Part shown: piece by piece, positions 1 through 64,000 of the stretch
Numbering within the stretch: the stretch's first letter is position 1
How the letters are laid out: each line of letters starts with the position of its first letter
Source: a virus
Taxonomy: Duplodnaviria; Heunggongvirae; Uroviricota; Caudoviricetes
DNA length: 64,000 bases
Reading direction: 5' to 3' (one strand)
IMG/VR virus record: IMGVR_UViG_3300013936_000289
Coordinates: 152,064-216,063 of that record
Notes under the pieces: model-generated
What the model was told of the DNA's origin: nothing
What the model saw: the letters and a program-made list of their open reading frames with translations, nothing else
The model's database searches: none
Position numbers and translations under genes: made by a program

Positions 1-904
1 TTGTAGTAGTTTCAGAATTATATTTATACTTTCCAATAGATGTTACATCACCATCTATAACATTTCCCCAATTTATAATACTATGTAAACTATCATTACT
101 ATATACATAATCATTTGCGTTAACTGTCGCTTCAAAACCACCATAGTATATATATACAGTACTATTATCATTAACAGGAACAAGTGTATTTTCATTTTTA
201 TACATTTTTATTGGAAATTTTATAATACTTGATATAGTATTATTATCAAAATTTTTCCCTCCTATGTATGTTAATGTCCCATTATCTACTAATTTTTTTA
301 TTGAAGTCGTTGCATTAAATATACTTGTTAAATCTTTATTATTAGTTACATGATATATTATATTACCTGTATCTTTCCATGTTTCATAACTTATATATGC
401 ATCAGGATCTTCTGAATCAATACCTAATGAAAATCTATATAAAGTTGTATCATTATTTGTTGATGTTATAATATTGGAATAAGGTGTTTTAAAAAATACC
501 CAATATCTTAAATATACATATATATTATTATCTTCTTCCGCAGGATCCTACAATATTTTAAATAATTCGGTATCTTTATATTTAAATGTTATAAGTCTCT
601 AACTTCCCGTAGAGTTTTTAGATAATGTATAAGTAATAATACCTGTTTTATTTGTAGTATCAGTTGTATTTTTTTTTATTGTTGCACTACATCCAGTAGT
701 ATCACTTGTAATCTATATATTAAAATCTGCACTAGTTAATTCTCGCCAAGACCTATTTGAATCAGAATCAGTTTTTGGTTTTTTAATACCAAAATATATA
801 GTTTTACTAGGTGAACGCTAACTTAATTCACTACTTACTGCTTCTCCTTCTTCTTCTTCAAATTGTGGTATAGATATACTTGATCCGTATCTTTTATATC
901 CCAT
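1..904 (-). CDS. BACON-like/Ig-like repeat putative structural protein (TAG=Gln; 3' end runs off the window)
   Basis: Manual translation from ATG at 904 has no TAA/TGA and several in-frame TAG. The segment SDTTGCSATIKK..TGIITYTLSKNSTGSQRLITFKYKDTELFKILQ resembles a BACON domain and a segment of the 22772-23803 protein. Confidence 0.6.
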
Positions 905-1031
905 ATTAACTAAAATTATTCTTAATTTTACATTATTTATTTTATAAAAATAGAGAATGCAATATTCATAAATTACAAAATATTACATTCTCTATTAACA
1001 TATCTTAACTTATTAATAACCAATTCTTTAA

Positions 1032-1769
1032 TTACCAACCTGTTTCGAAAAAATCTGCTTGACGTAAATTAGTCCAATATTCTTTACAATCATTTATATC
1101 ATTATTTGCTTCTTCTGAATATGTTCCTGTATTTACAGTTACACCTCCAATTGCAGTCACTGTAAATGTTCCTAATTTTTTCACAACCTATAACTTACAT
1201 TTAGCTGCAATCCATTGTCTTACCCAAGGATCTTCAAATAATTCCTGTTCATCTACCTTTACAGCTACTTCACAATAAACATCATTATATGGATCATGTC
1301 CCATCACAAATAACTAATGTGTAAGTCTATTCCACTTATGCTTTATATCAACTAAATTAAACTATTTTAACTAATCCCAATTAGACCACTATATAGTCCT
1401 AAACATCACAGTGTCCATCGCCATCTACGGACCCATCCACATATCTGTCTAAAACATACGGTTCCATGATAGATCTGGGTCGTTCACACCATACATATAA
1501 TTTCTCCTTTTCATCTCTTCCAATTTAACTACAGATAAAACGCAATCAGGAAATTTTATAGTTCTAGTTTTCCTAAATTCTTGAGAATAAAATACATCTC
1601 GTGGGATTATATATTTATCATAACGCACGCTATCATTATCCAATTCATAAACCATTCTTAGTTCTCTATCTACAAGTCTTTCATATTCACGGTCCGATAA
1701 AGAAATATTTATAGTATTACTCATTGTTATTTCTGATTTTAACCATTCAATAAATTCAGATCTAGTCAT
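1032..1769 (-). CDS. T4 gp13-like neck protein (245 aa, TAG=Gln)
   Basis: The ORF-track 106 aa piece reads through TAG at 1449 to TAA at 1032. The C-terminus DPWVRQWIAAKCKLQVVKKLGTFTVTAIGGVTVNTGTYSEEA matches the gp13-type W-x-K/R...GGVT-x-N pattern. Confidence 0.7.
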
Positions 1770-1875
1770 TCTTTATTATATACATATTTTTAATATTTAT
1801 TTTATTAAATATAGAAAAAGCGGATATATTTCATATACATGAATATACCCACTTTATAATTTATTTAGTTATTAT

Positions 1876-2361
1876 TTAAAACATCTTTGCTTTAACAAGT
1901 TTTGCAACCATTCCACCATCAACTGCTTTAAATGATGAACGAACAAAACCGATAACCTTACCCATTTCTTTTTGAGAATAATTTCCATTATCAGAAATAT
2001 ACTTATCAATTACTGAATTTACTTCATCTTCTGATGCCATCTTTGGAAGCAAATCCTTAATATAGTTCATCTGATGCGTAAATTCCTCAACTTCATCCAA
2101 ATGACTATTTGTTTTCTGTCGAATCTCAATATCACCTTGAAGTTCCTTTACCATCTTATTAAGAATCTGCATTTCAGATTTTTCATCCAATACTGGATAA
2201 TTATCATTTTTATCCTTATCACCTGTTTTATACTCAAGAAGACGAGCCTTAACCAACTTATAAGTATTAAGTTTTTCTTTCTCACGCGCCTTCATTGCAT
2301 TTTTGATAAGAATATCATACTTCTCAATAATCTCATTAACCTCTTGTTTATTATTTTCCAT
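1876..2361 (-). CDS. GatB/YqeY domain protein
   Basis: IKNAMKAREKEKL, LLP, KEMGKVIG and VDGGMVAKLVK motifs. Confidence 0.85.
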   Translation of the reverse strand: MENNKQEVNEIIEKYDILIKNAMKAREKEKLNTYKLVKARLLEYKTGDKDKNDNYPVLDEKSEMQILNKMVKELQGDIEIRQKTNSHLDEVEEFTHQMNYIKDLLPKMASEDEVNSVIDKYISDNGNYSQKEMGKVIGFVRSSFKAVDGGMVAKLVKAKMF

Positions 2362-2386
2362 TTTTCTATTATTATTTAAATGTGAA

Positions 2387-2563
2387 TCAATAATTAACTT
2401 TTACACTCTTTTGTCCAATAATAATATAGACGATAACTGCAATATATGTAAACAAAAGTCCACAAATTAATGCAGTAGTTGTTCCTCGATTATTTGCCTT
2501 TGCAATATAATAACAAAGAATCATACAAATAATCATAGATAATACACATGAACCAATCAACAT
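2387..2563 (-). CDS. small membrane protein (58 aa)
   Basis: Manual ORF MLIGSCVLSMIIC.. with two hydrophobic stretches; below the ORF-track cutoff. Confidence 0.5.
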   Translation of the reverse strand: MLIGSCVLSMIICMILCYYIAKANNRGTTTALICGLLFTYIAVIVYIIIGQKSVKVNY

Positions 2564-2642
2564 ACTTTTATTTATTTAATTTTATTATTTAAATATTATC
2601 TTTTATTTTAATATTTTGTTTATTTTTAATTTATATAATAAC

Positions 2643-2843
2643 TTAATCATGTATATGTTCTTTTATAATAGATACCATTTTTTTATAATATCCATCTTCT
2701 TTTGACATATCTGTACATATATCAGAAAGATAAGTTCTTTTTGCAGTAATAGTTTTTAATACTAATTCATGAATTTTAAGATTTATCTCTTCATTTGTTA
2801 ATTCATGTTTTATATTATTATCTTTATTTTTAAATCGTATCAT
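2643..2843 (-). CDS. hypothetical protein
   Basis: ORF in a co-oriented run; start moved to MIRFK to avoid overlap. Confidence 0.5.
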   Translation of the reverse strand: MIRFKNKDNNIKHELTNEEINLKIHELVLKTITAKRTYLSDICTDMSKEDGYYKKMVSIIKEHIHD

Positions 2844-2847
2844 ATCA

Positions 2848-3048
2848 TTATTCAAATACATGTTCACAAATCCAATTATAAATTTCATTAAATCTTGGGA
2901 AAACGTTATTAGTACCATACATAGAATCTTTCAACTCTTTATTACTGTAATTTTTAAACCTATTTTCTATAAGATTTTCAATAATACGAAGTTTTATTTC
3001 TTCTTTTGAATATTTACATTTATCTATATTTCTAAAACATATACTCAT
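2848..3048 (-). CDS. hypothetical protein
   Basis: ORF in a co-oriented run. Confidence 0.5.
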   Translation of the reverse strand: MSICFRNIDKCKYSKEEIKLRIIENLIENRFKNYSNKELKDSMYGTNNVFPRFNEIYNWICEHVFE

Positions 3049-3062
3049 ATTTATATATATAT

Positions 3063-3989
3063 TTACTTAAATAGTTTACATAAAAAATAAGATATTCCTG
3101 CACATATTCCTGTTAAACAAACAGCAAAAGGAAATCCATATGTCCATGTTTCTATTCCATTATTTAAATTCATTCCATAAAATCCTGGAATAAGTGCTGC
3201 GACCATTAAACATATGGTTATAATTGTCATCTTCTTCATTGTCTGATTAAGACTATTATTAATAATAGAAGAATAAGACGCTTGTTCTCTTTCGAGAATA
3301 TCACTATATATTTGAGATGTATGTAATGCCTGACTTAACTCTACTTCTACGTCATCCATTAAATCTTCATCATATAATTTAGATGAAATAAATCTTTTTG
3401 CACGAATTAAAACAGATTCATTATCTTTAAGTGAAGCAGTGAAATATACCAAGAATTTTTCAATATTCATTATATGCATTAGTTCATTCTTATTCATTTT
3501 ATCACTTAAAGATGATTCTGCTTTTTTCATCTGAATATGAATTTGTTTAAGATACTTAAGAAACCAAAAATTAGATTCAAGAAATATACTTATATAAAGA
3601 TTATATCCTATTCTATCATTAATCTTTTTCTGATTACTCCAATTAATGAAATTTGATATAACATTATTTTGTCCATAATATGCTGTAATAAAAATATTAT
3701 CCTTTATCATCATACCAACCGGTATTGTAGTATATATAGGGTCTTGATTTTCTTCCGTTCTACTTCTATTAGGAACACGAATAATAGTTAATATCCAACC
3801 ATTATCTCTATCAAATCTAGATCTCTCTTCAATATCTGATATATCATCAAAAAAGTAATCAGGAGTATTGAAATGCGATACTAATTCTGATATATCATCT
3901 TTTGTTGGATTCACAACATTAATCCAACAATTTGATTCCCAATTTTCAATTTCTTTAAAACCATTATCACATTTCAAATACTGTATCAT
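3063..3989 (-). CDS. corA: CorA-family Mg2+/Co2+ transporter
   Basis: 308 aa; WINVVNPT N-terminus, NQTMKKMTIITI, GFYGMN signature and two C-terminal transmembrane helices. Confidence 0.93.
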   Translation of the reverse strand: MIQYLKCDNGFKEIENWESNCWINVVNPTKDDISELVSHFNTPDYFFDDISDIEERSRFDRDNGWILTIIRVPNRSRTEENQDPIYTTIPVGMMIKDNIFITAYYGQNNVISNFINWSNQKKINDRIGYNLYISIFLESNFWFLKYLKQIHIQMKKAESSLSDKMNKNELMHIMNIEKFLVYFTASLKDNESVLIRAKRFISSKLYDEDLMDDVEVELSQALHTSQIYSDILEREQASYSSIINNSLNQTMKKMTIITICLMVAALIPGFYGMNLNNGIETWTYGFPFAVCLTGICAGISYFLCKLFK

Positions 3990-3994
3990 TTCTA

Positions 3995-4657
3995 TTACTT
4001 CTTATGTTTATTAACTAATGTTTCTCTTTCAATTTGCAATTTAACTTGCTTTACTTTCATCTTTGCATAATATGTAAGAAGTTCAGCATATCTATCTTGA
4101 ATAGATTTCATTTCGTTCTTACAAGATGTTCGTTGATTCTTGATATTTTCAATTTCATCATCAAGTTCCTTCAACTTTGTTTGATATACATAATTATCCG
4201 CATGTTCATCACATCCTTCAAAATATGGTATCTTATTAATTTCTGTAAGATACATTGCACCTTCCATTTGATTCTTTGTAAAAATATCATCATCTTCTGG
4301 ATAAATCTTCACAAGCTTACCTCCAAGCATATCTTCATTCTTAATCCACATTGCAAAATTATGAAGACCGTTATCATCACGCCACATAATAAGTTTATGC
4401 AATTTATTATCTGCTACACCATAACCATAATTCAATGTATCAAATGATGGTTCTGTCATTACTAGTGAACGCCTATTTGGATCATTGAAAAATGATGTAA
4501 GCATTTGTTTCTGTTCACCCATATATGTCTTATCCTTTGAATAAAACTTCAAAAGTCTATTAACAATATCTTCTACTGTCATTACATTCTCCTGAAATTC
4601 CTTCATATCTTTAGAACTAATAGAAACTCCTTTATTATCAAAATTAAATTTTATCAT
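3995..4657 (-). CDS. hypothetical protein with C-terminal coiled coil
   Basis: 220 aa ORF. Confidence 0.7.
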   Translation of the reverse strand: MIKFNFDNKGVSISSKDMKEFQENVMTVEDIVNRLLKFYSKDKTYMGEQKQMLTSFFNDPNRRSLVMTEPSFDTLNYGYGVADNKLHKLIMWRDDNGLHNFAMWIKNEDMLGGKLVKIYPEDDDIFTKNQMEGAMYLTEINKIPYFEGCDEHADNYVYQTKLKELDDEIENIKNQRTSCKNEMKSIQDRYAELLTYYAKMKVKQVKLQIERETLVNKHKK

Positions 4658-4874
4658 ATCCTAACTGCTTAATATATTTTACTAATCGTTCTTGATCATC
4701 TGGATCAATATTAAAATCATAATCTTCATTTATTCCATTTAATCTTGCTTTATATATTTTTCCTCCTGTACAATTATCATCATAACGAGCTATTTTTATA
4801 ATATCTTCTATACAAAACATAGATTTATATTTAGTTATAAAGAAATGTTTATGTTGTTTCTTAAATTTTAGCAT
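4644..4874 (-). CDS. hypothetical protein
   Basis: 76 aa ORF overlapping its neighbours. Confidence 0.6.
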   Translation of the reverse strand: MLKFKKQHKHFFITKYKSMFCIEDIIKIARYDDNCTGGKIYKARLNGINEDYDFNIDPDDQERLVKYIKQLGYDKI

Positions 4875-5349
4875 TTAAATTTATTGTTAAAAAATCATAA
4901 AATGTATATTCTTGTATATTATCTATTTCACCTTCATCTAATATAACAAAAGATAATCCTCTACTTTCTATTAAATTTTCATATGCAATATATTTTATAT
5001 TATTATAAAGTAAGAAGTCTCTAACATCTCTTTCAGACTCACATGTATATAAATCATTTAATGATATATTAGGAAATTCTGATATTAACTTATTTGATAG
5101 TTCTGTAATAATATCATCTAAAAAATTATCAGAATATCTAAATTTATCTTCTATATAAATTGTATTATCATGCGTTGGATATATATCAGATACATAAATA
5201 TATGTAGTTTCCCAATCAAATTTATCATTATGTCTTTTAGGGTCTGTAATATCTATTGCTTGACAAATATTTCCGCAATGCCAACCTAAATGACATTTAT
5301 CTATATCAATATAATCTATTCGTTGTGAACTACCATGAAATACTAACAT
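4861..5349 (-). CDS. hypothetical protein, possible ADP-ribosyltransferase-like fold
   Basis: N-terminal VFHGS..G-W-H-C-G..QA and late YENLIE..S pattern; the fold guess is weak. Confidence 0.4.
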   Translation of the reverse strand: MLVFHGSSQRIDYIDIDKCHLGWHCGNICQAIDITDPKRHNDKFDWETTYIYVSDIYPTHDNTIYIEDKFRYSDNFLDDIITELSNKLISEFPNISLNDLYTCESERDVRDFLLYNNIKYIAYENLIESRGLSFVILDEGEIDNIQEYTFYDFLTINLNAKI

Positions 5350-5363
5350 AATTTTATTATAAT

Positions 5364-6086
5364 TTAATCAATATAAATAAAATCACCTGTACTTTTATCT
5401 AGAACTATAGCTTTAACAGGATCATTATAATCATTACGTTTCGCTTTAAATATTACATGATTATCTGTTTCAATTTTATCACCATAATCATATTCAATTA
5501 TTCTACCTGTTTCTAAAGAAATAATTTTATATTCACCATTTGGTGAATAATATTTCTCATATACAATATATCCTCTATTATACTTAGGTATTTCAATAAA
5601 CGATACTTCTTTACCTGATTTAAGATTAACAATAACATCTGTTTTCTTTAAATATTTCTCACCAACCTTTCGTTTTTTTCCTCTATAATGATAACGCTCA
5701 TATTCATCATTATACTTATCAACTTCTTCTTTTGTATATGACGCTATATCACATTTAGTGAAAAATTCAAAATAATGTTTCTTCTTATTATAATCCTTTA
5801 TCTTTGAATATAAATAATCATAAGAATCGAATCTACAAAAATAAACAGAATCATTTATAATTTTTCCATCAATACAAATATGCATAAAAAAACAAGTATT
5901 CTTATCATATTCATATTCAAGATATTCCTTAAACTTATTATAAGTATCAGAATTAACTGGGTGTAGTGTAAAATGAGAATTACATATAATATTATTTTTC
6001 TCTTCAACTGATGGACCTAAGAAATTATTCAATAATTTCATATATTCTTCATAATCAAATGGATCTGTAAAATCATAAGTATTCAT
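5364..6086 (-). CDS. hypothetical protein
   Basis: 240 aa ORF. Confidence 0.7.
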   Translation of the reverse strand: MNTYDFTDPFDYEEYMKLLNNFLGPSVEEKNNIICNSHFTLHPVNSDTYNKFKEYLEYEYDKNTCFFMHICIDGKIINDSVYFCRFDSYDYLYSKIKDYNKKKHYFEFFTKCDIASYTKEEVDKYNDEYERYHYRGKKRKVGEKYLKKTDVIVNLKSGKEVSFIEIPKYNRGYIVYEKYYSPNGEYKIISLETGRIIEYDYGDKIETDNHVIFKAKRNDYNDPVKAIVLDKSTGDFIYID

Positions 6087-6088
6087 AA

Positions 6089-6553
6089 TTATTTCTTTTT
6101 CTTCTTGTTAAAAATCTTACAAACTGTATCTATCTTAATAGGATTAATATCAATCCAGTTACAAATCTTATTACTATCAACAGGTTTATTTGTATCAGGA
6201 TTTAATACACATGTAATATGTGGTTGTTTATTCTTAATCAACATAGATACTACTTCTGTTTTCTTAATTCTAAACGCAAATACATTTTCATATCTACCAA
6301 TTCCATCTACCGTTAAATACATATGTGTATCAGGCGGAGTATCCTTCAAATAATTAATGATATTTTCTGATTTTGCATCATCAAAATTTCCATCATTAAA
6401 TATCATTGTACAGTGATCAATATACACTTTCCAATCTTGTAGATATGAAGCACCATTTTCTACATTCTCACAAAATGCAATTTCAAGTTTCTACTTATCA
6501 TCATCTGATACAAAGAAACCGGCATATATAAATGTTTTAAAATCAACTATCAT
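6089..6553 (-). CDS. 2H phosphoesterase-like protein (154 aa, one TAG=Gln)
   Basis: ATG at 6553 overlaps the end of the nfi ORF; single TAG at 6491-6493; two H-x-T motifs (DHCTM, PHITC) plus KPVDSN. Confidence 0.7.
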
Positions 6554-7163
6554 GTTTATACTCTTTTGTTATTTGATCAATTTTTGTAAACAGTAAACTA
6601 AATTTAGCATCACGTTGAACTTTCTTCATTGCATAAATTTCCTTTACTATTTGTAATTTAACATCATCTTTATATTCCAAAGAAAATGTTATATACATAT
6701 TTTTCTTTGGTAATTTCAAAGATTTATCAAAAGTTTCATATTTTATTATATTGTTATCATATTTAAAATACGTATCTTTATACATCCATTTATAAGGATG
6801 CTTTGCAATTCCAATAATAGGTATATCTATATTATTATCCAATAAATAATCTTTTAGTCTTGCACCTAAACCTTTATGATATGTTATACCATCGTCTTCA
6901 CACATATGAACATATCCATCAACTATTATTGTATCAAGTTTATATCCTTGTTTTTTAATTTCTTTTAATACATCAATAATAGGTGGTAATTCTCTCTTAT
7001 AAAAATTACCTGGTTCATATTCTGCTATATTATCTGTTCTTGTTACTATTACTTTTTCAAAATCTAAATCAGTATAATCTTTAAAAAGTCCCGCTACTGT
7101 ATGAGCATACTCTTTACTAGTTTTATTATCTGTATAATAGTAAACATCTATATAAACTTTCAT
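6543..7163 (-). CDS. nfi: endonuclease V-like protein
   Basis: YIDVYY, YEPGNFYKRELP, IIVDGYV, GLGARL and IIGIAK motifs. Confidence 0.85.
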   Translation of the reverse strand: MKVYIDVYYYTDNKTSKEYAHTVAGLFKDYTDLDFEKVIVTRTDNIAEYEPGNFYKRELPPIIDVLKEIKKQGYKLDTIIVDGYVHMCEDDGITYHKGLGARLKDYLLDNNIDIPIIGIAKHPYKWMYKDTYFKYDNNIIKYETFDKSLKLPKKNMYITFSLEYKDDVKLQIVKEIYAMKKVQRDAKFSLLFTKIDQITKEYKHDS

Positions 7164-7249
7164 CTGTATAGATCAATATCATTTATTATTATAGTAAAAG
7201 AGATAGATAAAGTTTGTTTATTATCTATCTCTTAATATAATTTAGATAT

Positions 7250-7639
7250 TTAACGCCATTCAACAGTTGCGTCTGAATCATATCGCTTTGCTCCATCCTC
7301 ATAATATCCACAGGTATCTATATCGATAGCAAGATGCTTTGTAACTTGTGAACGTACGATAGAAGGTGTTTCTGTTACAACAGTACCTAAAGCTTCTGCA
7401 TGCATCATTTCCTTAATTGCAAGTGCGACCTTATGTTCTGGAGTATTAAGTTGTGCATCACGAGCTTCTATTTCTTGTTCAAGTGCCTTCTGGTTGCCTT
7501 CTAACTGTTGAATCTTTGTACGTTGTGATTCAATAGTCTGAATCATTTCCTTAATTTCTGAACCTAATTGCTCTAAATATGCCTTCTTAATTGCTTTTGA
7601 AAGAAACTCATCTGATTGTAAATCTGTATATGATAACAT
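7250..7639 (-). CDS. hypothetical coiled-coil protein
   Basis: 129 aa ORF with a TATCTTTG promoter upstream. Confidence 0.7.
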   Translation of the reverse strand: MLSYTDLQSDEFLSKAIKKAYLEQLGSEIKEMIQTIESQRTKIQQLEGNQKALEQEIEARDAQLNTPEHKVALAIKEMMHAEALGTVVTETPSIVRSQVTKHLAIDIDTCGYYEDGAKRYDSDATVEWR

Positions 7640-7775
7640 AATCTTATATTTTTAATTGTTCAACTTATTTGTTTATTAACAATACAAAGATACATATTAA
7701 TTTCCTAAATAAAAAATTTAATGAGACTTTTTTCTTATTATTTTATAAAATAATTAGATAAACTATATATAGAAT

Positions 7776-9911
7776 ATGACAAATTATACAACATTAAAAA
7801 ATGAGTTATATGCAGTAAAGCAATATGAACTCAAAGGTATGGATCCATCTGATATGTATATAAGTATACAATCAAATTTATTTAACAGTAATATAGATGA
7901 TATTAAAAATAATTTATCTACTGATGAAATAAAGGAATTACTTCGTATATGTAAGGATTCGTATTATAATTCACAAAGGGAAATACTTAATGATTCTATG
8001 TTTGATGAACTAGAATCATTTGTAGGATTAGAAAATAAAAACTATATTGGCAGTAAAAATACATCTAAACATGTGAATTATACTATTAAACATAGTTTTA
8101 TAATGGGTTCTTTATCAAAAGTACAAATTAAGGAAAATAAAGAAACAAATAATGTAAATTGGCAATATTTTGCAGACGAGTTAAATAAGTATATCAATAA
8201 ATCACATAATACGACTTCCTATGAGACAACACCTAAATTAGATGGATGTTCATTTAGTACAGAATTTACACTAGATAAAAATAATAATGTTGAATTAATT
8301 TCATGTGCCACAAGAGGTGACGGTAATTATGGAACAGATATTAAACATTGGTTTTTACCTAAACTTAATACATGGACATTAATAAATGAATGTTGTCACA
8401 ATATATTAACACCAGGTGATATTTTATGTATTCGTGGTGAAGTATTGGTACCAATATCAGTGTTTAATGAAAATTTTGCTGATAAATTTACAAATCCTAG
8501 ATCATATGTTGCAGGTCTTCTTGGTCGGAAAGTAACTGATATTGATCCAAATTTATTGATAGATAATGATTTACATTTCGTATGTTATGATTATCGTATA
8601 TATAATAAAGATACACAAAAATATACAGAATTATCATGGATGAATCCTACGGATCCTACATATGAAATGTTACAACCATATTTAGGATATATAGGCGAAT
8701 TACCTGAATTACATTTCTGTCAATGTCATACATATAATGGATATATATCAGGAGATGATTTAAAACATATCTATGATGAATATGAAAAATTCAGAAATGA
8801 AAATTCTAAATATGCGTTAGATGGTATTGTATTCAAACCTTCTGCATCATCAAGATTATATAATGAAGATAGAGAAAGACCTCTTGATTGTGTTGCCATG
8901 AAATTCATTCCTATGATTAACACTACAAAAATTATAGATATTGAATGGAATGTAAAAAAAACAGGAGAATATTTTCCTAAAGCTATTATTGAACCTATAT
9001 ACTTGGATGGTAAAGAATTAAAGAAAGCATCATTACATAATTATAATTATATTATCAAGAAACAATGTGGTATTGGTTCAGAAGTAAGAATTTCATTAGC
9101 TGGCGATATTATACCATTTGTTTATGAAATTATTAAGCCTGGTGGAATAAACAATATTAATATTCCTGAGGATACAGAAGTTGTAACTGAATCATCTGGA
9201 ACTATGCATCTTATGAAAGTTTTTAAATCTCATGATGAGTTTAATAAAAATAATTTTTTAGCTTCTGCTACTGCATTAAATATTAACACTATTGGACCTG
9301 CTGTTGCAAATATGTTATGGGATAGTAATCTTCATAATGAAATTCATGATTTACGTAATATTGTATATTTAATGTCAGATGAAAGATTAAAATTAATTAC
9401 AGAATATTTAGGTACAAGTAAATCTATTAAAAATATTGTAGATAACTTAAAAACATATAGAGAACATATTACATTAGAAGATATTATATTAAGTTTTTGC
9501 TTTAAATCATGTGGACATAGAGCATCTTCATTATGTGCTAAAATTATTAGAAATGAAGAGTATTCTACTTTTGGATTTAGTTCTATTGCATATAACTGGG
9601 CATTAGATAAAAATAGTGAAGAATATAATTTAGTTATGAAAGTTGTTAATTTACTTAATATAGATATTACAACAAAAGTAAATAGTAATTCTAGTAATGA
9701 AAATTCTGAAAAAATTAAAATTATTATGACTGGTTCTCCAAAATCTTTTGGATTTAATACAAAAAAAGAGTTTCTAAAAGAACATCCAGAATATGAAGAA
9801 ACTACTATATGGAATGAATGTAAAATTTTATTTACTGATGATTTATGTTCGACATCTAGTAAAATGAAAAAAGCCAATAAATTAGGAATAGAAATTAAAA
9901 CATATGAATAA
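7776..9911 (+). CDS. ligA: NAD-dependent DNA ligase
   Basis: YYN..SD..FD, H..MGSL, KLDG adenylation motif, TRGDG, RGE, DGIV, A-x-KF, OB fold, HhH region and C-terminal BRCT-like domain. Confidence 0.95.
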   Translation: MTNYTTLKNELYAVKQYELKGMDPSDMYISIQSNLFNSNIDDIKNNLSTDEIKELLRICKDSYYNSQREILNDSMFDELESFVGLENKNYIGSKNTSKHVNYTIKHSFIMGSLSKVQIKENKETNNVNWQYFADELNKYINKSHNTTSYETTPKLDGCSFSTEFTLDKNNNVELISCATRGDGNYGTDIKHWFLPKLNTWTLINECCHNILTPGDILCIRGEVLVPISVFNENFADKFTNPRSYVAGLLGRKVTDIDPNLLIDNDLHFVCYDYRIYNKDTQKYTELSWMNPTDPTYEMLQPYLGYIGELPELHFCQCHTYNGYISGDDLKHIYDEYEKFRNENSKYALDGIVFKPSASSRLYNEDRERPLDCVAMKFIPMINTTKIIDIEWNVKKTGEYFPKAIIEPIYLDGKELKKASLHNYNYIIKKQCGIGSEVRISLAGDIIPFVYEIIKPGGINNINIPEDTEVVTESSGTMHLMKVFKSHDEFNKNNFLASATALNINTIGPAVANMLWDSNLHNEIHDLRNIVYLMSDERLKLITEYLGTSKSIKNIVDNLKTYREHITLEDIILSFCFKSCGHRASSLCAKIIRNEEYSTFGFSSIAYNWALDKNSEEYNLVMKVVNLLNIDITTKVNSNSSNENSEKIKIIMTGSPKSFGFNTKKEFLKEHPEYEETTIWNECKILFTDDLCSTSSKMKKANKLGIEIKTYE

Positions 9912-9913
9912 AG

Positions 9914-9950
9914 AAAAAGAGAGTTAAGATTCGTTTCTTAACTCTCTTTT
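9914..9950. terminator. bidirectional intrinsic terminator between convergent genes
   Basis: aaaaagagagttaaga / tcttaactctcttttt stem. Confidence 0.8.
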
Positions 9951-9955
9951 ATTAT

Positions 9956-10159
9956 TTAATAAAAATTATCATATTCATCATCTGCTTGTCTAGATAAAAG
10001 ACTATATTCATAATCATTTATTTCATTTATTTCATCTTTTGATAGATGACTCATGATAGACCATTCATAATCTTTCATCACATCTTCTTCCTCATCAGTA
10101 AAATGATTATTATGTTCATAATAATCATAATCCGTATTACCATCTTGAAATATTTTCAT
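9956..10159 (-). CDS. acidic hypothetical protein
   Basis: 67 aa ORF. Confidence 0.55.
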   Translation of the reverse strand: MKIFQDGNTDYDYYEHNNHFTDEEEDVMKDYEWSIMSHLSKDEINEINDYEYSLLSRQADDEYDNFY

Positions 10160-10674
10160 GATAACATACTATGTAAATTTTTAAAAAGTTCTTCTGCGCT
10201 TTCTTTTGATTCTTTTATTTCTCTAACAGATTTAACAAGTTCATCTATATTAGGTACATTATTTTTTGATTTAACATTTACTTTTTCACCTGTTATTTGT
10301 TCAATAATTTCATTTAAACATGTTTGAACAATATCATTATCTATATATTTTTCTCTCTGTTTACTTATAATATTTTCTAATGTATTTATATCAACAGGTA
10401 AATATTCTTTTTCAAAATCTGATTTAGGAATTTTACAATATACATATCCAAATTTGGCACCAGCTTTTTTTAAACCGTATTTCATATCAAGAATACCAGC
10501 AAAATCTCTATATATAGGAGATATTTTCTTAATATCAATAATAATATAATCTTCACTGCCTGATAAACAAGATGAAGATGTTTCATATATTTTTCCTTTC
10601 TTCCCAAGATTTGTTCCTGATGATGTAACAGGTTGATAATACAAACCTGTTGGAATATGCTTTACTTTATACAT
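10156..10674 (-). CDS. hypothetical protein
   Basis: 172 aa; YKVKHIPTGLYY N-terminus is typical of small phage proteins. Confidence 0.7.
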   Translation of the reverse strand: MYKVKHIPTGLYYQPVTSSGTNLGKKGKIYETSSSCLSGSEDYIIIDIKKISPIYRDFAGILDMKYGLKKAGAKFGYVYCKIPKSDFEKEYLPVDINTLENIISKQREKYIDNDIVQTCLNEIIEQITGEKVNVKSKNNVPNIDELVKSVREIKESKESAEELFKNLHSMLS

Positions 10675-10685
10675 ACGCTTTAATT

Positions 10686-11102
10686 TTAATTTGATGTAAT
10701 TTTATTATGTCCCTTCTTAATTACAATATAACCATCATTAATCATATCTTTATATTGACTTCCAAATGATGATCTCATAGATACCTTTACATCTTTTTCA
10801 TTTTCAAATTGCCATATATATTTACCATTTTTTCGTTTTCTATATATAGCTTTACCCATTGTAGGATGATTAATTTCTGCATAATAAAATTCATTTGTTA
10901 TAAATGGATTCTCAATGAGATCATTATTCCAAAATAATCTCTCTTCAGAATGTTCACACCATTCAGATGTATAATCCAAATCATGCATGAATTTTGAATC
11001 TGTTTTAGGATTATAATTTTTAGGATAAACTACAGCTTTATTAAAAACAGCCATATTATCTTCAAAATATAATCCCGTTATATTTGACTTATTATCATTC
11101 AT
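10686..11102 (-). CDS. hypothetical protein
   Basis: 138 aa ORF. Confidence 0.65.
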   Translation of the reverse strand: MNDNKSNITGLYFEDNMAVFNKAVVYPKNYNPKTDSKFMHDLDYTSEWCEHSEERLFWNNDLIENPFITNEFYYAEINHPTMGKAIYRKRKNGKYIWQFENEKDVKVSMRSSFGSQYKDMINDGYIVIKKGHNKITSN

Positions 11103-11567
11103 TTATTTTATATCTTTAATTTTTCGTGAATATTCTTCGCCGATATTAAATAATATAATACCATTTAATTTCTCTTCGTCAGAAAGTTTATCATATTCTT
11201 TCTTGACAAAATCATCCCATGATATTTCATCATCCTTTAATTTATAATCATTCCACAGATTAACAAGTTTATCATAACCTAATGAAAATAATATCTTTAC
11301 ATATTCCTGCGAAATCTGATGAACACCACATCCTGTAATTGAACATGATGAACCACCATGATAATCTGGATTATCAATAGCATAATGTGGATAATAAATA
11401 ATAACATCTTCTACAAAGCATTGCATATTTTTTCTTGGATCATAATAATTATGAATTTCTTGTACAATACCTGGAAGCATGTTACATGTTTCTACCCAAT
11501 CGCCTATTTTATAATCAATATACTTATTAACCTTCTTTAAATTATAAAGAATATCTTTCTTATCCAT
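11103..11567 (-). CDS. hypothetical protein
   Basis: 154 aa ORF downstream of a TATCTTTG promoter. Confidence 0.65.
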   Translation of the reverse strand: MDKKDILYNLKKVNKYIDYKIGDWVETCNMLPGIVQEIHNYYDPRKNMQCFVEDVIIYYPHYAIDNPDYHGGSSCSITGCGVHQISQEYVKILFSLGYDKLVNLWNDYKLKDDEISWDDFVKKEYDKLSDEEKLNGIILFNIGEEYSRKIKDIK

Positions 11568-11676
11568 AATATATCTTTTAATTGTTATTAAACTCTATTA
11601 CAAAGATACATATTTTTATTGGAATAAGAAAGATATTCTTAAACTTATTTTAAAACTAATAATTGTTTTAACTCTT

Positions 11677-12039
11677 TTACTTTATTATAAATTTCATTAC
11701 AGATTTTTGAACCTTGATTATCATTAGTAAATTTAATTTATTTTCATAACATCCTGCAATATTCTCAATAGCAGTTAAATATTTACAAATATCTAAATCC
11801 CATCTATTATGATTAATATCTAAATCAACTTCTAATGGTTCATCTTCCCATTTTAAATCAGGATATTCATCCGATTTAAGCTTCATCTTTGCACAATGTC
11901 CATCCCATATAGATGGTTCTTTCTCCCACTTACGATCTTTATTAATTTTACGTTTTGGTTTCTTTGAAAAAAGATGAACATCACCAAGAATAAATCCATT
12001 ACCGCATGATTCGAAGCCTTTATCCCTTGCTAACCACAT
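11677..12039 (-). CDS. hypothetical phage protein (MWLARDK..GDVHLFSKKP type)
   Basis: 120 aa ORF. Confidence 0.65.
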   Translation of the reverse strand: MWLARDKGFESCGNGFILGDVHLFSKKPKRKINKDRKWEKEPSIWDGHCAKMKLKSDEYPDLKWEDEPLEVDLDINHNRWDLDICKYLTAIENIAGCYENKLNLLMIIKVQKSVMKFIIK

Positions 12040-12050
12040 AATATATAAAT

Positions 12051-12281
12051 TTAAAGTTCAAACTCATCTACTACTTTAGGTAATTTATCATATCCCTTTT
12101 CATGATGATGTTTCTTACATGCTTCAATTGCATCAATCTCGGTTTTATAATAAGTTTCACAACTACACAAATAATTATTATCGTTCTCAATGGATATATA
12201 TTCTAATACACCATTTCGTGCATTATGTTTACCAATTTCAGCACGATAACCTTTTTCTGATTTTGTAATACGATATTTCAT
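12051..12281 (-). CDS. hypothetical protein
   Basis: 76 aa ORF. Confidence 0.6.
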   Translation of the reverse strand: MKYRITKSEKGYRAEIGKHNARNGVLEYISIENDNNYLCSCETYYKTEIDAIEACKKHHHEKGYDKLPKVVDEFEL

Positions 12282-12344
12282 ATAATATTAAATTAAAATT
12301 ATAATTCAAAGTTACATATTAAAATTTAAATATGAAAAATATCT

Positions 12345-12692
12345 TTAATCTTTTTTTATACAATGTTTTTTAAAATCCCATTCATATTTTTCATAATCTG
12401 TATCATCTTCTTTATCATCATATATATTAATCATATCATGATAACACTCATTAACCAACCATTTACATTGTTCTTCTGTAAGATCCTTTGTTTCTATATT
12501 TGATGGTTTATATAACATTATTTTCCACCATTTACGTATTTCTTTTTCGTTATTATTAAACTCATCATTTTCTATGAAATTATACCAATCACATGTTTGT
12601 TCATCAACATAAAATTTTTCATGTTCTTCACCTTCGATATACCAATAACATGGCATAATGAAAGCTTTACATAATTCATATTCGTTTAATTT
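12345..12692 (-). CDS. hypothetical protein
   Basis: ORF; start placed at MKLNE. Confidence 0.6.
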   Translation of the reverse strand, partial: KLNEYELCKAFIMPCYWYIEGEEHEKFYVDEQTCDWYNFIENDEFNNNEKEIRKWWKIMLYKPSNIETKDLTEEQCKWLVNECYHDMINIYDDKEDDTDYEKYEWDFKKHCIKKD

Positions 12693-12987
12693 CATAATTG
12701 TCACTTAACCACTTTTCAAACTCATCTATATGATTTTGCATATATTTATATTTCTGAATAATTTCATAAGCATTCTTCATCAATATAGAAACAGGTTTAA
12801 TAGATGTTACATGATATGTACATGATTGATCCATAGGATCTGCTGCTGAATGATAATCATATTCAATTTCATAATAAGTATCATCATCTACACCTTCAAA
12901 TCCATCAGGGAAAATCCATGTTTCCTCATCATCACATGGACCATTATATGATGTATGCATATAGCATCCTTTTCTTATCTCACTCAT
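12676..12987 (-). CDS. hypothetical protein
   Basis: 103 aa ORF. Confidence 0.6.
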   Translation of the reverse strand: MSEIRKGCYMHTSYNGPCDDEETWIFPDGFEGVDDDTYYEIEYDYHSAADPMDQSCTYHVTSIKPVSILMKNAYEIIQKYKYMQNHIDEFEKWLSDNYEIKRI

Positions 12988-13288
12988 TTGTATTAATATT
13001 TTTATTTAAACATGCGCAGAATCCTTCTTTATATGCACATTTTACGGCATTATATTTCTCTCTAACATCACCTGATGGAAATCCATATATACTCCCTTCG
13101 TAAATAGTTTTATCTGCATAAAATGTAGCATCTTTCTCTAACTCATCTTGAATATGTTTATTCCTTAATTCCTTAAGTTCTCTCAACCAACTAGCAAGTT
13201 GCTTATGTTCTAATCCACAATCTCTATTATCACATGTTTCTGATACTTCATCTGCATGCTTAATAGCTTCATCTAATGTCATACTCAT
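12980..13288 (-). CDS. hypothetical phage protein (MTLDEAIKH..C..C..EH.QLA.WL.EL type)
   Basis: Recurrent small phage protein motif. Confidence 0.7.
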   Translation of the reverse strand: MSMTLDEAIKHADEVSETCDNRDCGLEHKQLASWLRELKELRNKHIQDELEKDATFYADKTIYEGSIYGFPSGDVREKYNAVKCAYKEGFCACLNKNINTNE

Positions 13289-13291
13289 AAT

Positions 13292-13546
13292 TTAATTAAA
13301 CAAGTAATAATCTTTATCTACATCTTTTAATATACCATTAAAGGTTGTTACTTTAATATTTTTATCTTTATATTTTTCTGAACCATCTACAAGCATCTGA
13401 CAAAAATTCTCTCTGAATTTTTCATCCAATGTGCATGTTCGTTTATCATAATAAGTTTCATCATATGCAGTACCTTTAAATAACAGATTAGTTAATCTAT
13501 TAATTTCAGAATTTGATAGTTCAATAGTAATTTTATTCTTTTTCAT
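13292..13546 (-). CDS. hypothetical protein
   Basis: 84 aa ORF. Confidence 0.6.
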   Translation of the reverse strand: MKKNKITIELSNSEINRLTNLLFKGTAYDETYYDKRTCTLDEKFRENFCQMLVDGSEKYKDKNIKVTTFNGILKDVDKDYYLFN

Positions 13547-13558
13547 ATTGTATTAAAA

Positions 13559-13927
13559 TTAATAAATATCTTCTGAATATAATGGCCAATATCCATTCTT
13601 TATATACTTATCATTCCTGATAGCTTTTTCCTTGGATACTTGACCACATTCATAAGCTATTTTCATTGCTTCTACTCTTCCTACATATCTTCCTTTTGAT
13701 GTCATAAATCCACCATCAGATTCTTTATTGTTTATTTCATCACCATATTGATATATAATATCAGGATGTCTAAACCCCAATCTCATATCAAATACTTGAT
13801 TATGTGGTTCATAATATATTGATTTTGGATCTTTACCTTGTTTATCTATCATATTTTGTCTATTACTAGTATTTCTAGTTTGTAGATAAGCAGCACATAC
13901 AATATATTCTTTCGTATTATCAATCAT
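13559..13927 (-). CDS. hypothetical phage protein (IVCAA..RH..GF.TS.GRYV.R.EA type)
   Basis: Motif pattern common in phage hypotheticals. Confidence 0.7.
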   Translation of the reverse strand: MIDNTKEYIVCAAYLQTRNTSNRQNMIDKQGKDPKSIYYEPHNQVFDMRLGFRHPDIIYQYGDEINNKESDGGFMTSKGRYVGRVEAMKIAYECGQVSKEKAIRNDKYIKNGYWPLYSEDIY

Positions 13928-14124
13928 TCTATTTCAACTTCTTTTATATAATACTCAGAAAAACCTGTAAATCTATCACCATGTTTTTCTGGTAAATGTT
14001 CTTTTGCTTTTTCATATGTAGTGAAAATTGTTTTATATGCTGGACCATCCATAGGTTCATCAAAAGATTCATTAAATCCACCACTACAATAATTACCTTT
14101 GGTATAAATCTGATATAATTTCAT
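13924..14124 (-). CDS. hypothetical protein
   Basis: 66 aa ORF; 4-nt overlap with its neighbour. Confidence 0.6.
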   Translation of the reverse strand: MKLYQIYTKGNYCSGGFNESFDEPMDGPAYKTIFTTYEKAKEHLPEKHGDRFTGFSEYYIKEVEIE

Positions 14125-14126
14125 AA

Positions 14127-14432
14127 TTAATTCAAATCAAAATAATCATCTGGATATTTACAATATAACTTTTTCTTTGTAACAATTAAAAATGATGCAT
14201 ATATAAAATTAATATATATTTTATTTACAAACCAACTTTCATTATTAGACCATACTTCTGTATGAAAATTTCCATCATAATAAAAACCTATCGCAAAATG
14301 ATTTTCTCTTCTCCAAAAATATTCTATTCGGAATTTATCATTTTTATATAGTTGTTTATTATATTGACAATATTTCCAAGGTGTTTTATATTTTATATAA
14401 TTCTTAAACTGTAATAACAGATTCCACTTCAT
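14127..14432 (-). CDS. hypothetical protein
   Basis: 101 aa ORF; start uncertain. Confidence 0.45.
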   Translation of the reverse strand: MKWNLLLQFKNYIKYKTPWKYCQYNKQLYKNDKFRIEYFWRRENHFAIGFYYDGNFHTEVWSNNESWFVNKIYINFIYASFLIVTKKKLYCKYPDDYFDLN

Positions 14433-14919
14433 TGTCCATTACTTTTTTAAATGTTCCACCTTTCATATAGAAGTTAAATATTGTATCACCTGGATATAAA
14501 TCATCAGCTTCTTTTTTCTCATTAAGATATTCTTTATCAGACATATTATTATAAAAATCGTTAAATAATTTATCTAATTCTTTATCCGTCTCCTCATCTA
14601 CTTTTTTAATATATGGTTCTATATCACAGTCATCCAATACATATCCACCATAATCTTCATATGTAGAGTAAGGTGCATCATTACACTTATGTACACTTGA
14701 AACTGGAAATCCATTTATTTCATATAGTTCACAAATTTTATCACCTATTTCTTTTACACGAACAAGCTTCAATTCATCTTCTTTCTTTTTCTGCTCTTTT
14801 TTAATCTCATCTTCCTTCTTCTTAAATGGCTTATAAAAAGTGGAAAACTCCTTATTAAACTTTACAATATCATCATCAGATAATTTCTTAATCTCTCCTA
14901 AAATCTCTTGTATATTCAT
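14404..14919 (-). CDS. hypothetical protein
   Basis: 171 aa ORF. Confidence 0.7.
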   Translation of the reverse strand: MNIQEILGEIKKLSDDDIVKFNKEFSTFYKPFKKKEDEIKKEQKKKEDELKLVRVKEIGDKICELYEINGFPVSSVHKCNDAPYSTYEDYGGYVLDDCDIEPYIKKVDEETDKELDKLFNDFYNNMSDKEYLNEKKEADDLYPGDTIFNFYMKGGTFKKVMDNEVESVITV

Positions 14920-14938
14920 AGTTATATAAAATTAAATA

Positions 14939-15475
14939 TTAAATATCATCTCTTACTTGCATCAGTGCAAATCCTAATAAATTCTGTCCATTCCACTTTT
15001 CTGGATATAAAATATCGTCATTATCCATTGACATTTTTACTCCCCATACAGCATCATATGGAGATGCTTCTACCAATATAGAATTTCCTGTAGATTTAAG
15101 ATAATCCTTAAGTTTCTTATTTTGCGTGAACTTAAGATAATTACCATTATATACAATCATAAACTTATTTTCATTCCAAACTTTTTCATCGAAATTCTTA
15201 ATAAGTCTTCCGTATTTCTTCATTTGATCTGGACGTTTTTCTTGAAGAATTTTCCTTGCAATTTCATCATCGCCAAACAAAATAGCTTTCTGATACATCA
15301 TATATTGTTCAGTGCAAGAATAAGTATTCTTATCATCACTAAATATTGACTTATACCACTGACACAATACATGTGGACCTATTTCATTTATTCCGTATGG
15401 TTTCCAAAAACAGATAATATCTTCATTATAAGACATTTCCTCTGCATCCTTTATTGTATATCTTTGTTCTTTCAT
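14939..15475 (-). CDS. NADAR family protein (YbiA/RibX-like N-glycosidase)
   Basis: LCQWY, TEQYMMYQKAILFGD, KFTQN, LVEASPYDAVWG and GQNLLGFALMQVRD motifs. Confidence 0.93.
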   Translation of the reverse strand: MKEQRYTIKDAEEMSYNEDIICFWKPYGINEIGPHVLCQWYKSIFSDDKNTYSCTEQYMMYQKAILFGDDEIARKILQEKRPDQMKKYGRLIKNFDEKVWNENKFMIVYNGNYLKFTQNKKLKDYLKSTGNSILVEASPYDAVWGVKMSMDNDDILYPEKWNGQNLLGFALMQVRDDI

Positions 15476-15677
15476 TTTATTTAAAATTAATCTAACTTCA
15501 TATTGTTTATATAATTATAAAGTAAAATAGTTTAATAAATATATAGGTATGTTTTACTAATAACATACTAAAAATAGTTATTTATAATTTGATATGTTAA
15601 ATTCTTTTTTAAATTTAGTTAATTTCTTTAAGGGATTAACATTTGATTCAGTTAAATAGTTCTTCATAACTTTTGGC

Positions 15678-15929
15678 TTGTACATATTGGAAATACTTAA
15701 GGAAGTTTGGAATGATGTAAAAACAAATAACGGGAATGCTATCATGTTCATAGCATGGTTATTAATTTCTTTGTTAACTGGATTTACATTTTCAATCTTA
15801 GCGATGATCGTACACTCTTGTTATGTACATCATATGCAAACAGAAAAGTGTGACGTATGCAATCACAAAGATATGTTAAAATATACATTGGTAATCTGCA
15901 TAGGTGGAATACTACATTGTATCTTTTGA
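15678..15929 (+). CDS. possible small membrane protein
   Basis: 83 aa hydrophobic ORF, isolated on the + strand. Confidence 0.4.
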   Translation: MYILEILKEVWNDVKTNNGNAIMFIAWLLISLLTGFTFSILAMIVHSCYVHHMQTEKCDVCNHKDMLKYTLVICIGGILHCIF

Positions 15930-15989
15930 TTAAATAACTATTAACAAGTAAAGGGATATAACATACAATTTGTTATATCCCCATTTTTA

Positions 15990-16388
15990 TTATGTAATAA
16001 ACTCTATTCCTTTTATTTGATTTATAACTTTTATTTCATCTTCATCTAATCCTAATGCAGGTTCATCAGGAAATAATATATTATGAAAATTTATCGCATA
16101 CATTAAATCATCATATTTCTTTACGGACGCATTCATCAATGAATATACTTTATGTATCCAATCTTCTGAATTAAAATTATTAATCCTTGCTTTCAGCGAT
16201 TCATTTGATTTCCTTATATCTAATAAATCTGTTAATTCTTTATATGTTCGTTTAAATTCACTCCGTATCAAATCAATTCGTTGTGCAGAATAAACAGCAG
16301 TTATAAGATTCAGATTTTCAAATTCCAAATCTTGTTGTTCATCTTTATTCCATGTAAACAGTTCCTTGAATGAATTTAATTTTTCCAT
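15990..16388 (-). CDS. hypothetical protein
   Basis: 132 aa ORF with its own AAACTT-N16-TATAAT promoter. Confidence 0.7.
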   Translation of the reverse strand: MEKLNSFKELFTWNKDEQQDLEFENLNLITAVYSAQRIDLIRSEFKRTYKELTDLLDIRKSNESLKARINNFNSEDWIHKVYSLMNASVKKYDDLMYAINFHNILFPDEPALGLDEDEIKVINQIKGIEFIT

Positions 16389-16519
16389 TTATTATAAAAA
16401 ATATTATATCTTTATATATTATATGTTAAAATTAAAATTAAGTTTATGAAAAAAGAGATATACTCTATATTAGAATATATCTCTTTATATTTAGAAGTAA
16501 ACTAAATTAAATCTATTAA

Positions 16520-17044
16520 TCACTTCTTTGTGTTTTTCTTAGTGTTCTTCTTTGATTTCTTTGTGTTTTTCTTATTATCCTTATTAACTTTCTTTGCAAC
16601 CTTAATATACATCTTAGTGATCAACTTAATCTCATCCTGATAGAATGTTGCATCAACAATATTCAGCAAAATCTCAGGGTCACGATGATATACATAATCC
16701 AATACATAAAGACTTGCTGGAACATCACGAATAACTGAGAAATGCTCATTATTACCAACAAGCTGTACCTTTCGATCACGATTCATAACGGCAAACATAT
16801 AATTACCGTTTTTACATTGCACTCCTGCAACCATCAATCCCTCTGTATGATCAATATCATCAAACTTTACATAACGTCCACCTGCTTTCTGCATAGCTGT
16901 TTCAAGCTGCGCAATATACTCTTCATCTGTCTTAACACGTGGCTTACGTTCCTCTCGCTTAATACGTGGACGTTTATCATTATTCACTCTCTTACCACGG
17001 TTCAAATTAAGATCAATAGATCCATTCACATTTACTTCTGTCAT
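16520..17044 (-). CDS. hypothetical protein with basic termini (possible nucleic-acid binding)
   Basis: 174 aa; Lys/Arg-rich ends including KKNTKK repeats; codon usage typical of highly expressed genes. Confidence 0.7.
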   Translation of the reverse strand: MTEVNVNGSIDLNLNRGKRVNNDKRPRIKREERKPRVKTDEEYIAQLETAMQKAGGRYVKFDDIDHTEGLMVAGVQCKNGNYMFAVMNRDRKVQLVGNNEHFSVIRDVPASLYVLDYVYHRDPEILLNIVDATFYQDEIKLITKMYIKVAKKVNKDNKKNTKKSKKNTKKNTKK

Positions 17045-17166
17045 AAACTTATTTCTTTATTTTTATTAAACAATTTAAAGATTATATACAGAATACATGA
17101 AATAGTTTACTTAAATTATAAAAATAAGGAATAACAAAATCGTTAAATAATGTTATTCCTTTATGA

Positions 17167-17562
17167 TTAAACTTCAAAATCTTCTTCATCTTCACCAGCA
17201 ACCGGAGAAATAGTCTCATCTGTTTCTTCTCCACTGTTATCAGATGTATCTTCATCATTTGTATCGAAATCTTCTGCTTCTTCCTCAGTATCATCTGAAC
17301 TTTCATCAGAAGAATTATCATTTGATGTTTCAAGAGATGCGCCTTCGCCACCTTTGATAAACTTGGCAACTGTCTCGGCGATACTAACAATATCTTCTGT
17401 TGTTACATTACTCATAAGTTTACCGATATTTGTAGCGATCTTCAAAGATTCGATCTTAAGTTCCTCATCAGTCATACCGTCATCTGTTGCAGTTGTCGCT
17501 CCATCTTCGAAAACAGCGTCTTCATCAAGACCTAATCTTTCTTTTAATGTTGTTGTATTCAT
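17167..17562 (-). CDS. acidic protein, paralog of 17587-17862
   Basis: Shares L(K/R)IE(S/A)LK.A..I(G/A)KLMSNVTT.D...IA with its neighbour. Confidence 0.75.
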   Translation of the reverse strand: MNTTTLKERLGLDEDAVFEDGATTATDDGMTDEELKIESLKIATNIGKLMSNVTTEDIVSIAETVAKFIKGGEGASLETSNDNSSDESSDDTEEEAEDFDTNDEDTSDNSGEETDETISPVAGEDEEDFEV

Positions 17563-17586
17563 TGTTATATATTAAATATGTATATT

Positions 17587-17862
17587 TTAAATTTGTGTGT
17601 TACTGATATAATCAGCAATTTTAGCCGCAATGTTAATAACATCCTGTGTAGTAACATTACTCATAAGTTTTGCAATATCTATAGCTCTCTTCAATGCTTC
17701 AATTCTTAAGTCTTCTGCTGGCATCTTATCTGGTTCCAAATTCTCTGCAAAACCGTCATCGCCATCTTCTAAGAATGAATCCATATATACGTCCTCTGGT
17801 GTATCGTTAACATCTACTACGTCTAAACCACCATCACGTGAAGTATGTTTCTTTGGTTCCAT
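17587..17862 (-). CDS. acidic protein, paralog of 17167-17562
   Basis: Same helical motif as its neighbour. Confidence 0.75.
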   Translation of the reverse strand: MEPKKHTSRDGGLDVVDVNDTPEDVYMDSFLEDGDDGFAENLEPDKMPAEDLRIEALKRAIDIAKLMSNVTTQDVINIAAKIADYISNTQI

Positions 17863-17997
17863 TTATTAAAAAATCATTTTTATTATTTATCTAGTATAAA
17901 CACATATAAAATAAAAATGAAGTTTTATTAAAATTCTTATAACTTTAATAAAACTTCAAAAATATTGAGAAAAATTAAGTAAAACCCAATAAAATTC

Positions 17998-18528
17998 TTA
18001 TAAAATACTATCAAATTTTGCTTTAATTTCATTTACAGTAGAAGTATACTGTGAAATCTTTTCATTATAATATTTTATTATTCTATCCAATATAATTTTA
18101 TTACATGAATCAATAAAATTATTACATTCTTCCTTTGTAGTAAATAAATGAATATCTCTATTTCTACCAAATTCAGTAGGAGACTTTAATTCCTTTGTCG
18201 TGACATTATATATAATTCCAAAAACATCTGGTGAATGTCTACATTCACGATAAAATTCATATGGAATATCTTTATTCATCCAATCATGATATGGAGGATC
18301 TATTATATATTTTATAAGTAAATTATTAGATAAAAGTATTTCACTTTTCTTTATAATAGTGAATTCTGCCGGTTTTACTGGTTTCAATAAATCAGATATT
18401 TTCATATTACCTACAGCTATATCATCAGCTACTGGTAATATACCATCTTTTAATTCTGATGTATATATTACGCCATATACGGTATTGAATTCATTATTTT
18501 TGAAATCATCATACGTTATCAGTTCCAT
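17998..18528 (-). CDS. hypothetical protein
   Basis: ORF; ATG start at MELIT preferred. Confidence 0.65.
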   Translation of the reverse strand: MELITYDDFKNNEFNTVYGVIYTSELKDGILPVADDIAVGNMKISDLLKPVKPAEFTIIKKSEILLSNNLLIKYIIDPPYHDWMNKDIPYEFYRECRHSPDVFGIIYNVTTKELKSPTEFGRNRDIHLFTTKEECNNFIDSCNKIILDRIIKYYNEKISQYTSTVNEIKAKFDSIL

Positions 18529-19231
18529 TTTCAACTTTATTTAAATCTTCTTGAACATAAGTAATCTTATTGGTCAAACTTTTGATATTAGATTCTGCTT
18601 TAGATAATTCATCTTGAAGTTGATCCGTAATTTCTTCTTTCAATTCAGTTACTCGTTCATTAAATATCTTATCAAATTTCTGTTGGTATAACTCTTTATT
18701 ATTTAAAGTTATAACTATTGCTTTTTCTTTAGACATCTTAAACTTATATCTCTGAATAATATCATTTAACATATCAACTTGAGATTCTTTCATTGTATCA
18801 AACAAATATAACAAACTTGTCTGATATGTATGGAACTTCTCATAATTATAGCAACAATATTTTGGAATCCAGTATTCAACATCACCTTTAATTCGTTTTG
18901 TTAAATCAATAAATTTAATATAGTCGCTTGATTCTATATGCTTTTTGTTAATCATGTTAACAATACCCACATGATATTGTTCATCTTCTTTATTATATAC
19001 AATAACTGTCATATTTACATCATCAATAAGATTATAAATATCACCGTATGTATGAATATAATAAAGTTTATTTTGTTCCTTATACTTATTCAATATATCT
19101 TTTGATAATTCAATACATGGATATAATCCATCAGTTGAAAATGTAACTTGTTCTGATATATCATCTTCTATAGAAAACATCTTCAATGTTGAATTATCTG
19201 AATTAATTATATCTATTGTATGTTTTGCCAT
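18509..19231 (-). CDS. hypothetical protein with C-terminal coiled coil
   Basis: 240 aa ORF. Confidence 0.7.
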   Translation of the reverse strand: MAKHTIDIINSDNSTLKMFSIEDDISEQVTFSTDGLYPCIELSKDILNKYKEQNKLYYIHTYGDIYNLIDDVNMTVIVYNKEDEQYHVGIVNMINKKHIESSDYIKFIDLTKRIKGDVEYWIPKYCCYNYEKFHTYQTSLLYLFDTMKESQVDMLNDIIQRYKFKMSKEKAIVITLNNKELYQQKFDKIFNERVTELKEEITDQLQDELSKAESNIKSLTNKITYVQEDLNKVENGTDNV

Positions 19232-19250
19232 ATTTCTTATTTAATTAAAA

Positions 19251-19460
19251 TTAATCTTTCTTAACATATAACTTGCAACAACACTTATCCTTTGTTCTAT
19301 AATTTGAACATGGACAATGTTTTTCATCAGAATCATTATTACATGGACAATCACCGTTACAACGGTTAATTCCCTTAATAATTCCTTTAACGACTTTTTC
19401 ATTTGGATTCAACATCCAACCATCTCGTACATTACCCTTAACGTAATCTATATCTACCAT
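19251..19460 (-). CDS. ferredoxin-thioredoxin reductase catalytic (beta) chain-like protein
   Basis: W.LNP..KVV..I..G....G.CPC...HCPC...CCCKLY cysteine pattern. Confidence 0.85.
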   Translation of the reverse strand: MVDIDYVKGNVRDGWMLNPNEKVVKGIIKGINRCNGDCPCNNDSDEKHCPCSNYRTKDKCCCKLYVKKD

Positions 19461-20404
19461 TATTTCTATGCTTTATTTTCTTGTTCTTTTATTCTCTCTA
19501 TATATCTCGGAACATATACAAAATCCATAAATTGTTCACCTAATTTTCTATCAACTATAGAATGCATGCCTTGTTCAAAATCCAATATATGAAACCACAT
19601 GTTATCTGATAAACTATTTACATATTCATTTGTATAACCATCTTTATATTTAGTTATTTCATCATGTATAAATAATGAATTTTTTATTTCATTCTCTCTT
19701 GTTTTATATTCTCTAAAAGGAATACATATATAATTATATGGTTGAACCGGTATTTTGTTTTGTAATGGTGCTTTCCATGATTTCCATATATCACATATAT
19801 CCCAATTATTCTGCAAGCAAAAACAGTTCACTGTAAATCCTATAGCATTATCATCAACAGTATAAACGGAATCTGTTGATAATTTATTATAATTGAATTT
19901 CGTTAGATTATTAACATTATTTTTTATAATAATAGAAACCCAAAATTTAGATAACAACAATGAATTCCCTAATCCATACAAACTCCATTGGTATGGCCCA
20001 CATCCGTCTTTACTACAATATATAGAATTTGAATATATTAATCTATAATTATTTAAATTATTTACAAATAACTTTAATAATGGAATATTAATATATGTTG
20101 AACAATTTGTTCTTAATATATAATCATATTCTATATTAAGTTGATTTAATAATTTAAATACCTTATATGTCTTATCATATGTACCATATAAAGTGTCATC
20201 ACATGGAACTTCTATTTTATGTAATTTTTTATTTACATGATATTTACCATCTGTTGATGCAGTATATGTCCAATAATCTACATTATCGTATTTATTATCT
20301 AATATATCTTTAGCATATAACTATGTTCGTAATCTATATTCCTATTGCTAGAATAAATCTTGATTACAACACATCGTTAATATTAATATTTTCTTATCTT
20401 TCAT
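19460..20404 (-). CDS. glycosyltransferase-like protein (GT31/fringe-like; TAG=Gln)
   Basis: Read-through ORF from ATG 20404; KTYKVFKLL..YDYILRTNCSTYINIPLL core; the final TAA overlaps the next ATG (TAATG at 19462-19458). Confidence 0.65.
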
Positions 20405-20409
20405 ATTAT

Positions 20410-20751
20410 TTAAAATAAACTTTCTGGATCTTTGAAATTTATTAAAAGTTCAGGACTTACATAAAAATGATATAATTTATAATCTGCGTATTTAACTGTT
20501 TTCAATTGAAAATATATTTTTGTTTCAGTATCATATAACGGATATAACCAATGATAATAATATCCGTTATATTTTTCAAAGTTATTTATATCAAATTCAT
20601 TATGTTCTTCATCGAATTTATAATAAAGTTTTGGAATAATTTGTTCACGTGTAAATTCGACATAATCTCCTCTACCTCCATGAACAACTCTCTCAAATTC
20701 TTTAGCGAACAATATTCCTGAACTTTTTAAATATATATCTTGGTTATACAT
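20410..20751 (-). CDS. hypothetical protein (RVVHGGRGDYVEF type)
   Basis: 113 aa ORF. Confidence 0.7.
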   Translation of the reverse strand: MYNQDIYLKSSGILFAKEFERVVHGGRGDYVEFTREQIIPKLYYKFDEEHNEFDINNFEKYNGYYYHWLYPLYDTETKIYFQLKTVKYADYKLYHFYVSPELLINFKDPESLF

Positions 20752-20752
20752 A

Positions 20753-22672
20753 TTAACTATATATGACTTTTATTCTGTTTTGTAATTCAGGTGAATATTG
20801 ATCTTTTGTTTGTTGATAAAGATTACCGAAACACCCATCCAATATATATGTTGTACAATAATCATGTTCATTTCTTACGCCTCTACCAATAGCCTGAATT
20901 ATCACATTACTTGTCGTACTGTTATACCATAAAGGGAATAATTCTAATTTCTTCTTTACTATCTTACTTGTTATATTAGGATATGGAACTTTCATCAATA
21001 TAATGAATCTACAATAATCATTCGGTAAATCTATACCTTCCGTTAATGTTGGACCAACTAATATGCCATTCAATGATTTCTTAAAATCAGGCATTATCTC
21101 TTCCTTTTGCTTTGGTGTTCCATATAAGAATAATCTTTTTTGAATTTCTCGTGGACATGCATTATAAAAGAATCTTGCATTCTCATATGACCCTGTATGA
21201 ATTATACCTCTGTTATTAATATGTGCATTTATAATCTTACATGACATCTGTTGAATAAACGGAAAATCATGTTGTTTATTGGCATAATTCATTTTATATT
21301 TTGGTATGTAATATATAGGTGAATGTGTAAAATCAAATGTAGACGGAATCTTTGAGAAAAAAGACTCATGTTGTTTTGTATACTTTATCCCTATATTCTC
21401 ATCGAAAGCATGATGCGATCCAACAGTCGCTGATAGTAAAACTTTATTATTAGCATGTGATAAAAGATACTCACTACAAAGATAATCCTCTTTAGCACAA
21501 TTAAACTGAAATATTCGTTCTCTTGTTTCTGGATTGATATTAACTTCCATTAACATATATTCAATTCCTGATTTCTTTATAGCTTCCATAAAGTCCTCAA
21601 AAGAATTTCCGAATGTTTGAAACCATGTTAATCTCTTAGATAATGTTTCTAATCCTTTATCCATATTCCTTGTATTGAATAATGATTCATGTTGAATTTC
21701 ATCTTCCATTGATTCATTCACAACAGAAACAATAGAGAGAATATCTCGAAACATTTTTAATAAGTCTAAAATCTGTTTAGCATTATCATGATAAAAATTA
21801 AGACCTGTAAATATAATATCCAACCTATCTTTAATAATAGAGTTATCAAACATGTTTGTATATCTATTATCCTTATTCTTCTCATATATCTTTAAATAAT
21901 AATCATATTTATATAATTCTGGATCTATATGTTTTAATATAGTTTTAATCTCAATATTGTTTTCCTCTGCGTAATTAAGAATATCCATTATTTTATTTAC
22001 ATGAGATTGATCCCTTAATGTTGGCGCACAGAATTGTTGAACCAAATCAGGAATATTATGGCACTCATCACAAAATATTACATCTCTCTTCGGAAATGGA
22101 TGTGAACCAGCTGCTTTTGAATTAACTAGATTCATATGATGAAGCCAAAGTTGATATGTCATAAGTGTAACGTTTGAACGTTCAGCTCTGAATCTATCTT
22201 GCATATATTTACATCTCTCAACGCATGTAAACATATTTCGTTCTCGCCAATTCTTATCTTTTAATTGTCCATATGAAACTTTCGCTAACTTGCAACGTCC
22301 ACAACTTAAATCTTGTTTATTAACAAAGCATGTATAATTTCCTATTGCACCTTTTATATATCCGAATTCCCTTAATGATTTCTTATCTATAAAATCCGCG
22401 TATTGTTGCCAAAGGAAAAGATCTGAACATAATATATATGATGACTTCTTATAATATGTTGATAAAACACCTGCAGATATAATACAGATAAGTGATTTAC
22501 CTGAACCAGTTGGAGCCTCGATAATTGAAGTTTCCCTATCATCATTAAGAATAGATTTAATAATAAACATTATAGATTCCAACTAATATTTTCTAAATGT
22601 AAAATCTAATCCTAAATGGTCTTCAACCCAACATACTATATTTTGTTTTATTGATTCTATCGTATATTCCAT
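20753..22672 (-). CDS. DinG/Rad3(XPD)-like SF2 helicase (639 aa, TAG=Gln)
   Basis: Q motif FRKY-TAG(Q) at 22583-22585, Walker A EAPTGSGKS, DECH, LSAT, EGID and QAIGRGVR motifs; Fe-S-type cysteines. Confidence 0.92.
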
Positions 22673-22733
22673 TAATAACTATAAAATTATAGATTTATAT
22701 ATTATATAATAAAAAGATGAAAAAGTTATAATA

Positions 22734-22768
22734 AAAAGAAAAGGAGAATTAAAAATAATTCTCCTTTT
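22734..22768 (-). terminator. intrinsic terminator
   Basis: aaaaggagaatt / aattctcctttt stem. Confidence 0.7.
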
Positions 22769-22771
22769 ATA

Positions 22772-23803
22772 TTAAGATGTTACCTGTTTAATTTTATATT
22801 TACCGGTTAATGTAGTATCACTAAAATTAACCTTAAAATCATATATATAAGTTGAACCTAAAACTTTATAAAAATAAATATCATCTCCAACACTTATAGT
22901 AGTAGTTCTACTATCTCCATTATAAACATTTACAGCCTGAGGCATACTTAAAATATAATAATTTCCAAAGCCTCCAACATTTATACCACTTACATGTTCT
23001 AGGTTACTACTAATTTGACTAACAGTAAGTTCTGTATTAAATGTATATTTATTATCTGTATAAAAACCTAATATATATGAACGTGTACTTCCAATTAAGT
23101 TCTATGAATCAATTTGTAAATAGGTCCCTGTAAACTATTGTATATCAGCAACAGAGTCATTAAATAATGCATAAGTATTATTTTCATTATAACTAGTTGT
23201 TATATTTAAATATAGATATGGAACTGGAGCTTTATATGTCTATGATATTTTAAATAATGGTAATTTATTTAAACTAAATGTAACAGTTCTACTATTACTA
23301 AATGTATTTAAACTATAATATATTAAAGCACCCGTATTATCATCAGTTTGTCCTTTTATATATCCCGTACATCCAAGAGTATCGCATGTTAAAGCAATAC
23401 TTGTATCATCATTTATTGTATTTAATGATAAACCGGTTTTTAATTTATTTTTAAAATTTCCATCTGTATCTGTATATCCTAAATATACATAATTTGATTT
23501 TAATATACTAGCTGTTTTATTTAAACATCTATTAGATATGGCAGTTCCTGTTGTTGCTGCTAATGTTATTGTATAAGGGCAATCTTGCCATTTTATATAA
23601 CTTCTAGAACTACTGGAACTACTTGGATCTTTTATAATAAAACTACTATCTACTAATTCACCAATAGACGTATTTAAACTTGGATTTATACTTGGACCTG
23701 GTAATTCACAATCAATATCACCTGGACCAATCCATGATGACTACTAAGGTCCATTTAAATCAGGTAAACTAGAATTAGAACCATATATAATATTATTCAA
23801 CAT
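22772..23803 (-). CDS. BACON-like putative structural protein (343 aa, TAG=Gln)
   Basis: Manual read-through ORF absent from the track; TCDTLGCTGYIKG..NSRTVTF..LFKISQ is similar to the 1-904 protein. Confidence 0.6.
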
Positions 23804-23866
23804 AGATTATTCAAAACTTTCTGTATCTATATTGACTTATGAAATTCTATGTATTATTTTACGTAA

Positions 23867-26140
23867 TTAACCCTCGCTATAACATGCAATATTTCCCCAA
23901 TTTTGTTTAGTATTAACATGTCCATAAGAAAGTATACCTATATATATTAATGAACCATTTACTTTTGTAAAAATATATATCTAATACATCATATCTGTAT
24001 AAAATTCATTTAAATTAATGATATTTCCATTTATATCATTACAAACATTATTCAAATCTATAACATAATAATCTTTATATACACTTATTATATCATAATA
24101 ATGATTATTATTTTTAAACTATAATGTATCATATATTTCTCTAAATGTTTTAATTTCATTTATAGACGAATTTTTTGGATGAAATACAAGACCCATTATT
24201 TTATTCATATTAAAATTATAAGTACCTGAAGGAATATTATACTTTTTATAATTTTTTCCAGAATTTATTATTTTATTCGCAATATCAATATCATGTATAT
24301 CATTATCATTACCTCGTTCATTCATTGCAACAAAGTATAAATCAAATGTTCCAAATTGTTTATTTTTAAATGTTGCATTTATTGTTTCCGTTTCTGTTAT
24401 TGTATCACCAGAATTATCATAATAACTGTCATTTGTATCTCCATACCAATGACACCAGCAAATCCAATATGTATTATATGTGCAAGCCTATAAAGACGTA
24501 TAATAATAATTAAATAAACCCAAATATCCATTTTGTCCCATTGTTCCGCCAAAATTAATAACGCCAACTTTATTATATTTAGAATCCTTTACAATATATA
24601 CATATATATTCTAATTTTCTTCAACGTTAGTTATTGTTTCAGCAGAATAATTATAAACTTTCAAATTTGTCCAATCCTATAAATATATATCTTTATATGT
24701 TTCTTTAAATAATGTTGATGTTAATGTGGTACCAACAGGTTTTAACTAATGCCATATATCATCATTATCATCATTTAAATCACTTATATTATTTTCTGGA
24801 ATTTTATCTGTATTTTTATCTAGACGTATACATGCAACAATTCGTCCATTACTAATATCATCATTACTGCCGTAACTATGTAATTTTACAGTACTACATA
24901 CAGTAAATGATGTTTTTATATTTGCAGTCGTTCCTATATCAGAATTAAATAAATATATATTATATCCTGATGTTTCTTTATAATTCTATAAATTCTCTAA
25001 TTTACATATTTTTATAGATGTTTTATAATCTTTCTATGATTCTGAATATTTAACCTTTATAAAATCAATATTATTATATTTAAATGTTATTACTTGATTT
25101 ATATCAACCGTTTGCGGCTGTGTTATAATCATGAGATATGCTGTATTTGTTGTTGTAGCAGTATTATTATCTGTTATTACCATATTATATCCTTCTGGTT
25201 CTGATTCAAATGTATAAGAACTATCTGAATTTTTTAAATTACCATTTATATTATTATTACTATCTCTTAATCCAAATAATAAAGGATTCTCACTCATATT
25301 TGTTCTGTCACTAAATATATAGTTACTATTTTTATGAATATAATATATTTTGTTACTATCTAATATATCATACTTTATAACACCATTTTCAACAGATTTA
25401 TATTTAATAATAACTGGTTCTTCGCTATAATTACCTGCATTTTGAGTAATTCCTATTTTTAAATCTGATTCTATACCATCAATGCAAAATATAATATTTG
25501 CTGTTCTTTGAGGACCTGAATTTTGCTCACACGTTATCATAGGAACAATAGTTCTTTCATTATCTTCACTACTAAAATTATCAGAATTTAATTTATATGG
25601 AGTTCCCAACTATAATGGTGAATTTAAAGGATGTTCAAAAACAACATGACACCAACTCTAATCTATTTTAGCAGTTATTGCAATAATATTATTGTTATTA
25701 TTTATAATATTATCACCTTCTTGTATAACTATAATATGCTCTTCATCAACTTTATTAGTACACCCAGAATTACCTATTATTACGTGATATGGTTCCTAAC
25801 CATTTTGTGCAATAGTATATTGCTATAAATTATCTTCTTCCAACAATACAGGTTCTTCCTCAACATCTGGTTCAGGATCTGGACTATCACCTAATATCAA
25901 TAATATAGGTGTTAAATTATCACTCGCTAATTGAGATGATTCACTACCACTTGAATTTGATGAAGTATTTCCCGATGTAGAACTACCACTTAAAGATGAA
26001 CCTCCGTCTCCTCCAGAACCCGTAGTTTCATCTCTATTTTGTGAAAAATTCAAGTTTCCTTCTGCTGAACTTATAGTAGACTATATTGAAATTTTATCTT
26101 CATCATTCTAAATTATATTATTCACATTGTTATCTTCCAT
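23867..26140 (-). CDS. large BACON-domain putative structural/adhesion protein (757 aa, TAG=Gln)
   Basis: Joins three track ORFs through TAG codons; Ser/Gly linker; WCHV..CEQNSGPQRTANIIF..IGITQ BACON-like pattern. Confidence 0.65.
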
Positions 26141-26228
26141 AAATTAAAATATTCATACAATATTTCATTATTTATTTTAAATAATAAAGGGATATAGATT
26201 CATATAATTTAATCTATATCCCTTTATC

Positions 26229-27074
26229 TTAATCCAATATATATGTCACAGTTCCTAAATAATCAACTTTTTGAATACATGTATAATGTTCTTTATTTAT
26301 TGTATAATAACAAATAAATTTCTTATTTTCATCTTTTTCATTTTTCTTACATAACTCACAAATTAATTTCTTATCTACATCACTACCGGCAAATAATGTC
26401 AATTGTTGAGTTAAATAATTATACATATTATTAGCTGTATATTTTATCATATGAAGTTTAGATTCTCCGTTTTCGTCTCTTTCATCTCCATTATAACATT
26501 TAGATTCATAAAGAGTAACAACGGTATCTTTTTTAATTTTCTTCATATCTTCTAATTTCTATAAAATCTAATCTGTAATAATATCGGTTGCCTCTGTTGT
26601 CTTTACCGTTGAATATTTAATATCATGTTTATTAAGAATATCCTTTAATTCCTAATCTGCTTTCATTGCGGCATCTAATGAATGAACCCTACCATTCTCA
26701 TTATATTCTGTATCTCGTTCAATAAAATAAGTAATGTTATTAAACTTATTAAATTGCTCAATAACAAAGTTCTCGAAATAGTTACTCTCAAATTTCGCAT
26801 AATGAATAGATAATATCAATGGACTATCTGAAATAATTACCTAAACTTTATGATTCAATCTCCATACTCTATGATATTGTTTTCCAAACATATAGATCTA
26901 ATCATCCATTGTAGAGTAACTTCCTTCCCATACTCGATCCTTTGCATATTCCAAAGTTTGTTCACAATCAATTCCTTTCATCTTTAACTTATAGAATATA
27001 CCACTTGCTATAGTTGATTTTCCTGCACATGGTCCTGCAACCAAATTAATTACAATAGTATTTTCGTACTACAT
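26229..27074 (-). CDS. P-loop ATPase/kinase (NadR/AAA_28-like) fused to a 105 aa C-terminal domain (TAG=Gln)
   Basis: ATG-TAG start, INLVAGPCAGKST Walker A, EYAK and ISDSP motifs; continues in frame into track ORF 26229-26546. Confidence 0.75.
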
Positions 27075-27078
27075 ACAC

Positions 27079-27429
27079 TTATCTCTTTATATATTTTTGT
27101 ATAAAATTTATATCATTCGTAAGATAATAACATCCGTCTATATATAGAAAATAGGTATCATCAATTCCTAGACAATTAATTTTTGTAATATTCTGAACTT
27201 TAACTATATTTTTATAATTTATTAATTGATTCATCCTATTACACATATAATACCTAAGTTCATCCATGATACAATCATGTTCTTTAATAATTCTATTTAA
27301 ATCCTTGTAATTATACACTGCACTTATATCAACATTTTCTTTATCTAATAAAGATATTAATTCATAAGTGACAGGTGATATTATAGTAACTCTCAAGAAA
27401 TTATCATTATTATCTTTAAACTTAATCAT
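27079..27429 (-). CDS. hypothetical protein
   Basis: 116 aa; loosely similar to 27433-27831. Confidence 0.65.
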   Translation of the reverse strand: MIKFKDNNDNFLRVTIISPVTYELISLLDKENVDISAVYNYKDLNRIIKEHDCIMDELRYYMCNRMNQLINYKNIVKVQNITKINCLGIDDTYFLYIDGCYYLTNDINFIQKYIKR

Positions 27430-27432
27430 AAT

Positions 27433-27831
27433 TTATTCTTGTAAATTAAACAATTCAAAAAGATTTTCATCAGTTAAATATATAGCATCATATTCTTGTT
27501 GTAAAAATGTAGCCTTAAAGAAATATATAGGTTTATCGCCAACACATGTGAATTTTTCTATCTCGGAAAATTCACATACACTGTTTATAGGTAATATAGT
27601 TCTTTTAATAGTTAATTTATTTCTATTATTTCTATTATTAATAATGTTATCAATAATTGGATGTTCTTTAATAAATCTCTTTATATCAGCATCAGTTGAT
27701 TTCGTAATAACATCAAATAAATTTATATGTTTATAACTGTTCATATTATGAAGAAATTCATACATATTATATTCTATCGGAATAACTTCTATATATTTTT
27801 TATTTGACTTTTCTTTTTTAAACTTTATCAT
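27433..27831 (-). CDS. hypothetical protein
   Basis: 132 aa ORF. Confidence 0.65.
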   Translation of the reverse strand: MIKFKKEKSNKKYIEVIPIEYNMYEFLHNMNSYKHINLFDVITKSTDADIKRFIKEHPIIDNIINNRNNRNKLTIKRTILPINSVCEFSEIEKFTCVGDKPIYFFKATFLQQEYDAIYLTDENLFELFNLQE

Positions 27832-28325
27832 TCCACAAACATTTTAATAACCGGTTCAAAAATTTCTACAATCTTTTTCCAATCCACATATGGTCGTTTT
27901 GATTTTCCATATACTAATGGACATCCGACATTCCTGTCATCAATAGAAAATGGAGCATACGCCTTTGGTGAATTTGTCCATTTTTCTTGAGTTGGGTCTT
28001 TACTTATTCCATAAAGTTTAATACCATTTTCTTTACACCATTTAACAGCTTCATCTAAAGTTTCATCAGATCTCATGGTATCCAAAATAATACCTACGTT
28101 ATAATCATTTATCCACCTTTTCAATGTTTCGATACAACCTTCTGCTTCTTCACCAATATTAGGATATTCATGCTTTACCATTGTACCATCAAAATCAACA
28201 CATATGGTTATAGAAGGTTTAGTTTTCATCATACCATCATCTGTTACTCCGGTATCATGAAATGCACCTATCCTATCTTGTATTTCATTCATTTCTCTCT
28301 TAATATCTGTTGATATATCTTTCAT
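27828..28325 (-). CDS. HAD-superfamily hydrolase (BT0820-like)
   Basis: ICVDFDGTM motif I, T-x-R, SPK and IDDRN motifs. Confidence 0.85.
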   Translation of the reverse strand: MKDISTDIKREMNEIQDRIGAFHDTGVTDDGMMKTKPSITICVDFDGTMVKHEYPNIGEEAEGCIETLKRWINDYNVGIILDTMRSDETLDEAVKWCKENGIKLYGISKDPTQEKWTNSPKAYAPFSIDDRNVGCPLVYGKSKRPYVDWKKIVEIFEPVIKMFVE

Positions 28326-28383
28326 TTTAAATAATTCTATTTTTACATATATTATTATATAAAGAAAAAAGGAAATAGTTTAA

Positions 28384-28647
28384 TTACCATTTCCTTTTTG
28401 GACATCCGTCTATCGTTATTCCATTATTATCTAATATAAAATCTACTCTTGTTTTTGCTTTAAGAATACATCCACATAACTCACATATTCCATGTTTATT
28501 ATGTTCACATTTATTACAGATTGCCATTCGCTTTTTTGATAATCGATTTTCCTTGAATGTTACAATATCAAATAGCCATTTACTGTAACCTTCTATTATA
28601 TAAAATATATTCTATAAAAATAAAATCAAATATGTTAATGGATTCAT
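28384..28647 (-). CDS. small Cys-rich zinc-binding phage protein (87 aa, TAG=Gln)
   Basis: Manual ORF: ICNKC..CELCGC.LKAK..CP..KW. Confidence 0.7.
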
Positions 28648-28675
28648 CGTTAATTACTAAGTCTTTAAATATTTA

Positions 28676-28975
28676 TTAAAATATCTTAGTAATAAAATCC
28701 TTGGCATATTTGAGTTGTTTTAATATATATTTATGCTTTATATCTTTACTTGTAGAGTTATTAATATCAAAATGCCGGATATTTTCTTCAAAATCTGAAC
28801 CTTCTGCTATCTCCGATATTCCATATTTATTGACTATAAATATATGTGCTGTAATTCTTGTTCCTGTTGATTGCACAAGAATTTTAAATATTTTATTCTT
28901 ATATTTAACAAACTCGCAATAGTAATCTGTATATTCATAACTTTTTGATAAAGTTATCATTTTATTTTGTATCAT
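28676..28975 (-). CDS. hypothetical protein
   Basis: 99 aa ORF. Confidence 0.6.
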   Translation of the reverse strand: MIQNKMITLSKSYEYTDYYCEFVKYKNKIFKILVQSTGTRITAHIFIVNKYGISEIAEGSDFEENIRHFDINNSTSKDIKHKYILKQLKYAKDFITKIF

Positions 28976-29280
28976 AAATTAATACTATTAGTTACTTTAT
29001 TATTTTTATGTAATTTATTATCTATTTTTAATTCTTCATCAATATTTTTAATTAATGATTCTATAATCCTTTTAGGTGTACAAATAAATAAAATAATAAT
29101 AAGTAAAAACGGCCAAAATGTTATTGTTAAAAATACAGATTCATTTTCTGAATTAGCACGTTTATCTCTTATATATTCATCTCTCATATTTAAGAAGTTA
29201 TACCGATAACAAATTCCAAATATTGTTATTCCAAATGCTATATAAAAACATAAAAATATAATATATATAAATGTCGTCAT
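28972..29280 (-). CDS. hypothetical membrane protein
   Basis: Two hydrophobic segments; TITFWPF motif. Confidence 0.65.
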   Translation of the reverse strand: MTTFIYIIFLCFYIAFGITIFGICYRYNFLNMRDEYIRDKRANSENESVFLTITFWPFLLIIILFICTPKRIIESLIKNIDEELKIDNKLHKNNKVTNSINL

Positions 29281-29425
29281 AATTTAAATCTTTTAATATT
29301 CTACCTTACCTATTATTAAATATTCTATAATTATAAAAATGTCTTATTTAATGTATTATTTATTATAAATTTACATTGTATATCATCATATAAATATAAA
29401 AATAAAATTTAATTTATGTAAAATT

Positions 29426-29928
29426 ATGAATTCTATACAAAAGAAAACATTATATGAAAATATAATAAAATCTATTTCTAAATCTGTAAAGAAATCAATT
29501 AATGAAACAATCAATTATAATATAAATATTTTTATCATGCAACTCCATCTTGTTATTTGCGTTCAATAAAGAAAAATGGGTTAGGTGCAAAAGTACCAAA
29601 GAAACGATTTTGGAATTATGAAAATACTCCATATGAAAATATAAAGTACGGGGTATTTTTAGCAACAGATGAATATGTTGCAGAATCATATTTAGATAGC
29701 TCTGATGAATTTGAAGAATTTGCAGAAGAATATGAAGATAGATATGAAAAAGAATTAGAAATTATTGTATTTAGAATTAAAACATCTGATATTGATTTAA
29801 ATAAACTTTCTTTAGATCAAAACAACATATATGATGAAAATGATGAAGAATCTGAAGATGAAAGAGATCCAACATATTTTTATAATGGAATAATACCTTA
29901 TAATAAATTAGAAATAATAGAATTATAA
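29426..29928 (+). pseudogene. frameshifted gene: LYE-helix leader plus ADP-ribosyltransferase-like domain
   Basis: The leader MNSIQKKTLYENIIKSISKSVKKSINE (frame of 29426) stops at TAA about 29567. The domain YFYHAT..LRSIKKNGL..GVFLA lies in another frame, open from 29521 with no ATG. Confidence 0.55.
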
Positions 29929-30002
29929 ATTTTTAAAAATAGAGAATATTTACTAATTAATGTTAGATATTCTCTATTTTTCTTTTTTATATATAAACAA
30001 AA

Positions 30003-30014
30003 TATGTATCTTCG
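30003..30014 (+). promoter_or_regulatory. Bacteroidota sigma-A-type -7 element variant (TATGTATCTTCG) upstream of the radical SAM operon
   Basis: One mismatch to the TATGTATCTTTG found upstream of several other genes. Confidence 0.5.
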
Positions 30015-30058
30015 TGATATTAAATTTAAATTTATTAATTTTTTAAAATAAAGAAATT

Positions 30059-30943
30059 ATGCCAAGTTATAAGAATGGTAATTATATCGTAACAATTTTG
30101 GGTGATGGAACAAAAATTCGTCGTACAAATGATGATGAGTTTATTCCAGCATATAGTGAAAATGTAGACTGTAAATTAACAGATAAGTGTAATATAGGCT
30201 GTGCGTTTTGTTATGAAGGATGTTCGCCACATGGGAAACATGGTAACTTGTTTACATATCCATTTATAAATACACTTCATCCATATACAGAAATTGCATT
30301 GAATGGTAATGACCTTGATCACCCTGATCTTGATAAGTTCCTTAATTTTCTTAAATCGAAAAAAGTATTTGCTAATATTACAGTAAATCAAAAACAATTC
30401 TTTGATAATTATGATAAATTAAAGGATTGGTCTGATAATAAACTCGTATATGGTATTGGTGTTTCGTTGGTAAAACCATCTGATGAACTTATCCAGAAAA
30501 TGAATAGTATTCCTAATACAGTTCTTCATACTATTGTAGGTATTCTTACAGAAGATGATATTAATAAGTTGGCAAATCATAATCTTAAAGTTCTTCTCCT
30601 TGGATATAAAGATTTACAACGAGGAGTTAATTTCCATAAGGAACATAATGATATGATTGAAACAAATCGTAAATATATCTTTGATAATCTTAAGGAAATT
30701 ACGGAGAAGTTTAAAGTATTAAGTTTTGATAATCTAGCAATTAAGCAACTTGATGTAAAACGTATTATGTCCGATGATGAATGGAATGAATTCTACATGG
30801 GAGATGATGGTGGTTATACATTTTATATTGATTTAGTAAAGGGTGAATTTGCAAAGAATTCAATTTCTAAAGAAAGATTCCCTATAGGTGATAAGACTAT
30901 GGATGAAATGTTTCAATTTATTAGAAACAAATATAATAAGTAA
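30059..30943 (+). CDS. radical SAM enzyme (294 aa, no SPASM domain)
   Basis: CNIGCAFC CX3CX2C motif, LNGN (GGE-equivalent position) and NITVN; no cysteines after residue 55. Confidence 0.92.
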   Translation: MPSYKNGNYIVTILGDGTKIRRTNDDEFIPAYSENVDCKLTDKCNIGCAFCYEGCSPHGKHGNLFTYPFINTLHPYTEIALNGNDLDHPDLDKFLNFLKSKKVFANITVNQKQFFDNYDKLKDWSDNKLVYGIGVSLVKPSDELIQKMNSIPNTVLHTIVGILTEDDINKLANHNLKVLLLGYKDLQRGVNFHKEHNDMIETNRKYIFDNLKEITEKFKVLSFDNLAIKQLDVKRIMSDDEWNEFYMGDDGGYTFYIDLVKGEFAKNSISKERFPIGDKTMDEMFQFIRNKYNK

Positions 30944-30966
30944 TAATATAAAACAATAGGAAAATT

Positions 30967-31467
30967 ATGAAAATTCAAATAAGGCATAGTGTATTTGAAA
31001 CTAATTCAAGTTCAACACATACATTAACTATATGTACAAAACCTGTAGATGATAAAATTCTTAAATTATATGCAGGAACTACACTTAAATTTGGTTTACC
31101 TTGGCGAGAAAGAGATAAAGGTAATCATTTTCAAGATAGATTAGATAACTTATTTGACTATATGACATTTAGTGATAATCTATCTCATTTTATGTCTACT
31201 AAATATCGCATTGAAAAAGTATTATCTAAATATGATATTAATTGTGTATTCCTTATTTCAGAAACGGGAGAATATGATAATTATAGCTATGGGTATGAAG
31301 ATGTATTTAATGACCTATTTGATGAAAAAGATGAAGACTTTGAGCAATTATTGTTAGAATATATTTTTAATGATGAATCAAAAGTTGACATATTTGATAG
31401 GGATTATTTCAATTACGATAAAGATTTAAATCATGAACATACAAAAATTTATATAGAACCAGATTAA
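30967..31467 (+). CDS. VFETNSSSTH-motif protein 1 (166 aa)
   Basis: N-terminus MKIQIRHSVFETNSSSTHTLTI. Confidence 0.85.
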   Translation: MKIQIRHSVFETNSSSTHTLTICTKPVDDKILKLYAGTTLKFGLPWRERDKGNHFQDRLDNLFDYMTFSDNLSHFMSTKYRIEKVLSKYDINCVFLISETGEYDNYSYGYEDVFNDLFDEKDEDFEQLLLEYIFNDESKVDIFDRDYFNYDKDLNHEHTKIYIEPD

Positions 31468-32132
31468 TGAAAGTACAAATTAGAAGAGGGGTGTTTGAAA
31501 CGAACTCAAGTTCAACACATTCTTTACAAATTACACATGGAACAATTAATGATGTAAAAGATATTGTATATAAAGCTATTTTTGAGCAATATAAGGATAA
31601 TATGGACTGTGGTATATTTAATCCAAAGGATTATATTATAGAACATACATTTATTCTTCGTGGTATTGATTTCGAAAATGGTGATGAAATGACTAATATT
31701 TATTATATCATTAATAATTGGGTTGCTAAACTTCAATATATTGCAATGGAATTAAATAATAATGCATATTATATTGAAGATTATAATAGAGCTGAATATA
31801 GAAACCATTATTTTGAGGATAATCATGATGATTGGTTAGAAGATACAGAAGTATATAAGAAGTTTGTAGAGTATATAAAGAAGATTGCAAAACAACATGA
31901 GTATGATATTCAAGATGTTAAGAATCAACTTGAATATGGTTCATATGTTGAATTTACAAAAAATACAGATACAAATAAAAAGTTTTTTGAAAATATTGGT
32001 GAAAATGGTGGTTGGTTAACAGTAGAAAAATTCAATGAATATTTTTGGAATATTATGGATGATAATAATACTATTACTTATGCCGATGAAGCTTATGCAC
32101 TTTATTATAAACCAAAGATTTATATTATTTAA
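31467..32132 (+). CDS. VFETNSSSTH-motif protein 2 (221 aa)
   Basis: N-terminus MKVQIRRGVFETNSSSTHSLQI; TAATG coupling to the upstream gene. Confidence 0.85.
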   Translation: MKVQIRRGVFETNSSSTHSLQITHGTINDVKDIVYKAIFEQYKDNMDCGIFNPKDYIIEHTFILRGIDFENGDEMTNIYYIINNWVAKLQYIAMELNNNAYYIEDYNRAEYRNHYFEDNHDDWLEDTEVYKKFVEYIKKIAKQHEYDIQDVKNQLEYGSYVEFTKNTDTNKKFFENIGENGGWLTVEKFNEYFWNIMDDNNTITYADEAYALYYKPKIYII

Positions 32133-32156
32133 TAATTATTAATTTTATAAAATAAA

Positions 32157-32720
32157 ATGAAAGTACAAGTTAGACGTAGTGTATTTGAAACAAATTCAAG
32201 TTCAACACATTCTATTTCCATTATTAAGAAATCTGATATTAATGAATTTCCTGATAAAGTAATATTTGGTAAAGGCGAATTTGGATGGGATTTTGATATT
32301 CATTTTGACACTGCTACTAAAGCAGAATATCTATGGGAAGCAATTACAAGTTGTTATTGGAATAATATTGATAAAGTAAATAATGCAATTAAATCAATTA
32401 CAGATATTCTTGCAAAACATAATATTAAAGCACTATTTCCATATGCTGCTAATATGAAAGTTAAAGTTCATAAATATGATGATGGTAGTGAATATACTTA
32501 TATTAAATTTATGAATAATGATGATGAAGAAGATAGTGGTTATATAGATCATGGAAATGAAGTAGGTGATTTTCTCGAAGATGTTATAAGTAATGATAAA
32601 AAACTTATGAATTATTTGTTTGATTATAATAGTTATGTATCAACAGGTAATGATAATAGTGATGAAGAGTTGGATTGTCCAAATTTTGGAAAATCATGGG
32701 AATACTATAAGAGTAATTAA
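32157..32720 (+). CDS. VFETNSSSTH-motif protein 3 (187 aa)
   Basis: N-terminus MKVQVRRSVFETNSSSTHSISI. Confidence 0.85.
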   Translation: MKVQVRRSVFETNSSSTHSISIIKKSDINEFPDKVIFGKGEFGWDFDIHFDTATKAEYLWEAITSCYWNNIDKVNNAIKSITDILAKHNIKALFPYAANMKVKVHKYDDGSEYTYIKFMNNDDEEDSGYIDHGNEVGDFLEDVISNDKKLMNYLFDYNSYVSTGNDNSDEELDCPNFGKSWEYYKSN

Positions 32721-32738
32721 AATATATAATAATATATA

Positions 32739-33041
32739 ATGAAAATTCAAGTAAGGAAAAGTGTATTTGAAACTAACTCAAGTTCTACACATTCATTGAC
32801 ATTTGCATCAGATGATGAATATAATGGATGGAAAAATGGAACATATGTTCTTGATAGAGATCATAATAAATTAGTTTCAAAAGATTCTATATCAGAGGAA
32901 GATATTACAGAAGATAGCTGGAGATATAAATCATATGATGATTACTTCGGTGATTATGATCTAGAATCTTATGATAAATCTTATACAACTAAAAGCGGTG
33001 AAATTGTTCATGTATTCGGTAAATACGGATATGATGGATAA
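32739..33041 (+). CDS. VFETNSSSTH-motif protein 4 (100 aa)
   Basis: N-terminus MKIQVRKSVFETNSSSTHSLTF. Confidence 0.85.
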   Translation: MKIQVRKSVFETNSSSTHSLTFASDDEYNGWKNGTYVLDRDHNKLVSKDSISEEDITEDSWRYKSYDDYFGDYDLESYDKSYTTKSGEIVHVFGKYGYDG

Positions 33042-33049
33042 TTAATAAT

Positions 33050-33086
33050 TTAAGAGATGTAATAATTAAATTACATCTCTTTTTTA
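33050..33086 (+). terminator. intrinsic terminator closing the radical SAM operon
   Basis: aagagatgtaat / attacatctctt stem followed by a T run. Confidence 0.75.
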
Positions 33087-33156
33087 TTTAAAAAATTTTA
33101 TGTATCTTTGTTAAAAGATAAATACTAAAAATAATTTTTTTAATTTACATAACATT

Positions 33157-33729
33157 ATGAATAATAAACAAAAGAAATCATTATATGAAAGTATAATGAA
33201 ATCAGTATCAAAATCTGTAAAGAAATCAATTAATGAGAAATATACACAAACAAGTGGACGTTATTATGTAACATTAACAAATGTAGAATCACTTGTTATT
33301 GGTGATCCATGTTATTGTTTAACAGAAGATATTTATGATAATGTATGGGGTGCAAAGAAATATCCTGATGGAATTCTTGAAAATGATGAGGAAGTTATAG
33401 GTATTATTCAAGGAACTCAATATGGCGATGGTACATATGATTCTATGACAAATCAAAAATATGATGTAGATTCTGGTACAATAGGTATTTTTGATATTGC
33501 CTATTGTAAACCTGAAATTGAATTAAAACAAGATGAAAGTATTCAAATATTCCCTGCAAATGAAGATGGTGAAATTGATATTGAACTTGAATTTTCAGAA
33601 GGACTTATGGTATTCAAAGTTAATCAAGTAGTTATAGAAGAAATTTATCTTTCTGATTCTAATTTTGATGATGAAGAGGAAGATTATGATGATTCAGATG
33701 ATGAATGGGATGACGATGATGAATATTAA
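33157..33729 (+). CDS. LYE-helix leader protein with DPCY/VDSG (DUF4241-like) domain and acidic tail
   Basis: MNNKQKKSLYESIMKSVSKSVKKSINE, then LVIGDPCY..YGDG.Y..VDSGTIGIF. Confidence 0.65.
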   Translation: MNNKQKKSLYESIMKSVSKSVKKSINEKYTQTSGRYYVTLTNVESLVIGDPCYCLTEDIYDNVWGAKKYPDGILENDEEVIGIIQGTQYGDGTYDSMTNQKYDVDSGTIGIFDIAYCKPEIELKQDESIQIFPANEDGEIDIELEFSEGLMVFKVNQVVIEEIYLSDSNFDDEEEDYDDSDDEWDDDDEY

Positions 33730-33737
33730 ATAAAATA

Positions 33738-33775
33738 ATAAAGGATAGAGATTCTTATTTCTCTATCCTTTCCTT
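33738..33775. terminator. bidirectional terminator between convergent genes
   Basis: aaaggatagaga / tctctatccttt stem overlapping the stop codon of 33755-34225. Confidence 0.75.
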
Positions 33776-34225
33776 TACTTCTTCTATAAAATCACAATAG
33801 TTATATAATTTATTACAAATACAATTATCTGACATCATATAACTACCACATTTTTCACATGGTGATTTAAATAATTCTTTAAGTAAATCTTTTTTACTTA
33901 CATTCTTTCCATATTCAACACCTGCTCTAAAAATCAATTCATATTTGTTTCTCTCTAATTTAGATATATTAGGAAATCTTTTATCTAAATAAATATCTAT
34001 TGATTTTTCATCAGCAGATTTTTCGTCTTTTACTTTTGATATATTGAAACTTACTATACCTGGTTCAGTTTCAGTTGGTCTTGTAGAACCTGTAAATGAT
34101 ATATTATATTCTCTTTGATATTCAGGATCCCACACTTTAAGTTTTGCATTATCCCATTCAGAATCATTATAAATCATTGCAATATCCTTCAAACCATGTA
34201 TACTTGGATATTTGTACAAACTCAT
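33755..34225 (-). CDS. hypothetical protein with C-terminal Cys cluster
   Basis: 156 aa; PCEKCG..C.C motif; starts immediately after the TnpB omegaRNA. Confidence 0.7.
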   Translation of the reverse strand: MSLYKYPSIHGLKDIAMIYNDSEWDNAKLKVWDPEYQREYNISFTGSTRPTETEPGIVSFNISKVKDEKSADEKSIDIYLDKRFPNISKLERNKYELIFRAGVEYGKNVSKKDLLKELFKSPCEKCGSYMMSDNCICNKLYNYCDFIEEVKERIEK

Positions 34226-34231
34226 AGTTTT

Positions 34232-34380
34232 GTTTTCAATTAATTTTAAAAACCTGTGTTTCTTGTTTCATAGACACACTACTTTTTAGTATAATTACAT
34301 GAATGTAATTTCTTTCATCCATAGTTGGTATCTCCGCAAGCGTAAATTCGGGTAAACTCAACCCTATTTAATATTTTATA
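34232..34380 (-). ncRNA. putative TnpB omegaRNA scaffold
   Basis: Blocks ATAGGGTTGAGTTT.CCGAATTTA.GCTTG.GGAGATA and TATGAAACAAGAAA.A.AGGTTTTTA are conserved with the 48930-49053 copy; boundaries approximate. Confidence 0.65.
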
Positions 34381-34384
34381 TAAA

Positions 34385-35518
34385 TTATAAATTAATTTGT
34401 CTTAATCCTTCAGTTAAAATATTTAATGAAGCATTATAATCTCTATCTATTAGAGATCTACAATGTGGACATATCCAGTCGCGTTCATTTAATTTTAAAC
34501 TTTTATAAATATATCCACAATTGTGACATGTTTTAGAAGAAGGATAAAATCTATCTATAATCATTAATTGTCTTCCATTCTATCTACATTTATATTCTAA
34601 CTAACGTCTAAATTCATAGAAACTTAAGTCCTATATAGATTTAGCTAATTTATGATTAGACATCATACCATTTACATTTAAATCTTCAATACAGATAACT
34701 TGGTTCTCGTTAACTAATTTTGAACTAATTTGATGTAAATATGTGCTTCTTTGATTAGCTATTTTTTCATGAACGTTAGCTAATTTAATTCTAACTTTAT
34801 TTCTATTATTACTTCCTTTCTACTTTTTAGAAAGTTTCCTCTATAATTTCTTTAATTTCTTTTCTTGGTTTTTATAAAAATGTTTATTCTCATATCTATT
34901 TCCATTAGAATCTACTATAAAGTCTTTAATACCTAAATCAAGACCTATTACTGTATCTAACTTTTCTTTTTTATAAATATTATACTCAATACAAATAGAT
35001 AGATAATATTTTTCAGTAGATGTTTTAGTAAGAGTAATAAAATGGATTTTATCCTGATTATGATTTAAATATATTTCATCTCTTTTTGAACATTTAAATA
35101 ATATATTCTATAACTATTTAATTAATGTTATCCTATTACCATTAATTTTCTTTTTCTTAAATTTAAATATAGTATTTGTAAATCTACATGTTTGTTTAGT
35201 ATCTTTCTTTGATTTAAATTTAGGATAACCATTATGTAATTTAAAGAAATTATCATATGCTTTAATCATATCCATTATAGATTGCTATAAACACTAAGAA
35301 TAAACATCATTTAAAAAAGAATATTCATTTAGTTTCTTTAAATTAGTTAAATATTTACCTAACTGTGATAAAGAAACAGATTGTTTATTCTACTCATACT
35401 ATGACTTCTTATAATACAATAATTTATTATATATAAGTCTACAACAACCTAACTGTTTAGAAATAAATTCTTTCTAAACATTATCAGGATATATTCGTAT
35501 TTTAATAGACTTTAACAT
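34385..35518 (-). CDS. tnpB: TnpB (IS200/IS605-family) RNA-guided endonuclease, 377 aa, TAG=Gln
   Basis: Manual translation: SIKIRIYP, GCCR.IYN, GLDLGIKDF (RuvC D), IEDL (E), CHNCG..CPHC zinc finger and DRDYNA (D); no tnpA nearby. Confidence 0.93.
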
Positions 35519-35728
35519 AATATAATAAAAAATCGTTTATATTTTAATTTGTATAAAATTGGTAGGTTGATACAAATTATTAATATAAACGATCTATAAA
35601 TATCTTTAATTATATATTATATTCAAATTATAAAAATAGTTTAAACCAACCTACCAAAGTTATTAAACTTATTTCTTATATTATTTATCTAAATTATTTT
35701 TTAAATGAAAAATATTTTCTATAATTAA

Positions 35729-35968
35729 TTATTTTTTATCATCTAAAAAATCAACATCTAAAATATCATCTAAATCAATTTTATTAAAATCAATTTCAAA
35801 TGGTTTTCTATTTTTTATAATTTTATCGGTTTCTTTTCTAATTAAATTTTCTATTTTACCTATTAAATTAATAGATTCAACAACAGAAAGTTTATATGTA
35901 TTTTGAAGATATTTTTTTAATTCATTAAAAATATCTGGTTCTTCTTTAACATTCATTTCATAAATCAT
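35729..35968 (-). CDS. hypothetical protein
   Basis: 79 aa ORF. Confidence 0.55.
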   Translation of the reverse strand: MIYEMNVKEEPDIFNELKKYLQNTYKLSVVESINLIGKIENLIRKETDKIIKNRKPFEIDFNKIDLDDILDVDFLDDKK

Positions 35969-35972
35969 ATTT

Positions 35973-36296
35973 TTAAGGTATTGTTAAATTTATTATTTGT
36001 TTATATATATTTTTTTCATGTTCTGTTTTAAACATATCATCCCAATAATTTCTCCTTACTATAAGATATGGTCTAATAATAATATCTGTATAATTTCCTG
36101 ATGCTATTGAGCCTAATCCAGATGATATAATTTCATCAAAATATAAATCAGATTTATTGTTTTCTATATATTCTATTGCTTTTCTTAAATTATTTGTTGC
36201 ATCAGAAACAGAATCATATTTATATCCTGTATATACCCATGACATTATAACAGAAAAATATGTCCGTTCAACATGTTTCTTTTTAAAATTTATCAT
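35973..36296 (-). CDS. hypothetical protein
   Basis: 107 aa ORF. Confidence 0.6.
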   Translation of the reverse strand: MINFKKKHVERTYFSVIMSWVYTGYKYDSVSDATNNLRKAIEYIENNKSDLYFDEIISSGLGSIASGNYTDIIIRPYLIVRRNYWDDMFKTEHEKNIYKQIINLTIP

Positions 36297-36407
36297 CTCT
36301 ATATTTTATATTAAATAATTAGATATTAGTTTATTTTATATATAAAAAATGGTTAAAGAATATTCTCTAATACTCTTTAACCATTATAAAAAAACAGTAG
36401 GAACTTT

Positions 36408-36629
36408 TTAATCTACATCAATGTAGAAGTCTCTTTCACAAGTAACACAATGAGCATGTTCTTGACCATTCATATTATCATAACCAAAATCAAGAACCTC
36501 AGATGAACCACAAAGAGGACAAGGTTCATTAATATAGTTAACATTAGATTTAATGTTGTTAACTATAATTATTCCTACTGTAAGAATAACCACAAGAAGT
36601 GTTATTTGTATTTTAAGAGACTTATTCAT
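36408..36629 (-). CDS. membrane-anchored zinc-ribbon protein
   Basis: N-terminal transmembrane segment, CPLCGS..CVTC. Confidence 0.65.
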   Translation of the reverse strand: MNKSLKIQITLLVVILTVGIIIVNNIKSNVNYINEPCPLCGSSEVLDFGYDNMNGQEHAHCVTCERDFYIDVD

Positions 36630-36704
36630 ATCTTCGTTATTTTAATTGTTCATTATTTTATTAACAATACAAAGATACATATTTTATTTTAAATAAAAAA
36701 ATAT

Positions 36705-37448
36705 TTAAGAAAAAACTTCTTTAAATTTCTTATAATTAATTCCTCCCGGTATTGCGAATATAATGGCTTCAAAATGATATTTAGAAGATCCCAATAATTC
36801 CTTAAATACTTCAGCAACAAATTGAGGATCATTCTTAAATACTCCGCATCCAAATGCACCAAGAACCAAATTCTTTTGTTTATGTTTCTCTGCAATATCA
36901 AGAATAAATTTTATTCTATCATTCATAGCTTTCATCGCATAATAAATATGTCCTTCATAATGTGAAAGATTTGGTGCTGGACATGTAATTACATCTACAG
37001 AAATAAAATTATCAGCAACTCTATTAAAAATAATATTTGGAGAATAGATAGCAAAATTCTTATATAATCCGCCATTAGTATTTTGTCGATTATGTTCATA
37101 ATATGTATTAAATTTTTTATCGGAGATTACATTATATAAATCACTTGCATGACATAATGCTTCTTCTTGAGCTATCGCACCTTTAATGAAACCTCCACCA
37201 GGATATTTATAGCTTGAAAAATTCAATACACATAAATGTTTATCTTCTCCATACTTAAAAACTGCATCTTCTGTCTTTATATCTTCTACAATAATATTTC
37301 TTTTATCTAAAACATTATCATCCTCTGTATATACAACAGAATCTCTAATAGAAGTTTGAATCATAGGATGAAAAGAATTTTCCATTTCTTCTATATGATT
37401 CTTAGCTGTTAATTTTCTATCTTCTTTAATATACGGTTTAACCATCAT
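36705..37448 (-). CDS. TIGR02452-like microbial PARG/macrodomain protein
   Basis: VLNFSSYKYPGGGFIKGAIAQEEALC, DVITCPAPN and LVLGAFGCGVFKNDP motifs; ATG start at 37448 preferred over GTG at 37541. Confidence 0.9.
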   Translation of the reverse strand: MMVKPYIKEDRKLTAKNHIEEMENSFHPMIQTSIRDSVVYTEDDNVLDKRNIIVEDIKTEDAVFKYGEDKHLCVLNFSSYKYPGGGFIKGAIAQEEALCHASDLYNVISDKKFNTYYEHNRQNTNGGLYKNFAIYSPNIIFNRVADNFISVDVITCPAPNLSHYEGHIYYAMKAMNDRIKFILDIAEKHKQKNLVLGAFGCGVFKNDPQFVAEVFKELLGSSKYHFEAIIFAIPGGINYKKFKEVFS

Positions 37449-37525
37449 ATTCTTTAAATTATTGAAATAGGTTCTGGTATAATAATTTATTAAATACCAA
37501 AACCATAAATTCTTTATATTAAATA

Positions 37526-37798
37526 TTACTCGATTCCACATAGAGCAATAACATTATTCAACTCTTCAACTGTTGTAGCATATCCTATAGAAGAACGCTT
37601 AATAATAGCACCACTCTCATTACACTTCCAACAATTAATATTGAATGTAAGTTTATTACTCAATGGAAAATATTCCTGTTCTACACTAACTCGCCACTCA
37701 GGAGATTCATTATTAGTCTTATAAAAACGACACAAAACACGATCAGGATGATTTGTTTCATATCCATGATCTAAAAGATATTCCTTTGTTAATTCCAT
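37526..37798 (-). CDS. hypothetical protein
   Basis: 90 aa ORF. Confidence 0.6.
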   Translation of the reverse strand: MELTKEYLLDHGYETNHPDRVLCRFYKTNNESPEWRVSVEQEYFPLSNKLTFNINCWKCNESGAIIKRSSIGYATTVEELNNVIALCGIE

Positions 37799-37804
37799 TT
37801 TTAA

Positions 37805-38179
37805 TTACTTTATTTTAAGTGTTAATATTTTATTAAAAAATCTAAATACATACTTAAGACCAAACAACCATACAAATAACATCCATAAAGCTGTAAAAAA
37901 TTCTTTAAAGAAATCATATATATTAGATACTGTTTGATTTAAACATTCTTCTTTTTCAGAATCATTACTATACTCTTCAACTAACTTAAACAATATAATA
38001 TAATTAAATATTGGTACTATTGTTAATATAGTTAAAGATGGAATTGATATAAATTCCAAATTATTAAAATAATCATATAATGACGAATTCTTTTTCAATG
38101 TAAAATAAGGTATTATATAAAAAATATATAATCCTACAATTACTGGTACAAAATGTAATATCAAAAATATATTCATCAT
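37805..38179 (-). CDS. hypothetical membrane protein
   Basis: Three hydrophobic segments. Confidence 0.6.
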   Translation of the reverse strand: MMNIFLILHFVPVIVGLYIFYIIPYFTLKKNSSLYDYFNNLEFISIPSLTILTIVPIFNYIILFKLVEEYSNDSEKEECLNQTVSNIYDFFKEFFTALWMLFVWLFGLKYVFRFFNKILTLKIK

Positions 38180-38185
38180 AAACTT

Positions 38186-38740
38186 TTATTTGCTAAAATA
38201 AATTAAATAATATCGTTCCTCTGGAAAAAATACCTTTTTAAATCCTACACGTTTCTTATATTCTTCAAAAGGTAAATCTTCTATTTGAGGATTATAATGA
38301 TAATCTTCTTCAATATGTTTGCCATCTTCTGACTTTATACAAATATCATGATGATTAACATTATTATCATTATCACTACAATTAGATACTTTATCCTTAT
38401 ATATTATACCTTTCATATAGATCGGTTTATGTACAATTACATCATCAGAATCTGTTTGAAAATAATTATAATATCTATATGTAGCATTATTTCCTGTTAT
38501 TAAAACAGGTTCATCACTACTTATAAATCGTATAGGTTTAAACATTAAATAATGTGTCCAATTTATAAAAAAATAGCATATAATAAAAATTATAATTCTT
38601 GAAAACCATTTCTTAAATGGACCTGGATCATTATATTGTACAATATTATCATATACTGATATACATATAAAAAGTATTATAGTAAAACATAATAATACTA
38701 AACATACAAAAAATGTAAATGCTATATAAGTTGCTACCAT
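38186..38740 (-). CDS. hypothetical membrane protein
   Basis: Two N-terminal hydrophobic segments. Confidence 0.65.
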   Translation of the reverse strand: MVATYIAFTFFVCLVLLCFTIILFICISVYDNIVQYNDPGPFKKWFSRIIIFIICYFFINWTHYLMFKPIRFISSDEPVLITGNNATYRYYNYFQTDSDDVIVHKPIYMKGIIYKDKVSNCSDNDNNVNHHDICIKSEDGKHIEEDYHYNPQIEDLPFEEYKKRVGFKKVFFPEERYYLIYFSK

Positions 38741-38742
38741 AA

Positions 38743-39483
38743 TTACTTAATCATTTTAGCTGAAACATCATAACCTAACGTAATATTGTAAGTTTCTTCA
38801 TAATGCTTAACCAACTTTTCATTCTGAGACCTTACAATATTAATATAATTATTACGAGCAATTCTAAAATCTCGTTTCTTATTATCTGTTACAAAATACA
38901 TAGTTGGAAGCATTCCATAGATTAATCCCTTTATTTTCTTACCATTATCATCTACTACTTGCTTATTATAAGGAATAAGTGTAGCTATACGATATAAATG
39001 CTCATTTTTCTTAAGAGTTAAATAAGGAATATTTGAATAAAGTGTAACTTTATCATTAATTTTTGAAAACTTCTTTTTCTTCTTATATACAGTTGGTTCA
39101 CCACCAAACAAATCATGTTGAATAGCTTCAAATGATTTAGTTCCTACTATATTTTTTGTATCAATAGTTACACCAATATTATTAAAAAAATTCTTCTTTG
39201 TATTATTATTTTTCAATACAGATTTTGATACCTGTGCATATAAAATAATATCATCAAATGAAACATTCTTAATAAATTTATCTTTAAACTCATCAATAGT
39301 TTTATTAATAATATCTTTAACTATTTTTTGCGCATTAATAACTTCATCAACAGAATAATCATTCATATTACTAAGAATATTATATATATTCTGCAATGTT
39401 TCTATATCAACATTATCCATTTTCTTAAGAGCATCACTTACATATGGATAAAATTCCTTAACAATTTCTTTATTATTTTTCAT
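38743..39483 (-). CDS. hypothetical protein
   Basis: 246 aa ORF. Confidence 0.7.
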   Translation of the reverse strand: MKNNKEIVKEFYPYVSDALKKMDNVDIETLQNIYNILSNMNDYSVDEVINAQKIVKDIINKTIDEFKDKFIKNVSFDDIILYAQVSKSVLKNNNTKKNFFNNIGVTIDTKNIVGTKSFEAIQHDLFGGEPTVYKKKKKFSKINDKVTLYSNIPYLTLKKNEHLYRIATLIPYNKQVVDDNGKKIKGLIYGMLPTMYFVTDNKKRDFRIARNNYINIVRSQNEKLVKHYEETYNITLGYDVSAKMIK

Positions 39484-39540
39484 AAACTTTATCTAATTAA
39501 CAACAAATCTATAAATTATAGTCTAAATTATTGAAAATGT

Positions 39541-39768
39541 TTACTTTTGTTCAAACCAATGTGCATAACATGCAACTGAATTACTAAGTCTATTTGCATC
39601 ATTCAATATTCCTATGATAGCAACCTTCTCTGCTTTTGGAAGATTGTCGAAATGATTATCAAAATCACCTTCCTGAGGTTCCCATACGATATTATAAATA
39701 GTATCTTTAATTAACTCGATTTGTGGAATCAAATCATTTATCTTCTTATAACGTTCTTCTTTATTCAT
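39541..39768 (-). CDS. hypothetical protein
   Basis: 75 aa ORF. Confidence 0.6.
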   Translation of the reverse strand: MNKEERYKKINDLIPQIELIKDTIYNIVWEPQEGDFDNHFDNLPKAEKVAIIGILNDANRLSNSVACYAHWFEQK

Positions 39769-40067
39769 AACTTCTTAATTATTTTAACGTTCTTAATTAA
39801 TGGTTCACCATCTGTTCCTCTGCCATCTAATAAATCTCCTGTTACCAAATATTTGTTACCGGAATAATATCTAATTAAATGAATAAAAGTATCAAACCCT
39901 GTTTCATTTATAGGATTAGGTAAAACTGGTGAATATGTTCCATTTATATTTTTATGAGCTTCATAAACAGATACTCCTTTTTCTTCACCTATTTTTTCTT
40001 CGCCTCTCCAAAAAATTGAAGACCTCTCATTTTTTGGAATATCATCAAATCTATAAAATAACAACAT
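39765..40067 (-). CDS. hypothetical phage protein (E.GVSVY..G.G.DGEPL type)
   Basis: 100 aa; recurrent phage motif. Confidence 0.7.
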   Translation of the reverse strand: MLLFYRFDDIPKNERSSIFWRGEEKIGEEKGVSVYEAHKNINGTYSPVLPNPINETGFDTFIHLIRYYSGNKYLVTGDLLDGRGTDGEPLIKNVKIIKKL

Positions 40068-40077
40068 ACATCATTAT

Positions 40078-40638
40078 TTAAACACAACCATTAAATTCGG
40101 CATTTTCCCATTTTTTTGCTTCTTCATAGTTAGCACATGCTTTATTATATTCTTTCTCTAATTTATTCTTATATTCATATTCAAACTCTTTTTCAATTTT
40201 TTCTCTAATACGAGTTTCTAATGAAGACTCAATATTCTTTAATACTTGTTTATCTACACTTAAAGTTTTACTAACATGTTTAGAAGTATCTTTAACTTCA
40301 TTTAACTCTTTATTCGACTTATCTGATAATGAAGAATCATTGCCAAATGAAAAAGACATATACTTATTAAATGATTTTGTTGATTTAGTAGTGACATTAT
40401 TATTTTTATTTTTCAAATTAACAAATCTCCCAAAATCATAAACAGTATTATAACGCATGAAATTATTATAAGCATTCTTACATATCTGATTATCACGTCC
40501 TCCACAATAAACATGTTTAATATGTTTCTTAACGAAAGAATTGCCACATACTGGACACTCACAAACTTCACCAATTCGCTTTGATAAATTTATATCATGA
40601 ATTTGGTTCATCTGTTTTTTTAATGTATTCTTATCCAT
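40078..40638 (-). CDS. zinc-finger-containing hypothetical protein
   Basis: CPVCG..YC..C motif. Confidence 0.65.
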   Translation of the reverse strand: MDKNTLKKQMNQIHDINLSKRIGEVCECPVCGNSFVKKHIKHVYCGGRDNQICKNAYNNFMRYNTVYDFGRFVNLKNKNNNVTTKSTKSFNKYMSFSFGNDSSLSDKSNKELNEVKDTSKHVSKTLSVDKQVLKNIESSLETRIREKIEKEFEYEYKNKLEKEYNKACANYEEAKKWENAEFNGCV

Positions 40639-40742
40639 AATAAATTACATTTTTTAATTTATAATTCAAAGATACACATATTATTATAAAATAAAAAATC
40701 ACAAAACTATAAATTAATATAATTTTGTGATTTTTATATAGA

Positions 40743-41669
40743 TTAAGTCATTTTAATACTATAACATAATTTCTTTTTTAAATTAGTTATATTTTTATAT
40801 TGAGTCTTTAAGCAATTTCCTATATATTTTCTTATTTCTTTTTTAACCTCTGTCTTCCATGAAGGATCTACAAGCATGCATCCTATATATAGATTACATC
40901 CTCTACTCATATTATCTCTTTCAAATGTTAAATCATATGGTATATTTTTTAAATTACCCATACTATTAACAATAGAATTAACTTCATCCTCTACATTAAA
41001 TAACATAGATGGTAATTCCGGTTGAAAATTTAATTCTTGTAATTTATGTGGACATCCGGTCCAATCATCCGGTAATACACTATTATTAAAATATAAAGAT
41101 AAGTTATTTTTTGTTATTGGAAATCCTTCTAATGAATTTACTTCTTTAATCCAATTTAAATAAATTTCGTTTTCTATATAAGACGGAAATCCTTTAAAAT
41201 CTTTTAATCTCCCATAACTAACTACAAAATCTTTTATTTTTAAAATACTTTTATATTTTTCAAAATCAAATAAATCTTTAATTGAATATACCTTATCAGT
41301 TTTATTTTCTAATGAAAATTCTAATACGTTCATACTAAAATGAATATCATAATCCAATAATATATCAAATAATTCTTTAAAATATTTTACATTTCCTTTA
41401 TATAATGAAATTCTAACATAACCTATGTTTATTCCATTCTTATAACTTTTTGATATTTCGGATAACTATGGTAATGTTTTATATGCGTTGAAAAATATTG
41501 CTAAATCATTATTCTCGGATCTATCTACTATCTTATCCAATAAAGGCTTTACAATATCAGTTGAACTTATTTTATCAAAAATCATATCAGAATTATCTGG
41601 TTTACTAATATCATCTAATATATCATCATCAAATAGAGATTCTATTAATCGTCTAATATTCTTATTCAT
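40743..41669 (-). CDS. ESLFDD-motif protein with short LRR-like repeats (308 aa, TAG=Gln)
   Basis: Track ORFs 41466-41669 and 40743-41357 join through TAG at 41466; LKDFKGFP and NSLEGFP repeats. Confidence 0.7.
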
Positions 41670-41676
41670 AATTAAA

Positions 41677-42236
41677 TTAAAACAATTTTAATTTATCACT
41701 TAATTCGCGTTCTGTCCACACCTGAAACTAAACTCCGCGTTTTTTAAACTCATATTTTGCTGCTCTCCATTTTGCTTGGTTAGTCAAAAATGTTTTCATT
41801 TCTCTATTATAACGATTAACTTCTTTTAACTTCGCTCCAGGTTTCAATGGTTCAGGTTTAATTGTTTGTGCATAAGGTTTAATCTCAATAAACACTTTTA
41901 TAACTTCACCATCTTTCTTTTTAAACTCAACCCACATATCAACATAATATTTTCTAATCTTCCAGTTCTAAGGATTATTTGGATCCAAATGATGTTGATG
42001 ACAATATTCCAAATTAGCAACAGGATCTCTATACTATATAGCACATGGTTCTGAACCAACTCTCAAAACCTAAGGATTTCTGTCACACCAATCCATAAAA
42101 AAAAAAAAAATTCCCACGAACTTCTATATTCGTTGGTTTTAGTCACCCATTTTTCTGGATGTTTTGGATGAAAATAACCTTGTTTAAACCTTGAATTTCT
42201 TGATGGTTTATGTTGATTTTTATAGCTTTCATTCAT
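41677..42236 (-). pseudogene. T4 gp4-like head completion nuclease, frameshifted at an A14/T14 homopolymer
   Basis: QGYFHPKHPEKW..YRSSWE[F]n then, in another frame, MDWCDRNP..GSE..YYVDMW..IEIKP..NQAKWRAA..F.VWTE. The two parts are 299 nt apart (not a multiple of 3); tract at 42097-42110. Could be an assembly error. Confidence 0.75.
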
Positions 42237-42239
42237 ATA

Positions 42240-43349
42240 TTAAATTTTTTTATTTTTTATGTATTCTTCAAATTTATTAATTAAATCTTCTTTTTTAACT
42301 GCAAATAGTTCCAAATAATTTAAATTATTTTCTTTTGCCGTATTTCTCTTATTGACATCTCTAACAGTCCATACATCAATAGCATGTGAATAACCTGTTT
42401 TATCTTTTCTTAACATTAATTCATTTAAACGTTCAATATCATTTTTATCATTAGGATTAAATGGATGATAACCATGTGACCAATAACCTTGCAATTCAAT
42501 ATACAAATCCAAACTTTTAATATAAAAGTCACAATGATATGGATATAAATCAGATTTATACTATCTTAATATATCATTTGCTCCATATTTATTACAAAGA
42601 TATTCATGTAATGATTCTTCTGATTTTGACTATCTGTATGAATTATGTTTTTTCTTTGAATCAAAATTTTTCTATAATATATCTTTATTCTACATAGGAT
42701 TTTCGCAACCGTATTTTTCAATCCAAGTTTCCTTAATATGTTCCTTCATACCTGGAATTTTAAAATTATGGTCTACTCCATATCTCTCTATACAGGTTTG
42801 CTTCATCTTTTCTAAACACTTTTTATTCTAAGCTGTATATGGAACACCTAATCTTTTTATATTAGTTTGCTTAACTTTTTCTTTTATTTCATCACACTAC
42901 GTAGGATATTTTGTACCATATCTTTTTAAACAGGTATCTTCTATTTTCTTCCTAACTTCTTGATAAAAATCTTTTCCCAAATATTTATATTCTGTTACTT
43001 TTCTTTTTCTTGTTTTTGATTTCTTCTATATAACATCTTCAAAATTCTATACACATTTCTATGAACAATATTCTCTAAATTTATGGTTATGATGAAATTC
43101 TAAAACTTTACCACATGCCTTACATTTAGGTCTATGTTCAATATGATGAAATATTCTATAAAAAGTTTCATATATGGATTCTGAATCCACATATCTATTT
43201 TCTATATATTCTTTAATAGTTGGATACTAATTTAAAAATATCTTACTTGTCCTACTAGGATTAATATCATTTTCTGTATTCTTTAATTTAAAATTCTATA
43301 TAATAAAATCATCAGTTATAATATCAGGAACTTCAAAATATTTTCTCAT
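42240..43349 (-). CDS. freestanding putative homing endonuclease (zinc finger, KxTxxxRYGV repeats, Vsr/DUF559-like nuclease; TAG=Gln)
   Basis: Manual read-through: CKACG..YCS.KC, about four repeats such as EDTCLKRYGTKYP and KQTCIERYGV, and C-terminal DFYIKSLDLYIELQGYWSH. Confidence 0.75.
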
Positions 43350-43522
43350 ATATTAAACTTTTATTTGTTTATTATATAAAATATATTTTTAATAGTTTAA
43401 CATAATTTAATAAAACTCAAAATTTGATACCATATCTTCTCCGTATCGCAATCAAATCTCTTTACCTTATAGTTATTAACCTTAATTAATTTTAACACAA
43501 TACAGAAGAAATATTCAATATA

Positions 43523-44434
43523 TTATTTTCTCCCATGTAATATAGGTTCATAATTACCTTGAAGTTGTCTAATAATATTAGATTTAAGTTTACCTTTAAC
43601 ATTAGGATTTTCCTCTATAAACATATTTTTTATATAATTCTTATAATATCTTAATTTACCAAATGCGTCATGATTTATAAAATTAACTTCCTTTATATCT
43701 AATATGTTTTCTGGTATATTATTAAAATGTAAAAGATGATCTATACCAATAAATTTCCACTCTGTATAATCAACGGTTAACCTATAAAGTTTTGTCATAT
43801 TCTATAAATTACTCCAATCAGTAACGGATTCAATAGGTTTATTATATAAAAAATCCAATATTCTAACGCTTCCTAATAATCCATTTATTGACTTAACATA
43901 AGAATTATTAAAATGAATATTTTTCAATGATATTGTTTCATTAATTCCTTCTAAATTTTCAAATATTCCGCCATATATAGAAATAGTATCAATATCAATA
44001 AATGTATTATTAAAATTATTAAAATTAAATTTTATATTAGGTATTCCATTTCTATCAAAATTCATATCTAATTCTAAATATCCTATATATAATTTTAATG
44101 TTGGATAACAATCGAACATATTACAAAATTTATCAAACTATTTCTAATCTTTAAAAGCTAAACTTAATTGTTTAAGATAAATCACATTACTATGATTAAT
44201 TTTCTTTTCTTCCTATAATCTTTCTATATATTTTTCAGAATTCCACTATCTATAAAATAAATCTAATTTATTACAATCATTTAAAAAATCATTAAACTAT
44301 TTTTCATCATTATAAACATTACTCAACGGAGATTCTTCATCATTATTAAGAATATCATCAGTTTCATCATCAAATAATGATTCATATAAAAAAGATAATT
44401 TTTCATTAATAGATTTATCAAAATTAAATTTCAT
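43523..44434 (-). CDS. ESLFDD-motif protein with LRR-like repeats (303 aa, TAG=Gln), paralog of 40743-41669
   Basis: MKFNFDKSINEKLSFLYESLFDD..; joins two track ORFs through TAG; ENLEG and KSINGL repeats. Confidence 0.7.
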
Positions 44435-44491
44435 TAAATTAAAAAAAGAATATTTGAATATTTATCTATATAATAAATGTATATAAAATTT

Positions 44492-44657
44492 AAAAAGAAA
44501 GTAACCAAAGAAAAAATAATCAAAAAGAAAAGAACCAAAAGAAAATTAAATTTCAAATCTAAATTTAATTAAAATAAAAATTGATCCTACAATATTTATC
44601 TCTCTAAAAATCTATGTTCAAAAAGAAAGTAGACAAAGAAAAAGAACCAAAAAGAAA
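44492..44657. repeat. purine-rich direct repeats in a divergent intergenic region
   Basis: AAAAAGAAAGTA(ACC/GAC)AAAGAAAA twice and AAAGAACCAAAA(A)GAAA twice. Confidence 0.5.
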
Positions 44658-45034
44658 TTTCATCAATAATATAAAATAAATTAATAATTAAATTTTTTAC
44701 ATATTATATATAATATCTATCTCAACCTTAAATACTAACATATTTATTATACTCAAGTTTTCAGAAAAAGTCTACATTTTTAAGAAAAAAGTTTAATTTT
44801 TATTAAAAATAATTTATAACTAATTGATAATCAATATATAATTTTTATTAATTTATACAAATTCTAAATAATTTTAATAAAATTTAAATTTCAATTATAA
44901 AAACTAAATTTCTTTATATAATTTCTTAAATATCTTAACCTCTCAAAATACCAGTATTTATTTTACTTACTTTTGTGAAAAAAGTCTACTATTTTTGAAA
45001 ATATTTTTTAAGTATTATTAATAATTATTTTGTT

Positions 45035-45062
45035 AAACTTTATTAACATATATTTATATAAT
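45035..45062 (+). promoter_or_regulatory. AAACT(T/A)-N16-TATAAT promoter class (representative of 11 or more copies)
   Basis: Exact 16-nt spacer at 7188-7215, 15506-15533, 16418-16445, 17081-17108, 22701-22728, 28354-28381, 36305-36332 and 43371-43398 (-) and 45035, 47742 and 49087 (+). Confidence 0.75.
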
Positions 45063-45087
45063 ATAAAAATTATTTTTAATATAAAGA

Positions 45088-45621
45088 ATGAGTTATAATA
45101 CTACAGTATAGTTTACAAGAGTTAGAAATGTTAAGTTGCCAAATAGAGCTAATAGTCATGATGCAGGAACTGATTTTTTCGTACCTTTTTATAATTAGGA
45201 ATTTCTTGTTGATTTGATTAAGAAAAATGAAGGTAACAAAATTTTCTATAATATTAAGGATGATGATTTGTTTATTACTATTCCACCTGGTGAACAAGTA
45301 ATGATTCCATCTGGTATTAAAGTTTGGATTAATGATAAAAGAACATATCTTCAAGCAACAAATAAATCAGGAGTTGCTTCTAAGTATCATCTTGATGTGA
45401 TGGCAAATACTATTGATGCAGATTACCAGGGAGAAGTTCATATTAATCTTTGTAATAATGGAAATACAGATATTACAGTTCAGACAGGTCAGAAACTTGT
45501 TCAGTTTATCCATCAGATTTATCTTGATACAGATTGGAAAGAAATGAGTGAAGATGATTATAATAAGATAGAGAAATCTGATAGGGCAGATGGAATGGCT
45601 GGTTCTACAGGAACATTTTAA
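45088..45621 (+). CDS. dut: dUTPase (177 aa, two TAG=Gln)
   Basis: DAGTDF motif 1, KSG motif 2, TIDADYQGE motif 3, KLVQ motif 4 and R..G..GSTG motif 5. Motif 1 is included only with TAG read-through. Confidence 0.95.
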
Positions 45622-45640
45622 AATAAAATTATATTAATAA

Positions 45641-46165
45641 ATGAAACAGAGATTACGAAATTTTGAGTTTGAATATAACGGTGAAAAATATTGGTATTCT
45701 CGTTCAATAACTGTTGCGACTTGTGTATTCTGTAAAGATTCAGATGGAAATTGGTGTGCATTAATTAATAAACGTGGTAAAGGATGTCCATCAAATGTAG
45801 GAAGGTGGAATGTTCCAGCTGGTTATTTGGATCATGATGAGGATTTGTGTCAATGTGGAATGAGAGAGACCTTTGAAGAAACAGGTATTTCTATCCCAAG
45901 AGTATTGATGAATTTTTATGCTATTAATTCAATTCCAGATACAAAGCGACAGAATGTAAGCGTAATTTATTATGCAATTCTTCCAGGAATAATAGATGAT
46001 TATGAATTAACAAGTGAACATTCTGAACCTAATGAAGTTGATGATATAATGTTTATTCCATTATCAATGATTTTTACATCTGATATAGATATAGCATTTA
46101 ATAATGATAATATATTATTAGATGTATATAATAAGGTTATTGTTAATTGTAATAATAAGAAATAA
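45641..46165 (+). CDS. Nudix hydrolase
   Basis: Nudix box PAGYLDHDEDLCQCGMRETFEETGI. Confidence 0.9.
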   Translation: MKQRLRNFEFEYNGEKYWYSRSITVATCVFCKDSDGNWCALINKRGKGCPSNVGRWNVPAGYLDHDEDLCQCGMRETFEETGISIPRVLMNFYAINSIPDTKRQNVSVIYYAILPGIIDDYELTSEHSEPNEVDDIMFIPLSMIFTSDIDIAFNNDNILLDVYNKVIVNCNNKK

Positions 46166-46276
46166 TTTTTCATGTTATTTTTAAGTTTTTAGTCTTAATG
46201 TATTATATTATTATAATATGTTAAGACTTTTTTATTTTATATTACATATAAAGAGTATAACTAATTAATATTATAA

Positions 46277-46660
46277 ATGAGCGTAAAGTTTAAAAATCAA
46301 AATAATACATTAAAGATATTTTGTTATACAGACATATCTATAGAAGAAGACGATTATGAAGATGATGTTAAAGTAATAACTGAAACTTATCATATATCAG
46401 CTAATTCTATAGAAGAAGCGATAGAAATATACATTAATAAGTTTACTGATATAGAATGGTATGATAAAAAGCGTGAAGATTTTTCTAGACAAGATTATTA
46501 TGATGCATGGATAGACCATAACAGGGAGAAAGCATATAAAACATATTTGAATAAATTAAAACGTGAAACTAAAAAACTAATGAAAGAATTTAAGGAAATT
46601 CCTGGTGTTTTTTATATCGGTAAACCATGTGTTCTTTTAAATACAAAGATAATAAAATGA
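46277..46660 (+). CDS. hypothetical protein
   Basis: 127 aa ORF. Confidence 0.65.
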   Translation: MSVKFKNQNNTLKIFCYTDISIEEDDYEDDVKVITETYHISANSIEEAIEIYINKFTDIEWYDKKREDFSRQDYYDAWIDHNREKAYKTYLNKLKRETKKLMKEFKEIPGVFYIGKPCVLLNTKIIK

Positions 46661-47049
46661 AAGTAAAGATTAATATTGAGAAACGTATTGATTTTAACCA
46701 TGATAATAAAATAGAGTTAAATGATGAGATAGATATAGATGATTCATTTTTTGATCAAATAACAAAGCCTTTAATTAATAAGAATAATAAGAAGAAATAT
46801 ATGTGGTATGCTACATTAGATGGTAAACTTATTCTTAATTATAAAGGTAAACATACATATACATCAGAGAAAAAACTTTATAATGGTATAATTGCGAATT
46901 TTGAGCAATTATTCAAATTATATAAAGTACCAAATTTAGTATATGATTCATTAACTACCGTTAAATTTGATTTTAATGAATTATTGGATAAACTTTTAAA
47001 GGAAAAGAGAATAATATTTCATAAGTTAGAATATGATTTAGTTGAATGA
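46657..47049 (+). CDS. hypothetical protein
   Basis: ATGA-coupled start at 46657. Confidence 0.6.
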   Translation: MKVKINIEKRIDFNHDNKIELNDEIDIDDSFFDQITKPLINKNNKKKYMWYATLDGKLILNYKGKHTYTSEKKLYNGIIANFEQLFKLYKVPNLVYDSLTTVKFDFNELLDKLLKEKRIIFHKLEYDLVE

Positions 47050-47052
47050 TTT

Positions 47053-47721
47053 ATGGATTGGAAACTTATAAAGGAATGTTTACCATTAAATATACGTGAA
47101 CATTATATATTATCTTTTATGCATGGATCTTATGTATATGGAACTAATAATGAAAAATCAGATAAGGATATTATTGTTATTGTAGATGATGATATTAAAT
47201 TAACAGATGATTATAATGGTATAACGGAACTTCATGTATTTGATGGAAATGCTATTGATTTTGATTTTCAGATTATCAATAATAATACATTTAAAAAGAT
47301 GCTATATGAACATCATATAATCGCGTTAGAGAGCTTATTTATGAAAAGTAGTATGTATGATAGTTTTGAAAAATTTAACTCGTTATACGCGAATTATTTC
47401 ATTCTTGATAAATGGAAATTAAGGAAAGTTATTTCTTCTATTGTTAATAACTCATATGCAAAATGTCATAAGAAATTAATTATAGAAAAAGATTATGATT
47501 TATATAGAGCAAAAAAATCTATTTTTCATTGTATAAGATTATATATGTTTGGTATTCAAATTGCAGAATATGGAAAGATATATGATTATAGTGAAGCAAA
47601 TTCATATTGGATAAAGATTCAAATGATGGGTAATAATTGGGATGAATATAAAACTAAGTTTAAACCTATATTAAATTCGTTGAGAAGTAAGTTAGTTAAA
47701 CTTTGTCCAAAACCAATTTGA
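47053..47721 (+). CDS. DNA polymerase beta-superfamily nucleotidyltransferase
   Basis: HGSYVYGT...SDKDIIVIV (GS..DxD) motif. Confidence 0.85.
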   Translation: MDWKLIKECLPLNIREHYILSFMHGSYVYGTNNEKSDKDIIVIVDDDIKLTDDYNGITELHVFDGNAIDFDFQIINNNTFKKMLYEHHIIALESLFMKSSMYDSFEKFNSLYANYFILDKWKLRKVISSIVNNSYAKCHKKLIIEKDYDLYRAKKSIFHCIRLYMFGIQIAEYGKIYDYSEANSYWIKIQMMGNNWDEYKTKFKPILNSLRSKLVKLCPKPI

Positions 47722-47790
47722 AAAATATTTCTATAAAATGTAAACTTTTTAAGAAGTTAATTTTATATTATATAAATAATTTTATTGTAT

Positions 47791-48924
47791 ATGATCAAAT
47801 CTATTAAAATAAGAATATATCCTGATGTTGCTTAGAAAGAATTTATTTCTAAACAATTAGGTTGTTGTAGATTTATATATAATAAATTATTAGATTATAA
47901 AAAATTAATATATAAACAATATAAGCAATCTGTTTCTTTATCATAGTTAGGTAAATATTTAGTTTCTTTAAGGAAGCAAGATGAATATTCTTTTTTAAAT
48001 GATGTATATAATGCATGTTTATAGCAATCAATGATAGATGTAATTAAAGCATATGATAATTTTTTAAAATCATATACATATTATCCTAAATTCAAATCTA
48101 AAAAAGATGCTAAACAATCTTGCAGATTTACTAATTCAATGTTTAAGTTTAAAAATAAAAAAATTAGAGGAAATAGAATAACTTTAATAAAGTAGTTAAA
48201 AAATATATTATTTAAGTGTTCAAGAAAAGATGAAATATATTTAAATCATAATCAAGATAAAATTCATTTTGTTACTCTTACTAAAACTTCTACAAACAAA
48301 TATTATCTATCAATATGTATTGATTATAATATTAAAGAAAAAGAAAAGTTAGATAATGTAATAGGATTAGATTTAGGAATTAAAGATTTTATTGTTGATT
48401 CAAATGGAAATAGATATGAGAATAAGCATTTTTATAAAAATCAAGAAAATAAATTAAAGAAATTATAGAGGCAATTATTTAAGAAATAGAAAGACAGTAT
48501 TAATAGAAATAAAGTAAGAGTTAAAATTGCAAAAGTTCATGAGAAAATAAAGAATTAGAGATTAAATTATTTACATCAAATAACTTCAAAACTAGTTAAT
48601 GAGAACCAAGTTATCTGTATTGAAGATTTAAATGTAAATGGTATGATGTCTAATCATAAACTATCTAAGTCCATATAGGAATTAAGTTTATTTGAGTTCA
48701 GACGACAACTTGAATATAAGTGTAATAGGTATAATAAAAATTTAGTTATAATAGATAGATTCTATCCTTCATCAAAGACATGTCATAATTGTGGATATAT
48801 TTATAAAGATTTAAAACTAAGTTAGCGCAAGTGGATATGTCCACATTGTAAATCTTTAATAGATAGAGATTATAATGCTTCTTTGAATATTTTATCAGAA
48901 GGATTAAGACAAATTAATTTATAA
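47791..48924 (+). CDS. tnpB: TnpB (IS200/IS605-family) RNA-guided endonuclease, 377 aa, nine TAG=Gln
   Basis: Fully translated by hand; RuvC D/E/D (GLDLG, IEDL, DRDYNA) and CxxC/CxxC intact; close paralog of 34385-35518. Confidence 0.95.
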
Positions 48925-48929
48925 TTATT

Positions 48930-49053
48930 TAAAATATTAAATAGGGTTGAGTTTTACCGAATTTAAGCTTGTGGAGATATGAATTATATATAAATTTAAT
49001 ATATAATGTATTTATGAAACAAGAAATATAGGTTTTTAGTATAAATAAAAACT
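48930..49053 (+). ncRNA. putative TnpB omegaRNA scaffold
   Basis: Conserved blocks shared with the 34232-34380 copy; perfect terminal hairpin GTTTTTA(49032-38)/TAAAAAC(49046-52). Confidence 0.65.
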
Positions 49054-49219
49054 AAAACTATGAAGAAGTTTATTTTTATAAAATGTAAACTTTTTAAGAA
49101 GTTTATTATATATTATTATGATAATGATTTTTAATAAATCAAATATTTTAAACAAATAATTTTTTAGTTAATAACAAATTTTAAATTAAAAGAAAAACTA
49201 TGAAGAAGTTTATTTTTAT
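49054..49219 (+). repeat. 26-bp direct repeat of the OmpA-gene start
   Basis: AAAACTATGAAGAAGTTTATTTTTAT at 49054-49079 and 49194-49219. Confidence 0.9.
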
Positions 49220-50243
49220 GTTGATTGCAATGTTTACATTTGCAATTGGTACAATTAATGCACAGGTACAGAATGATTATGCAGGTTCTAGTAAGTTTAC
49301 TGATAATGTTTCAGTAACACTTCAGGGTGGTGTTCTTACATCATTTGACAATTTCTATAGTGGTCATACAGCAATGGCACCTATTATTGTAGTTGGTGCA
49401 GATAAGTATGTAACACCATGGTTGGGATTTGGTATTGAAGGTCGTACACTTATTGGAACAGGTCATGGTAGTTATAATACATACACTGCATTTGATTATG
49501 TAAATGTAAGTGGTTATGGTAAGGTAAATCTTGCTAATGTATTTAAGTTTGATGGAACACGTAAGTTCTTTGAACCTGTTGTTTATACAGGTCTTGGTTG
49601 GGGTCATCAGACAGCAGGTTATGGTGCAGATCATAATAACTGGATGACTTATCGTGCTGGTGCAGAGTTTAATTTTAATCTTGGTAAGGAGCGTGCATGG
49701 GGTATTGTCGTAAATCCTTCTGTTGTATGGAATGATATTGATAATGGCAAGCTTGTAAAGAAGAATGGTAGTTTTGAGATTACTGCAGGTGTTGTTTATC
49801 GTTTCAAGAATTCAAATGGAACACGTTCATTTGCAAAGGCAAAACTTTATGATCAGACAGAGGTTGATGCTCTTAATAAAAAGATTAATGAACTTGAGTC
49901 TCGTGAGCCACAGGTAATTGAGAAGATTGTAGAGAAACCTGTTACAAATGCAAGTGGTTTTGCACAGAATGTATTTGTTGCACCATTTAAGTTTAATAGC
50001 TCAAATTTGAGTGCAAAGTGTAAGTCCGTACTTGATGCAATTCCTGAAGGAACAACTGTAGTTGTAGACGCTTATGCATCTCAGGAACCTAAGAGTACTA
50101 AGAAGCATAATAAGGCATTGTCTGATGCTCGTGCAACAGCAGTTAAGAAGTATCTTGAGTCTCGTGGTGTTAAGGTAACTGATGCTACAGGTCATGGTAT
50201 GGATGATGATTTTGGTCGTGTTGCTATTGTTACTGTAAAGTAA
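49200..50243 (+). CDS. OmpA-family outer membrane protein (signal peptide, beta-barrel, coiled coil, OmpA-like C domain), Bacteroidota type
   Basis: MKKFIFMLIAMFTFAIGTINAQ signal; amphipathic strands ending in AGVVYRF; F.FNSS and YAS.E...N..LS..RA.AV..YL motifs. Confidence 0.88.
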   Translation: MKKFIFMLIAMFTFAIGTINAQVQNDYAGSSKFTDNVSVTLQGGVLTSFDNFYSGHTAMAPIIVVGADKYVTPWLGFGIEGRTLIGTGHGSYNTYTAFDYVNVSGYGKVNLANVFKFDGTRKFFEPVVYTGLGWGHQTAGYGADHNNWMTYRAGAEFNFNLGKERAWGIVVNPSVVWNDIDNGKLVKKNGSFEITAGVVYRFKNSNGTRSFAKAKLYDQTEVDALNKKINELESREPQVIEKIVEKPVTNASGFAQNVFVAPFKFNSSNLSAKCKSVLDAIPEGTTVVVDAYASQEPKSTKKHNKALSDARATAVKKYLESRGVKVTDATGHGMDDDFGRVAIVTVK

Positions 50244-50278
50244 TAAGTTTTTAGAAAGTTTAATTAATAATTTAATTT

Positions 50279-50312
50279 AAAGAGATACTGTATTTTTATA
50301 GTATCTCTTTTT
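50279..50312 (+). terminator. intrinsic terminator after the OmpA gene
   Basis: aaagagatact / agtatctcttt stem plus T run. Confidence 0.8.
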
Positions 50313-50366
50313 CTTTTTTATAAAATTATATGTATCTTTGTTATATAAACATTAATAAAATAATAT

Positions 50367-50630
50367 ATGATTAAGTTTAATAAAAATAATAAAGACGATA
50401 TTGATAAAAAGCATTTCACTATACGAGATATTCGTGTTGGAACTATTATTAATATTCATTTAATGAACGAAGATAGAGGTGATAAAGGTTTTGTCGATTG
50501 CGAAATTATAGCAGTATTTAATTCTGCTGGTCAACGAGTTCTTAATATAAATGGAGATTTCTGTGTTATATATAAAGGTAAAGAATGGTTTGGATATTGT
50601 TCACAAATTAGTAAAATAATTTCATATTAA
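50367..50630 (+). CDS. hypothetical protein
   Basis: 87 aa; TATCTTTG promoter upstream. Confidence 0.6.
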   Translation: MIKFNKNNKDDIDKKHFTIRDIRVGTIINIHLMNEDRGDKGFVDCEIIAVFNSAGQRVLNINGDFCVIYKGKEWFGYCSQISKIISY

Positions 50631-50650
50631 TTTTTTTATTCAAAATAAAA

Positions 50651-50662
50651 TATGTATCTTTG
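50651..50662 (+). promoter_or_regulatory. Bacteroidota-type TAnnTTTG promoter element (representative of 8 copies)
   Basis: TATCTTTG/TAACTTTG at 33103, 50333 and 50655 (+) and 7685, 11601, 12307, 36670 and 40667 (-), all intergenic and upstream of co-oriented genes. Confidence 0.75.
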
Positions 50663-50699
50663 TATTGTTAATTAAAACAATAATTTAAAATAATATAAA

Positions 50700-51116
50700 A
50701 TGAAACATATATTTATAACATTGGTTCTTTCATTCATGTGTGTAATTGCAAATGCAGATAATAAATTACATGTAACACGAACATCTGATATGTGTTCTGA
50801 TTATTATGTTCTTACATTAAATAAGAATACTGTATATGTATCAGATTATGAGTATGAACAGGGCATTGTAAATTATTATAATGACGTAATTAAGTTTGCA
50901 AATTCTCGATTGAAACCATTAGCTGAAAAAATATCGAAGAAGAAAGATAAGAAATCAATGTATATTTCAAACCTTTGTGAAAATCTGTTCATTGATATAA
51001 ATGTATGTAATCCTACATATCATAAAGTATCAAATCAATTTATGGCATTTTATGAGTTGGGAACACTTTATGATAATGTCGGTAAACTTATTGATATGAT
51101 TAATAATAACAAATAA
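50700..51116 (+). CDS. hypothetical secreted protein
   Basis: Signal-peptide-like MKHIFITLVLSFMCVIANA. Confidence 0.65.
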   Translation: MKHIFITLVLSFMCVIANADNKLHVTRTSDMCSDYYVLTLNKNTVYVSDYEYEQGIVNYYNDVIKFANSRLKPLAEKISKKKDKKSMYISNLCENLFIDINVCNPTYHKVSNQFMAFYELGTLYDNVGKLIDMINNNK

Positions 51117-51128
51117 TATAATTAATAT

Positions 51129-51305
51129 ATGAAAGTAGAAATTACAGAAGAGAAATTTGATGCATATTATCATCTTCAAATGTCTGGAGAAATTAATATG
51201 TTTGATTATAAAAAAGGTTGTGAAATAACTGGACTTACAAAAGAAGAATGGATTAATATTATTAATAATTATAAAACTTATAAAGCAAAATATATAACTG
51301 ATTAA
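51129..51305 (+). CDS. small hypothetical protein (58 aa)
   Basis: Manual ORF ..QMSGEINMFD..; fills the gap between neighbours. Confidence 0.6.
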   Translation: MKVEITEEKFDAYYHLQMSGEINMFDYKKGCEITGLTKEEWINIINNYKTYKAKYITD

Positions 51306-51315
51306 AATAAAAATT

Positions 51316-51861
51316 ATGACAAAAGTTTTTTATCCTAAGAATAGAGGAGGCATGTATATCAAATGGGTAGATGAACATGGAGACTCAAATAAATCAAAGA
51401 ATAAGAGTGATTTAGTTATTGATCATGTAGCTACAATGCGTGATGAATATAAGAAAGGTGATATAATCGATAAACGAGTATTTCTTGATTTCTTTACAGA
51501 AGCAGACCATGAATCTCCAGAGATTGTAGATACATATTCTGTATTTTTGAGTATTGATTTAACTTCGGCTATTAAGAATGATATGGAATGGATTAAGATG
51601 CATAATAATAGTTTGAATAATAATATTGAAAATTCTCACTATATTAATATTGATTCATTGTCTATTACATCAGTAGAAGTTAATGATGATTTTAAGTTTA
51701 TTCGTATTCATTATGATTTTTGTCAACCACATTATGGATGTTCAGATTCTAGAAGAATGATGGTAGGCGGTGTTCATCGATTGAGTGATTATCCATCTTG
51801 TCCAACTAATAGAAGATTATTGGTTACTAATCAAAGTGATAGTCCTATTGTATTTTGGTAA
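51316..51861 (+). CDS. hypothetical protein
   Basis: 181 aa ORF. Confidence 0.65.
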   Translation: MTKVFYPKNRGGMYIKWVDEHGDSNKSKNKSDLVIDHVATMRDEYKKGDIIDKRVFLDFFTEADHESPEIVDTYSVFLSIDLTSAIKNDMEWIKMHNNSLNNNIENSHYINIDSLSITSVEVNDDFKFIRIHYDFCQPHYGCSDSRRMMVGGVHRLSDYPSCPTNRRLLVTNQSDSPIVFW

Positions 51862-51884
51862 TAAAATAAAACAGTAATATAATT

Positions 51885-52088
51885 ATGACAGAAAAAGATT
51901 TGCAAGAAGAATATAATAATGGATATGAAACAGGTTTTGAAGAAGGACTTGAAAAACGATACGATCATGATTTTATAGAGAAAGTTATCGATGCATATCT
52001 GTTGGTAAAACATGATTGTCAGAGTAAGGATTATGTAGAGAGACATGATTTTATTACAATGGTAATTAATAAGACAAAGAGTATTTAA
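51885..52088 (+). CDS. hypothetical protein
   Basis: 67 aa ORF. Confidence 0.55.
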   Translation: MTEKDLQEEYNNGYETGFEEGLEKRYDHDFIEKVIDAYLLVKHDCQSKDYVERHDFITMVINKTKSI

Positions 52089-52124
52089 TTATATATAATA
52101 TTTAGAAATAATAAAAGAATAAAA

Positions 52125-53384
52125 ATGCCGATTATTAAAGATACAAAGTATTCATATAATGATTTGACAATTGAACCTGCTGTTATTAGTTCAATTAAGA
52201 GTAGAAAGGAATGTAATCCATTTGTGGAAGATGATAAGTATCTTCCACTGTTTACTGCACCTATGTCTACTATTACGAATGAATATAATATTAACATTTG
52301 GAAGTTGAATAAGATTCATCCAATGATTCCACGAAATATAGGAGCAGATCCAAATGGTGATATTGTAAAACGTATGGAATATATTAAACCATTTATGGAT
52401 GATGGCGATTGGGTTGCATTGTCATTGAAAGAGTTTGAATATGTTTTTGTTGATCATAAGATGATGTCACCTGATGAAATATTTTCTGGATATAATCGAA
52501 CATATAGGATTTGTGTGGATTTAGCAAATGGCCATATGGAAAGTTTGTATGAGACTATTAATAAGGCAAAGGATATTGCTGATAATAGTAATTATAAACT
52601 CATTGTAATGACAGGTAATATCGCTAATCCTGAAACTTATGAGTGGATTTGTAAGCATGCTCGCGTGGACTATATCAGACTGTCTATAGGAAGCGGATCC
52701 GTGTGTTTAACTACTTCAAATTCTTCAATTCATTATCCTATTGCATCATTGATTGATAAGTGTAAATATTATAAGAATATTGCTGACAAGGGATTTGATG
52801 AAAATGATAATCCAACAAGTTATTTTAAGTCACATCCTTACCTTGTTGCAGATGGTGGTATTCGTGGTTATGCAGATGTAATTAAAGCATTGGGTCTTGG
52901 TGCAGATTATGTAATGATTGGAAGTTTGTTTACAGGACTTCTTGAGTCAACAGCACCATTGAATATTGAAAGTTATAATAATCATTATCTTTATTTTTAT
53001 AAAGATGGTATTATTAATAATGGAGTAGAAGACATTCTTAATATTTGGGAAGGATTAAATTCTGAAAATCCTGTTATTTCAGATGAACTTGAAAAACAGA
53101 AAAAAGACTTTATTAAGGATATGAAGACTATTACAAAGGAGTCTTATGGAATGTCAACAAAGAAGGCTCAAAAGTTAATTAATCCATCTGCAAAAACAAA
53201 GACTTCAGAAGGTTGTACAAAGTATATTACAGTGAAGGAAACTGTAAAACAGTGGACTGATAATATGATTGATTATATGCGATCTGCAATGAGTTATACA
53301 GATAAGAGAACTATTAATGAATTTAAGGGAAATGTAAATCTTCTTGTTAATAGTTCATGTGCAATTCTTGCAGTGAATAAGTAA
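52125..53384 (+). CDS. IMP dehydrogenase/GMP reductase family enzyme (no CBS domains)
   Basis: TAPM, DLANGH, GNIA, SIGSGSVCLT catalytic Cys loop, ADGGI..DVIKALGLGADYVMIG, YGMST and RSAMSY motifs. Confidence 0.9.
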   Translation: MPIIKDTKYSYNDLTIEPAVISSIKSRKECNPFVEDDKYLPLFTAPMSTITNEYNINIWKLNKIHPMIPRNIGADPNGDIVKRMEYIKPFMDDGDWVALSLKEFEYVFVDHKMMSPDEIFSGYNRTYRICVDLANGHMESLYETINKAKDIADNSNYKLIVMTGNIANPETYEWICKHARVDYIRLSIGSGSVCLTTSNSSIHYPIASLIDKCKYYKNIADKGFDENDNPTSYFKSHPYLVADGGIRGYADVIKALGLGADYVMIGSLFTGLLESTAPLNIESYNNHYLYFYKDGIINNGVEDILNIWEGLNSENPVISDELEKQKKDFIKDMKTITKESYGMSTKKAQKLINPSAKTKTSEGCTKYITVKETVKQWTDNMIDYMRSAMSYTDKRTINEFKGNVNLLVNSSCAILAVNK

Positions 53385-53508
53385 ATATAAACTTAAGTTC
53401 AAAACTTAATTTCGGGTTTTTCATATTAAATTAAGGATAGATTGTTCGTAGAGAATAGTTTATCCTTTTCTATTTAAAATAAATATATTAAAATAATTTT
53501 ATATCTGT

Positions 53509-55716
53509 ATGTTTCCAATTAAAAATGTATAGAAGATAGATAAAGCATATTTTTCAAAAAATAGAAGTTACGCCTAGAATGCTGGTGTTTATTATAATTA
53601 GGACGGATTCTCATCAGTGACTAATAATATAAATTAGTTACAAGGTACATATAATCCTGATAAGTACATATTAGGTAATGTTACGAAACCTAATATGAAA
53701 ACATTTGTTAATTATGATAATAAAGAAAAAGAACATAAAGGAAATAATACAAAAATTAATATTAACAATATAAAAACAAATAAGGAAACGTATGCTTATG
53801 TTTCCAATATCATGATACCTACTATTGAGTCTAAAGTAAAACCAATTTAGGAAATTCTTAAAGAGAAATAGGATATTATTAAAAATAAAAATGTTATTAT
53901 TAATAGTAAATAGTTTAAAGATAAAATAAAAAAGGAAAAAGAAAATAAAATTAATACTGAAGTTGTAAATGTATTGAAGAAAAATAATACTTCGAATTCA
54001 TTATTTCAAAAAGAATTAAATAGCGAAATTATGAAGAACGAGAATGATACTATATATTTAAATAGTTGGGCATTTTTAAATTCTGATAATACAGTAATAC
54101 CACATAACTTTGGTGATGATATAAATTTTTCTTTTTTAAAAGAACTTACAGGTAAACAACATAAAAAATATAATAAGAAAGATAAGAAAATAAATTATAT
54201 ATTCATAGGCTCTATTTTATGTGATGAATATATAGATGATTTTACAAAAATATGGGGGAGTGGTTTCTTATATAAACATAATTTAAAAAATAAACCAAAT
54301 AAAATATATGCAGTGAGAGGTCCCAAAACAAGGGATTACTTATAGGAATTAAATATAAATTGCCCAAAAGTTTATGGGGATCCAGCATTATTATTTCCAT
54401 ATTATTATCAACCATATGTAATGAAAAAATATAAGTTGGGAATTATTCCGCATCATTCACATATTAAATCATATATATTAAATAAATTTAAAGATAATGA
54501 TGATATATTAATAATAGATTTTACAAAATATAATGATTGGAAAGATATAATAAAAAATATAGAAGAATGTGAATTTATTGTTTCAGAAAGTTTACATGGG
54601 TTGATTATTTCAGAAGCATATAGGATTCCAAATATATGGATTAGTATAGGTAAAAATATAGGATAGGACTTTAAATTCGAAGATTTCTTTTTATCTATTC
54701 ATAAACCATTATATGATTCATATTTAGTAACAGAAGAAACAACAGAAGATGATTTATTGAAATTAAAGAATAACTATGATTCAACATATGATATTGATTT
54801 GTAGAAATTAATTGATGTATGCCCAGTAAAATTAAATCATTTGAATTTATATAATAAACCTAAAAAATATACAGGAAAGATCTTATTATGCTGTATAGGA
54901 AAAATGGAAAATAATTATATAAGAGAATTTGTTGAACATCATAAATCAATAGGATTTGATAATATTGTTTTATATGATAACAATGATATTGATGGCGAAC
55001 ATTTTGAAGATGTAATATCTGATTATATAAATTCTGGATATGTAATATTAAAAGATTAGAGAGGGAAAGAATTGGTTTAGATTCCATCATATACAGATTG
55101 CTATAATATATACAAAGACAAATATGATTGGATCGCATATTTCGATATTGATGAATTTTTAGAATTAGATTGTAATGATATACATGAATTTTTATCTAAT
55201 GATATGTTTAATGATAGAGGAATTAATACAATAAGAGTTTGCTGGAGATAGTTTACAGATTCAGAAATATTAAAAGTAGAAGATAATAATTATTCAATTA
55301 AAAGATTTACAGATTATCTACCTATTACAGAAAATTGGTCTACTCAAACTAAAATAATATTTAAAACATGTGTAGATAATATAGAATTTAATTCACCTCA
55401 TGGCATTTTATATGATTCGCCATATAGTAAAAAAATAGTTACAGTAAATACAATAGGTTAGTTATGTATAAATTCTATAAAATTAAGAGATAATGAAAAA
55501 ACATGGGAAAACGCAAGGTTAAATCATTATAGATTCAAGACAATAGAGGAATATGTAATGAATAAGATGGTAAGACTTTGGCCAACTAATTATTTGCAAG
55601 GTGGAAAAGTAGGTCTTAATCTTAATTTCTTTTTTAGATTTAATAATAAAACATAGGAAAAAGAAGATTTTGCAAATTATCTTTTAGATAAATATAATAT
55701 AAATAGAAATGAATAA
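53509..55716 (+). CDS. fusion: low-complexity N-terminus, polysaccharide pyruvyl transferase domain and GT2/GT92-like glycosyltransferase (735 aa, TAG=Gln)
   Basis: Single reading frame through many TAG; IGSIL..WGSG..AVRGP..YGDPAL..SLHGLI and CIGKMEN.YIREFVEHH..GFD.I.LYDN..YDWIAYFDIDEF..LNHY motifs. Confidence 0.85.
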
Positions 55717-55827
55717 TTGAAAATAAAATATTGGAAAAATGAGTAATACTTTTATATTATAATGATATATAATTATTACTCATTTTTTATTTTATAATAA
55801 ATAATAAAAATAATATGTTATATTTAA

Positions 55828-56793
55828 ATGAATAAAGATATACGCCCACCTCAGCATGTATTACATGTTTTTGACCCAAATAAAAAATGTAAACCACATG
55901 ATGAAGTTGAGTTCATAGAAGGTCGTTATGTTGATATTGTAAATACTAAGAATAAGGATCCACATACTTTGTATTTTGGTAAGTCTAAGAATTCAGAATT
56001 GCTTACAGGTATCTTCTTGGGTGATCTTGAACTTACATCTAAAGTTAAAGATATATCTCTTGCTTCAGTAGATGGTGTTGTAACTTTATCTCTCAAATAT
56101 GTAAATGATTCTGGTAAACTTGCAACTGTAAAAACAAATATTGTTTCGTAGAAAGAATTAGATGAAGTAAAAGAAAAACTAGAATAGTTTGATTCTTCTA
56201 TTACAGAAAAAATGAATGCTTCATTTAATGATGTATATGAAAGATTAAATGTTATTGATACTTCTATTACAGATATAAATGAACATCTTACATTTATAGA
56301 TACTTCTGTTGATACTCTTTTTGATAGAGTCAATACTATAGATACTTCTTATGTATAGTTGATTGATGATTTAGATAAAGGCAAATATAATTATACAATT
56401 CATAAGGATTCAGGTACATATGAGAATGGTTTCAAACAAACATTCACTTTATTTAAAGGTGATGAAGAACAAACAGATTCATCTAAGATTGAAGTAACTG
56501 ACATGGTTTTGAAACAGCTTAATTATGTTAAGGATTCAAATAAGATTGAAGCGAAAATTTGGCCTGAACCTATTGATAAGATTGATTTAGTTGAAGGTGT
56601 ATTGACATTGAAAGATGGTACAGTAATTAAGGATGTTACACATTCACTTGACAGTAGTCTTATTAAGACAGTTACATTAGATCTTAAAGATTATGATTCA
56701 CATATAAATGAATTCATGAATACAGATTCATCTATTAATGATAGATTGACTATTGTGGAAGACCAATTGAAATGGGAAGAGATATATAAATAA
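55828..56793 (+). CDS. putative fibre/coiled-coil structural protein A (321 aa, TAG=Gln)
   Basis: Joins track ORFs; IDTS heptad repeats; ends LKWEEIYK. Confidence 0.6.
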
Positions 56794-56845
56794 TAATTTT
56801 TTAAAACATTAATAAATATTAAAATTAAATCTATAAAAATTTAAT

Positions 56846-58390
56846 ATGACAAATAAAATGGTTTATGGTGCTGGTGAAGCAACAAAGTTAACAGATTAGG
56901 TTGCTGATGCAACTATTGCAGGTAAGGAAGTACATTTTTTGAGTGGTGCGTTTGATGAAGACAAAGTGATTAGTATTTATGATGCTCATGATTCAGACGC
57001 TAAATTACGTTTTGTATATGACGCTGCTGGTGATTCCGGTATGATATTTGTTGGTAATCAACTTGTATCTTCTAAGATCCTTGATATTACAACAAATGAG
57101 GTTGCAAAGAAACATTTTGATCCATCAACAGGTAAATATGTAGAATCTACAACAGAGAAAGTTGCTGATAAGGTAATGGTTAAATGGTTCGGTAGTGCAA
57201 CAGATCCTGTTGATAATCAAACAAAGACGAAGACATGGACAACAGAGTTTGATATTATTGATACTGCAACTGTTCAGGAATTGATTAAAGCAGCTCAATC
57301 TAATCTTCAGAACTAGATTGATGATTTGAAAGCACATCATACTGAAGATACTACTCGTTTAGATACTTCGGTATCCGGTATTGAAACTCATCTTAAGAGC
57401 GATGTTGTTTCTGAAGCAGCTAATGGTGCTATTGAAGTAACTCCTGCAAAGGATGCTAATGATTATCAGACATATACAGTAGGTGTTAAAGTTGATGATA
57501 CAACAGTAAAGGTTGTTGATGATGCACTTAAAGTTTCTACATATGCAATTAAGAAAGTTTCTGATGATCAGATGGAACAAACTGATGGCGAGAAAACATA
57601 TGCAGCTGAATATCAATTAATGCAAACTGCTCCTGATGGCACAGTTTCTCCTGTTGGTGATAAGATCAATATTGCTAAGGATTTCTTGGTATCTGGCGCA
57701 CATGTATGTACATTTAAGTATGTTAAAGAAGGAGGCCCAGAAATTGTATATGGTAGTGACTCAGATCAATGGGGTAATTCAGCAACTGTTAATTACGGTG
57801 ATGAAGTAACATCTGCAGCAATGCTTCCATGGTCAGAGAATCAGGATGGTACATGGGAACAAGCACGTCTTGGATTTAAGATTAAATATGGTCATTCATA
57901 TTTACACCTTGTTCTTAATACAAAACCGTCAAAAACTGAATCTGCGAAAGATTCTGATGTTTATCTTGATTTTACAGAAATTTTTGAAACATTCAAGGGT
58001 GATGGTAAGTATATTAAGGTAGAGAATGGTATTGTATCACTTGATGCAGATGCTGTAACAACATATGTTGATACTTCTCTTGGAATCAAGTCTACATTTG
58101 ATGAACTTAAAGCTGAAGATACATCAATTGGTGCTCATCTTGAAAAGACTGATGCTTCTGTTAATGCTATTGAAGCTTCATATGTAAAGGATGCTGTACT
58201 TGAAGCTCCTAAAGCAGATAACAAACAGTTCAATACATTGAAACTTACAACAAGTAAGGACGGTGTTGAAGCAGAAGTAACAGTTGATGTCGCTAATGAA
58301 ACATTCTATACAGGTTTAAATACCGCATTAAATCAACTTCAAGCAAATGACACATATCTTGCTGGTCTTTTGACATGGGAAGAACTCTGA
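56846..58390 (+). CDS. putative fibre structural protein B (514 aa, TAG=Gln)
   Basis: Joins track ORFs through TAG at 56897 and 57314; ends LTWEEL. Confidence 0.6.
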
Positions 58391-58509
58391 TTTTAACAGA
58401 ATTTAGTAATTAATTTTTAATATAATGGAGAAACGTTTTTATTAATGTTTCTCCATTTTTTTGAATAAATATTATAGTAAAAAATAAAATATAAAACTTA
58501 ATTAATAAT

Positions 58510-60294
58510 ATGGCTATTACAATTAAGAAATCAAAGAAGGATAATACTCCTGTTGTATTTGGTGCTCCTATTGCTGGTGATGGTGTAGAAGTAAACTTTG
58601 GTTATGGTACACTTGATAAGGTACTTGAAAAAGTAGGAACTCCTGACGATGGTGTTATTTATTTTGGTTATGATGAAGCAAATAATACAGGCGCTATCGT
58701 TGCTCGTGGTAAGGTTGTTTCTTCAAAGATTTTAAATATTAAATCTACTCCTGCTAATATTGATGAAACTACAGGTGAAGTTAAATCTGAAGCAGCTGTT
58801 ACTGTTTCTTATGTTGATACAGATAAGACTGTTAAGACTCTTGATATTCCTGTTTCAGCTGATGCTAAACTTAAGAGTCTTGCTGATAGAGTTTCTACAT
58901 TGGAAACAACTGTTGGAACTAAAGCAGATTCAAAGGATGTAGATACTGTATTTGGCGCTATCGCAAAGGAAGCAAACCGTGCTACAACTGCAGAAGGTGA
59001 ACTTTCAGATCGTATTGATGATCTTGAGAATGCTGATTATACAACTGTAGAAAAGAAAGAAGCTGGTCATGTAAAGGTTGCAGTTTCTGATAAGAAAGTA
59101 GTAACCATTTCAGAGGACGACATTGCTTCCGCAGAACTTCTTGGCACTGTTGATGATGATAAGACTTAGGAAACTGCATTTGGAAAGATTGCTAAAGAAG
59201 CAGATCGTGCAACAACAGCAGAAGGTAAGTTAGATACACGTGTCACTAATATTGAAACTATTATGGGTGATGTATAGAATCCTGATGAAGATAATGTAAT
59301 CAATAAGGTAGTTGAAGTTATTGATTGGTTTAAAGAGGTAGATGAAACTGAAACCGGTAAAGAACTTATTACAGATGTTGCTCATAATAAAGCAGAAATT
59401 GGTACACCGTCTGATGCAAGCACAGCAGCTACTGGTATTCATAAGAGATTGGAAGATCTTGAAGCTAAGAAACATGCTGTAAGTGATGCAACTGCAGGTG
59501 ATGGTAAATATGTAACTGGTGTACATGTTGATGCAGATGGTAATTTGACTGTTGATTCTGCTAATCTTGAAGCTAATGGTGTTGCAGCTGAAGCTATTGT
59601 TGCAACTGATGATACTGTTGCTGTTGAAGGTGATAAGGTTGATGCACAGATTGCAAGTTTAGCTAAGTCTATCAAGACTACAGAAAAAGCTGCAACTTTT
59701 GCAATTGAAGCACTTGATGTTACAGATACAGCAGAAGAAGGTAAGTATGTATCTTCAGTTTCACAGGAAAATGGTAAGATTAAAGTAGTACGTACAGAAC
59801 TTCCTACACTTTCTGTAAAGACTGGTTCTGAGAATTTTGTTGCAGTTGATAATCATGAAGTTGAAGTTAAGACTTCTGCTCTTGGTTCAGTTGGTCTTAC
59901 AAAGAATACAAATTCTGGTAAGTGGGTTGCAGGTACAAATAATAATGCAACAGGTCTTGCTACTGCAGCTGATGTTGCTGGTGAATTAGTATCTGATGAA
60001 GAGGTAATCGCAGATGCATTCAATGATCACGAAACACGTTTACAAACAGTTGAAAATAAGGCAGTTGCTGTTAATTCTGCTGATAACGATGTTGCAATTA
60101 CAATTCCTGCAGAAGCAGATGTTAATGAGGAGTTTGCTCTTAATGTTACAGGCGGTAAGACAACTTATACTGTTCAGTTTGCTGGCGAAGATGTAGAGAA
60201 ATCAATTGATGTATACAATGAGAAGACAATCGAAGCTCTTGCAAAACTTGTTGCAAAACTTGACAAACGTGTAACTTGGTTGGAACTTAATTAA
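58510..60294 (+). CDS. putative fibre structural protein C (594 aa, TAG=Gln)
   Basis: Joins track ORFs; repeated AKEA.RATTAEG; ends VTWLELN. Confidence 0.6.
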
Positions 60295-60437
60295 TTTTAA
60301 GGCAATTTTTGATTTAGAATAATAAATAATTTAAATACATAGGAGTAAATATAAGATAATTATGTTTACTCCTATTTTTGTATGAATATGCTATAATTGA
60401 ATTATTTAATTCTAAATCTCTTATTTTATTATAAAAG

Positions 60438-60444
60438 ATAAATA
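60438..60444 (+). promoter_or_regulatory. T4-late-like ATAAATA element (representative of 12 copies)
   Basis: Found 21-38 nt upstream of the start codon of structural-type or mostly TAG-rich genes. Confidence 0.55.
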
Positions 60445-60474
60445 TCATAAGTAAAATAATTATTTTAATATTAA

Positions 60475-61731
60475 ATGAGAACATTTAAAAATAATATATT
60501 AAACGAAGCACGTGTATAGAGAACAATAGATCCGAAGATTTGGGCTTCTATGAGTTCTATGTCAAGTCGTATGCGTTCAACATTAGGTGAAGATGCCCGA
60601 GTTATGAAGAAAGACTCAAAGGAAATCCTTCTTCAGAAATATGTTGCAGGCTTGCTTACTATGAAAGTCGAATGTCCACATAATATTTCTGATATTGATA
60701 AGTTGAAAGCATATAAAAATATTGGTGACGCATATATAAATGCAGGTGGTGATATAACATCAATATAGAAATTATATGTTGAAAATGGTGGTAAATTTGA
60801 TGGTGAAATTTCACAAGAACCTGTAAAGCATGATTATCCAGATTATGATGATGTTTCAACAGATGATACAGTAAATGATGAACCAGAAGTTGTTGATGAA
60901 CCAGTTAAAGTAAGTAGAGGTTTTGATGATTCTATTAAACAACATGAAGAACCTGTTGTTGATAATTCAGAAGATGATAATATCGATTCAGAAGAAACAT
61001 CTAATGATTATCCAGATTATGATGATGTATCTATGGAAGATGATATTGATGAAGAACCTATAACAATAGGTGAAAAGTATGATAGTATGAAACCATACTT
61101 TAAAACAGTTGGTAATTCATTAAGGAAAGCAAATATCGGTGATTTCTTAGTATGGGATGAAAAGGATGGTTTGGTATTAAGTAATGATGCATAGAATGCA
61201 ATAGCTAAGTGCGTATTAACTACATATAAGACATTAGATAAGAAACCTGTATTTATGGTTATGAGTGATGAAACAGTAACATTAGGTAATGCAGGAAATA
61301 ATGGTGTATATGATGATTATTACTTCAAGAAGAAATTAGTTGGTGCTAGTTAGAAATTATAGATTACAGCAGGATCAAATTATTATTATCAAGAAGAAGT
61401 TAAAGGAGAATTCTATACAAACATTCTTTCTGATAACGGTAACAATGCCGCTTCTGCTGCCAAATCATTACCTATGAAGAAGTTGAATTTAACCGGTTTG
61501 AATGATGCACAAATTAATGAGGTAAAACAAGAAATTACAGAACATGCATATTTGCCAACTTTACCAGAATTAAATAAAGTTGAAGATATTATTGGTTCAG
61601 GAAGATATTGGACTTCTTCTGTTACAGATAAAGGTGAATCGAATATTATGTTATAGGTAAATCCTGACAAGGTATTTAAGATTGCAGATCCAAATGTAAA
61701 AGCAAAAGTAGTTTCATTTATAAGATTTTAA
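60475..61731 (+). CDS. hypothetical protein with acidic linker (418 aa, TAG=Gln)
   Basis: Manual read-through; DYPDYDDVS occurs twice. Confidence 0.65.
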
Positions 61732-61736
61732 TATAT

Positions 61737-61773
61737 AAAAAAGAGATAGAATTTTGGTTATTCTATCTCTTTT
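61737..61773. terminator. bidirectional terminator between convergent genes
   Basis: aaaagagatagaa / ttctatctctttt stem. Confidence 0.8.
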
Positions 61774-61779
61774 ATTATT

Positions 61780-63132
61780 TTAAATTAATTGTAACTTTCT
61801 TTTAATAGTTTTTGCAACTTTACTCATTATTGATTCATAAAGTGCTTTCTTTTTCTTCTCTATTGTATATTTATATGCAATACATCTTAATGCTTCTGCA
61901 ATACCTAATCTCTTTCTTACTTCTGTCGGATCTGCAGTTACTTTACCATCAGTTGTTGAAACTAAATCTGAAATAGATTTGCCTTTAACATTTATATTTT
62001 CAATTGTCGCATTAACATTAGTATCATCTATAGAATAAACAAGATTTTTAATAACATTATTTAAATCAGAAGGATTTACAAAATCATACTTATTTACAAC
62101 AGCATTAGTATTAATCCAAACAAATGGTACATTTTCTGATACCTTTGCATTTTTTGACGTACGTGCAGTAGATTTCATAAATAATATGCTATCTGTTTTA
62201 AGTGTCATTTCAGCAGTACTAGGTGCATCTTTTACTAGTTGCTTTAATCTTAAAACAAATTCTTTTTCTTCATCTGACACATATGACTTTTCTTCGGTAT
62301 TATCAGAAGACATAGCATTCTTTTTATATGCATATGTTAAGAATGTAATAAATGCCATATCAAGCTTAAATAATGTACCATCTCCATTTACATAATAATA
62401 ATCGGAATCTGTATGACTTGAACGACTGTTATATGCAAAACGTAATGCAATATTACCAGGTTTATTTAAATTTGCATAAATTCCTGGAATAATAGTTGCA
62501 ATATTATATTCATTACCATTTTTCTTGATACGAGGCATTACATTTCTACCATTATAAGAATCTCTCCAATTTTTATCGTTTTCTTTTTCTTCTGGTGTTC
62601 TATCATCCAATGGTACCGGTTTATCATCTTTACGATTATAAAAACGTTCATAATTATTATCATAACCGTCTTCAAAACCAAATTCTCTACGGAGATTTAA
62701 TTCAGCATCATTCTATTTTTTATAAAATTTTGCTAATGCTTTAGAATCTTTCCAGTTACATGTTAAATGACTAATCTTAAGTATATGTTCTGTTGTTAAA
62801 TCAAGCATACATGTTTTTGTCTTTGCAGTGCCATTTAAAAAGCTTTGATATTTAGTAGATTCCCTAAATTCTGTTAATAACTATTTAATTCTATTATTAG
62901 GCATAGCATTAATATATTGCTATAACTATGCGTCCGTTTCTGAATTTATATTATAACATTGCTTTTTTGAACCACGTTTTGATACAAGTGGGTTAGCACC
63001 TTCTCCCTATAATGTATCTGATACATATGCAATTGAAACATAATCACCAGGTTTCATATTATATTTCATGAAAATATCAGCAGGATTATAAACAACTAAT
63101 GGCTTCTATTTTGCTTCAAATAATTTTTTCAT
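61780..63132 (-). CDS. hypothetical protein with C-terminal LYE helix (450 aa, TAG=Gln)
   Basis: Starts MKKLFEAK; read-through into track ORF 61780-62610; ends KKKALYESIMSKVAKTIKRKLQLI. Confidence 0.7.
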
Positions 63133-63157
63133 ATATTTAATTAAAATTTATTTTTTA

Positions 63158-64000
63158 TTATGACATAGACTTATTTGCGTTCATAAAGAATAACTTATAT
63201 TCCTCATTTCTTCTGTTAGGATTATCTTTAATATTCTTGAAATATTTAAAGGATACATTATAATCACCTGCATTTATTTTCTATGCTTGATAATCATATC
63301 TAGATTTTGCAAGACCTTTTGTTATGAATGTATATTTTTCATGTTTAAGCTATCCAGCATTATAACATAATGATGTTAATCCATCTCTTATTTTTTGATT
63401 ATATAACATATAATATTTAACATTATCATCATCTGTTGGCATATTTTGTATAGTTCTATATGCACGCTATTCAGCAATCTTAATATCTTTCTAAAATAAT
63501 TTATCTGCGTCAGTCTTTGTTATAATGGTTTTACAATGATTAGGGTTTAAAATAGTTTTACCATTTTTTGTAACAAATGATTGTTTAATTAAGCCTTTCT
63601 TTTTTAATTGCTATACTTTCTTGTATAATTCACCATCTGATTCCAATACAACATGACCATAACCAATAGTTACCATTCCTTTCGCTTCCTCTTCGGGTTT
63701 TGCGTAATAAGGGTAAAGTAAGCATAACTCATGATGTTTAATAAATTCGCGAGCCTCGTTGCTTGACTTAAAATTGAAATTCTTGTCTTCCTTAAATTTC
63801 TTTTCAGGTGTATTATTAATATCTTCAGTAGATACTTTCTTGACACTTAATTTTTCTTTTGCTTCATCTTTAACTTCAACAACAAAATCTTCAGGTTCTT
63901 CTACTATTACTTCTTGTTGCTTTTCATCCGGTACATTTTCTACTTTCTATTCATAAGTTTCAACATTACCCTATAAAGATTTAATCATCTATTTACAATC
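63158..64000 (-). CDS. GH24 (T4-lysozyme-like) muramidase with acidic N-terminal linker (5' end beyond window; TAG=Gln)
   Basis: FIKHHE, TIGYGH, DGLTSLCYNAG and RR.EE..LF motifs; several in-frame TAG. Confidence 0.85.

Follow-up and report, generated by a model that had tools for sequence, protein, structure and literature searches.

Why should a phage set a single radical-SAM gene directly ahead of four genes whose products begin with the same peptide and have little else in common? The question is raised by a five-gene unit at 30059–33041 (+ strand) of the window, the 64,000-nucleotide stretch of DNA analysed here, which comes from a Lak-B Prevotella megaphage. An earlier note on this DNA, made from its letters alone, had proposed that the four genes encode a diversified substrate family whose shared peptide the enzyme modifies, or else that the peptide is a self-processing or metal-binding site of a hetero-oligomeric complex.

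The five-gene unit and its products

The five open reading frames were found where that note had placed them. The radical-SAM gene (30059–30943, +; 294 aa; phrog_16999, E 1.7e-35) is followed on the + strand by genes for tagged proteins of 166 aa (30967–31467), 221 aa (31467–32132), 187 aa (32157–32720; phrog_28997, E 2.6e-20) and 100 aa (32739–33041), and the ORF coordinates give a TAATG overlap at 31467 between the stop of the 166-aa gene and the start of the 221-aa gene. The elements that had been taken to close the unit were all located. On the left, an AT-rich hairpin with a T run (29940–29990, +; arms 29940–29949 and 29967–29976) is, judged by its sequence, probably the terminator of the upstream gene (29557–29928); it is too poor in G-C pairs to be picked up by the terminator scan and was recognised by reading the sequence. 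On the right, the border is formed by a terminator-like hairpin of 12 pairs (33052–33081) and its T run (33052–33090, +), the scan having found three terminator-like sites in the region where 0.5 were expected. A promoter-like sequence, ATGTATCTTCGT (30003–30017, +), lies about 45 nt 5' of the radical-SAM start and holds TATCTTCG at 30007–30014, which resembles what we take to be the Bacteroidetes -7 motif, TAnnTTTG. Both have a twin ahead of the next gene, ATGTATCTT at 33100 for the shorter element and ATGTATCTTTGT at 33100–33111 for the longer. There is no in-frame TAG in any of the five genes, again as the note had it, and neighbouring genes contain up to 15.

By its cluster motif and its fold match, the enzyme belongs to the radical SAM superfamily. 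The single CX3CX2C site (C44-X3-C48-X2-C51) is invariant among 39 homologues, in whose alignment the cluster ligands are the sole invariant cysteines, and the window enzyme has no cysteine beyond residue 55, so that the SPASM/twitch auxiliary-cluster cysteines are absent, as had been proposed. Pfam PF04055 scores 12.4 bits against the window enzyme (gathering cut-off 29.5), and homologues in two other loci, L005 and P0370, carry precomputed PF04055 matches. The AF2 model (pLDDT 95) consists of an N-terminal three-stranded hairpin (Y.NGN...DGTKIR), a full barrel and the one cluster site, and Foldseek matches it to radical SAM structures with a probability of 1.0. By this model, the closest structures are those of peptide-modifying radical SAM maturases: SkfB (6efn; E 1.3e-7, TM 0.58) is the best Foldseek match, SuiB, CteB, EpeE and ChlB come next, and AhbD, MftC (TM 0.64), AlbA and PqqE are further structural matches. 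A word-indexed protein search returned 5575 homologues, and relatives of the enzyme carry inteins within the cluster motif. Intein insertion is typical of indispensable sites; together with the strong conservation of the module, these inteins suggest that it matters to the phage.

Sequence comparison divides the four partners into one canonical, enzyme-like protein (the L form), one member of an S subfamily, one degenerate copy and one protein that retains the tag only. Their bodies, which are acidic, diverge as strongly as first described, with no pairwise BLASTP match better than E 1.3 from residue 25 onward. The 187-aa protein is the canonical L form, of which there are 1610 cluster representatives at 50% identity. 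In alignment A1 the invariant residues of this form are E11, N13, S14, S15, S16, H18, W44, Y58, D131, H132 and D166; a TGNDN motif comes close to invariance (90% or more) at T163, G164, N165 and N167, and the C-terminus reads YYK.N. The L form carries enzyme-like invariant residues, some of them remote from the tag. Its AF2 model is confidently globular (pLDDT 92.7), with a strand from S16 belonging to the folded core, and in the protein modelled alone residues 1–10 have a mean pLDDT of 50, which fits a tag arm that is free until bound. No PDB fold match to the model was obtained (best Foldseek E 0.096, best VIA-align Z 2.8), nor did an L-profile sequence search among solved structures give a meaningful match. 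Searches with the model by PDB Foldseek, by wide VIA-align and in AFDB clusters, BFVD and Atlas returned only uncharacterised phage proteins and one Tad2-like cluster, a 261-aa Atlas cluster with a Tad2-like signal-sponge domain that shows an L-like fold (TM 0.56).

The faint features said to be common to the first three partners held only in part. The 166-aa protein is a degenerate paralogue of the L form, matching the L profile in hhalign at 99.2% with the tag and at 84% (E 8e-6) by its body alone, and it has E-D in place of the D-H pair and FDRD in place of TGNDN. The 221-aa protein aligns to the family in hhalign over residues 1–26 only, similarity being undetected beyond them; orthologues with identical ends occur in three Lak-like loci (L008, L010 and L011), and relatives of its body outside Lak-like phages were not detected. 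In the 100-aa S form the tag is followed by a conserved Trp (..EY..W.NG) and a C-terminal ..TT.SG..V.VFGKYGYDG, and across 29 S forms from 28 loci (alignment A4) the tag, F93 and G94 are invariant. A truncated L form it is not: the hhalign profiles of the two forms align over the tag only.

What the partners share is the tag. All four begin MK(I/V)Q(I/V)R(H/R/K)(S/G)VFETNSSSTH, just as the earlier note reported, and the wider consensus, of about 20 residues, is M-K-x-Q-I-R-x-G-V-F-E-T-N-S-S-S-T-H. Codons 10–18 of the four window copies differ at third positions only (ACT/ACG/ACA, AAT/AAC, TCA/TCT), so it is indeed the peptide and not the DNA that is conserved. Among 244 distinct copies, N13, S14 and S15 are found in all, R6, E11 and T12 in 242, H18 in 240 and S16 in 237; position 8, the sole glycine position, has Gly in 128, so that no glycine is invariant. 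T12 sits 10–11 residues after Met1 in 325 of 337 tags, and the mutually unrelated L, S and 221-aa bodies all keep the tag. Tagged partners range from 100 to 476 aa. Searches of Pfam, NCBIfam and PHROGs with the five module proteins and 20 longer or odd tagged proteins gave phrog_16999 and phrog_28997 only, and a protein search for known domains with residues 1–40 of a 404-aa tagged member gave its own orthologues only. Neither a family in Pfam or NCBIfam nor a publication that covers the motif was found, and neither enzyme nor tagged partner has a solved structure of its own.

Linkage of enzyme and tag among phages

The module is defined here by the tag R6..F10-E-T-N-S-S-S-x-H18, starting 10–11 residues after Met1, on at least one gene that adjoins a gene for a single-cluster phrog_16999 radical SAM enzyme of about 295 aa; in the window four tagged genes, all matching phrog_28997, stand directly behind the enzyme. 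Genomic co-occurrence, by which the earlier note had proposed that its idea be judged, is strong in both directions. Of 80 IMG/VR loci located through the L form, 77 have the radical-SAM gene adjacent and on the same strand (median gap 9 bp), and a tag lies within 5 kb in 75 of 78 loci seeded with the enzyme. In bacterial and MAG records the enzyme adjoins the L form in 63 of 77 loci, and four of five records without an adjacent enzyme gene encode one elsewhere. Enzyme and tagged protein are the only two families common to the neighbourhoods. A universal third component can be discounted, every other ORF cluster occurring in at most 18 of about 82 loci. Enzyme and tagged protein are joined in a natural fusion, gp146 of Salmonella phage Arash, in which the L domain, with the tag at its extreme N-terminus, precedes the radical SAM enzyme. 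The two-way linkage, the fusion and the predicted interface described below uphold one part of the substrate-family reading, namely that enzyme and motif form a tight unit; the picture of a family of equal, diversified partners does not stand.

The module is not peculiar to Lak phages and is common in large phages. Linked pairs occur in Microcystis phage Ma-LMM01 (gp130 and gp128) and Rhodothermus phage RM378 (p106 and p108), and carriers include gut megaphages, T4-sized gut and rumen phages, cyanophages and phages of thermophiles and enterobacteria. It is encoded almost only by phages, and ranks with the more widely distributed of the uncharacterised modules that large phages carry. Frequent neighbours are genes for primase, RecA, helicase, a PurZ-like synthetase and further radical SAM enzymes; in Lak and L005 the module also has PARG genes in its vicinity.

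A predicted complex and its possible meanings

Modelling of the enzyme with its partner, also suggested in the earlier note, gave a complex with an ipSAE of 0.82, the best of three controls reaching 0.12. In calibration, 58 of 80 complexes with a solved structure reached the tool's mark, as did 2 of 110 mismatched pairs; these counts hold only roughly here because custom alignments and riding ligands were used. Three runs had at least 82% of their contacts in common, with a partner pLDDT of at least 71. Confident partner contacts are confined to residues 1–14, 16 and 18–19, the partner body making no confident contact with the enzyme, and the tag alone is thus predicted to form the interface. 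On the enzyme side the modelled contacts comprise residues 16–28 and, in the barrel, 35, 37, 78, 80, 104–108, 131–134, 153–157, 177–181, 219–224 and 243–248, many of which are invariant; tag residues 2–6 lie on the N-terminal hairpin and the remainder lies against barrel residues.

The linkage of the genes, the natural fusion, the pattern of conservation and the enzyme's structural kinship are established. The explanation that we favour, and to which we give about an even chance, is that the phage has a system of two parts, one radical SAM enzyme serving, and probably modifying, partners marked by a fixed N-terminal tag. Tag residues 2–6 would dock as an additional beta-strand on the enzyme hairpin (residues 18–23), and the polar half of the tag (E-T-N-S-S-S-x-H) would be pulled into the SAM barrel at its open end, where the 5'-deoxyadenosyl radical would most likely take a hydrogen from an invariant tag residue, leading to a covalent change. 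The enzyme-like L form would be the main client, its D-H and T-G-N-D-N residues making up a working site with the modified tag, and the S form and the 166- and 221-aa paralogues, which keep the tag alone, would be further clients. Since the strand from S16 belongs to the folded core of the L form, the tag would have to be modified before folding or else swing out. Two general observations count against modification: most known radical SAM enzymes that oxidise or cross-link peptides use an auxiliary cluster, and in systems guided by a leader, conservation is usually highest in the handle and not in the altered site. A further step, which we consider rather unlikely, is that the enzyme installs an unprecedented catalytic group, for example an oxidised or rearranged Ser in T-N-S-S-S-x-H, and so makes the L form a new kind of enzyme that large phages need early in infection. 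Its target might be a host immune signal derived from a nucleotide, or else a modification of nucleic acids; the idea stems from the Tad2-like domain in the cluster with the L-like fold and from the PARG genes near the module.

A permanent complex would account equally well for the pairing of genes one to one and for the Arash fusion. It is possible, at clearly less than even chances, that the tag is an unaltered docking arm, perhaps an active-site lid, of a permanent two-subunit enzyme in which the radical SAM subunit attacks a non-protein substrate (a nucleotide, a nucleic-acid base or an immune signal) held by the L form, the paralogues being alternative specificity subunits. Besides the fusion, the invariants in the L body far from the tag, the single-cluster enzyme without an auxiliary cluster, the replication and nucleotide-metabolism genes that are frequent nearby and the L-like fold in the Tad2-like cluster all point this way. 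Yet most paralogues and all S forms lack the L-body residues and keep every residue of the tag, the predicted complex shows no confident contact between partner body and enzyme, and an invariant run of small polar residues such as T-N-S-S-S-x-H is unusual for a mere anchor.

A small, single-cluster radical SAM enzyme with a dedicated protein partner, an arm or loop of which lies inside the barrel in the complex model, also brings to mind pyruvate formate-lyase activase and NrdG, and the short S proteins are reminiscent of the small spare subunits of glycyl-radical enzymes. Were the enzyme an activase of this kind, a single hydrogen would be removed from the tag to leave a stable radical for use by the L form. 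We hold this to be very improbable, as known stable backbone radicals reside on glycine and the tag has no invariant one, the hosts include aerobic or oxygen-producing organisms (Rhodothermus, Microcystis) in which such radicals are destroyed, and the top Foldseek matches are peptide maturases rather than activases. A last reading, which is scarcely credible, makes the radical SAM enzyme a bystander and the tag a sorting or processing signal, comparable to the sequence that directs T4 internal proteins to the capsid and is cleaved after (L/I)-x-E. Tandem genes with identical N-termini and unrelated acidic bodies would suit it, as would the V-F-E ahead of the polar run, which recalls a prohead-protease site. 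But targeting signals are lineage-specific, and the tag is nearly the same in phages as far apart as Lak, a cyanophage and the phage of a thermophile; neither the linkage in both directions nor the fusion would be accounted for; and the predicted interface is enzyme-specific, the score of 0.82 falling to 0.12 when the enzyme is replaced.

Comparison with known systems

Both Lak families fall within existing PHROGs, phrog_16999 ('Fe-S oxidoreductase') and phrog_28997 (no assigned function), and the same database label is attached to Ma-LMM01 gp128 and RM378 p108; these are sequence bins without a described function. In the literature searched, including that on Ma-LMM01, jumbo phages, Lak phages, phage radical SAM enzymes and phage Arash, no published description of the module, the pairing, the tag or the L and S forms was found. 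Solving its chemistry would reveal either a hitherto undescribed radical-SAM reaction carried out on whole proteins or a two-part radical enzyme of a new kind, and would also assign a function to a fold without a solved-structure match. Culturable carriers (Ma-LMM01, MaMV, RM378 and Arash) make the module directly testable.

The activases of pyruvate formate-lyase and NrdG type resemble the phage enzyme in being small, single-cluster radical SAM proteins dedicated to one partner, a segment of which has to come away from the folded core before it can reach into the barrel. The phage tag differs in having no conserved glycine, and its bearers are small, have no solved-fold match and occur in phages whose hosts include aerobes. 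Without an invariant client glycine, the unit does not match a glycyl-radical enzyme/activase pair.

The pairing of anSME or AtsB with sulfatases is similar in that the target of the radical SAM enzyme is a short Ser/Cys motif, placed like the phage tag close to the N-terminus of a client that is itself a folded enzyme, and in that the catalytic residue so made works with nearby Asp, Asn and His metal ligands, a logic that may also apply to the L form. The client motif, T-N-S-S-S-x-H, is nevertheless a direct mismatch to (C/S)-x-(P/A)-x-R, which sets the unit apart from these pairs, and anSME has two auxiliary clusters whereas the phage enzyme has none. No sulfatase or alkaline-phosphatase structure appeared among the fold matches of the L model, a point of little weight by itself.

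Nor does the unit qualify as a RiPP maturase system, its partners being of 100–476 aa with an L form that is modelled as globular; no recognition domain was detected by Pfam, NCBIfam or PHROGs, and there is no universal third gene. The radical SAM/SPASM peptide systems described by Kaur et al. (2020; PMC7159879) are different ones. Leader-guided, peptide-modifying maturases of the SPASM/twitch group (SkfB, SuiB, CteB, EpeE/YydG, ChlB, PqqE, MftC) provide the closest enzyme structures, and share with the phage module one enzyme that serves several co-encoded clients through a common recognition piece and a client peptide that enters the barrel, as is predicted here. The phage enzyme differs from them in having neither SPASM/twitch cysteines nor a PqqD-like recognition domain, recognition being predicted to occur via the three-stranded N-terminal hairpin. 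Its clients are folded proteins of 100–400 aa rather than short precursor peptides, and the conserved piece itself holds the invariant polar residues.

The cassette and its distribution

In the window, which derives from a Lak-B Prevotella megaphage, a radical-SAM gene (30059-30943, + strand, 294 aa) is followed by four partner genes on the same strand (30967-31467, 31467-32132, 32157-32720 and 32739-33041, encoding 166, 221, 187 and 100 aa, respectively), the products of which share an N-terminal tag, MK.Q(I/V)R..VFETNSSSTH. An earlier note on this DNA had proposed that they form a candidate uncharacterised protein-modification system. All five of its ORFs were recovered, together with the signals it had described: an AT-rich hairpin followed by a T run at the left border (29940-29990), the motif ATGTATCTTCGT before the enzyme gene (30003-30017), a TAATG overlap of 1 nt at 31467 between the 166-aa and 221-aa partner genes, and a terminator-like hairpin at the right border (33052-33081). 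The cassette is a short + strand island amid a long series of - strand genes, and this region of 3.1 kb shares 99.4% identity with Prevotella phages Lak-B7 and Lak-B8 and approximately 73% with Lak-A and Lak-C. The window has the stop-codon recoding typical of Lak megaphages, with up to 15 in-frame TAG codons per gene in many genes, and the five cassette genes have none, as had been claimed.

Several further features of the surrounding DNA were observed. Recoding is patchy, being found for example at 23867-26140 (14 TAG codons), 53509-55716 (15) and 42240-43349 (11), and the TAG-free stretches are long series of small genes that include the cassette. An IS605-type OrfB/TnpB gene (34385-35518, - strand; PF01385, PF07282, PF12323), some 1.3 kb beyond the downstream end of the cassette, carries 12 in-frame TAG codons. 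A second common N-terminal peptide, MN..QKK.LYE.I.KS.SKSVKKSINE, precedes different bodies in two + strand ORFs either side of the cassette (29426-29569 and 33157-33729), with a weaker copy at about 61851 (- strand); the left ORF is only 47 aa long and is overlapped by a 123-aa ORF in another frame.

The module is widespread and is not Lak-specific. The enzyme hits phrog_16999 at E 1.7e-35, and a word-indexed protein search found 5575 homologues of it. All four partners hit phrog_28997; for the 187-aa protein, 1610 relatives were found when representatives of clusters at 50% identity were searched. The partner profile was used to retrieve 80 loci from IMG/VR; the enzyme adjoins the partner on the same strand in 77 of them (median gap 9 bp), and reverse seeding with the enzyme places the tag within 5 kb in 75 of 78 loci, bearing out the proposed linkage from both directions. 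Adjacency also holds in 63 of 77 loci of bacterial and MAG records, and four of five records checked that have no adjacent enzyme copy encode it elsewhere. When same-strand ORFs were clustered over the loci, the enzyme and partner families were the only universal neighbours. Partner and enzyme are gp130 and gp128, two genes apart, in Microcystis phage Ma-LMM01, p106 and p108 in Rhodothermus phage RM378, and a single fused protein in Salmonella phage Arash (gp146), where the tag lies at the extreme N-terminus. Because only 117 relatives were found among 185,579 prokaryotic species (one genome each), most of them on MAG contigs, the module is essentially viral.

Other neighbours were noted. A gene for a PurZ-like adenylosuccinate synthetase (phrog_1211) often flanks the module on 150-190 kb contigs of gut phages, as do one or two additional, different genes for radical-SAM enzymes (phrog_24834, phrog_17662), examples of such neighbours being found in viral loci L033 (6871-7968), L024 (6995-7972) and L054 (14209-14937). 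A gene with a microbial-type PARG catalytic domain is found about 4 kb away from the Lak module (36705-37541, - strand), and an unrelated 158-kb contig has another, about 2.5 kb from its module and beside Thg1 and RlaP genes (L005, 10393-11202); any association may be weak.

Enzyme, tag and partner bodies

The enzyme has a C44-X3-C48-X2-C51 cluster motif and, in line with the suggested absence of SPASM/twitch cysteines, no cysteine past residue 55. Its AF2 model (pLDDT 95) comprises a three-stranded N-terminal sheet (residues 3-23), which carries a conserved Y.NGN...DGTKIR, and then a complete barrel. The closest structures are the peptide-modifying enzymes SkfB (E 1.3e-7, TM 0.58), SuiB, CteB, EpeE and ChlB and, among reviewed proteins, AhbD, SkfB, AlbA, MftC and PqqE; all of these have auxiliary-cluster cysteines, whereas the phage enzyme does not. 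Inteins (PF14890, PF07591) are present in radical-SAM genes of related Lak-like phages (homologues P0269, P0271 and P0267; L010, 3919-6428), inside CX3CX2C and immediately ahead of the third cysteine, and the enzyme gene in G001, the record containing locus L071, is interrupted by about 1.4 kb. A profile of the enzyme C-terminus (residues 208-276, window 30680-30886) hits the soluble domain of holin T from phage T4 (PDB 6pxe_T, E 0.0036), with F-(D/E)-x-(L/V)-A-(I/L)-E-Q-L in common, which may reflect chance or a relationship so far overlooked.

The four window partners have residues 1-19 in common. Their codons 10-18 differ only synonymously, at third positions, and pairwise BLASTP comparison of the bodies yields nothing significant, so that both the conserved peptide and the strong body divergence described in the earlier note hold. 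N13, S14 and S15 are the same in all 244 distinct tags, while R6, E11 and T12 are each kept in 242, H18 in 240, S16 in 237 and F10 in 236; Met1 sits 10-11 residues ahead of T12 in 325 of 337 tagged proteins. The tag is the same, letter for letter, in front of bodies that are unrelated to one another.

At least three kinds of body stand behind the tag, namely an L form, an S form and variable extras, with one L and one S in most loci. The L form, 156-227 aa long and represented in the cassette by the 187-aa protein, has invariant W44, Y58, D131-H132 and D166 beyond the tag in the alignment, together with nearly invariant (at least 90%) T163, G164, N165 and N167 of a TGNDN motif and a C-terminal YYKGN, a pattern typical of an active site. 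Its AF2 model (pLDDT 92.7) is confident save for residues 1-10 (mean 50) and resembles no solved structure (Foldseek best E 0.096; VIA-align over 48,161 chains, best Z 2.8), which alone is no proof of a new fold. Matches in AFDB, BFVD and the Atlas were all uncharacterised phage proteins, save for one viral ESM Atlas cluster of 261-aa proteins with a Tad2-like domain (PF11195). This sole named structural neighbour (TM 0.56 over 135 residues) hints at a fusion of an L-like domain with a sponge domain of the Thoeris anti-defence type. The S form, to which the 100-aa protein belongs, is approximately 97-137 aa long, carries a conserved Trp of its own and ends AFG.YG(Y/H)D; by profile comparison its body is unrelated to that of the L form. 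The 166-aa protein of Lak is a degenerate copy of the L form in which D-H is changed to E-D; without the tag, the body still aligns at 84% (E 8e-6), and the 221-aa protein matches the family at residues 1-26 only. Tagged proteins elsewhere reach 404 aa, and no known domains were found in them.

Predicted complex and possible functions

The enzyme was modelled with a 4Fe-4S cluster, SAM and the L form, using custom alignments. The ipSAE was 0.82, versus at most 0.12 in three controls, and three runs had at least 82% of contacts in common, with partner pLDDT of at least 71. The calibration mark for this score was reached by 58 of 80 solved complexes and 2 of 110 mismatched pairs, counts that hold only roughly here because the calibration was built without accompanying ligands and with other alignments. 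All confident partner contacts fall within the tag (residues 1-14, 16 and 18-19). The enzyme hairpin strand 18-23 pairs with partner residues 2-6; the remaining confident contacts of the enzyme lie in the barrel, at residues 35, 37, 78, 80, 104-108, 131-134, 153-157, 177-181, 219-224 and 243-248, many of them invariant across the family. The model supports binding of the partner through its tag, and the findings together support an enzyme-partner pair joined in this way.

The favoured reading, to which we give about an even chance, is that the enzyme acts on the polar half of the tag as its substrate. It is preferred because the tag is so strictly kept on unrelated bodies, because its invariant residues are small, polar and not anchor-like, because the enzyme's structural kin are peptide maturases, and because the L form is enzyme-like, with a working site that could take in the first strand, which begins at S16. 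The main rival, which we consider possible but rather unlikely, is a permanent two-subunit enzyme with a nucleotide-like substrate and an arm that is never altered; the Arash fusion, the single cluster of the enzyme and the frequent presence nearby of genes for replication or nucleotide metabolism agree equally well with this. Activase-type radical transfer and a role for the tag as a capsid-targeting signal are less likely.

The earlier note knew of no characterised system with this motif; literature searches for the pair or the tag found no describing paper, and Pfam and NCBIfam gave nothing above threshold for enzyme or partners. Substrate modification through the tag would be similar in logic to RiPP maturases, anSME-sulfatase pairs and glycyl-radical activases, but the module differs from each in a defining feature: RiPP maturases have SPASM/twitch and a PqqD-like element, neither of which it possesses, the sulfatase clients carry (C/S)xPxR, which is absent from the tag, and the clients of glycyl-radical activases have an invariant Gly, where the tag has none.

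Follow-up and report, generated by a model that had tools for sequence, protein, structure and literature searches.

We analysed a 64,000-nt stretch of DNA (the window) from a Lak-B Prevotella megaphage, which is 99.4-99.8% identical to Lak-B4; the latter served as the whole-genome proxy for the window. The features of the locus are listed in Table 1. The two TAG-recoded 377-aa TnpBs, with their catalytic residues and omegaRNA scaffolds, are real. Both frames, described in an earlier sequence-only reading as invisible under genetic code 11, are indeed open only when TAG is read as Gln, and the intact RuvC triad (D194/E278/D360) and zinc finger, with two CxxC motifs, were confirmed in both proteins. 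Copies 1 and 2 are 82% identical. Pfam detected HTH_OrfB_IS605, OrfB_IS605 and the TNB zinc ribbon in each, and NF040570 scored 344 and 310 bits (cut-off, 100), so that the helix-turn-helix, the D/E/D residues and the zinc ribbon of an RNA-guided TnpB are all present and the family model is passed. The IS607 TnpB model NF038280 gave 179 and 175 bits, below its curated cut-off of 350; the tnpA-linked TnpB of the relative L192 (196 bits) falls short of it too. All three proteins score higher with IS200_TnpB than with NF038280, yet below the IS200_TnpB cut-off as well.

Table 1. Features of the two tnpB cassettes and their target genes in the window
Feature	Position	Strand	Remarks
Target gene of copy 1, 156 aa	33755-34225	-	Start codon rebuilt by the element end
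Predicted guide 1	34206-34223	-	First 18 nt after the AT of the 156-aa gene start codon
omegaRNA scaffold and IS607-type right end, copy 1	34224-34368	-	Ends AACTAT; pseudoknot covariation; 5' end approximate
tnpB copy 1, 377 aa	34385-35518	-	12 TAG = Gln; D194/E278/D360; zinc ribbon
Left part of copy 1: eroded IS607 left end and conserved ~170-nt leader in tnpA's place	35519-35720	-	Element-borne; left junction approximate
Long hairpin, ending some 13 nt ahead of the tnpB start	35532-35593	-	3' arm of the variable helix exposed in its loop
Variable long-range leader helix	35559-35657 (arms 35645-35657 and 35559-35571)	-	Straddles the internal promoter
AAACT..TATAAT promoter-like box, inside the element	35616-35642	-	Conserved in alignment A2; absent from the empty allele
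TAGATAAATA box, probable late-type phage promoter	35682-35691	-	Invariant in alignment A2
ompA promoter region, copy A	47732-47769	+	Now drives tnpB copy 2; 27-nt exact repeat of 49077-49103
tnpB copy 2, 377 aa	47791-48924	+	9 TAG = Gln; catalytic triad intact
omegaRNA scaffold and right end, copy 2	48940-49061	+	Ends AACTAT; middle hairpin shortened
Predicted guide 2, 18 nt	49062-49079	+	Identical to ompA nt 3-20
ompA promoter, copy B	49077-49103	+	Exact repeat
Genome's own copy of target 2	49197-49219	+	ACTAT in front, not AGTAT; predicted immune
OmpA-family gene, 347 aa	49200-50243	+	No TAG; target gene of copy 2

Downstream of both tnpB genes, the conserved scaffold with a variable middle hairpin and terminal hairpins was found as the sequence-only reading had described it. 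Its 5' loop pairs with the element end at 64 of 80 positions through 16 distinct sequence combinations. Shuffled controls averaged 46, with none of 20,000 reaching 64, and shifted registers gave only 20-30. The pairing is more than chance, and the scaffold has the register-specific pseudoknot between 5' loop and 3' end of a TnpB omegaRNA. Single-sequence folds of the scaffolds were not significant (z, -0.87 and -1.47), and the structural claims therefore rest on covariation. Rfam returned nothing relevant for scaffold or leader, either at the gathering threshold or at E<=5.

Element ends, promoters and the leader

The sequence AAAACT-ATG had been read as a gene start. Judged by its similarity to other elements, AAAACT-AT is an IS607-type right end, and the ATG consists of AT from the element and G from the target. 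In other phages, IS607 elements that carry tnpA terminate in AACTAT too, and this end explains the motif. A gene does start there at copy 1, where orthologues of the 156-aa gene in Lak-A/C begin at the same ATG; the product has no Pfam match. At copy 2, on the other hand, the ATG at 49060 opens no more than a 20-nt duplicate of the beginning of ompA; behind it comes the promoter repeat, and the real ompA start at 49200 lies 140 nt further on. Copy 2 does not, then, adjoin a gene start as proposed, and of the two cassettes it alone is truly free-standing, at a distance of 140 nt from its target. The guide does follow the element end directly, but its first base is most likely the G of ATG and not the A.

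Promoter-like boxes of the form AAACT..TATA(A/T)T are present just upstream of both genes (35616-35642 and 47742-47769), a pattern with a raw count of 15 in the window. The box of copy 1 is absent from the empty allele and is thus element-borne. Copy 2 has neither leader nor left end; positions 47732-47758 exactly duplicate the 27 nt of 49077-49103, and the ompA promoter region is single-copy in the empty alleles of Lak-A/C. The proposal that each cassette simply separates a phage promoter from a start codon was consequently abandoned, as the right end is kept and copy 1 brings its own promoter.

The left part of copy 1 is missing from the empty allele of Lak-B7/B8, is common to most Lak cassettes, and opens with the TAGATAAATAATAT box, which in the autonomous element L192 is found ahead of tnpA. 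The TAGATAAATA box within it is probably a late-type phage promoter inherited from that of tnpA, a reading that comes from its resemblance to T4 late promoters. A leader helix of 8-13 bp, detected by per-sequence search, is kept in 14 of 15 leaders across about ten different sequences, and the single leader without it is chimeric; RNAalifold missed this helix because of alignment shifts. For the hairpin before tnpB, RNAalifold gave a consensus with changes on both sides (columns 140/141), and alternative folds are predicted for the long and short leader transcripts.

Probable IS607 ancestry

No tnpA lies next to either copy, which agrees with the sequence-only reading. Neither a Y1 nor an IS607 tnpA was detected in Lak-B4; nor was an IS607 tnpA found in A2 or G001-G003. 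Membership in autonomous IS607 was rejected on these grounds (no serine-recombinase tnpA near the copies or elsewhere in Lak-B4), and membership in IS200/IS605 or IS1341 because eight Lak records hold no Y1 tnpA (PF01797) and the left ends have no conserved terminus. A tnpA-bearing relative does exist, however. The sister clade holds L192, a TAG-recoded autonomous tnpA+tnpB element whose TnpA passes NF033518 (195 bits versus a cut-off of 110) and whose TnpB, 69% identical to that of copy 1, nests in the sister clade at 92-93% TnpB identity. The closest transposase-linked relative thus carries an IS607 TnpA, and right end and target share the core dinucleotide (CTAT versus DTAT; CTGT versus GTGT in a sister subfamily). 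The sequence-only reading had held that a tnpA with canonical IS ends would count against it; this is now half borne out, with an IS607-type right end in the copies and tnpA in the sister clade. Since that clade includes an autonomous IS607 element, it was probably through transposition by TnpA, long ago in cis or else in trans, that new sites were initially occupied.

The sister clade keeps clean ends, whereas the clade that includes copies 1 and 2 shows left ends cut short at various points: copy 1 retains a short one in which a single motif remnant is left (a count that is weak in AT-rich DNA), copy 2 has none, and left junctions vary across the clade. TTCATT/AATGA repeats, which we infer to be TnpA sites, mark the sister-clade ends and are absent from the right ends of the copies' clade. 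By comparison with the autonomous element, the structured leader stands where tnpA was, and in the copies' clade most of the left end has been lost.

These data bear on whether the cassettes are ordinary non-autonomous IS607 elements moved by TnpA in trans, with TnpB restoring excised copies and the start-codon position reflecting survivor bias at DTAT sites. Such mobilization would account for the canonical right end, for the nesting of L192 in the sister clade, for two G001 cassettes with matching clean left ends behind GTAT, and for several tnpA-bearing relatives in other phages that sit before the G of ATG, but it fits poorly with the eroded left ends and missing repeats described above. 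Nor did copies from separate sites prove near-identical (maximum, 91%). Lak-B7, C1 and A1 contain a different IS607 tnpA; it is an unlikely mobilizer, as it is only 36% identical to the cognate TnpA, has a different partner (449 aa) and is missing from B4. We consider movement in trans unlikely, although the clean ends and the autonomous member of the sister clade mean that it may still occur.

Empty alleles, guides and self-alleles

Empty alleles, which had been proposed as a check, were found in near-identical phages: copy 1 is empty in Lak-B7/B8, and both copies are empty in Lak-A/C. TAT precedes the guide match at 12 of the 13 sites with a usable empty orthologue and CTAT at none; excluded from this tally as unusable were 327k (71% identity), 317k, 186k and four metagenome sites, and the 169k boundary is ambiguous. 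In a sister TGT subfamily, whose element end is CTGT, GTGT stands before the guide match at all three usable sites. These comparisons suggest a TAM of DTAT, with the element end reading CTAT, although about 54% of Lak start codons have DT in front, which weakens the tally for sites at start codons. At position -4 the TAM has G, A or T, and the right ends of 474k, 456k, DUF2828 and 317k read TTAT or GTAT, so that a simple DTAT rule would have them self-cut. G is the first guide base at 13 of 14 sites, 9 of the 14 being at a start codon. As aligned, the element ends in CTAT, occupies DTAT sites and often rebuilds the start codon from its own AT and the target's G.

Guide 2 matches ompA of Lak-A/C at 18 of 18 positions behind AGTAT (Lak-A1, C1, IMG/VR G001 and L172-L174), and element-free alleles bearing the recognition site thus occur in A1, C1 and G001. 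The resident Lak-B ompA reads ACTAT instead. Self-copies without TAM or seed were found at four duplicated or distant targets, the changes being ACTAT at copy 2, TAT to TAC at 92k, a synonymous ATT to ATA in the HD gene and seed changes at V1; judged from the predicted TAM, a genome's own alleles appear protected. The empty copy 1 alleles of B7/B8 also look resistant, having no TAM and two guide mismatches (ORF positions 9 and 12). Two of the four SNPs that separate the window from B7 over 525 nt fall within guide 1; in the comparison against Lak-B4, the figure is two of two in 500 nt. In a search for a susceptible copy 1 empty allele, all 22 contigs examined with an identical 156-aa protein looked filled; the copy 1 empties in IMG/VR are Lak-A-like, and no empty allele of copy 1 in the sample is predicted to be cleavable.

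The 18-nt match of guide 2 to its own ompA start, together with the many guides that begin at start codons, could also point to TldR-like RNA-guided regulation of ompA or the 156-aa gene without cutting. TldR, however, lacks the intact RuvC triad that both copies retain. The self-site is without the motif found at empty alleles, and within its own genome guide 1 matches nothing else at under three mismatches. Regulation of this kind is highly improbable.

Probable homing and comparison with known systems

Selection on the cassettes is purifying, with dN/dS of about 0.18 (range, 0.10-0.29) at dS of 0.5-0.6, and 119 of 120 homologues retain intact motifs. Together with the open frames and the compensatory changes in leader and scaffold, this makes it hardly credible that the cassettes are inactive transposon relics carried passively, even though a number of them show decay (HD scaffold, truncated 169k end). 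Clustering of the copies is mostly by site, with 70-91% identity between different sites. Long-term purifying selection, two to five cassettes in each Lak genome, guides in conserved gene starts, and an omegaRNA-only cassette retained with a recoded target duplicate in B4 and B7 would likewise be expected of interference competition, in which the phage gains from cassettes that destroy the genomes of co-infecting Lak phages, with copying secondary; the PhiPA3 protein homing endonuclease offers what appears from PMC11620839 to be a precedent. Interference predicts the same sequence patterns as homing, though, and guides always come from the insertion neighbourhood; we hold it improbable as the main explanation.

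We favour, as the probable explanation, that both cassettes are non-autonomous IS607 derivatives with an AT core, kept by RNA-guided homing. TnpA, acting in cis or in trans, would long ago have brought the element to each site, and TnpB would now keep and spread the cassette. Late in infection, as the TAG-recoded protein and two-state leader suggest, TnpB with its omegaRNA would cleave the empty allele, where it bears the TAM, in a Lak phage infecting the same cell, and repair by recombination would then copy the cassette into the cut genome. Copy 1 would home at its own insertion site, like intron homing, and copy 2 would cleave ompA at its start, at a distance of 140 nt, in the manner of intronless homing; own copies would escape because the -4 base is C or the target is recoded. 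The homing-endonuclease-like spread put forward by the sequence-only reading is in keeping with the empty alleles, a consistent TAM, seemingly immune self-alleles, purifying selection and site-wise clustering. More tentatively, and in our view rather doubtfully, the whole clade might be transposase-independent, RNA-guided free-standing homing endonucleases of lytic phages, with the start codon in effect within the motif, new guides gained by recombination and not through TnpA, and timing set by the two-state leader and TAG recoding.

About 20 sites offer natural filled, empty, resistant and recoded alleles, which makes this a directly testable case of a transposon nuclease becoming a phage homing endonuclease. 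The predictions are a TAM of AGTAT or DTAT and cleavage by guide 2 of Lak-A/C but not Lak-B ompA. This family further contains an RNA leader that has taken the place of tnpA and has no Rfam match, and it comprises no fewer than 120 compact TnpB variants, for which the predicted TAM is AT-rich. Our literature search found no paper on TnpB in Lak phages. TnpB homing has already been shown for transposon retention and plasmids, TnpA-independent drive having been demonstrated in the latter (PMC11870625; PMC13565253), and a 2026 review considers spread into co-infecting phages theoretically possible (PMC13565253).

Among known systems, the IS607 CboIStron (Zedaveinyte et al., PMC10690162) shares the serine-TnpA lineage and the scaffold-end pseudoknot and, if the homing reading holds, double-strand-break homing. 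Its TAM and right end (TGGG versus TCGG) also have their final dinucleotide in common, and discrimination by the G or C in front of that dinucleotide has been shown for it, as is proposed for the Lak elements. CboIStron has a GG core; the Lak cassettes have an AT core, no tnpA, no intron, an eroded or absent left end, a lytic phage genome as host, TAG recoding and a structured leader in place of tnpA. IS200/IS605 TnpB retention (Meers et al., 10.1101/2023.03.14.532601), plasmid drive (Mears et al., PMC11870625) and the IS1341 solo-tnpB group have in common with them a right-flank guide and solo tnpB, and would also share the cutting of element-free alleles and TnpA-free activity in multicopy replicons. 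The transposase related to the Lak cassettes is nevertheless of IS607 type, not Y1, and resistant alleles in natural lytic-phage populations, duplicated targets that have been recoded and guides directed at points 140-170 nt from the cassette set them apart from IS200/IS605 drive. RAGATH-18 reRNA IS607 TnpBs (PMC11061315) are similar in their IS607 association, size (~390 aa), downstream guide RNA and frequency in gut metagenomes, but are mostly Firmicutes chromosomal elements with tnpA; that system was rejected here, as no RAGATH-18 motif lies downstream of tnpB even at E<=5. T4 SegB, SegF and SegG (PMC2988022) are likewise intergenic, with phage promoters and an RNA hairpin near the translation start, and they cut in a neighbouring conserved gene and leave their own allele resistant, as is proposed for the Lak cassettes. 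Whereas these GIY-YIG or HNH enzymes recognize their sites by protein, the Lak TnpBs are RNA-guided and would take their specificity from a transposon end.

Two recoded tnpB genes and their empty alleles

The window is 99.4 to 99.8% identical to Prevotella phage Lak-B4. Both tnpB frames are uninterrupted only if TAG encodes Gln, with 12 such codons in copy 1, 9 in copy 2, and 0 in the neighboring genes, and their products (82% identity) retain D194, E278, D360, and the zinc ribbon, which bears out the sequence-only reading of two paralogs visible only with recoding. In Lak phages, TAG recoding is a mark of late genes, and a recoded intron endonuclease is on record in Agate phages (10.1101/2021.08.26.457843). 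The TnpBs are under purifying selection (dN/dS, 0.10 to 0.29). They group mostly by insertion site. Copies 1 and 2 belong to a star-like clade whose members at different sites share 70 to 91% identity; none of those sampled is linked to a tnpA. The supposed lack of a transposase held in the rest of the genome as examined in Lak-B4, which has five TnpBs of this type and in which neither a Y1 nor an IS607 tnpA was found. Solo tnpB genes with no adjoining tnpA were also seen in Clostridium phage c-st, Aeromonas phage phiA009, and Klebsiella jumbo phage phiKp_32 (L193 to L195; 41 to 44% identity), a pattern that may extend past Lak phages.

As anticipated, related phages carry empty alleles of both insertions. 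Copy 1 is absent from Lak-B7 and Lak-B8, whose flanks are otherwise ~99.6% identical, and from Lak-A and Lak-C. Here, just a short spacer separates the upstream gene from the 156-aa gene, and there is no promoter; thus, the promoter upstream of copy 1 tnpB belongs to the element and not, as had been proposed, to the phage. Copy 2 is found in B4, B7, and B8 but not in A1, A2, C1, or IMG/VR relatives, and its locus reads promoter, tnpB, scaffold, 20 nt of the ompA start, duplicate promoter, UTR, and ompA. Because of this 20-nt copy and the duplicate promoter, the ATG directly after the scaffold is not a gene start, contrary to the earlier claim.

Coordinates of the cassettes and of other features observed
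Feature	Sequence	Position (strand)	Remark
Copy 1 tnpB	window	34385-35518 (-)	377 aa
Copy 2 tnpB	window	47791-48924 (+)	377 aa
ATG after copy 2 scaffold	window	49060	opens only 20 nt of ompA start
Guide 2 (predicted)	window	49062-49079 (+)	
ompA start	window	49200	
TAG-recoded ORF	window	42240-43349 (-)	369 aa; matches DUF7487 twice; may be a further mobile endonuclease-like gene
Repeat family D1	window	30967-33041 (+)	paralogous N-terminus MK.Q.R..VFETNSSSTHS common to four tandem genes
Divergent TnpB (L032)	Lak-B4	515382-516515	beside HD-domain gene
Paralogous gene start	Lak-B4	~2870 (-)	near match to guide 2
tnpB-less omegaRNA scaffold	Lak-B4 (also Lak-B7, L143)	186602-186753 (-)	beside recoded duplicate of a gene 3' end; other TnpBs could use it in trans
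Second TAG-recoded IS607-like unit (L052-L054)	Lak-B7; C1; A1	~515.5 kb; ~17.5 kb; ~43.8 kb	201-aa serine TnpA and 449-aa TnpB-like protein; downstream scaffold not evident, clean ends not found; absent in B4

Scaffold, guide, and target alleles

A conserved scaffold lies downstream of each tnpB, and comparison of copies upholds its omegaRNA-like character; an Rfam search gave no match. Lak genomes and metagenomes yielded 29 distinct scaffolds, in which the loop on the 5' side and the final bases of the element covary, with 64/80 pairs in a single register only (AGTTT/AAACT, AGCTC/GAGCT, AGTCT/AGACT, and TATTT/AAATA). Next comes a dinucleotide, which is AT in most copies but GT in a divergent subfamily; the match to the empty allele starts after it. 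This places the element end at CTAT, with the G of ATG as the probable first guide base, uncertain by one base because G comes first at 13 of the 14 sites of the copy 1/2 clade. In cassette m45 (L045), the guide opens with CTTTG within the host-type promoter motif TATGTATCTTTG, which recurs throughout Lak genomes; other promoters give near matches, with 2 to 3 mismatches.

Of the 13 sites for which an empty orthologue could be used, 12 (including all five that are not at a start codon) have at least one allele with TAT ahead of the guide match, and none has CTAT there; the GT subfamily has GTGT at 3/3 sites. Predicted guide 2 is identical over 18/18 bases to the start of ompA in A1, C1, G001 (an IMG/VR relative), and one further contig, where AGTAT precedes the match; in the window itself, the corresponding position of ompA reads ACTAT. 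The paralogous Lak-B4 gene start, in the same genome, has one mismatch to guide 2 after GTTAT, which sets a limit on TAM and seed permissiveness. Resident targets are likewise altered at the 92k site (TAT to TAC) and the V1 site (seed changes). The guide of L032 corresponds to the conserved MWHMG codons of the HD-domain gene, ~170 nt from the cassette insertion, and in B4 a synonymous ATT-to-ATA change abolishes the TAT that A1, C1, and G001 retain. In B7 and B8, the empty copy 1 allele has no TAT and shows two synonymous mismatches to the guide, which are 2 of just 4 SNPs within 525 nt; this pattern would fit either resistance or co-conversion of the guide tract from another lineage. A plain DTAT rule would make self-targets of four right ends, and TAMs therefore probably differ among cassette variants. 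Chimeric cassettes at one site (L187 versus L188; L182 versus L183 to L185; L186 versus L027), with leader arms that do not match, a TnpB typical of another site, and an altered scaffold loop, are a sign that cassettes at different loci have recombined.

Probable IS607 origin and the leader

The autonomous element L192 (JALFMW010000168.1), a 2-kb TAG-recoded contig, has a full IS607 tnpA immediately upstream of a TnpB sharing 69% identity with copy 1, and the box TAGATAAATAATAT that precedes this tnpA also opens the leader of solo cassettes. The contig is Lak-like, yet it is filed in a Clostridium MAG; it is probably a mis-binned phage fragment. Related tnpA-bearing elements of other phages have an AACTAT end, and the elements themselves sit after GTAT or TTAT. 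In the IS607 CboIStron, the TAM (TGGG) and the element end (TCGG) share a core (PMC10690162), as they do in Lak cassettes. From these ends and the CboIStron logic, the AAAACT-ATG of the sequence-only reading is present but represents the right end of an IS607 element inserted at TAT^G, an insertion that rebuilds the start codon. AT-core sites lie at a start codon in 10/22 cases, versus 0.55% of DTAT sites genome-wide (crude ORF call), an excess that is at least partly accounted for by harmless insertions having survived.

Transposition in trans is plausible in the sister clade, which retains clean ends and includes the autonomous L192, and it may also have moved copy 1. We consider it fairly probable that the cassettes are non-autonomous IS607 derivatives persisting via RNA-guided homing between co-infecting Lak phages. 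This homing mechanism is already known for transposons and plasmids; within the literature searched, the novelty lies in the setting of a lytic phage, in the series of alleles, and in the leader.

In most cassettes, ~170 nt separate the TAGATAAATA box from tnpB, and this leader had no Rfam match. Its helix of 8 to 13 bp changes in sequence from copy to copy with complementarity kept in 14/15 cases, the exception being a chimeric leader built from two types. An internal AAACT..TATAAT box lies downstream of the 5' arm, and a covarying hairpin directly before the tnpB start codon carries the 3' arm in its loop; a long transcript is therefore predicted to adopt a different fold from a short one. 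In T4 homing endonucleases, timing is set by a promoter-and-hairpin arrangement (PMC2988022); the Lak leader has a comparable layout and, by analogy, might set the timing of TnpB expression.
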